From the NCBI GenBank assembly GCA_026025795.1, contig JAPEUG010000157.1, positions 1-35,469 on the forward strand: 35,469 nt of DNA, read 5' to 3'. Below are positions 1-35,469 of this stretch, one piece after another. The stretch comes from Thelocarpon superellum (Eukaryota). Made by a program: the position numbers and the translations under genes. Each line of letters begins with the position of its first letter. The stretch's first letter is position 1. The notes beneath the pieces are model-generated. The model was not told the DNA's origin and ran no database searches. It worked only from the letters and a program-made list of their open reading frames with translations.

Positions 1-36
1 ATCTCCCTCCATCTCAACACACCCATCACCAAGAGC

Positions 37-914
37 ATGGCAGGCGGAATAGCGAAATACCGACATCTAAGCCGAAGCTCGGCGCACCGACAAGCTCTGC
101 TACGGAATCTAGTCACGTCGCTGATTCGACATGAACATATTCGAACGACGTGGCCCAAGGCCAAAGAGGCACAGCGTCTCGCTGAGAAGATCATCACGCT
201 TGGTAAACGCAACACGGCCGCGAGTCGACGGAGAGCAGAATCGATCTTCTATGTATGTGTATGACACATCTACCTCTACTCTCTCTCTCTCTCCCTCTCT
301 CCGTCACTCTCCCTCCCCCCCCCTCTCTCTCTCCGTCACCCTCCCTCCCATCTCTTTTTCTCCCTCTGCCTCCTCTCCTCTCCTCTCCTCTCCTCGTCAT
401 ATAGAATTCTGGTCCCAAGTCGTGGAGAGAGCTGAGACGAGATGTAACGGAATAGACACCACACGAACTGCTACCAAAACTCTTCGGGCCCCTGCGAGAA
501 CGATACGCCAACCGACCGGGTGGATATACGCGGGTGTTGCGCATGGAGCCGATGAAAGCAGACCAAGCGCCGTCAGCGATTCTGGAACTCGTTGATGGAC
601 CGCGCGATATTCGCTTTGCCATGACTGCGAGGACGCTGGCGAAATTGAGATTGGAGGAGGAGGAGTCGGCAGCACACGAGCAAAAGAAGGACGATTTCGA
701 AGAAGAAGAAGACGAGGCAGGAGGAAGAGAGGGAGGAGGGAGAGAGAAGGGAGAAAAAGAGAAGGGATGGAACGAAATCACTGCACGCAACGTACGGAAA
801 GTCACGCGGTATCGACCAGATGGGGAAGAGGCGCTGCAGAAGCTCGTGAGGAGGTTCGAGAGTCTGGGCGTGGGCTCCCGGTCTCGGGCTGAGGCTGGGT
901 CTTCTTCTCGATAG
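37..914 (+). CDS. MRPL8: Mitochondrial large-subunit ribosomal protein bL17m; exons 37-252 and 456-914, 224 aa
   Basis: L17 motifs RHLSRSSAHRQALLRNLVTSLIRHEHIRTTWPKAKE and LFGPLRERYANRPGGYTRVLR...AILELVDGPRD, joined in frame by intron 253-455 (GTATGT...ATAG). Confidence 0.95.
271..395 (+). repeat. CT-rich microsatellite/low-complexity tract in the MRPL8 intron, with a duplicated CTCTCTCCGTCAC unit and (CTCCT)n
   Basis: Almost pure pyrimidine run seen directly. Confidence 0.85.
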
Positions 915-1077
915 ATGGGGTGGCACCTGTGGATGAGATGAACGGAGAAGGAAGGAAGAGGAGAAGTTGTATTAAGTACATGGAACAAAATCGAATCGAT
1001 CGAAGGCAATCACTCGTTTGCCTTGTCTCGCCAGCGCTTTTCTCTAGTCCGTCCCGTCCTGGCAGCAGTCGAATCAG

Positions 1078-2486
<1,409 letters not shown>

Positions 2487-3986
2487 GGATGACCGTTTTC
2501 AGATGGATCCAAGGTAGGATTGACGTCTGCGGTGGATTTGGCTCGTCAAGGACGAGGTTGAGTCCGAGGCACGGTACAGGCGATGCTCCGGGTGACTGGC
2601 GAGGTACGTGGCAACGCTGCCCTGGTGACCGTAGATGAAGAAATGGTCGTATTCACGTATTATTGAACAGGTGAGATGGTAGGATTACAACTTCTTCATC
2701 ATTTGAGGGATCTCCCGGTAAACTGCCTGCAGCACTCCCTACGACATGATGCGTTGCTGTGACTTAGCTCCGTCATTCCTAGCTCGGGGGCTCAGCGGTG
2801 CGAAGTAGCAGACGAAGAAACCAGATTTACCGTGCCAGTCACTAGCGAAGTAAGGCGACGAGAGCCCATCGAGTGCCGTCCGCTTACCAGGACGGGTACG
2901 AGTACGAGCACGAGCGTACCGCCTCGCTTCCCCAACCAAGAACCGGGATGCACGCATCACGTCTTATGAATTTGGTGACGTAAGAACAGCGCTGGGACCA
3001 ATACCAAGACCCCGAGAACTTATTAAGTCCCGACCTTAGCGACGGCATGGAGCGAGAGATGGCAAGGTGCACGTAAATAGATGAAGCCGATGACTTCTCT
3101 TGGCTCTCTCCACGAACAGTCTGAGTGGTGAGAACGATAAAGTTGAGTACATAGACAACTGAGCGAATTGACAAGGCTCGCAATCCGCAGTCCGCAGTCT
3201 TTGCCCGTGGTCCGCCTCGATCTGAATCGACCCAAGCAGAGCACCTACTACGCCTCACATTCGCTCCCTATCAGAAAATATGATCAAAGCATCTAGATCT
3301 GCCGAGGAAACCTTATTAGTACGATTCAGGTATCGGTCCGCTATTATCGTCCGCTCCGAGGTCCGCCCTTGGTGATTCACCCAAAGCTCGGACGGATACA
3401 GGGATATGCGCGATGCATGACGAGCTTATGAGGCTTTGTCCAGGCCCCTAATCTGATGCTTGTATGGTATAGCAGATGTTAGTCACGTTCTGCCATGCGA
3501 TACCACAAGCACGCCCCCCAATCTACCACGCCAGCTGCCGCGCGCCTGGTTCATAATATCTACCGCATACGCAGGATGATCACCTACCAGGGTGCTGCGG
3601 CAACGGCGCGGAAGCTGTGGCCTGACGACGATCGAGGACACCGATGCGCGAGAATGCGGATATCAACTGTCTCTTCCTCCCCCTACCCCCATGCTCTGCT
3701 GGGATAAGTGCTCGTCAGCTCCTCCTCGGATCAATCTTTTGCGGCTTGCGTGACTAGCACGCTTTAGCCGTCTAGCTTTCTCAATGCCTCGCGGTTTCCT
3801 GTATATCTCTCGAGAGGCGTGTTCCTCGAAGGGGGCGTGGGATGTGCCTCGACCTTGCCCTCCCAGAGTCGGACCCGGTGTCTCTCACCCTCGTCGATAC
3901 ATAGTCTCCCTCCCACGCTCCCACGCTCCCACACGTCGAAGTTGTCTCCACATTCTCTATCGCTATCTAGCTACCTAGCTACCAAG

Positions 3987-4349
3987 ATGCCGTCCCTCGT
4001 TCTCCGCAACGGCTTCGTCGCAGTCTTCACCTCGCTCATGCTTGTTTTTATCGCCTCCTTCCTCGTCTTTGTCGCCGCCGACCCGATGCCTCAATTCGGA
4101 GTCACCAACCTGACGCTCGCGACTATGGATACGGATAACGGAAAACATGCGCCTGCACCAGACATGGACAATTCAGAAGAGGATGGCGACGACGTGCAGG
4201 GCATCTGCCAGATCAAGTGCGACTACAATACTTCTACAGCCGTTCATGTCTGTGAGGGTGTCGAGGTCGGAGCTACCATTCCCCTTCACTTGGGCGATCT
4301 TTGCAATGCCACCGCCGTTTCTCACCCCGACGGAACCTTCGAACGCTAG
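3987..4349 (+). CDS. Small putative secreted protein, 120 aa, 4 Cys, no recognised family
   Basis: ATG in CCAAG-ATG context after a CT-rich leader; hydrophobic N-terminus ending FLVFVAA-DP; N-x-S/T sequons NLT, NTS, NAT; codons look coding-like (many C-ending). Confidence 0.6.
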   Translation: MPSLVLRNGFVAVFTSLMLVFIASFLVFVAADPMPQFGVTNLTLATMDTDNGKHAPAPDMDNSEEDGDDVQGICQIKCDYNTSTAVHVCEGVEVGATIPLHLGDLCNATAVSHPDGTFER

Positions 4350-4589
4350 GCAGTGAGAAGAGGGTTCAAGCATAGGCTGACCAGGCACCAATCATTGACC
4401 AAGCGGCGTTGTTCCGTGTCGGCAGACTGTCCTCCGATCTCACCATCACGCAAAACCGCCTCCCTGGCTGTTGAGTCGGCTCCATAATCATGCGCTGTCT
4501 TCACTGTCGTCAATTTCTCAACACTCATTCCTTCATTCGTTCAATCAAATCGATTCTCTCTGGACATGGCCTTCTATCCATTCATGCTA

Positions 4590-4615
4590 AATCAATCAAT
4601 CAATCAATCAATCAA
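4590..4615 (+). repeat. (AATC)6 microsatellite
   Basis: aatcaatcaatcaatcaatcaatcaa seen directly. Confidence 0.9.
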
Positions 4616-5168
4616 CTCTCAAGTCACCTACAACATACCAGCACTCATCAACCACACCTGATGTCCCGATCATGAGGCAGCATCAAAGCATGCACGCAGG
4701 CACGCATACGCACAAAACGGTGGTCGCATTCCCATCATCACGTGAGGCATCAGCGTCCACAGCATTCGACATTAGCAAGGTAGGGCAGAGGAAGCAAGGG
4801 GAAATGGGCGAGAGGGGTAGTTGAAAGACGGGAGGGGAACATGTCAGGAGATAAAAGTCAAAGGTGAAAATCAAGCGACAGGAAACACATCAGACAATGG
4901 GAGAAATTCATTTCGGGAATTTTGAACGAGGATCCTGAAGAACCGTGGCTCACGTTCGTCGGTCGTCTGGGGTCCAGGCGGAGAGGGCATGTGCAGGTGT
5001 AGGTGCGCGCGCAGGGGGAAGAAGCGTGCTGGTTCAGCGGCAAAGGTCATGATCACGCTTCATTCATGTCGAATCGTTTGAGAGAGCATCCATCCATTCA
5101 CCTGTCAACCAACCAAGTCGCCAACCAATTCACCCGGTTGCACGCGCTAATTCGCTGGCTCCGTCCTC

Positions 5169-6995
5169 CTACAACTCTTCCTTGCTCGCGGTCGATGACG
5201 CGGCTTCAGGCGGTTGGTTGCTGAGCGGGCTATGCACCGTGTTCTTCTCAACCGTATCAGGCGCTGGCGTGAAGAGTTTCTCGGGCACGGCCGAGGCAGG
5301 CAAGGTGTCCGGGATCTGAGCCAGCGGAATGGTCGAGGACGACGACGTCGTGCTGTCATTGGCCTTTGGCGTATCGTCTGTGCTTCCGGCTTGCTCATGG
5401 CTCGCCGCCTCGTCCTCGGCCGTCGTATGGCCCTGACCCACCTGCGCCGCCAGATCGCGGTCCTCGTCGTCATGGTCAAACATCTCCGTGTCGGTGGTAT
5501 TGCTGTCGGTCAAGAGACCGCCCGCATCGCCCAAGAGGATGACACGACCGCCTTGGTTCGGCAGATTTCGCGAGCGCTGCTCGAGATCGGCCTCGTAGTC
5601 ATCACTATCCTCGAATCGATGATGCACGCCCGGTCCGCGGAATTCAGCTGTGTGACGGCGCGATATCAGCCTCCATCGCCGGGCCCAGGTCTGCGCGACG
5701 CAACTTGCCGTACTCTGGCGGCGCGCACGGTCCATCGCCATTGGCCACTCGCTTGCCGATCTCCTCATACCACTCCTCCTTGGTCTTGCCGTGCAGGAGG
5801 CCGATGATGATCATCGTCATGTTGTCGCAGCCCACACCGCCCGTCTCACTGTTCGATGCCAGGCAGTTGTCCATCATGTTCTCGCAGATGCGCGACAGCT
5901 CCTGCTTTGCCGCGATGCCTCGTCGAACAAACTCCACCACGGCTTGCGAGGACTGGCAATCCCAGATGCCTGTAGAGGTCAGCGTGCTGGCGCGCCCCGA
6001 ACACTGCCGCCCGTCCTCATCATACCGTCACAGGCGATCACCAGGAACTCATCATTGCCCGAGATGTCGTGCTCCGTCACATCGGGATAGGCCGTCACGA
6101 TCTGCGCCTCGGGGGACAGGTCGGCCGATTTCTTGAACTCAAAGTCGCCGATGGCACGCGACAAGGCCAGGTTGCCATTGACGCGTCCGAAGTCGACAAA
6201 GCCGCCCGCTGCGGTGATGCGTGCTTTTTCACCTGACTTCGTGTCAGCCATGTGCCGGCGATGCGTCGCTCGCAGCTTTCGTACCCTCGTTCTGGGGCTT
6301 GTGGTCAAAGGAGAGCGGTTTTGCGCGGCCCTTGATGCCGAGCACAGATCGCGAGTCCCCGGCATTTGCCTGGACCGTCAGCTGGGTTGGTCCAATCCAC
6401 CCGTGAACGAGGGCCATACCACGTAGATCTTATCGTGGGTGATGATGCCCACCGACGCCGTGCACCCGGACACCTCCTCCTCATATCGAGGATCTAGCCC
6501 GGGGGTCAGCGGCCGAAACGTGACCAGGGCACCTGCTGCGCTCACTCACCGTTCAAGATGGCGCGGTCCGTGGCGAGGAAACCGTCTTTCAACGCCTGCT
6601 CCAGATGCCCCTGCTTGAAGGCTTCCTGGTTCGCAATAATCTTGTGGATATTTTCGCCGGCGAACAACGCGACCTTGTCCCCACCGTGACCGTCGTACAC
6701 GCCAAAGAAACTTAACCGCGCCTCGGCGTTGGCGGCCTTGAACGTGCCGGCAGGATCCTCAGCCTGGAGATCCAAGACGGTGGCATGCGCGTCCTCCATG
6801 GTAATACGCCACCCCTGCATGGCAGAGACACCATAGAAGACTCGCTCATCTTCGCCATGGCCTGAGATCTGTCGGCCAGGTCAGCACGGGTCGGGCGAGG
6901 CGTCGCATATCGGCGAGGTCACCAGGTTCCCTGGGAGCGGGGACGTTTGTCTGACGCACCTTCTCTACGACCGGCTCCGATAGAGTCTGACCCAT
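5169..6995 (-). CDS. PTC2: Type 2C protein phosphatase of the Ptc2/Ptc3 class; exons 6995-6960, 6868-6550, 6493-6420, 6369-6285, 6232-6026, 5969-5709, 5647-5169, 486 aa
   Basis: [13 protein letters not shown]-terminus (myristoylation-type), [55 protein letters not shown]; six introns, the last one GC-AG. Confidence 0.95.
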
Positions 6996-8435
6996 GACGT
7001 GGTCGTCTTAACGAGGGAATCTAGCGACTCGACAGCTCGACGGCGACAGTCCAATCCGATAACAGCGTGGGTGGAGGTGATGATTGAGGGGGATTGGGAG
7101 GGGACGGAATCGAGTTGGCGGGGCTGTGGCGCCGTAATCGATCCGGCGCAAGGAGGCCGCGCACGGTGCGAAGCTCAGATGGAACACAAAGACAAACCGT
7201 TGCACGACGCGAGGGAAAGGCGAGGACACGAGGCAGCCAGAAGGGACTGCGTCGGTTAGGGGTCGAGATGCAGGTGCAGAAGGAGGCAGATCTTGTCGCG
7301 TGCGAGCAAAGATGAGGCCACGGGCGAACAGTGGGTTGATGACGGAGGCTGAACGATGGGCCGGTCGTAGTAGTGCGCACGCACGAGTAATGGCAAGAGC
7401 GCGCGTTGCTGATACGGCGAGTTGTGCGGCACTGCCATCGAGCTGCTCTCTGCCGGGCTACCTGCAAGACGCACGGTTACTGCTCGCTCGCAGTACTGCT
7501 CACTACCGTATCCGAACTCCTTGTCTACGTCCTCACTTGGGCGCTGGCTGGACGGAAAGGGCACAGCGTGGATGATCCTCAGCCACGACCACGACCATTT
7601 TCCTTTCGAGCACACATCCGGGCGGATCTCGGCCCCAGGTTTGCCCATCACGAGGGATCGGAGGGGCTCCCCTCCTGACCGTGCCTGGCCGCCGGCGCTG
7701 ATTTCGGTGCCGCGCCCGGCCGAACCCACCTGCGTGGGCCCGTCAGAGTCATCGACCAGGTACGGTACGAAGGACGAGTAGCGCTCCGAGTTTTCGCGGT
7801 GTCGTGGCTAGTCGCGGATGAGTAAACAGAGGCGGCTGCGAGCGTGCCCGTGAGTCCTCCGTGCGATAGTCCTTCAGTGGATCGTCCGGGTAGCCAGCGT
7901 TAGTCGAGGGCGATAGGGTCCGGTCCCCTAGTAGGTACCATACGAAGTTCACGGACAGCCACTTTCATGAAAGACAGGCCTGGCCATGATGAAGCTCCAG
8001 CCTGAAACTACCCACTGTCCACGTTGCTTCATGAACGCGAATGTGACAGGACGTGTGCTACTGGATAGCGAACGCAACGTGCCGTCACCGTGGACATGGC
8101 CACGACGAGTTTGGCTGAAGCCAAGGCGGATAACATGCGCCGCTGCCTGGACTAACCCGGAGCACTCGGCAACTGCCAGCCGTGAAGGTGGCAGATCTGC
8201 TGGACCCTCGAAATCCTTCCGCCGATGACGCAAATCCGCCGTAGCGCCTCGGCTGGCGCCCCCACCAGTTCGAGCCGAACGTGACTTACAACAGTTCGCC
8301 TCGCACCAAAATGCCGTTCGAGGCACCGCCAGTCCTAACCCACCTCACGCCATCTTCCACGACACATTCGGTGCCACGATCGTCGGAATCAATTACTAAG
8401 GTACGGTCGGTCAAGATTAACTGGTACAGAAGCCG

Positions 8436-11318
8436 CTAGATAAAGGCCGTCGATGCCTCCCGGCTTTCCAACTGTCGATGCCCCTCATCCTCGACGCTGA
8501 TGGGCCGTTGGGGTTTGAAGTCCACCAGCCGCGGCGAGTACATGCTGGACGTGTCGTTGGACACGCGCGACCCGACCAGCGGTAGGCCCAAGGGCGCATT
8601 CGCCCGAAACATGGTCACCGGAACGGCAAAGGCGAGCCCAGCTTCTTCGCCGCCCCCGGCCTCCGGGCTGTGGCGTGGTGTGTCGGCCGAGGGGGTGCCG
8701 TTGCGCTCCTCGTCGCCCGCAGGCTGCTGATACCACCGTCGATTGCCATCGGCGTCGCGAGCTTCCATGAACCGGCCGCCCTGGTGGAAGGACATGGACG
8801 GGCGCGATCCCGTCGTCGACCCCAGTCGGCCCGTCACACGGCTGACCTCACGGCACAGGCGCGTCAGATCCTCGCTGAGACGCGATCCAACGCTTTGCGA
8901 CATGAGCCCGCTGCTGCCATGTCGTCGCTCCCTTATCGACGACGCTTGACTGTCGAGCCCCGCGTCGGATGTGAGCTGGCGGAAGAAGTGTTCTACTGAC
9001 ACTGTCCTCGTGCTAGCCTCGCCCGACGTGATCCCGAGCGCGTTGGGTGAAGGTGACCCTTGCGGATGAGCGCGTCGCCCTGATGCCCGTTGCGATCCAC
9101 CGAACAAGGGAGACGGCCCTTGTCGGTCACCATATCGCTCGCGTCGGCTAGCAGAGATGCGCGACGGGTCGAGCGTCGGCTCTGGGCTCGTGACGATGCG
9201 GATGGTGGACGCTCGCGGTAAGGGAAAATGGTCGAGTAACTCTGTTGACGGCGAGCGTGAGCTCTCGTCACTGCTCTGGATCGTCGTCCAGGTTTGTCGT
9301 TCCGACGTGATGCCCGAGAGACGTGAGTACCCTGACCCGATCTGACTCAGACGGCGTCGCTCGTCCACTCGGCCATCCGCCACGCTCCTCGGACGATCCC
9401 GCGCCCGCCCTATGCTGGCGCTGGAGAAACGGCGGAGGAGCGGCGTCGGGCGCGTCTTCGAGAGCTTTCGAGCGGGAGACTTGTCCGGGATCGGTGGGGG
9501 CGACGGGGCCGGGGGGGTGCGGAGCGAGAAGTTGATGGGCGGCCGTGAGGCGTTGAAGCCCTCGAGCGGCGATCGGCCGAATATTTCGGGATCCGACGTG
9601 GCCACGCCGATCTGCAAGTTCGGGTTTGAGTTGACATCAAGTGAGATGTGGTGCGTCGGTAGGGGGCTCGCTGGCGCCGACCACATCACGCTCCAGGTGC
9701 GCAGCTGCGGCAAGGTGGGCGGCGATTCTTTCTCTTGTCCGTCCGACGCCACCATCGACGCCGTGTCCGAGTCGGGCGGAAAGGGCTCATAAGCTGGCGT
9801 CGGTCGAGAGATCTCGCCGAGCCCGGATCGGTACCCTTGTCTCTCACGTCTCCGCCGACATTGGCGCAGACCACAGAGCGCGAGCACAGCGCACAGTATC
9901 ACGATGGGCACCACCGATGCCACCACCACCACCGTGCTCTTGGCGAGACCCGTAGCAGCTGCCGCGCTCGTACTCGTGGCCATGCTGCTCGGCACGACGG
10001 ACGAAGGCGGCGCCGTCCGCGGCGTGGGCGAGGACATGGACGAGGTAGTATCATTCCGAGGCGCCAGGCTGGCCATCACCTGGATCAGGAATGTCTCCGA
10101 TCCGGTCAGGTTGGCAGACGGCGCGCTGGTCCGGACGGTGACCGTGATGTTGCCCGGGACCACGCTTTCCGGGACGTCGCCGCTCCATTGGAGCGCGCTT
10201 GAGTCAAATTGAATCCACGGGACAAAGGGCTCAGTAGAAGAGGTGACGTTGGCGTCCGACTTGCCGAGCAATGACGCGTCTAGTTCGTATTGGAATGGAT
10301 GGCCGACGATGGCATAAGTATTGGGAATAGGCCCGAGAAAGAGGCTCGTATGAACGCGGACACTGATCAGAGCTTGTGCCACATCCCCGTGGGAATCCGT
10401 CGCAGTGACGGTGAAATTCTGCGTGGATGCGTTCTGCGGCGCGGTGCCTGTCACATCGCCGGTTGAGGCATCGAAACTCATCCATCCAGGCACCTGCGCG
10501 TCAAGGCCCTGCAAGTCCGCCCTTGCCACCGCGTGACCATCGAGGCGGAGCTCGCTCGTGAGATTGGTGATGTTCAGTGTCCCACCCGCGTTCACGTCCA
10601 CCGCCTGAGTCGTTTGTTGGAACGCAAATTCATGCTCGTCCACGATCAATTGGAAAGACGCCGTGGAACCCGCAAAGCCCACCACATCCGAGGCCGTCAG
10701 GAGAATGGCCGCTGTCTCTGCTGGAGTCGGAGGTGAAGGCGCGGGGGGCGTTGTCCCAGAGAACTGGAGATTGCTCCCCACAAAGACGATCCAGGATGGC
10801 AAGGGCGTATTGTCCGCAGACACGGCATAGTACGAGAGATTGCCGCCCGGGTTCGTGAATGTGTCCGAGGCAAAAGTGAAATTGAAAGGCGACGACGGGT
10901 ACAGCAAGAGACTACTCGGAGACGCCTGCGGCCCCAAGGAAGCGAGTTGCTTCTCCAGCGGCTTCTGCAGCGCCGGGCCCGGGGCACTCGAGACGAGAAA
11001 GGTGACCTGCATATCCGTTGTGCCGCTGTCATCCTGAGCGCTCAAGGTGACGTTGCTCGGTCCGACGTCCTGCAAGCTGGGCGTCCCGGAAAAGGTTCGG
11101 CTCGGTCCGTCGAGTTGTAGCCATGGAGGGGCGTTGCTGAGGTTGTACTGGAGGGCGCCCAAGGTCGTGGTAAAGGTTGACGCGGAGAAGGTGAAATGGT
11201 AAGGGTTCGCGACGCGGCCTACAGGCGGCACCTGAGCATTGACCGGCAGGGCCGCCTGTGGATTACCCATGACCTGCGTCGTCGACGCAAGAAGTTGAAG
11301 AAAGATGACGGCGTTCAT
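8436..11318 (-). CDS. AXL2: Axl2-like polarity landmark, type I membrane protein with cadherin-like (CADG/He_PIG) repeats, 960 aa, single exon
   Basis: Signal peptide; PVNAQVPPVGRVANPYHFTFSASTF; repeated PxWL...FSGTP units; Ser/Thr stalk; TM segment VVVVASVVPIVILCAVLALC followed by RRRR; long S/P/R-rich cytoplasmic tail. Confidence 0.88.
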   Translation of the reverse strand: MNAVIFLQLLASTTQVMGNPQAALPVNAQVPPVGRVANPYHFTFSASTFTTTLGALQYNLSNAPPWLQLDGPSRTFSGTPSLQDVGPSNVTLSAQDDSGTTDMQVTFLVSSAPGPALQKPLEKQLASLGPQASPSSLLLYPSSPFNFTFASDTFTNPGGNLSYYAVSADNTPLPSWIVFVGSNLQFSGTTPPAPSPPTPAETAAILLTASDVVGFAGSTASFQLIVDEHEFAFQQTTQAVDVNAGGTLNITNLTSELRLDGHAVARADLQGLDAQVPGWMSFDASTGDVTGTAPQNASTQNFTVTATDSHGDVAQALISVRVHTSLFLGPIPNTYAIVGHPFQYELDASLLGKSDANVTSSTEPFVPWIQFDSSALQWSGDVPESVVPGNITVTVRTSAPSANLTGSETFLIQVMASLAPRNDTTSSMSSPTPRTAPPSSVVPSSMATSTSAAAATGLAKSTVVVVASVVPIVILCAVLALCGLRQCRRRRERQGYRSGLGEISRPTPAYEPFPPDSDTASMVASDGQEKESPPTLPQLRTWSVMWSAPASPLPTHHISLDVNSNPNLQIGVATSDPEIFGRSPLEGFNASRPPINFSLRTPPAPSPPPIPDKSPARKLSKTRPTPLLRRFSSASIGRARDRPRSVADGRVDERRRLSQIGSGYSRLSGITSERQTWTTIQSSDESSRSPSTELLDHFPLPRASTIRIVTSPEPTLDPSRISASRRERYGDRQGPSPLFGGSQRASGRRAHPQGSPSPNALGITSGEASTRTVSVEHFFRQLTSDAGLDSQASSIRERRHGSSGLMSQSVGSRLSEDLTRLCREVSRVTGRLGSTTGSRPSMSFHQGGRFMEARDADGNRRWYQQPAGDEERNGTPSADTPRHSPEAGGGEEAGLAFAVPVTMFRANAPLGLPLVGSRVSNDTSSMYSPRLVDFKPQRPISVEDEGHRQLESREASTAFI

Positions 11319-11887
11319 GCTGCATCAGGCTGGCCAACCTGTCCAACATGAGCCTCTCGCCACTGCGTCAATGCCTCTTCGTCAGGATCTGTCTTACCGC
11401 ACGCCAATATGGCGAAGCCACCCTGCTCGCCGAGCGAATGGTACAAGAAACCGCCACGCATGGAGGGAGCTCACTCTCAAAAGGTATCGATGGGGTTGTA
11501 GAAAAATCCGACGAAGCGAAGATTTGGGACGACTGCGGGAGGGCATGGGTGTGAAGCTGGACTATCAGGGGCCGCGGGCGCTGACGAGTGCATTTTCATC
11601 GCGCGGGAATGAAGGGCGACGCGTTACGCTGCACCCTTGCGCGAGGCCCCCATTCCTAAATAAGGGCTCCTCAGATGAGATCGAACGGCGAGGGGATGTA
11701 CAGGAGGCTGATGAGCGTGCCAATCAATACTCAGCCCTCGAGCAAGACGGGAAAGACGGGCGAGACATGCAAGGGGCCCACACGACAATAACAACCGCGG
11801 CCGGAGCCGGGGCCGGGGCCGGGAGGCGAATGTGCATTGCCACGAGCTGGCACATAGCATAATTTAGAAGACTCCGGCTCGCAGGGC

Positions 11888-12376
11888 TCAGGTTGGTCTC
11901 TCGAGTGCGAGGATCATTTTCAGTCCGGTCCGGCCAGGTCCATAGTAGTTCTCCACGCACTGGACGACCTCGAAGCCGCAGGCGTCGTACAGGCATTTAG
12001 CAGGTGCCCGTGCTTCGTCCACCCAGAGCTGGACCTGGGTGCAGCCTTGGTCGAGGAGGGTCTGATGTAGATGGTGGAGCATCAGCTTCGCCAGCCCTCG
12101 TCGACGGAAGGACTCTACCACGCAGAGCTTGTGGAGCAACGCGAGCCTCCTGTTCCGGGCATAGATCAGATAGGCGACGACGTCCGCCTGCACACTTTGC
12201 TCCCCTTGAGCCAAGAGAAGGACGGTGTTGCGTTTCTTGAGTTCGTTGTCAAGATCCAAGGCTTCGTTTGTTGGGAACGTCTTCCGCTCGATCAACTTGA
12301 TGGCTTGGAGGCAGTTCAGCCTCTGCTTTGGGCTGAAGCTTGAAAGTGGTCTGAACTGGACAGGTGGAGAATCCAT
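11888..12376 (-). CDS. GNAT-family (RimI/Ard1-like) N-acetyltransferase, 162 aa
   Basis: Motif A LCVVESFRRRGLAK, LWVDEARAPAKCLYDACGF, ENYYGPGRTGLKM. Confidence 0.88.
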   Translation of the reverse strand: MDSPPVQFRPLSSFSPKQRLNCLQAIKLIERKTFPTNEALDLDNELKKRNTVLLLAQGEQSVQADVVAYLIYARNRRLALLHKLCVVESFRRRGLAKLMLHHLHQTLLDQGCTQVQLWVDEARAPAKCLYDACGFEVVQCVENYYGPGRTGLKMILALERPT

Positions 12377-12644
12377 TTTCAGTCCTTTGTGCCTTTACCA
12401 TCCTGTGCTCGTCCGAGGCTCCCGACCGGACAAGCGAAGCTGGGTAGTGTAGAGGTTGGTAGAAGCGGGTCGGGATTTGAGGGCCTCATGGCTTTGTGCG
12501 TTGCACTTTCCCCATTGGCGATAACTACCGCGCTTGACGAGGTCGCCATCCTTCCCGCCAGCTATCATCCTCATCGACAAGATTCATGAAGATGCATGGG
12601 GCAAAGTGGTAGGATCGTTGCGTCTAGTAGTCTAAGATCCAGCC

Positions 12645-13620
12645 ATGGACCTATCCGGAGAGGGTGATTCCCCCAGCTCAGAGAGCAACAAGCTCGTCTT
12701 TCCGGAGGACCTGGTACGGTCACCCACGCACAAGACGTCGGGAATCAGGAGCGTCGATTTTGACGGCCTCCTCACCCCGCCGCTCCGTTTAGCGGAAGAC
12801 CTCCGCCACGGGTGCGGAGGCCAAGTTTGGCCGGCGGGCATGGTGCTGGCGCGATATCTGCTGCGGGTGCGTCGAGAGCAGCTACAAGAGAAAAACATGT
12901 TCGTTTGGGTGACACCCTCCTTTGAAGTCGCGGCGATGCTCACTGGATTTGTCGCTGATCTTGATGTGAGAAGTGTGGAGCTTGGGGCGGGCGGAGGGTT
13001 GGTTGGGTATGTGTGGGGATGCTGCGGCCATGTGCTTGGCCGGGGGCTGACTTGAAGACCTGCTTCAGTCTTGCTGTGGCTCAGGGCTGTGCGCTGCGAC
13101 ACCCGCTGTACATCACCGACCAGCAGCCTATGTTGGACTTGATGGAGCGAAATGTCCGCCTGAATCAGTTACGGGGTCGAGCGGTGCCCTTGATCATAGA
13201 CTGGTACGGGGAGGGACTTGAAGTCGAATGCCCGGTGCTGACGTCCTCGATAGGGGTTCATTGCCCCTGCCAGCAGACGTGGAACACCCTGATATCATCC
13301 TAGCCGCGGACTGTGTCTACTTTGAGCCTGCGTTTCCCCTCCTCCTCGAAACCCTCGTGGCCCTGGCCATGGACCAGACACTCATCTTCTTCTGTTTCAA
13401 GAAGCGCCGACGCGCAGACATGAAGTTCATCAGGGCAGCCAGAAAGGCCTTCACTATCGTGGAGGTCGACGATGATCCGGATCATGATAACTACGCTAGG
13501 GAGAACATCTCTCTGTGGGTGCCCTTCTTGTAAAACGGCTGATGGCCTTGACATGAAGAGACACTAATGACCCGCGGCAGATCCATCATGACGAGGAAGG
13601 GACCGTCGCGATTTCCTTGA
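12645..13620 (+). CDS. EFM6: Methyltransf_16 protein-lysine methyltransferase, Efm6-like; exons 12645-12898, 12974-13006, 13069-13203, 13254-13514, 13581-13620, 240 aa
   Basis: GCGGQVWPAGMVLARYL, IVELGAGGGLVGL, ITDQ, DIILAADCVY, FKKRRRAD; four GT-AG introns restore the frame; the last exon is the least certain. Confidence 0.85.
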
Positions 13621-13629
13621 AATCGATGG

Positions 13630-15891
13630 TCAAAGTTTGAATCCGCCACTGCGCGCTGTACTTGGCGCGCTCTTCAGCTGCTGCCCCTCCACGTCTCGGA
13701 GCTCGCCCCTTTGGCCAATGACGTGAACATTGCCCTTCTTCAATGCTCCTACCACCTCGGCCTTCTCTCTCTTTGTCCCCGTGCCCGCCTTCGATGACGT
13801 CTCGGCCTTGCGCCCGGCCAAGCTCTTCTTCAGGCGCTCTTTTGCCCGTCTCCGCCGGCGAAGCTTCTCTTCGCGACTCATCTCCGTCTTGGTCACGGCC
13901 GCGCCGCTCTTCAGGACCACCTCGCCCTTACTCGCGGGCCCCTCGCCCGGCGTGTAGATCTCCTGTGGCGCGAGCATCGAGTGGGCGCCCAAGTCGGCCC
14001 CGCCACTCACGGCCGCCGTCGGTCGTGCGTCTTCCAAGGCAACGGTAGGGACGTCGGCGACCACGTTGAGGCTGGGTTTGGGTGGCTTCGGCTTGTACCG
14101 CCAGCTGCTAAGGGCATCCAGCTTGGCGCTGACGTCGGCCCACAACCGCTCGACTTCGGCGTGCTCCTTGGCTAGCTTCACGTCGCGCTTGTCTTGATGC
14201 CCCGTAGGATCGACTTTCTTCATGTGTTCTTCCTCATAGATGTCCGCCAGCGACTGCTGTGCTTTAGTGTCGTCGAGCTCGACGCGTCCACGGCGGGTCT
14301 GGACAGGATGGGCGAGGTCGTCGGGACGTCGTCGGATGATCTCATCGAACTCGTGTGTGAGGATGCGCTGCTTAATCATTTCCTCGATATCCTCGCTGAC
14401 GGCGGCGGTGATGACGGGGACCGGCTTGCCCGTGCGTTCAAAGTCCAGATCTTCTTCGAGCAAGGAGTTCACAGGCCGGTCCACGGCGCGAGCCTCGCCC
14501 GATAAGGTCCACTCTCGTTTCGCCACGTTTGCCGCCTCAAGCGCGCGGATTTCTTCGGCCAGTTTAGCTTGTCGGCGTTCATGCGTGGAACGACGACTTC
14601 GGGGATCTGCAATTGCCGTAGCGGCGTTTTCGCCGTCCGTCACGTCCTCGTCTGCGGAGAGCTCGTCCTCAAAGAGATCGCGTCGAACGGCGTCGATAGT
14701 GCGTTGCACGGCTCCCTCGTCCTCTGGCGGTGACAGGTCTTCAGGTGGGGCTCTGGGATGCACACCGTCCCATTTGGTCCGCGTGTCGTTCCTGCTGGCC
14801 TTCCGAGGTGGTGGCGCGAAGAAGTCTTTGTACAGAACGTCGTTGGTATTTTCCACCGCATCCGCCATGGACGTAGAATCGCCCAACTCGTCCGATTGTG
14901 CGGCACCATCGTCGCTCTCGCCCTCTGGTGCATGTAGATCGACGTTACCGAATGTAGGTCCATCATCGTCGTCCTCGCTCTGCCCATGACCGACGTCCCC
15001 CTTGCCCTCATTATTTGTCGTTCCATTTGCGTTGGAATTCAGGTCACGCGGGTCGACAGTCCAGTCAATCTCCTCCTCGTCGGCAGGCTCGGCAGCAGAG
15101 TCTCCAAGCGCGTCCTGCCGTTCCAGAAAAGTGGAGACCTTGTTGAAGGCGTCGATGGAGAAGAAGCCGTCATTTAGGCCATTCGGATCCTCGACAAAGA
15201 CTTCTTCAGGCTCCTCCTCCCCTTGGAAGTCCTCTCCGCTGTCATCAAGGTGACTCAGCTCGTCCTGAGAGATGTCATCTTCGTCCTCGATCGCCTCGTC
15301 CTCGAGGTCGAGGTCGAGATCGGACTGCGCTGCGCTGTCGTCCTCGAGACTTGATTCACCATCCGATCTCCCAACCTCAAAACCATCTTCATCAATTCGC
15401 ATCAGCGATGATCCGGTCCCTTTATCGGTCGAGCGTGCATCACGTAGCTGTGTGGCTTCCTCGTCCGATAATCCCGCCAGACCGCGCTCCACCTCATCCG
15501 CTGCCGCATCCAAGACCTTGCGTGCCTGCTGCCAGACCTGATCAATTCCGAACCCGTTGAGGTAGATGCGGTTGAGCTTCAACGGCAGAATTGCCGCGCT
15601 CGTGTCGGGGATGGCCCTCTTCCGCTTCCGACCGAGGTTTTGGCGGCGATTGAGCTGGCCCTCAATCACAGAGGAGGCAAGTGGATCGAGGTATGCTTTG
15701 GCGAGACCCAGGGCATTGGTGTGTAGCGTACATGGCGGCTGTAAAAAGGTATGGGGGGCTGACGACAGGGCCGAGACGATCGTCGAGGTGGCGGTGGCGG
15801 ATGACTGTAGGTCCGTCGTGGGTGGTTGTGGTGGATCGGCGGACAGGGTGTGCGACGTCGCCGACGCCGAGCTGAGAGAATCGGCCACCAT
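13630..15891 (-). CDS. MPP10: U3 snoRNP/SSU processome protein Mpp10, 753 aa, single exon
   Basis: LNDGFFSIDAFNK, WTLSGEARAVDRPVNSLLEEDLDFER, IKQRI...FDE, LDALSSWRYKPKP, LAPQEIY, acidic N-terminal half, C-terminal FKL. Confidence 0.95.
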   Translation of the reverse strand: MVADSLSSASATSHTLSADPPQPPTTDLQSSATATSTIVSALSSAPHTFLQPPCTLHTNALGLAKAYLDPLASSVIEGQLNRRQNLGRKRKRAIPDTSAAILPLKLNRIYLNGFGIDQVWQQARKVLDAAADEVERGLAGLSDEEATQLRDARSTDKGTGSSLMRIDEDGFEVGRSDGESSLEDDSAAQSDLDLDLEDEAIEDEDDISQDELSHLDDSGEDFQGEEEPEEVFVEDPNGLNDGFFSIDAFNKVSTFLERQDALGDSAAEPADEEEIDWTVDPRDLNSNANGTTNNEGKGDVGHGQSEDDDDGPTFGNVDLHAPEGESDDGAAQSDELGDSTSMADAVENTNDVLYKDFFAPPPRKASRNDTRTKWDGVHPRAPPEDLSPPEDEGAVQRTIDAVRRDLFEDELSADEDVTDGENAATAIADPRSRRSTHERRQAKLAEEIRALEAANVAKREWTLSGEARAVDRPVNSLLEEDLDFERTGKPVPVITAAVSEDIEEMIKQRILTHEFDEIIRRRPDDLAHPVQTRRGRVELDDTKAQQSLADIYEEEHMKKVDPTGHQDKRDVKLAKEHAEVERLWADVSAKLDALSSWRYKPKPPKPSLNVVADVPTVALEDARPTAAVSGGADLGAHSMLAPQEIYTPGEGPASKGEVVLKSGAAVTKTEMSREEKLRRRRRAKERLKKSLAGRKAETSSKAGTGTKREKAEVVGALKKGNVHVIGQRGELRDVEGQQLKSAPSTARSGGFKL

Positions 15892-16039
15892 GTTGACCCC
15901 AGTTCACGAAGTCGGTACATCGATCTGAAATGGTTAATTCCAAGCCATGCTTGTCGGTCCCACGGCGTCTCTCAGTTTTGGAGCGGTGGGGGACCAGGCG
16001 ATAGAATGTCGGAGACAATAGAGACACATGTAGGAGCGT

Positions 16040-16060
16040 GCACGTGATCTAGTCACGTGC
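16040..16060. promoter_or_regulatory. Inverted pair of RTCACGTG E-boxes (Cbf1/bHLH-type) about 150 nt upstream of the MPP10 ATG
   Basis: GCACGTGA-TCTAG-TCACGTGC, a perfect 8-bp-arm inverted repeat. Confidence 0.55.
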
Positions 16061-16420
16061 CAACTCCCATTACTATCCCGACTACGCGTAGATTAGCAAT
16101 TCGGCTCTGATTCCTACACACAGAAAATGATATCGCTTGACAGCGTCGCCTAAGGCATCTTAGTCACAAATTTCCCCTCTATCGGCGAATCTGGCTGCCA
16201 GAGCATCCAGCTCTTCTGCGACAACCGTGAAGCTTCAAGTCATACGAGTCTCGTAATTTCTTTATTCCATGGACTTTTCTTCCTCAAAGACCAACCCTGT
16301 TCCATGCACCTCGACATGCAGGTAGACTAAAGATGGGTATTATGGACCCGGTAATCCGACGCCAACCCCATGCATACCAAGGCTCCTAGTATCCATCGAG
16401 GAAGCAAGTGGACAGACCCT

Positions 16421-17263
16421 TTAAGAGGTGCTCGCACTCGTACTTTCTTCATCCTCATTCCAGATATCGCGACTCTCGTGCTTGACGCCCCTCATTGCGA
16501 TCGCCACATCCTCAAGCTTGGCGACAACATCTAGCACGCCAGCATTGACCCGATGAAAGTATCGATCGTTGGCCTCTCGTCGCTTGCGAGCCTGGAGGAG
16601 GTCACTCTCCGTCTCCTCTTCCAACTGATCGGCCCTTTTCTCTTTGCCGGCCTCAGCGGCAGGTGCGGGTGCAGGCGTATTCTTTAACGCTGAGTCTGGT
16701 GCCCCATCCGCCACGGTAGCCGTCTCGCGATCCGCTTTGGCGGGAGCCGCCTCGCCCTCGCCCTCGCCCTCGACGTCCGAAGGATTCGTGACGTCGTCGG
16801 CCTCGCTGCGCGCCCACGCTTGGGCCAAGGCAATCTGGGCGGTGCGCAAACCGTCCAGGGCCTTGGAATGCTCGGCGCCAAAGACGTGCGTGCTCCGGAC
16901 CGCGCTTAGCTCCGCGCCTTCAAGGGTGCGCTGCATCTCCGCCCAGAGGTCATCGGCCCGGTCGGCCTGCTTCCGACCCTCATCGTGGAGTTGCTGGCGA
17001 GGTCCGGACCGGAGTGGTGACGTGACCGAGCCAGGTTCGGTCCGCTCGTCGCTTCGACCAAACGTTCCGCGCCCGGAGCGGTTTCGAAACAGTGGAGCGC
17101 GTGGGAGAGCGAGGACGGGTGAGGTCAAATTGGACGGATTCAGGTTAGGTGGCAGGGCAATAGGTAGAGAGACTTGTGATCCGTTGTGCGACGGCGGGCC
17201 GGCGAAAAGGGACGGTGGAGGTTGACGCAGCTGCTTCGGCGCCGCGCTCGATGGCACGGACAT
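16421..17263 (-). CDS. Conserved fungal protein of unknown function (DUF5315-like), about 280 aa from MSVPSS
   Basis: Long ORF with helical blocks DDLWAEMQRTLEGAELSA...HVFGAEHSKALDGLRTAQIALAQAW and RREANDRYFHRVNAGVLDVVAKLEDVA; family name is from memory and unverified; start codon inferred. Confidence 0.75.
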   Translation of the reverse strand: MSVPSSAAPKQLRQPPPSLFAGPPSHNGSQVSLPIALPPNLNPSNLTSPVLALPRAPLFRNRSGRGTFGRSDERTEPGSVTSPLRSGPRQQLHDEGRKQADRADDLWAEMQRTLEGAELSAVRSTHVFGAEHSKALDGLRTAQIALAQAWARSEADDVTNPSDVEGEGEGEAAPAKADRETATVADGAPDSALKNTPAPAPAAEAGKEKRADQLEEETESDLLQARKRREANDRYFHRVNAGVLDVVAKLEDVAIAMRGVKHESRDIWNEDEESTSASTS

Positions 17264-17495
17264 GTTGGGAGTGTGCCGCAGGTCAAGACAGGACTCTTTA
17301 ACCTCTCCCATCGGCCATGACATGAGGACGTGCACTGGGAGCCTTGCACCTGCCCGTGCCCGTGCGGAGATCCAGAGCGCTGGTCGCGCGGTTTACCGTA
17401 GCTCGTTAGTACGGTCGCCGAACTTGGGGTGTCTTCAATTCGGGATACGATAGCCGCTCGAGACGCAACCGTGCTCATACGCCACAGGCTTCGAC

Positions 17496-17502
17496 TTAGG
17501 GC
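17496..17502. promoter_or_regulatory. TTAGGGC (GCCCTAA) Tbf1-type motif in the RPS23 / DUF5315-like divergent promoter
   Basis: Motif seen about 135 nt upstream of the RPS23 leader intron; Tbf1-type sites are known at ribosomal protein promoters in several ascomycetes. Confidence 0.35.
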
Positions 17503-17634
17503 ACAAGCGAGGAGGACTGTCCCCAATGTTTCGCCTAATGATATGTCGATTCGCCGACGCAACTCCTCCACGCCCCTCTATCGCTGGACATCAAATCGAC
17601 CTCGCCGTCCAGTCTGTTGATACTTGAGTAATCG

Positions 17635-17760
17635 GTGAGTATCTCTCGTTCGCTTGGTCGACGCCTCAGATTCGGTCTGGCCACATTCCTCTATCTAGCC
17701 TGGGGCGCCATAACCGGCGACCTCGCTCGTGAAGTGTCCACTGACTGACCCCACGTCCAG
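17635..17760 (+). other. 5'-UTR intron of RPS23
   Basis: GTGAGT donor, CTGACTGAC branch site, CCAG acceptor 5 nt before the ATG; an in-frame TGA in the upstream exon excludes a coding micro-exon. Confidence 0.75.
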
Positions 17761-17765
17761 GCAAC

Positions 17766-18286
17766 ATGGGTAAAGGCAAGCCCAGAGGTCTCAACGCCGC
17801 GCGCAAGCTTCGAAATCATCGTCGAGAGGGGCGTTGGGCCGATTTGAGTTACAAGAAGCGCCTCCTCGGTACTGCATACAAATCCTCGCCCTTCGGTGGC
17901 TCCTCCCACGCCAAGGGCATCGTGCTGGAAAAAGTCGGCGTCGAAGCCAAGCAGCCCAACTCCGCCATTCGAAAGTGTGTGCGAGTGCAGTTGATCAAGA
18001 ATGGCAAGAAAGTCACAGCGTTTGGTGGGTACCCCCTCAGGCTATGGCGGGAGGATCATATACCCGATGGATGGGAGAGCGGAGCTGATGGGATCTGGAT
18101 CTTATAGTGCCGAACGACGGTTGCTTGAACTTTGTGGACGAGAACGACGAGGTGCTCCTGTCAGGATTCGGTCGGAAGGGCAAGGCGAAGGGTGATATTC
18201 CTGGTGTGCGATTCAAGGTGGTCAAGGTCTCCGGGGTCGGCCTCTCTGCGCTATGGAAAGAGAAGAAGGAAAAGCCGCGGTCGTAA
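17766..18286 (+). CDS. RPS23: 40S ribosomal protein uS12/S23; exons 17766-18024 and 18108-18286, 145 aa
   Basis: [68 protein letters not shown]; intron 18025-18107. Confidence 0.98.
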
Positions 18287-18661
18287 GGGAGGGGACGGAG
18301 AGAGGTGTGGAATAGAGGGGCATTGCGGAGTCGAAGCTGCTCGTGCATACAACTTGACATAATCCACTGCGTGATTCCACTTCGTAACCGAGCTCATTCA
18401 GTAACCGTGATGGCCATCATTTGGGCTGCCATAGGAGATTGCACTCTCCATCAAGCCAGTCCGTGCTGATCTTTATTGGAGTGTGGTGGAAAGTAGATGG
18501 CGTCTAACGATGAGTCCAGCGTCTCTAGCGATGGTGGAGAGCTCTCCTGACACTCGCGGAACAAGCTCCGCAGCAGAACGTCTACGCAACAGTCTAGGAG
18601 AGTTGAGCCCGGTACCTCAATGAGAAAGATGTGATCAGAGGACAACGAGCATGAGATCAGC

Positions 18662-19326
18662 ATGGCGACGGGCATACCCTCGATCGCCTGTATCGCGGTG
18701 ATTGGCAAAGAGGTCAGTCGTGATGAGCGCCTCTCGGTCCCTGCCTGCCGACAAGGCTGCTCACCGTGCTTGTGCTACCAGAACAACCCCCTTCACATCT
18801 CGACATTCCCGCCAGACACACGACCGGAACTGCAGTTCTCACTCCTGCTCTCCTCCACACTCGACATATTCGACGTACGCATCGCCCATAAGGTGGCGCT
18901 GCAGGACTTTGGGCTCCTCCAAGCCGTGGACGAGCGACTGGCCTGCTATGGCTGGTTGACCAACACGGGGGTGAAGTTCGTCATCGTCGTCGATATGGCT
19001 GGACGGCCCATCGGCGCCGACGGAGGAGACGGTCGCGGGACCGCCATAGGCATGATCGGTCTTCGGGAGGCTGACCTCCGCCCGGTGAGTGACGATGAAT
19101 ACATCCCTTGCTTTGTCGCTGCATGGCTGACGCCAAGCAGGCGTTCAACGCGCTCCAGACAGCCTACATCAAGCTCCTCATGAACCCCTTTTACTCGCCA
19201 GATGATCATACGCCGACGGGACCTGATGCAGAGCCCCGAAGCAATACTCACATCAAGAGTCGCAAGTTCATCAACGAAATCAACCGGATTGGGCAGCGGT
19301 GGAGTCCTGGAATCTCTACGATGTGA
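18662..19326 (+). CDS. TCA17: Sedlin-family TRAPP subunit TRAPPC2L/Tca17; exons 18662-18712, 18782-19084, 19141-19326, 179 aa
   Basis: IACIAVIGKE|NNPLHI, SSTLDIF, YGWLTNTGVKFVIVV, AYIKLLMNPFY, IKSRKF. Confidence 0.88.
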
Positions 19327-19685
19327 TGGGTTGGCTGCTCCTTGGCGGGGAGCCTTGATTGGACAAGGCGGCTTTCCTGGCGCATTCGAAGTGTACAAAG
19401 ATGCTTGAGCATGTGTTCCTGTTCCACCGTCAACCATCCCGTTCGTACAACGAACCAAGTGTCTCGGGGGCCTCCTCGCATATCCGTCGTAGCAGTTGAG
19501 AGGCAGATGCCAGACCTCAGCCATTACCACATTGTCCGGTGGACGACAGAAGCTGTAGACGCACATATGCAATCGTCAAGATACCCCACGGCCCCACCAA
19601 GCCCTCTCTTAAGAGTATACCCTTCACGATCGCGCGATGCAGATCGGATTCGGAAGTACCTGTATATAGTCCCTGTCCTCTCCTT

Positions 19686-21944
19686 ATGCCCTCGGCCACT
19701 CCCACCACCTCGACTGGCTTGACCATCACCAACCCTTTGGTCCTGTACCGCGCCCTCGTCGCCACCAAGCGCATCGACGCAGACCCCGCGCAGCATCGCC
19801 TCGCACTCCACCTCCAGAAGCTCTATCACCGGCTGAAGGACTACGAGCCCACCGTGGAATACAGCGCGCGACTGAAGGATCTCCGTCGTCTAATAGGGGA
19901 AGCGGAGGGCGGCGCTGCTACGGCGGGAGCCTCCTCCGCGCGTCGACGACGAGATGACGTGCCAAAGGGGGGAATCTTCTCCTCTTTACTCGCGCAGAAG
20001 GACAAGCGCGACATCCTCGCTCTGACGAGGGTCGTGACCAGCCATGAAGAAGCAATGCGGCTCACCTCGCCCCAAGGCCTCCTGCTCCATGGCGAGGTGG
20101 GCACGGGGAAGAGCATGCTGGTGGACCTACTCGCGGACTGTCTGCCCAACCGGAAGAAGCGCCGGTGGCATTTCAACACCTTCATGCTGGACACCTTCCG
20201 GCGGCTGGAGCAGTTGCGGAGAGAACAGCAGAGCGCCGAACGCGCCACGAGCAGGGGTCGCGAGGGCCTCGAGGCGGAATACTCGCTGCTGCGACTCGCG
20301 CGGGACTTGATTTCGACCTCGCCGATCCTGTTCCTGGATGAGTTCCAGCTCCCGGACCGCGCAGCCTCGAAGATCCTGCTTAATCTCCTGACTTCCTTTT
20401 TCCACCTCGGCGGCGTCCTCATCGCCACGAGCAATCGTATGCCCGAGGAGCTGGCGAAGGCGAGCGGGATGGAATTCGCCCCGCCCGCGTCTCCCTCCTC
20501 TTCCGCCATGGGGCTGCTGTCCGGCGGGAGGTGGGAAAGAGCCTCGTCGTGGGGCACGTCAGTGGCGGCGCCAGCTTCTCGAGGACGGAGCGAGGGGCTG
20601 TTCGGCGGCCGCGGCGAGTTTGTGCACTTCGTCGAGCTGCTCAAGGCCCGGTGCGAGGTGTGGGACATGGAGGGCGGTCGCGATTGGCGCCGCAGAGAAG
20701 CCGAGGATGATGTTCGCCTGCCCGATCTCGAGGGACTGCAGTCCCTTGAACATGATGATCTGCTCGTCGACCAGGCCCTGGTGGGAGAGGGTGGCATGCA
20801 GGCATCCAACTACAACAGCATCACGTCGGACAGCGGTACAGGGAAAGCCATCCTTCCTAAACATTACATTGTGCAGCTTCCACCCGGAACGGATGATACA
20901 GGTCCAGACAGCCAGGACTGGAGCACAGCGCTCTCCGGCGCCCTGCACGCCGAGTCGGCCGGCCCAGCGTCACAGCAGATTCGGTGGCAATGCAGCAGCA
21001 TGCACGTGTACGGACGATCCATCACGGTGCCGCGGGCCCATCAGGGCATCAGCAGCTGGACCTTCGCCGAGCTATGCGGGAGCAATCTCGGGCCGGCAGA
21101 CTACATAACGCTGGCGGCGACCTTTGACACACTGGTCCTGACGGACGTGCCCGTGCTCACGCTCGTGCAGAAGAACGAGGCCCGTCGGCTCATCACCCTC
21201 CTTGACGCCCTATACGAAGCCCGGTGTAAGCTTCTCGTTACCGCCGCCGCGGGCCCGGATGCCCTCTTCTTCCCTGAGACGGCCACAACTGCATCGGCAG
21301 TGGAGGAGATAGGGCAGGCTTCGACGGCCAGAGGGGCAAAAGACAGCGATGCTGTTTACGCCGAAACCTTTGCCGAGATGCACCAAGACGCGACGGCGCC
21401 CTTCCGACCCAACATCGCAACGTACGAGGACTCATCCGCGCCCTCCAATGGCCGGCGCCGGTCGGTCTTGGCCGACGAAGACTCCGACTTCGGGCCCATC
21501 GCGCCTGGCGCAGGCAACGAGATCGGTCGGCGCGACGACGATATCGACTTCTCTCGTGCTGGTACCTTCACGGGCGAAGACGAACGCTTTGCCTACAAGC
21601 GCGCGAGCAGTCGTTTGTGGGAGATGTGCAGTGCGAGATGGTGGGCTCGTACTGAGCCGGGATGGTGGCGGCCGCTGCCGGCGGATGTGCGGAGATGGGA
21701 GACCACGGCCAGTGAGATTGGGGAGGATAGGTCAGACGCGGATGGTACCATGCTGAAGAGCCACGACGAACTCTTTCGCCACGGTGCGAGCCCGTTCCGC
21801 GTCAGCGAAGAGGCCCCGCCCAAATTTGCGGCGGTGCATGCGTGGGGGATGATGCAGTGGGGCAAGAAGGCCGGGCGGTGGGGAAAGGGCGCGGAGGCTT
21901 TTGCCGCACAGGCCGACCACGAGAAGTCGAAGGATCGATCGTGA
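19686..21944 (+). CDS. AFG1: AFG1/ZapE-family ATPase, about 752 aa from MPSATP, single exon
   Basis: Walker A GEVGTGKS, RRWHFNTFM, Walker B ILFLDEFQ, ATSNRMPEEL, LGPADY, NEARRLITLLDALYE, GEDERFAYKRASSRLWEM; may be a paralogue rather than the strict AFG1 orthologue. Confidence 0.9.
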   Translation: MPSATPTTSTGLTITNPLVLYRALVATKRIDADPAQHRLALHLQKLYHRLKDYEPTVEYSARLKDLRRLIGEAEGGAATAGASSARRRRDDVPKGGIFSSLLAQKDKRDILALTRVVTSHEEAMRLTSPQGLLLHGEVGTGKSMLVDLLADCLPNRKKRRWHFNTFMLDTFRRLEQLRREQQSAERATSRGREGLEAEYSLLRLARDLISTSPILFLDEFQLPDRAASKILLNLLTSFFHLGGVLIATSNRMPEELAKASGMEFAPPASPSSSAMGLLSGGRWERASSWGTSVAAPASRGRSEGLFGGRGEFVHFVELLKARCEVWDMEGGRDWRRREAEDDVRLPDLEGLQSLEHDDLLVDQALVGEGGMQASNYNSITSDSGTGKAILPKHYIVQLPPGTDDTGPDSQDWSTALSGALHAESAGPASQQIRWQCSSMHVYGRSITVPRAHQGISSWTFAELCGSNLGPADYITLAATFDTLVLTDVPVLTLVQKNEARRLITLLDALYEARCKLLVTAAAGPDALFFPETATTASAVEEIGQASTARGAKDSDAVYAETFAEMHQDATAPFRPNIATYEDSSAPSNGRRRSVLADEDSDFGPIAPGAGNEIGRRDDDIDFSRAGTFTGEDERFAYKRASSRLWEMCSARWWARTEPGWWRPLPADVRRWETTASEIGEDRSDADGTMLKSHDELFRHGASPFRVSEEAPPKFAAVHAWGMMQWGKKAGRWGKGAEAFAAQADHEKSKDRS

Positions 21945-22101
21945 TCGTGGGCATCAGATTTCATCCCAGTGTCTCCGTCGAACGGTTCTCGATGTTGGGG
22001 GTCGTTGGGTTGCCCCGTGTAGTGTAGCACTGTAGACTATTCGACACTGCAGTGTCTTGGGCAACTCATGCATGGCCAGTGGCCGACACCCTTGAACTGA
22101 C

Positions 22102-23428
22102 TCATTCGTCGGAGGCATCCTCCGTCTCATCCAGCGCCCTCATGATGGGCTCAATCTCGCGGGGATCGCTGATGCCCCAGACGCCGCCGCCTTTGACGTG
22201 ATCGCGGCCGCGCATGCCGACCTCCTTGCCCACCAGGTTGCGCCCGACCTGGCCCGGGCCGATACCGATCCAGCGTCGCACGCGCTCTTCCTGGTCCAAG
22301 TAGCGGATCGAGTCCCACCACCGCACCGTCTCGACACACTGCCGCGCCAGCAGGTCTTTGAGCTCGTCGCGTGATTTGAACGGCCGCGCAGATACGTTGG
22401 AGATGCACGGCATGCGCCCGGGGAAGGCCACCATATCGTCTGAGGCGCTATCGCCGCTGGGATTGGCTGAGAGGAGCTCTTCCATTATCGTGGCCGCGGG
22501 CTTCATCAGCGGCGAGTGGAAGGGGCTGTCGCTTTTCAAGCGGACGGCTCGTGGATCGTGTCCGCCGAATTGCCGGATGTGCGTCAACAGCGTCTTGATC
22601 CGTTCGATGTTGCCTGAGAGCACGATCTGGTTCCTGGAGTTGATGTTGGCAATCAGGACCTGCTGGATGGGAGGCACCTCCTCCGCCGAGTCCTGCTTCG
22701 ACCCGGGTGATCCATGGCCGAGGAAGTCGTGGATGGCGTCGATGAGGGAGGGTAGGTGTGAGGGCTCGCAGACCAGGGCCACCATGCCGTACTCGCCACC
22801 ACCTTGCTCACACGCAGCGCGCGAGCAGTCAGCCATGACCTCGGCCCGTCGTCGTACCATCTTCAAGGCATCCTGCTGGCGGAGGTAGCCACCGGCCACC
22901 AAGGCGGCGAACTCGCCGAGGGAGTGGCCCAGAGTGAAGTCCACTCGGTCCGGGGTGTGGAACCCAAAGTCTTGCTCGAGAACGCGTAAGATCATGATGG
23001 AGGTCGCCATGATCGCCGGTTGTGCATTCTCCGTTGCCGTGAGCTTGGAATTGGGGCCATCGGCGATGATGCGTGAGAGCGGATATTTCAGTAGCGTATC
23101 GATCTCGTTCAAGAGGGGACGAACGGTATTGGGAAAGGCTTCCAGCCATGGCGTGGCCATGCCCACTCGCTGGACCCCCTGGCCTAGCCTGATGTCAGAG
23201 ATGATGCGGCAGGCAATGGTGCATTGACAGACCGGGGAAGAACAACGCTGTCCGTGGCCGTCTTTTTGGTACCGCAGACGCCCACCGCTGGCGTGTACGA
23301 CGGACAGGCCATCTAGGGGCGTGGGCCGGGCTTGCTCCTGGCCATAGTATGCTCGCCGTCCGATTCGCCATGAAACACGCGTGGCGTGAATCTCGAATGG
23401 GCGGACTGAGACCACGGATTCGCATCAT
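22102..23428 (-). CDS. MCT1: Mitochondrial malonyl-CoA:ACP transacylase; exons 23428-23233 and 23183-22102, 425 aa
   Basis: Arg-rich presequence, ALFFPG|QGVQ, TENAQPAI, catalytic GHSLGE, ANINSRNQIVLSG, SPFHSPLM; intron 23232-23184. Confidence 0.93.
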
Positions 23429-23682
23429 CTTCAGCGTCGTCCGCCTCGGATAATCGGATCTGGCGCCCCTCCTATACCTGGGTAGGCCGGCCCAGAGTCG
23501 AATCAAAGGTCATTGTAGCTCACAGCATCATTCCGCTGATACATTGAGTATATCTCGTCAAGCAGAGCGACAGCACATTGGTCAGCCAGCGGTAGTGGTT
23601 CAGTGAATCTGCAGACGTTGAAGCTTCCCAGCCAGCAAAGCTCCCCGCATCACCTGGGGCAGCCATACAAGCTTCCGCATCC

Positions 23683-23714
23683 GAGAACGAGAACGAGTAC
23701 GAGAACGAGTACGA
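23683..23714 (+). repeat. (GAGAAC/GAGTAC)n hexamer tandem upstream of MCT1
   Basis: gagaacgagaacgagtacgagaacgagtacga seen directly. Confidence 0.8.
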
Positions 23715-26700
23715 ACAGCAGATACTGCCAGCTTCGTACATAGTTGACAACTTGCGGAAAGGTCCATTTTCCTCCGCCTCGCCGTCTCGCCCCCTCGCCG
23801 TCTCTTTGTCTCGACGGTCAAACCTTCCAATCCAGTCGAGCACCATAGTGCGTAAACACTTCCGTGATCGTCTCATCCCTGCCGTCGAAGTTTATGACAC
23901 GGAAGAATGTAGACGGAGGTTATAACGTGCCGCCACCAGCACGACTATGACCCGCGCTTTCACTTTCTGATGTCCATGTCCATGTCCGTCATATCCATAG
24001 CCATCCCTGGCTCAAGACAAGTTCCATTGTCCTCGAGCCTGCGATGTTGAGTATGAGCACGCAGACTTCAGCTCAGGACCGACAACGCTGCGTAAACTAT
24101 CGAAGTCAATCTCTACGTGATGTTCGCCCATACTGCTCCCAGTCTCGGACTTACGTCCCCTATGCTTCGTACTGCTATCATTGATGTCTAAGTAGTGCAT
24201 GCATGTCCGCCGTACGTCCGGGTTCGCATCTTGTCCGGCTGGTCCCCTTCTTTCCTGACAGGCATAAGTGTAACTCGGCGAGAATTGATGCGGTGTGCGC
24301 GAGAAGCATAACGTGGCAATTCCCCCCATCTTGGACCGTCCGCACAAAGGCACGAACACGAAACATTGACAACAATTTGCCCGATCGTCATGCTCCTACG
24401 CGGATGTCTCTTGGGCACGGTCAATAAACGGGAAATCCCAGGTCTAGAGCGACGGCGACGAACGGTACTTTTCTTCTGATTTCTCTCGCCCTGATCCGGC
24501 CATGATCGCTGCGCACATTCCCATTCTTCCGTCCGCTGCTCTCAATCTCCGCCCCACGCCTCTTTACGACATCCATATTGTCTCCCAGACATCTGCAACA
24601 TGCGTGTCCCTACCGCATGCCATTCTCTTCCTCGCCCCGCCAACCCTGATCGAATGAGGCCCTGGCTGGGGATTCCTGATTGACCGTCCGCCGAGGAGGA
24701 ATTTGTAGGGCTCATGCTGGCCTTCGTCAGTCACGCTCTCGCCGACACCTCCATCACCGGGAAGGCGAATCACATCATGTCATCTAGTAGCTATTGCGAC
24801 GAGGAGCACGACCACGACGTTGCCCTCAACTCATTCGTCTTCGACCTCTAAGGTGGTGGTGACCCTGGACGTGGACAATTCGGTGACTTGCACCACGACC
24901 TAATACTCGACGAGCGATTGCTCGGGGGAGGCTCAGGCTACAGATCCATTTCCAGTCCACCTCGGCTACCAGGGGAGTGCTTTTGATAGCTGCTTCGATA
25001 AGATTCTGTCCGGTCCGAGGCTTTACGTCAAAACAGGATGTGATGCAGGGGACGCCGCCGAAAATATCTTGGAGAGGGGAATGATTGAGAAGAAACGGAT
25101 TCGATCGGAGACGGACAAACATGAAATGGGTCGACGGCGGAATAGACACAGTTGGGCAAGGAGAAATGGTCCGCGAGGATGGTTAGATAGTGTATCTGAG
25201 GCATCTGTCGCCGTGGTAAAGCTTTTGCACATCGCATGTGGAGTTAAGATATCATTTCATGGGTTCCGTCGATATGCTGATGCAAATGTGGTAATGACAT
25301 CCGTGACCAAGAGACTGGCGGCGAGAGCGTTCGATTGGCGCCGCATGTATGCATGCGTTCAAATCTCCCGAGGTGTCAACGCACCCGGTCCTTTTTGTGT
25401 CTGAGCAAGCACAGGAATGCCTCGACGTCGGCGTCACCTCAGGGCATGGTCCATCTAGAGAACCGGTGGCGGGCCGCGTGCACAACCGTCCCAGAACCGC
25501 GTCTATTCGGACCTGAGCAAGAGATGAGCGCTTATCCCCTACGCGGATCCACGTCACATCGCAGCGCCAGGTAGAGCATTGCAGAAGCCAGGTGGGCTGA
25601 CGAGGCCATGATTGGACGGGTCCAGGACCACCAGGCACATCATCATTGAGACTAGCGCCTGATCCTATTGAAGTGAGGCCTGCAGGTGACACGGGCCCGT
25701 GGGAGAGACGGGGGCATGCTTGCACGGGTCGTCGGAGAAGAGGGCATGGGGAGGGCAAGAGAGAATGCAGCAGTAGTGAGGGCTGTCGGCAACGATGCAT
25801 GGTGGCAATAGAGCAATGACCCGGGAACGGAGCTGCGCCTCGTCATTGGGTCAACAGGAGACGCCCATCGCGGCTCGATACGCTCGCGCCTCGACCTGCA
25901 CCCGGTGAGCGCGGAGCACCGTGAGCAGCCGGGCGGATGCCGCTGTATCCCCGCCCCAGCAAGCACCCCGTGCACCATTCCATGCTCAATCCAGGGAGAT
26001 GGAAGCGTGGGACGGGTGGATCATGTCGCGCGCGCCAAGAGCATGCTACGGCCGATGCCGTCTCTCTGTTTCCTGCGTTCGTCTGGCGGTAAGAGGACGG
26101 GCCGCTTGAGCTCGCCGAGGGGTGGGGCCTGGAAAAGGGACGTGGTCCGCTTGAGGGTGCCGACGATCGCCGCCGTCACGGACCATGTCACCTTGCTTCA
26201 TCCTCATCGTTTTTCCAGCGGTGCCAGCATCAGCAGCGCATGGCGACACTAGCGCTAGGGGAGCGATCGACGCCGAGCCAATCATCGTGCCGACTCGCCA
26301 CCTCGCCGACTCGGCGTTTCTTCTTTCTTTACCGCGCCGGCATTGCCGCAGCTTACCTCGTTACGCGAGCCACCACGCCGGTCATTTAGCGCTGGCCAAT
26401 CGCCGTCGAGAGGCCGCATCCGTGAGGCCCGTGGGGCGGCCGGCGCCTGCGTCGTACGCCGCGGCGTGCGGTGAGCGGCCGCTGAGGGGCCGCCGGGACG
26501 GCGGACAGGGTCCACGACGGTCCGGCGTCTGGCAAAGGGGGAAAATCGAGCCGTGAGGGCCGGGGGAAGGGGGAACGAGGACGAGCAGGATGCAGTGCAA
26601 CGTCCATGTACGACTTTCCGGAGCGTGCAGGCCGCCGCGGACGATGGATGGCCGGTGGGTGAAACATGGGTCATTTGATCGGTCGGTTGGGTGCAAGGTG

Positions 26701-29193
26701 ATGGTGATGATGCAGGAGCGTCGGCGCGGCACCAACGTGCCGGGTCACTGCCGCCGGCGCTGGAGGCCGAGATGACTGGTGGGCGAGGCATGCGCCTCGT
26801 CATCCCGGCGGGTGTCGAGACACGGCGCTGCCCTACGCAAGTCGAGTCACTTACCACGGTGGAATGGGTCGCTTGTGCCACTCGCCCCGTAGGCCCGCAC
26901 TTGACCCGTACCTTGTACACGTAGCCGCACACCGACGTTCCCCTTTCATCTCGGCGGCAGCCCATGGGCGATTGAGGCGCATCCACCTTGGCGGGTCATC
27001 CGACCACTACGGACTGGGGGGGGGCGCACAAGGAATGCACTTCTCATGCAGTCGGAGCAGACCAGTGCGAAAAGTGAGTGCGTCAAGCAGGCTATCGTCG
27101 ACGGCCAGACGAGAGCTACCACCATCGCTGCCGCTCGCAGTCAGACGCATCCCCAATGTCGCCCCGCAGCGAGCGTTTGCAGCTTGCGCCGCCGGCTACG
27201 CCGCTCCCCCGCTCGCTGACTCTTTACTCCCTCCTTTTGGCCGTCCGTGCGTCGGCTTCGACAACCATCCTCCGGTCCTTGTGCTCCTCTCTGTCCTCGT
27301 AGTGGGGCCGGTCGACTGGCGCGCAACGCCGCTACTTGTCATGCTACACGAGTGCCATAGCCGACCATCGGAATTGCTTAGCCCGGCTGAGTGTCGTGTC
27401 AGACGCCCGTTTGCCGCAGCTCTACGCCGACGCCGACCCCTAGTGGTCCCCTCGCTCTTCGCCCGCCAACTTCCCGACGAAATGGACGAGAAAGCTCGCG
27501 CCCGCTGGCTCCGACGGGGCTTGCCTCCGTCCAGAGCCCATCCCCGCGTACCATAGAACAGAACGATGGCTTGTCGATCGGCTCACCATCAAGCGCCGAT
27601 CCAAGTGCTGTAGCGATTCCCGGCTTCGGAATGGTAATCGCCCCGCTGGTGCTGCTCGACGGGCAGCCGGTATAGCTAAAGGGGCGGGTGGTGATGGAGC
27701 GAAGCGCGCGCACGGAGTGGCACGGTGTAGCGCGGAGTGGCTTGGGGAGGGCGAGCGGGCGTCGTCAGGCTGGTCGCGAAGCAAGGAGCGTTCGAGTACG
27801 CGCACGCGCACGCGCCCTCCCCACGCCGGGGTCTTTGTTATGCTACGTTGGATGGACGGGCTCTCTGTCTCGTTTTCATTACCCGCCGGGCGATCTGGTC
27901 GCAGGGCATCATCATCAACCAGTCCCCCGCTGGGCCGCTGGGTCCCGCTGGGGTCGACGTGGCGGAGCGCAGCGCAGGAGTGTGACCAAGCGTTGCTCGA
28001 TCCATCACCGGGCGAAGAGGGTGGTGGCGCGCCAGCCTGAGACGACGGGGACGAGGGGGACGACGTGGAGTTGCCGACCATGTCACACGCGGACGGGGGT
28101 TCCGGTACAATCCCCGTCGTACCCACTCACAGGCTGTCCCTCTTCCGGCGGTGTCGCTTCGGTTTGCCCGCTTTTCCGCGTGCCCGCTTGCTACGGCTCG
28201 CATGGCGCTCGAGGCGATTCGCCTTTGACGCAGCAATCAACCAAAGAGAGTTGAGATGGCGCCTGATTGGCACTCGTGCGTGGTGAAGCCTGCTGAGGAG
28301 CAGTGCCCGTCATCCCATGGCTCTCATCCTCCCGGCCCCTGCTCGGCCCCCCTCCTCACTCGCTGCGCCGCATGCCTGTGCGACGAGGACGGACGGCACA
28401 TTCTTGTTCCGTCCAAAGGATGATGCTATTTCCGAGGAGCTACTGAAGCCCGTCGTGGGTGGAGATGTGGCGGTATGGGTGGGTGTAGGCGTCGATGTCG
28501 GTGCATGCAGCAGGCAACTGGGGCAGGTCTTACGTGTCGACGAGTACGCCTATTCCCCCTCCATCTCCGATCCCTATCGGATTGAGCGATAGGGTGCAGA
28601 GGCCGTGCTGCTCCGTACTTGTGCTCCCTAACCCTCGGACAGGCCGTCTCATGTTCCAGAAAGCCGCGCTTATCGCCCAGCTCGCGGAGTCCTGCACGAC
28701 GACGCGCTATTCTGATCATCCCCTCCTTGACCCACGCAACCCCACCACCCCCTCCTCTGCACTGCTCCCACGCCGCCTTTCGTCGGGGGCGACAGCGGCA
28801 TGCGGCACGACCGACCACCCCCCAAATCGCGGCCATGTTCGTCATTGTCGGGCCTTGTCTACCATGGGCTGACGCAAGACGTCCTGGCCCACCGCCACCT
28901 CCCCACGGTCTCTCTGCGGACGACACCACCCCCTTGCCTGACCACACACCACACTTTCCAACCACCGCCCCGCCAAGGTCCCACATCATCTTAGGTGAGC
29001 AGGCTCGCTCATTTTGGCGCGCTCGAGCAGTCGGAGGCGCAGAAGCGACATTACCGAAGGCGGACGTGTAACCGGCCAGCCGCCCCGGTGGCATGAGACG
29101 AGCTCGATTAGTTGGCGGCCGAGGCGACCCCAACGCTCATAAGCACGCGCGCAAGCAGCAATCAGCGGCGGCCAGCGAGCGCCGGCTCCAGCC

Positions 29194-29215
29194 CCAATGG
29201 TGGGCCAATGGTGGG
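29194..29215 (+). promoter_or_regulatory. Tandem CCAATGGTGGG x2 (two CCAAT boxes 11 bp apart)
   Basis: Perfect 11-bp direct repeat about 780 nt upstream of the Zn2Cys6 gene ATG. Confidence 0.45.
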
Positions 29216-29274
29216 GAACATTAGACCATGATGCCCCGGTGCAAGGGCGACGATTCGCTCGGGCGTCGCGCGGT

Positions 29275-29309
29275 CGCTGGCCGCTGGCCGCTGGCCGCTG
29301 GCCGCTGGC
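29275..29309 (+). repeat. (CGCTGGC)5 perfect heptamer array
   Basis: Five exact copies seen directly. Confidence 0.9.
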
Positions 29310-29744
29310 TGCTGTCCGGTCGCACCCCGGTCGTCCGACGAGGACTCGCTACTCCGTACTTTTTTAGACGCAGACGTCGCTTGCCGCAGGACGTGGTGTG
29401 CAGGTGGTAGGTTAGTGGGCGTCGTGCGTCGTGCGGCGTGCTTCTTGCGGCGGGTGGGTTGGCGAACGACGAGCTGCGGACGCCGGGCTTGAACGACGCC
29501 TGAGCCCCGGTGCCGCGCTACCGCTCAGCGCCCCTCGTAATTCGTCTTTCCGGGCAAGCAGCCCTTCGCAGCACCCCCATACTTTAGAGCCATCCAGCCC
29601 CGGTGTGCGCACCCACCACGTCACACTACCGCCGGACCCCGTCGAGTCCAGCACTGCTTCACGGCTACTTCACCACCGCCGCTGCTCTCCTCCGCCTCCA
29701 CCACTTTCCTTTTCCCCACGGACGTCACGCCCCTCCGGCCATTG

Positions 29745-29921
29745 ATGCGACCGACCTTAACCCCTCCTACCTCCGGACAGCTTGAGTGCTCGACTACGTC
29801 CTGCGCAGCGTTACCACCGGCCGAGTCTTCTGTCGGCGGAGCTGATATCTGCCTACCTGAAGCTGGCTGGGACGGTCTGGCCCAAGCTTCGAGCTCTTCT
29901 GTCGGCCTCCTTTTCTGTTGA
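29745..29921 (+). other. Candidate uORF (58 aa) in the leader of the Zn2Cys6 gene
   Basis: ATG CGA CCG...TGT TGA, in the same frame as the main ATG at 29988; it is the only ATG between about 29240 and 29988. Confidence 0.45.
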
Positions 29922-29987
29922 ACCCCCGCTCCGCCCTACCAAGGCGTGCACGCCCATCATCCGGCCGCGCGCCGCCGTTCGCGCGTC

Positions 29988-32475
29988 ATGACGACGTCTG
30001 TCAGTCGCTACGCCCCCAACGGGGTCTCGCATGGGCCGGATGAGCATATGGCCGACTCCCCGCCCTCTCGCTTCACGGCGGTCAACGGCCGCCATAGTCA
30101 AGAAAGGCCGAACGGTGCAAGTTCCTCGGGCGGCCCCCCCGCGGCCGCCAACGGCGATCCCGCCCTGGACGCCCGTCCCGCCCCAGAGGAACGACCGCGG
30201 CCGATCCATCTGCCGGAGCTCTCGCCGCGACGCCGTGCCGAAGAGGGCCTCAAGCTATCGTCTCAGCGCGAGTCGTGGGGACAGGATCCTATGGCCGTGG
30301 ACGCTGAGCGCCGCGACTCACATGCGCCGCCACACCACCCCGAGTCCGCTTCCGCCTTCGCCTCCAACCACAATGTGCAGAAGCGGAAGCGGTCTGAGTC
30401 CGTTGATCGGAACACCTCGAGCACCACGTCATACCAGAGTCAGGGCGCCGTGGTAAGCCCCACCAGAGGGCCGTACCCTCGGCATGACGGCGCCATGCCC
30501 GAGTACCGTCCCCGCGGCCGGTCCAGTCCCGACAGCGTACACGGCGATACTCGCGGCCGACGTGACATGAACTACCCATCAACACGAGAAGACGGCCGAG
30601 GCGAGTCGCGCGACGTGGCGTACCATGGTCCCCGATCGCCTCCAGTGCGGATGTCGTATGAACCACACCACCCTGTCTCACCTGGAGGCGCGACACACCC
30701 CGATGTCCGGCTGGCCGAAGCGTTACGACGAGAGTCACTCAACGTCGACACGAGTCCCGATAGTCGACCGGGCGGCAGCCCGGACGAGGACGACGCGCGC
30801 AGCCACCTCCGCAGCACGGACTACGGCACGGATCGGGCCCCAAGCTCGGGCGTACAGGTGGATCATCGACGACGAAAGCGGGTTTTCAGCAATCGCACCA
30901 AGACCGGCTGCATGACGTGTCGTCGGAGAAAGAAGAAGTGCGACGAGCAGAAACCGGAATGTACGTTGAGAGGCACTTCAGGTGAGGGAACAGGCTGACG
31001 CCAGGAATCTAGGCAACAACTGCATTCGTGGAGGATTCGTGTGCGAGGGATACAGCAATCGGATCGAATGGCAAAAGTCGTCGCGCGAGAAGGCACCAGT
31101 GCCGCTGCAGGCCAAAGACGGTGAGCCCGTGGCATCGAGTCAATATACCCCGTCGTCGGCGTCGGCCCCACTGGCGCAAAAGGCCACGGCGTCGAGTCAC
31201 GCCTCGCACGGGTCACACGGGAGGGAGCTCAGCCCGCTGCACTATCGCGTCGGCCATTCATCACAAGCGGCGCCAGGCGCCATGGCGCGGCCCATCTTCG
31301 TGGATGACGACCATGACCGTGTCAATGGCGAGAGCAGTCCGGCAGGTCACGGGTCGGAGGGGCGGTCGGGCGACTGGAACAAGACCTCATGGTCCAACCC
31401 CGGCCATTCGTCCTACGCTCCCGAGCGCCTACACACGAATGAGTATTCTCGCGTGCCACCGTTGCATGAGCTATCGCGCAGCGCTGGCGCTGGCGCCGCG
31501 GCCGCCGATGCCGACACGGACCCACACAGCAGCAGCCATCGGTCGCTACTGCACCTCCCAGCTCACAACAGCACGGTGCAAACGGCGCAACAAGCGCACG
31601 CGCAAGCCCAGGCACAAGCCCGGGCGCAGCTCGCCCTGCAACAGAGCTCCTCGATGGAACCAGCGGACGTGCGACCAAGCTCCGCCAAGACGGACAAGGA
31701 GAAGATGCTGGCGGGGGAATTGTACTATCCGCACGCGCCCGAGCTGGTCTTTGAGCGCGATCGCTGCAAGGCGTCTATCTGGCGGTTCAACAACTCGATG
31801 AACCCCACCTTGGGCATCTCGCGCGAGGAGCGGCTCCGGCTCTTCCGCGACGTGGTGCAGCCGCGCGAGCCGCCCATCAATGGTGCGCCGGGCGTGCGAT
31901 CTCCCATCGGACACGTGGGCGAGAACGTGGTGGTCGAAGCGCCCTTCATCTGCGACTACGGCTACAACATCAGCATCGGCCCGGAGGTGCTCATCGACAC
32001 GAATTGCACCATCAAAGACACCTGCTCCGTTTCCATCGGCGCTCGAACCGTCATCGGGCCCAATGTCAAACTCCTCACGGCCACGATGCCCATCGATCCT
32101 CGCCGACGGAAAGGAAGCCGTGGGCCGTCGCTCGGACGGGCGATTGTCATTGAAGAAGACTGCTGGATTGGCGCCGGTGCCATCGTCCTGTACGCCCACC
32201 CCCCCTCCTCCCCCCTCTCCCAGAGTGATGAGCTAACGTGATGGGTGATGATAGGCCTGGCTTGACGGTGGGCAAATCATCGACCGTGGGAGCAGGTTCG
32301 GTCGTGACGAGGGTAAGCATGAACCTGGTCGAGTTGATTTCCCCCAACGCGCACGAGCTGACTTTTCTGTCCTGCGCAGAACGTGCCGCGATTCACGGTT
32401 GTGGCGGGTAATCCGGCGCGCGTTCATCGCGGCATCTACTCGAACGATAATCCTCAGGATGCTCAGGTGAACTGA
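29988..32475 (+). CDS. Zn(II)2Cys6 transcription factor fused to a maltose/galactoside O-acetyltransferase (Mac + hexapeptide left-handed beta-helix) domain; exons 29988-30960, 31013-32189, 32255-32312, 32380-32475, 767 aa
   Basis: RTKTGCMTCRRRKKKCDEQKPE-C-NNCIRGGFVC; KEKMLAGELY, VEAPFICDYGYNISIG, IEEDCWIGAGAIVLPGLTVG, GAGSVVTR, VVAGNPAR; three canonical introns. Confidence 0.92.
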
Positions 32476-33512
32476 GAACGGTGGGATGATGCAAAGAACA
32501 GAGCAGCAGGGCCACGCGTGCATGGCTGTAATGTTGGAAGTTGAGAGAAGAAAAGACGGAGTATGACTTTGATGAGCACGCAGAAGGAATGACTACGGCC
32601 GCACATGGACACATGGACACGTGGACACTAGGAGAAACGGCAAGGAAGGACGGGGATAAGGACGGAGCAGGGCCGGGCACGGCGGGGACGGAAAGAAGAA
32701 CAAGCGGCGATTTTTCTTCCATTTCTTCCATTCCATCATTCCATCTTTCGCTTCTTTTCTTTCTCGATCTCCTTTGTTCTAGGGGGCCAAAGGGCCGTGG
32801 GTGGATGGATGGAGCAGTTAAGAAAAGATCAAGAGTGAAAATGCCGTTGACGCTTCTCTCTTTCTCATTTCGGGGGTTTCTTTCTTTCCCGCTCTTTCCC
32901 ACATTTCTTTCTCTCATCGTCTCCCTTCAATTTTCGATTTTCTCTGCTCCTCTTCTCTTTCCGCCCTGTTCCTGATGTCGTGACTGGTTTCGATGCTGCT
33001 TCCTCCTTCAATCGAAGGATCAATCAATCATAGTGTTGTTGTCCACAACTACATATACGTGGACATAAAGACCCCCAAGTCCTTGGAACTGAAACCCCAG
33101 GAGTGGTGGTGATGGTAGTAATGGAACAGATCAAGTGCATGTCTTATGTGTGCCATCTTCCCCTGTTTCTCTCACTCCTCCTCACATCAAGTGAGGAAAG
33201 GAGAGCGAAGAAACAGAAAAGGAACCGGCATCTCAATCTCAACGAATGTAAAGCTATGTACATCCATCGCCTGCACCTGCCATGTCAATATCGACATGGA
33301 CAAGTGGAAATTGGAAATGGGAATGAAAGTGGAAGAGCTGAGAAGTGAAGTGGAAGGATGCATGCGGTGCTCCTGCCCTGCACCTCCATATGGTATGATC
33401 AGAGATCAGACCTCGTTACGTCACGTCGCCCTCCGACTGTGACTATCCGGTGTGCAAATGCTGCGTCTCTTTCCCACCACCACCACCACCATCACATCCC
33501 CGCCCTCTCAAT

Positions 33513-34870
33513 CTAGTCCATGACGTGAGCAATTGTGGCAGAGGTATAAGACATGAACGTGTCGCCGAGCGGCAAAGAAGGCGAGCTGCCATCGACCAGG
33601 TTACCGTCGAAGCAACCAAAGTAAGCGTAGCGCTGGACGTAGTTTAGAGAATCCAACCACGGCATGACGTCCTGGAGGAAAGTATTCTGTTCGTCCGTGG
33701 AGCCCGACGCGCCAAACTCCGTGATCCACAGCGGGCGGTTGCCACCGGCCTTGTACGCCGACTCGACGTATTCCTTAAAGTAGCCGAAGTTGGTCGCCGA
33801 GTCGTACCAGTGGATGGGCACAAAGTCGATCTGGCAGTCGGTGCACAGGCCCAAGAAAGACTCGAGCCACGCGAGCCCGGCGGGCGACCCGGCGTTCGTG
33901 ACGGCTGGTGCGCCGAGCTGCGCTTGTCCCGCGAACGGCTGCATGAATTGCTTGTACCCGGCTGCGGCCTCCTCGGGGGAAATGTTGGCTTGGCCGGCGT
34001 TGTCGGGCTCGTTGAAGCTAGGGGAAATAGTCAGCACAGGGGTCTCATCGCTGTGGTTGATAAAAGGGCGACTCACGCAAGGAGATGCTTGGATCCGGCC
34101 TTGATGGCCGCGCTCGCCACGCTGCTCCACGAGGACGTCTTGTCGGAACTTGTTCCCCATAGCATCGGCACGTACTCATAGTCGTCGCTCAGACCAGACG
34201 TCGAGCTGGCCCAGTTGTACGCCCACGACACTTGCGAGCCGCTCCCTCCGAATCCGCCCGTCAGCGAAGCGTCGTTGTATGCGAGGCCACGCTTCTTGCT
34301 GCCGCTTCCTCCTCCGCTCGTGCTGGCGGCGGCAACGGCTTGGCCGCTCGAGCTTGGGCTGGCGCTGGCGCTGGCGGCCGGGCTGCTGGCGGCTACGCTT
34401 GGAGCCTCGTCGCTAGTGGATCCCTGGGTGAGAGCGGGTGCGGGGGTAGAGCTGGAGCTGGGAGCTTGTTTGCTGGGGGGTTTGGTGCTGCTCTCTCCGG
34501 CGGTCACGGCCGCAGCGCTGATGGCCGCAGCTGATTCGGAGGTTGCGGTGGGAGTGGTGGTCGTGCTCGAGCTTGGCGTGGTGGATGAACCCACGGCGGC
34601 GAAGTCGGCTCCAGTGTCGACTGCGGCGGCCGGGGCCGTGGAGCTCGGGATCGAGGACGAAGTCAAGGTCGGTGCAGCAGTAGGGGTGACGCTGCTGCTG
34701 GCCGCAATGTCCGGCCCAAGGGGGGCTTCGGAGCCATCTGGATAGACGTAGCTTACGAAGCAGTTGCTCTCATCGGTGGTGGTGTTGATCGGTAAGGCTT
34801 GGATCCCCTGGGCCAGAAGGGAGGCGACGCTCAGCGTCAAGAAAACTCTGGAAGTGATGGAGAATTGCAT
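33513..34870 (-). CDS. Secreted GH128 beta-1,3-glucanase (Asl1-like) with a Ser/Thr/Ala-rich linker; exons 34870-34077 and 34017-33513, 432 aa
   Basis: Signal peptide MQFSITSRVFLTLSVASLLAQGIQA; KRGLAY, SWAYNW, EYVPMLWG, LLA|FNEPD, DFVPIHWY, PLWITEFG, VQRYAYF. Confidence 0.92.
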
Positions 34871-35469
34871 TTTGCCTGTTCTAAGGACGGGGATGAAGGT
34901 GATGTGGGATGCTGTGAGGGACAGTATGGGGCGCGCAAAAAGGAGTGTGGATGCCACGAGCGACAGCTCGAATGACCGAACGTGAAGACGAGCACCAGCT
35001 CGAAGAAGGGCGGAAGAATCGAAGAGAGATGCGAAACAAGCAGAGTTGGTCCAGCAGCGCGTGGTGGGGTATACATATAGCTTCCATGCTCCGGCACCTT
35101 CAGCCGGTGGGGCCAGCGGAGCCAGTGAAACAGCGGCAATTTCGTTTGCTGTGCCCCAAGGCAGGGCGACGATGCCATCACTGCCACACGAGCGACGAGG
35201 AGCCTTGTTCACCACACATCAGGGCGGGGGTCGACTGGTACGCGGATGCATGGGTCGTGGTCTAGACCGGGAATAGGGAGTGAAAGCATTCTTGGGCAGT
35301 GACGGACTCAGACACGCGTCCCGCGACCAGTCGTTTAGTGACGACTTGACGGCGAAGAGATGAGCAAGGAGGGGGGACGTCAGCCACGCGGCAAGCGAAA
35401 CTGATCCCCTGAAGAGACATACGAGTGTTTCCCTGGCGTTCCATAAGACACACGAGTGCGTGCATGCCC

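Follow-up and report, generated by a model that had tools for sequence, protein, structure and literature searches.

We consider it likely that the acetyltransferase-like tail of a Zn2Cys6 transcription factor from Thelocarpon superellum is a dead derivative of a Maa/LacA-type enzyme. It has lost its catalytic centre, on the named tree along the crown stem, and would have been kept as a non-catalytic module, most likely one that trimerises the protein or docks partners. Judged by sequence, the gene is the T. superellum orthologue of N. crassa ff-7 (NCU04001) and B. cinerea Bcin04g03490. Interpretation of the tail as a pseudoenzyme is well supported by homology to an enzyme family, the absence of key catalytic residues and signs of purifying selection. 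Because the residues for catalysis are lost, as they are in almost all higher ascomycetes, the tail is probably a structural or sensing module and not an enzyme.

Gene structure and domain architecture

Within the window, the entire 35,469-nucleotide stretch that was analysed, the gene occupies 29988..32475 on the plus strand, the final position being the last base of the TGA stop. Its four exons encode a product of 767 amino acids, and the spliced product matches the T. superellum protein at NCBI (P0003, 767 aa) with 100% identity. The features are as follows.

29988..30960, plus strand: exon 1, residues 1-324 and the first base of Cys325 (from the sequence and open reading frame 29922..30998), with an N-terminal FTAVNG motif (residues 29-34), KRKRS (residues 132-136) and the first half of the Zn2Cys6 cluster
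30903..31071, plus strand: Zn2Cys6 cluster (Pfam PF00172, E 3.7e-10)
30961..31012, plus strand: intron 1 (GTACGT...CTAG), splitting the Cys325 codon inside the Zn cluster
31013..32189, plus strand: exon 2 (open reading frame 30970..32241)
31150..31641, plus strand: Mac_assoc linker, residues 371-534 (Pfam PF16628, E 1.3e-13 and 2.2e-15)
31702..31857, plus strand: Mac cap, N-terminal in the acetyltransferase-like domain, residues 555-606 (Pfam PF12464, E 7.9e-13)
31939..32421, plus strand: left-handed beta-helix body, residues 634-750, interrupted by introns 2 and 3 (Pfam Hexapep/Hexapep_2)
31996..31998, plus strand: GAC codon of Asp653, in the place of LacA Asn85 and the Asn of Maa 'ffaNfdc'
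32086..32088, plus strand: ATG codon of Met683, in the place of the catalytic His (LacA His115)
32128..32130, plus strand: TCG codon of Ser697, in the place of a Glu invariant in Maa-type enzymes
32164..32166, plus strand: TGG codon of Trp709 in DCWIG, by alignment the retained counterpart of LacA Trp139
32190..32254, plus strand: intron 2 (GTACGC...GATAG), splitting the Leu717 codon; the product matches the NCBI protein
32255..32312, plus strand: exon 3, residues 717-736, reading LPGLTVGKSSTVGAGSVVTR; it holds GAGSVVT and aligns with Maa '...gagsvvtkd'
32313..32379, plus strand: intron 3 (GTAAGC...TGCGCAG); the product matches the NCBI protein
32380..32475, plus strand: exon 4, residues 737-767 with GNPAR; TGA stop at 32473-32475

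Removal of intron 1 restores ...KPEC NNC IRGGFVCEGY, as in the NCBI protein. The fusion itself does not depend on the intron calls, since exon 2 is a single open frame that runs from the second half of the Zn cluster through the linker and the Mac cap and takes in most of the beta-helix. The Pfam architecture is Zn_clus, Mac_assoc, Mac and Hexapep (the last at E 2.6e-11 on the product), and the Aspergillus and Coccidioides orthologues are built likewise. According to Pfam, the regulatory middle domain usual in Zn2Cys6 factors is absent. The linker is rich in Pro, Ser and Ala and lacks a heptad-like stretch.

Residues of the catalytic centre

A phmmer search of PDB sequences returned 11 distinct sequences at E<=0.001, the best being 2ic7 at 6.8e-25. 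Residues 550-755 align end to end with solved Maa chains (phmmer, domain E 6e-35 to 2ic7, 1e-30 to 1ocx and 5e-23 to 1kqa). Pfam and the PDB alignment agree on a Mac cap followed by a hexapeptide left-handed beta-helix, as in the Maa/LacA/NodL enzymes. Positions 31687-32193 translate as ...VLIDTNCTIKD...LLTATMPIDP...DCWIGAGAIVL, the Met being residue 683 of 767. It lies under the His of 'tatHPiDP' in five structures (2ic7, 3srt, 1ocx, 6ag8 and 3hjj), which bears out the first-pass annotation in its claim that the ATG at 32086-32088 replaces the catalytic His. Counting from the aligned ranges of 1kqa places Asp653, Met683 and Trp709 at LacA Asn85, His115 and Trp139, respectively. Of the family hallmarks, the catalytic His and the Asn85 equivalent are therefore missing and the Trp139 counterpart is kept. 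In acetyl-CoA-using enzymes this Trp faces the catalytic His from the neighbouring subunit (PMC3046976).

The same annotation had read an Asp for the acceptor-site Asn of Maa. In the T. superellum protein this is correct, Asp653 lying under the Asn of 'ffaNfdc' in E. coli Maa (1ocx, 6ag8), but the substitution is confined to the Thelocarpon clade and the family as a whole has Gly, as detailed below. The loss of catalytic residues is not peculiar to this one gene: it is family-wide and extends to the Glu at position 697. DCWIG, GAGSVVT and GNPAR, reported as present, were all read in exons 2-4. An enzyme or a CoA binder would also be expected to keep Trp709, GAGSVVTR and GNPAR as this protein does, a point against the pseudoenzyme reading.

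Met683 is not a sequencing slip, because contigs of two moss-metagenome runs from another study are identical over 31645-32195 (at a low depth of 3.4-4) and ten fusion-family sequences from related lichen fungi also have Met at the old His position. The two runs have no contig over 32196-32435, which speaks neither for nor against the reading there.

The catalytic His is common to all left-handed beta-helix acyltransferases crystallised as of 2011 (PMC3046976). In LacA, H115A abolishes about 90% of activity and leaves about 10%, and N85A, which removes the residue that polarises the thioester and stabilises the intermediate, costs only somewhat above 20% (PMC12775004). As both LacA mutants keep activity, the missing residues are no proof of zero turnover.

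Distribution of the loss

None of 165 close fusion-family sequences has His at position 683. Among representatives at 50% identity it is missing in 138 of 150; a Zn motif occurs in 38 of the representatives, and His is retained in only 2 of these. In 31 named crown orthologues His was found in 0, Glu697 in 0 and Asn653 in 1. Orthologues across seven classes share the same architecture and the same loss. In contrast, Asn, His, Glu and Trp are all kept in 72/72 bacterial-type enzymes and in 118/120 stand-alone fungal homologues (His 119/120; Asn and Glu 120/120). An intact stand-alone paralogue was present in every genome examined, including that of T. superellum, whose copy (P0460) keeps Asn, His, Glu and Trp and is 44% identical to the fused domain. 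The proposal that His is lost across fusions and kept in stand-alone fungal homologues is thus upheld. As a statement about orthologues in general it needs narrowing: it holds for all 31 named crown orthologues, but the fusions of Orbilia and Pezizomycetes, the earliest-diverging ones, keep both His and Glu.

At position 653 the fusion family has Gly in 90% of sequences and Asp in 7/165, all in the Thelocarpon clade; the Thelocarpon lineage reads Met with Asp at the two positions, and most of the family Leu with Gly. We considered whether another residue had taken over from the His. Asp653 is not a replacement base for the family, given its restriction to seven sequences close to that of T. 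superellum. Asp686, the only charged residue within three positions of 683 on either side, is equally conserved in true enzymes. The family alignment contains no conserved substitute at or beside the site. His recurs at 683 in two crown-like representatives (P0276 and P0299) and occurs one place after 683 in Sclerotiniaceae and Eurotiomycetes (9/150 representatives); both occurrences run against the main explanation given here.

Trp709 is kept in 94% of 163 close relatives; among the 150 representatives its column holds Trp in 74, Phe in 37 and Tyr in 21. The CoA-cleft motifs and Trp709 are intact in the T. superellum lineage and in most Lecanoromycetes and Leotiomycetes, and Eurotiomycetes carry other residues in place of the basic ones of GAGSVVTR and GNPAR. 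The claim that the fold and a CoA-binding C-terminus survive therefore stands for T. superellum in terms of motifs (Trp709, GAGSVVTR, GNPAR), but these decay in Eurotiomycetes and some Dothideomycetes.

Timing of the loss

A named tree of 42 rows runs from bacteria through the stand-alone fungal enzyme to the Orbilia and Pezizomycete fusions, which keep His, and then to the crown clade (support 97/94). In the trees, the fusion domains have the stand-alone fungal enzymes as their sister group, and the domain descends from a fungal Maa/LacA-type sugar O-acetyltransferase. The T. superellum domain is sister to that of T. impressellum (100/96) within the starred lichen-fungus clade, itself inside the crown clade, and its placement among the fusions is congruent with the species tree. 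When the three trait columns were removed, the distribution of His and non-His was still explained by one change, with support for the crown clade dropping to 59/85. On the topology of the named tree, a single change on the stem of crown Pezizomycotina accounts for the loss and postdates the fusion to the Zn2Cys6 domain.

An independent origin of the fusion in Orbilia and Pezizomycetes was considered and rejected: their proteins have the signature of the DNA-binding domain and FTAVNG in common with the other orthologues, and these sequences group with the other fusions (80/81; 93). KRKRS is absent from the Wilcoxina model.

Constraint on the domain

When 103 helix positions are ranked by variability across 141 crown-type representatives, 697 comes first and 683 ninth; they hold 17 and 16 residue types, respectively. 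Asp660, Asn643 and Tyr640 are almost invariant in the same set. Relaxed constraint thus appears to be confined to the old catalytic site. In nine species of lichen fungi the mean identity was 78.9% for the fused domain versus 71.3% for the stand-alone enzyme, and the fused domain was the more conserved in 25/36 species pairs, which are not independent of one another. Many fusion-family positions are conserved at 95% or more. Purifying selection on the fold-defining residues is thus no weaker than in the active stand-alone paralogue. The Mac cap has its own family-specific conserved residues (R573, E574, W581, R582, F583, E597 and R600).

Loss-of-function missense alleles of the B. cinerea gene, Y633D and G722R, fall within the acetyltransferase-like domain (PMC8079791) and point to a functional need for it. 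Y633 corresponds to the second Tyr of CDYGYN and G722 to the second Gly of GAG. Both belong to the invariant residues of the fold; they were mapped on Clarireedia P0086 as a stand-in for Botrytis, a zero offset being inferred from the match of both residues.

Relation to FF-7 and Bcin04g03490

The T. superellum protein is 39% identical to N. crassa FF-7 over 530 amino acids (E 5e-108) and collinear with it from the DNA-binding domain to the C-terminus. It carries the orthogroup signature RKR.FSNRTKTGC.TCRRRKKKCDE..P.C.NC together with FTAVNG, in columns that are invariant or nearly so in 57 orthologues; the stretch RKR.FSNRTKTGC.TCRRRKKKCDE is invariant in all 57. FTAVNG and KRKRS are conserved from Orbilia to Aspergillus. 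Bcin04g03490 is described with the same layout of Zn2Cys6 cluster, Mac_assoc linker and C-terminal Mac plus beta-helix. At the old His position FF-7 has Cys, a close relative of Botrytis Leu and T. superellum Met. FF-7 and Bcin04g03490 are backed by genetic and ChIP data, whereas the T. superellum orthologue is known from sequence alone.

The phenotypes on record for FF-7/Bcin04g03490 are female sterility and loss of sclerotia, conidia and virulence (PMC8079791, PMC4378982). For FF7, 2756 bound sites with an AAGCGC-type motif, a single short site, and copurification with SUB1 are reported (PMC4378982). Sexual development, conidiation and light responses depend on FF-7/Bcin04g03490 as a major regulator, as does virulence in plant pathogens. 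Both papers name the C-terminal domain a putative (O-)acetyltransferase (PMC4378982, PMC8079791), and the working hypothesis quoted for Bcin04g03490 is acetylation of specific substrates (PMC8079791). The literature searched, including look-ups of terms within these two papers, makes no mention of the missing catalytic residues. Should the ancestor of nearly all filamentous ascomycetes already have lost the catalytic centre, one would have to ask what the dead domain binds or assembles, not what it acetylates. The Orbilia and Pezizomycete orthologues with catalytic residues, together with the stand-alone paralogues, provide natural controls for the question of activity.

What the domain may do

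With His replaced by Met, the Asn85 equivalent by Asp and the loop Glu by Ser, the catalytic centre is lost, and the domain would no longer perform canonical O-acetyl transfer. It would be kept since the regulator needs a non-catalytic module. This is most likely an oligomerising and partner-docking body, trimeric like all solved relatives. The Zn2Cys6 heads have no coiled coil of the usual kind, and such a body could bring them to AAGCGC-type sites and also to partners, for example the GATA factor SUB-1/LTF1. We know of no precedent for a trimeric Zn2Cys6 factor. Because the CoA-cleft motifs are intact, binding of CoA or acyl-CoA may persist in the T. superellum lineage.

A trimeric or partner-docking scaffold explains the same data as a metabolite sensor and appears at least as likely. 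In the sensor reading, which we hold to be rather unlikely, the dead domain would detect acetyl-CoA, CoA or a sugar in a remodelled pocket, and the ligand would alter DNA binding or partner recruitment, making the protein a one-component regulator. The intact CoA cleft and Trp709 of T. superellum, most Lecanoromycetes and Leotiomycetes are consistent with this, as is the near invariance of pocket-side Asp639, Tyr640, Asn643 and Asp660; however, the enzymes hold these residues just as constant, and their role may be purely structural. Family-specific conserved residues, among them Cys576, Cys662 and Cys708 (the last adjoining Trp709), suggest a new constrained surface. The absence of the usual regulatory middle domain also fits this reading, and ff-7 expression responds to carbon source (PMC8495738). 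On the other hand, Trp709 is Phe or Tyr in 58/150 representatives. Eurotiomycetes replace the basic residues of the motifs and yet keep the protein, so CoA binding is no family-wide constraint. Furthermore, the former His/Glu loop is the most variable part of the helix, a variability that would not be expected of a precise ligand pocket.

A more specific proposal, which we judge unlikely, is a datable switch from enzyme to pseudoenzyme within one orthologous factor: a DNA-tethered, competent sugar/O-acetyltransferase, still present in Orbilia and Pezizomycetes, would have become, in the crown, a trimer that senses acetyl-CoA or acyl-CoA and couples carbon or acetyl-CoA status to the SUB-1/LTF1 regulons of light and development. 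If this were true, the acetylation model for FF-7/Bcin04g03490 would be wrong for most fungi, and trimeric, metabolite-gated Zn2Cys6 regulators would form a new class.

It is improbable that the domain is still an acyltransferase with another mechanism or acceptor, acetylating lysines of chromatin or partners without a base or using Asp653 (in Thelocarpon), Asp707 or Glu705 as the base. Some left-handed beta-helix N-acetyltransferases do function without a catalytic base, and the donor-side motifs are kept in T. superellum. The B. cinerea authors' acetylation hypothesis is a similar speculation (PMC8079791). Asp707 shows 99% conservation across the family, and Glu705 stands in place of an enzyme-invariant Gly. 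However, Asp or Asn is common at 707 in true enzymes too, so Asp707 is not a new base, and the restricted distribution of Asp653 speaks against that residue. The three enzyme-invariant residues of the centre vanish together and positions 683 and 697 then drift freely, and entire classes retain the gene although its donor-side motifs have decayed there.

Although the source is a metagenome-assembled genome and no RNA data were found for the gene, errors of sequencing or assembly are refuted as an explanation, and so are pseudogene decay and a chimeric gene model: the Zn cluster, linker and most of the helix share one open exon, the site is identical in contigs from another study, ATG and a His codon differ at two or three bases, the seven classes have both the architecture and the loss in common, and the domain is strongly conserved.

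Comparison with related and analogous systems

The closest structural counterparts of the presumed dead module are E. coli Maa (1ocx/6ag8) and LacA/GAT (1kqa), which have the same Mac cap and left-handed beta-helix along an end-to-end alignment and share CDYGYNI, the Trp opposite the active site, GAGSVVT and GNPAR. They differ in that the T. superellum domain has replaced the catalytic His, the Asn85 equivalent and the Maa loop Glu and is fused to a DNA-binding domain. It also has insertions at residues 589-592 and 607-623 that are absent from the aligned bacterial-type enzymes. A two-residue loop insertion, R.G..GP, is common to the fusion domains and the stand-alone fungal Maa-like enzymes; the latter have no Zn cluster (0/120) and evolve somewhat faster than the fused domain of the same species.

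Yeast Gal3, a galactokinase paralogue without enzyme activity, detects galactose and ATP in the circuit of Gal4, a Zn2Cys6 factor. It is enzyme-derived, catalytically dead and engaged in transcription control with a Zn2Cys6 factor, as the T. superellum domain would be, and it serves as the model for a sensor. It is a separate protein of another fold acting via Gal80, whereas the T. superellum domain lies inside the DNA-binding protein and its ligand binding is putative.

In eIF2B epsilon/gamma and dynactin p25/p27, a beta-helix of acyltransferase ancestry serves as a non-catalytic structural or assembly module, the role that we favour here. These proteins have no close sequence relationship to the T. 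superellum domain, do not bind DNA and are not from the Maa/LacA branch. Pfam PF25084 (LbH_EIF2B) gives weak, sub-threshold matches on the T. superellum protein, and precomputed matches are found on many of its relatives.

Gene model and architecture

Four exons, separated by GT...AG introns read from the sequence, encode a 767-aa protein that is identical to the database entry 'MAG: Maltose acetyltransferase [Thelocarpon superellum]'. Pfam recognizes Hexapep in this protein together with three mapped domains:

29988..30960, 31013..32189, 32255..32312, 32380..32475, + strand: coding sequence of the FF-7-type gene
aa 306-344: Zn_clus
aa 371-534: Mac_assoc
aa 555-606: Mac

In exon 2, a single open frame runs from the second half of the Zn cluster through the linker into most of the beta-helix, demonstrating that the fusion is real. 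GAGSVVT and GNPAR are coded by two short exons downstream of the exon containing Met683. The architecture has already been catalogued, since the linker has a Pfam family made for it (Mac_assoc, 'Unstructured region on maltose acetyltransferase'). Two N-terminal motifs, FTAVNG (aa 29-34; 30072-30089) and KRKRS (aa 132-136; 30381-30395), show almost no variation from Orbilia to Aspergillus, within low-complexity, otherwise unalignable flanks; KRKRS looks like a nuclear localization signal.

The family is known and has been studied genetically, and the window gene is an ordinary member of it. Bcin04g03490 of Botrytis cinerea has the same architecture; strains with natural or engineered loss-of-function alleles no longer sporulate, form no sclerotia and are non-pathogenic (PMC8079791). 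Two such alleles, Y633D and G722R, fall within the beta-helix domain (PMC8079791); on a close relative, Y633 maps to the second Tyr in CDYGYN and G722 to the second Gly in GAG, fold residues that the enzymes have too. In N. crassa, FF7 occupies 2756 sites with an AAGCGC-type motif and co-purifies with SUB1 (PMC4378982). The orthology statement and the link to the GATA factor SUB-1 are confirmed by PMC8495738, PMC12027217 and PMC6293562.

The catalytic centre is replaced

Translation of 31687-32193 gave ...VLIDTNCTIKD...KLLTATMPIDP...EEDCWIGAGAIVL, with ATG at 32086-32088 as the Met683 codon; GAGSVVT and GNPAR, in the two exons that follow, are intact, all as the first-pass annotation had described. 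A phmmer search of all PDB sequences matched maltose and galactoside O-acetyltransferases (11 distinct sequences; best 2ic7, E 6.8e-25), and the complete domain (aa 550-755) aligned over its full length with a PDB acetyltransferase at E 6e-35. The His of 'tatHPiDP' lay over Met683 in all five structures whose alignments were examined, confirming the earlier reading that the catalytic His is replaced. Likewise, the acceptor-site Asn of E. coli Maa ('ffaNfdc') aligned with the Asp of LIDTNC (Asp653). Counting along the aligned ranges of 1kqa placed Asp653, Met683 and Trp709 at LacA Asn85, His115 and Trp139, a numbering that matches the usage in PMC3046976 and PMC12775004. According to PMC3046976, a catalytic His is common to all crystallized members of the fold, and in acetyl-CoA users a Trp of the neighbouring subunit also stands opposite it; PMC12775004 gives Asn85 a role.

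A sequencing slip at Met683 was ruled out, because ATG is at least two changes from any His codon. Contigs from two runs of a different study were identical to the window over 31645-32195, at low depth. Both runs are moss metagenomes, and their study is not the one from which the window probably comes, so T. superellum or a very close relative was present in those samples.

The loss extends across the fusion family

Two protein searches yielded 240 homologues that were aligned to the window domain. Asn and His were both present in 72, all of them short proteins of ∼180-209 aa with 38-47% identity to the query, the named members being bacterial sugar O-acetyltransferases. The remaining 168 had no His, and 165 of these were at least 50% identical to the window domain. 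In these close sequences Leu, Tyr, Met, Val or another residue occupies the His position, Gly stands at the Asn position in 90% and Asp in only 7 (all near relatives of the window protein), and the Glu at position 697, invariant among the enzymes, is likewise missing. In N. crassa FF-7, which shares 39% identity with the window protein over 530 aa, Cys takes the place of the His.

When 1.84 billion representatives were searched without filters, 3,525 matched at E<=0.001. Among the best 150 of these, His was lacking in 138, present in 11 and gapped in 1; a recognizable Zn2Cys6 motif occurred in 38, only 2 of which had His. Many sequences in these family tallies, the 165 close ones included, are metagenome gene calls, some reading through introns, so that the last 50 residues look less conserved than they are. 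A search seeded with a stand-alone fungal homologue gave 120 proteins without the Zn motif, 118 of which kept Asn, His, Glu and Trp (the exceptions being one Leu for His and one Phe for Trp). Thus the expected pattern of His loss in fusions and retention in stand-alone fungal homologues was found (0/165 against 119/120). The stand-alone homologue of T. superellum itself is 44% identical to the fused domain and has SGTHPLDP in place of the fusion's TATMPIDP.

We infer that the FF-7-type 'acetyltransferase' is a dead enzyme across crown Pezizomycotina; the catalytic residues persist in the stand-alone paralogues and in the orthologues that branch off first. We did not find this dead-enzyme status in print. 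The working hypothesis of PMC8079791 is acetylation of specific substrates, and in its text the terms catalytic, histidine, active site, acetyl-CoA and trimer do not occur. The family-level loss of the catalytic centre, rather than the window gene itself, is the notable part.

Fusion before loss

The Orbilia brochopaga fusion keeps Asn, His and Glu, and Pezizomycetes fusions (Wilcoxina, Trichophaea) have Glu, His and Glu at these positions. These His-keeping fusions are, judged by sequence, true orthologues; they have the DNA-binding signature RKR.FSNRTKTGC.TCRRRKKKCDE and the N-terminal FTAVN motif in common with the other orthologues, and KRKRS was also found in Orbilia and a Pezizomycete-like homologue (P0379).

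In a maximum-likelihood tree (42 domains, with six bacterial enzymes as the root), the stand-alone fungal enzyme branched off first and Orbilia with Pezizomycetes next (89/90), leaving a crown clade of 31 rows (97/94) that comprised Lecanoromycetes and allies, Geoglossomycetes, Leotiomycetes, Sordariomycetes, Dothideomycetes and Eurotiomycetes. The crown rows had His in 0/31, Glu697 in 0/31 and Asn653 in 1/31. With the three trait columns removed, one His/non-His change was needed and crown support fell to 59/85. Within Pezizomycotina, Orbiliomycetes and Pezizomycetes are known to branch off first. Together, tree order, trait changes and this early position argue that the fusion arose with an intact centre, which was lost once, on the crown stem.

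In a wider quick tree of 56 rows, two homologues nested in the crown clade (P0276 and the long-branched P0299) combined His at 683 with Gly at 653 and lacked Glu at 697; their His may be a reversion. His one place later, at 684, was seen in 9 of the best 150 of the 3,525 representatives, including Aspergillus and Phaeomoniella orthologues, and in Clarireedia (Sclerotiniaceae), outside the 150. The Sclerotiniaceae loop reads TATLHIDP, His684 standing in place of Pro.

What the domain retains

Across 141 crown-type representatives, position 697 varied more than any other of the 103 helix positions and 683 ranked ninth in variability; Asp660 did not vary at all, and Asn643 and Tyr640 hardly did. 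Constraint thus persists on the fold but no longer on the catalytic loop. In nine lichen-fungus species with both genes, mean identity was 78.9% for the fused domain and 71.3% for the stand-alone enzyme, the former being more conserved in 25 of 36 (non-independent) species pairs. The close family also conserves residues absent from the enzymes, in the Mac cap (R573, E574, W581, R582, F583, E597, R600) and beyond it (T661, C662, R669, N675, D707, C708). Three cysteines, Cys576, Cys662 and Cys708 (31765-31767, 32023-32025, 32161-32163), recur in 93-99% of the close fusion family at positions that are mostly Ala or Val in bacterial-type enzymes; Cys708 directly precedes Trp709, and DCW is also read in some stand-alone fungal enzymes.

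Judged from these alignments and trees, the window gene is orthologous to FF-7, its fused domain descends from a fungal Maa-type enzyme, and three centre residues have been lost with the rest still under purifying selection; on these grounds canonical O-acetyl transfer would be gone. The domain has most likely been kept as the oligomerizing and partner-docking body of the Zn2Cys6 factor, because every solved relative is, to our knowledge, a trimer, the invariant residues are fold residues and the Mac cap has a new conserved surface, which suggests a protein contact. The factor has neither coiled coil nor middle homology domain. eIF2B and dynactin are comparison systems for a scaffold of this kind, and yeast Gal3 for a sensor.

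The domain may instead be a sensor, as first proposed together with the claim that the fold and a CoA-binding C-terminus are kept. GAGSVVTR and GNPAR, which we assign to the CoA cleft, are intact with Trp709 in the window protein and most Lecanoromycetes and Leotiomycetes, which fits a sensor in this lineage. However, Trp709 is Phe or Tyr in 58 of the best 150 of the 3,525 representatives and the basic residues of both motifs are replaced in Eurotiomycetes, so that the CoA-cleft motifs are not kept family-wide; this decay and the variability of the old catalytic loop fit a sensor less well. Base-free N-acetyltransferases exist in the left-handed beta-helix fold, a precedent for altered catalysis. 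Residual or altered catalysis is nevertheless the least likely reading, even though LacA H115A, losing ∼90% of activity, keeps about a tenth (PMC12775004).

Other genes in the window

13630-15903, - strand: Mpp10 gene, upstream of the FF-7-type gene
19500-21944, + strand: AFG1-like ATPase gene, upstream
22102-23424, - strand: Acyl_transf_1 (malonyl-CoA:ACP transacylase-like) gene, upstream
33513-35218, - strand: Glyco_hydro_cc (glycosyl hydrolase catalytic core) gene, two ORF pieces
8436-11324, - strand: 962-aa open frame with three He_PIG (putative Ig) domains

Merged gene models hint that the Mpp10/AFG1-like/Acyl_transf_1/FF-7 neighbourhood is conserved across classes. A 1,721-aa Scytalidium model joins Mpp10, Zn_clus and Mac, and a 985-aa Neofusicoccum 'S-malonyltransferase' shares a 90% cluster with an FF-7 orthologue. 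The two Glyco_hydro_cc pieces are presumably split by an intron, and the N-terminal half of that product is rich in Ser, Thr and Ala.
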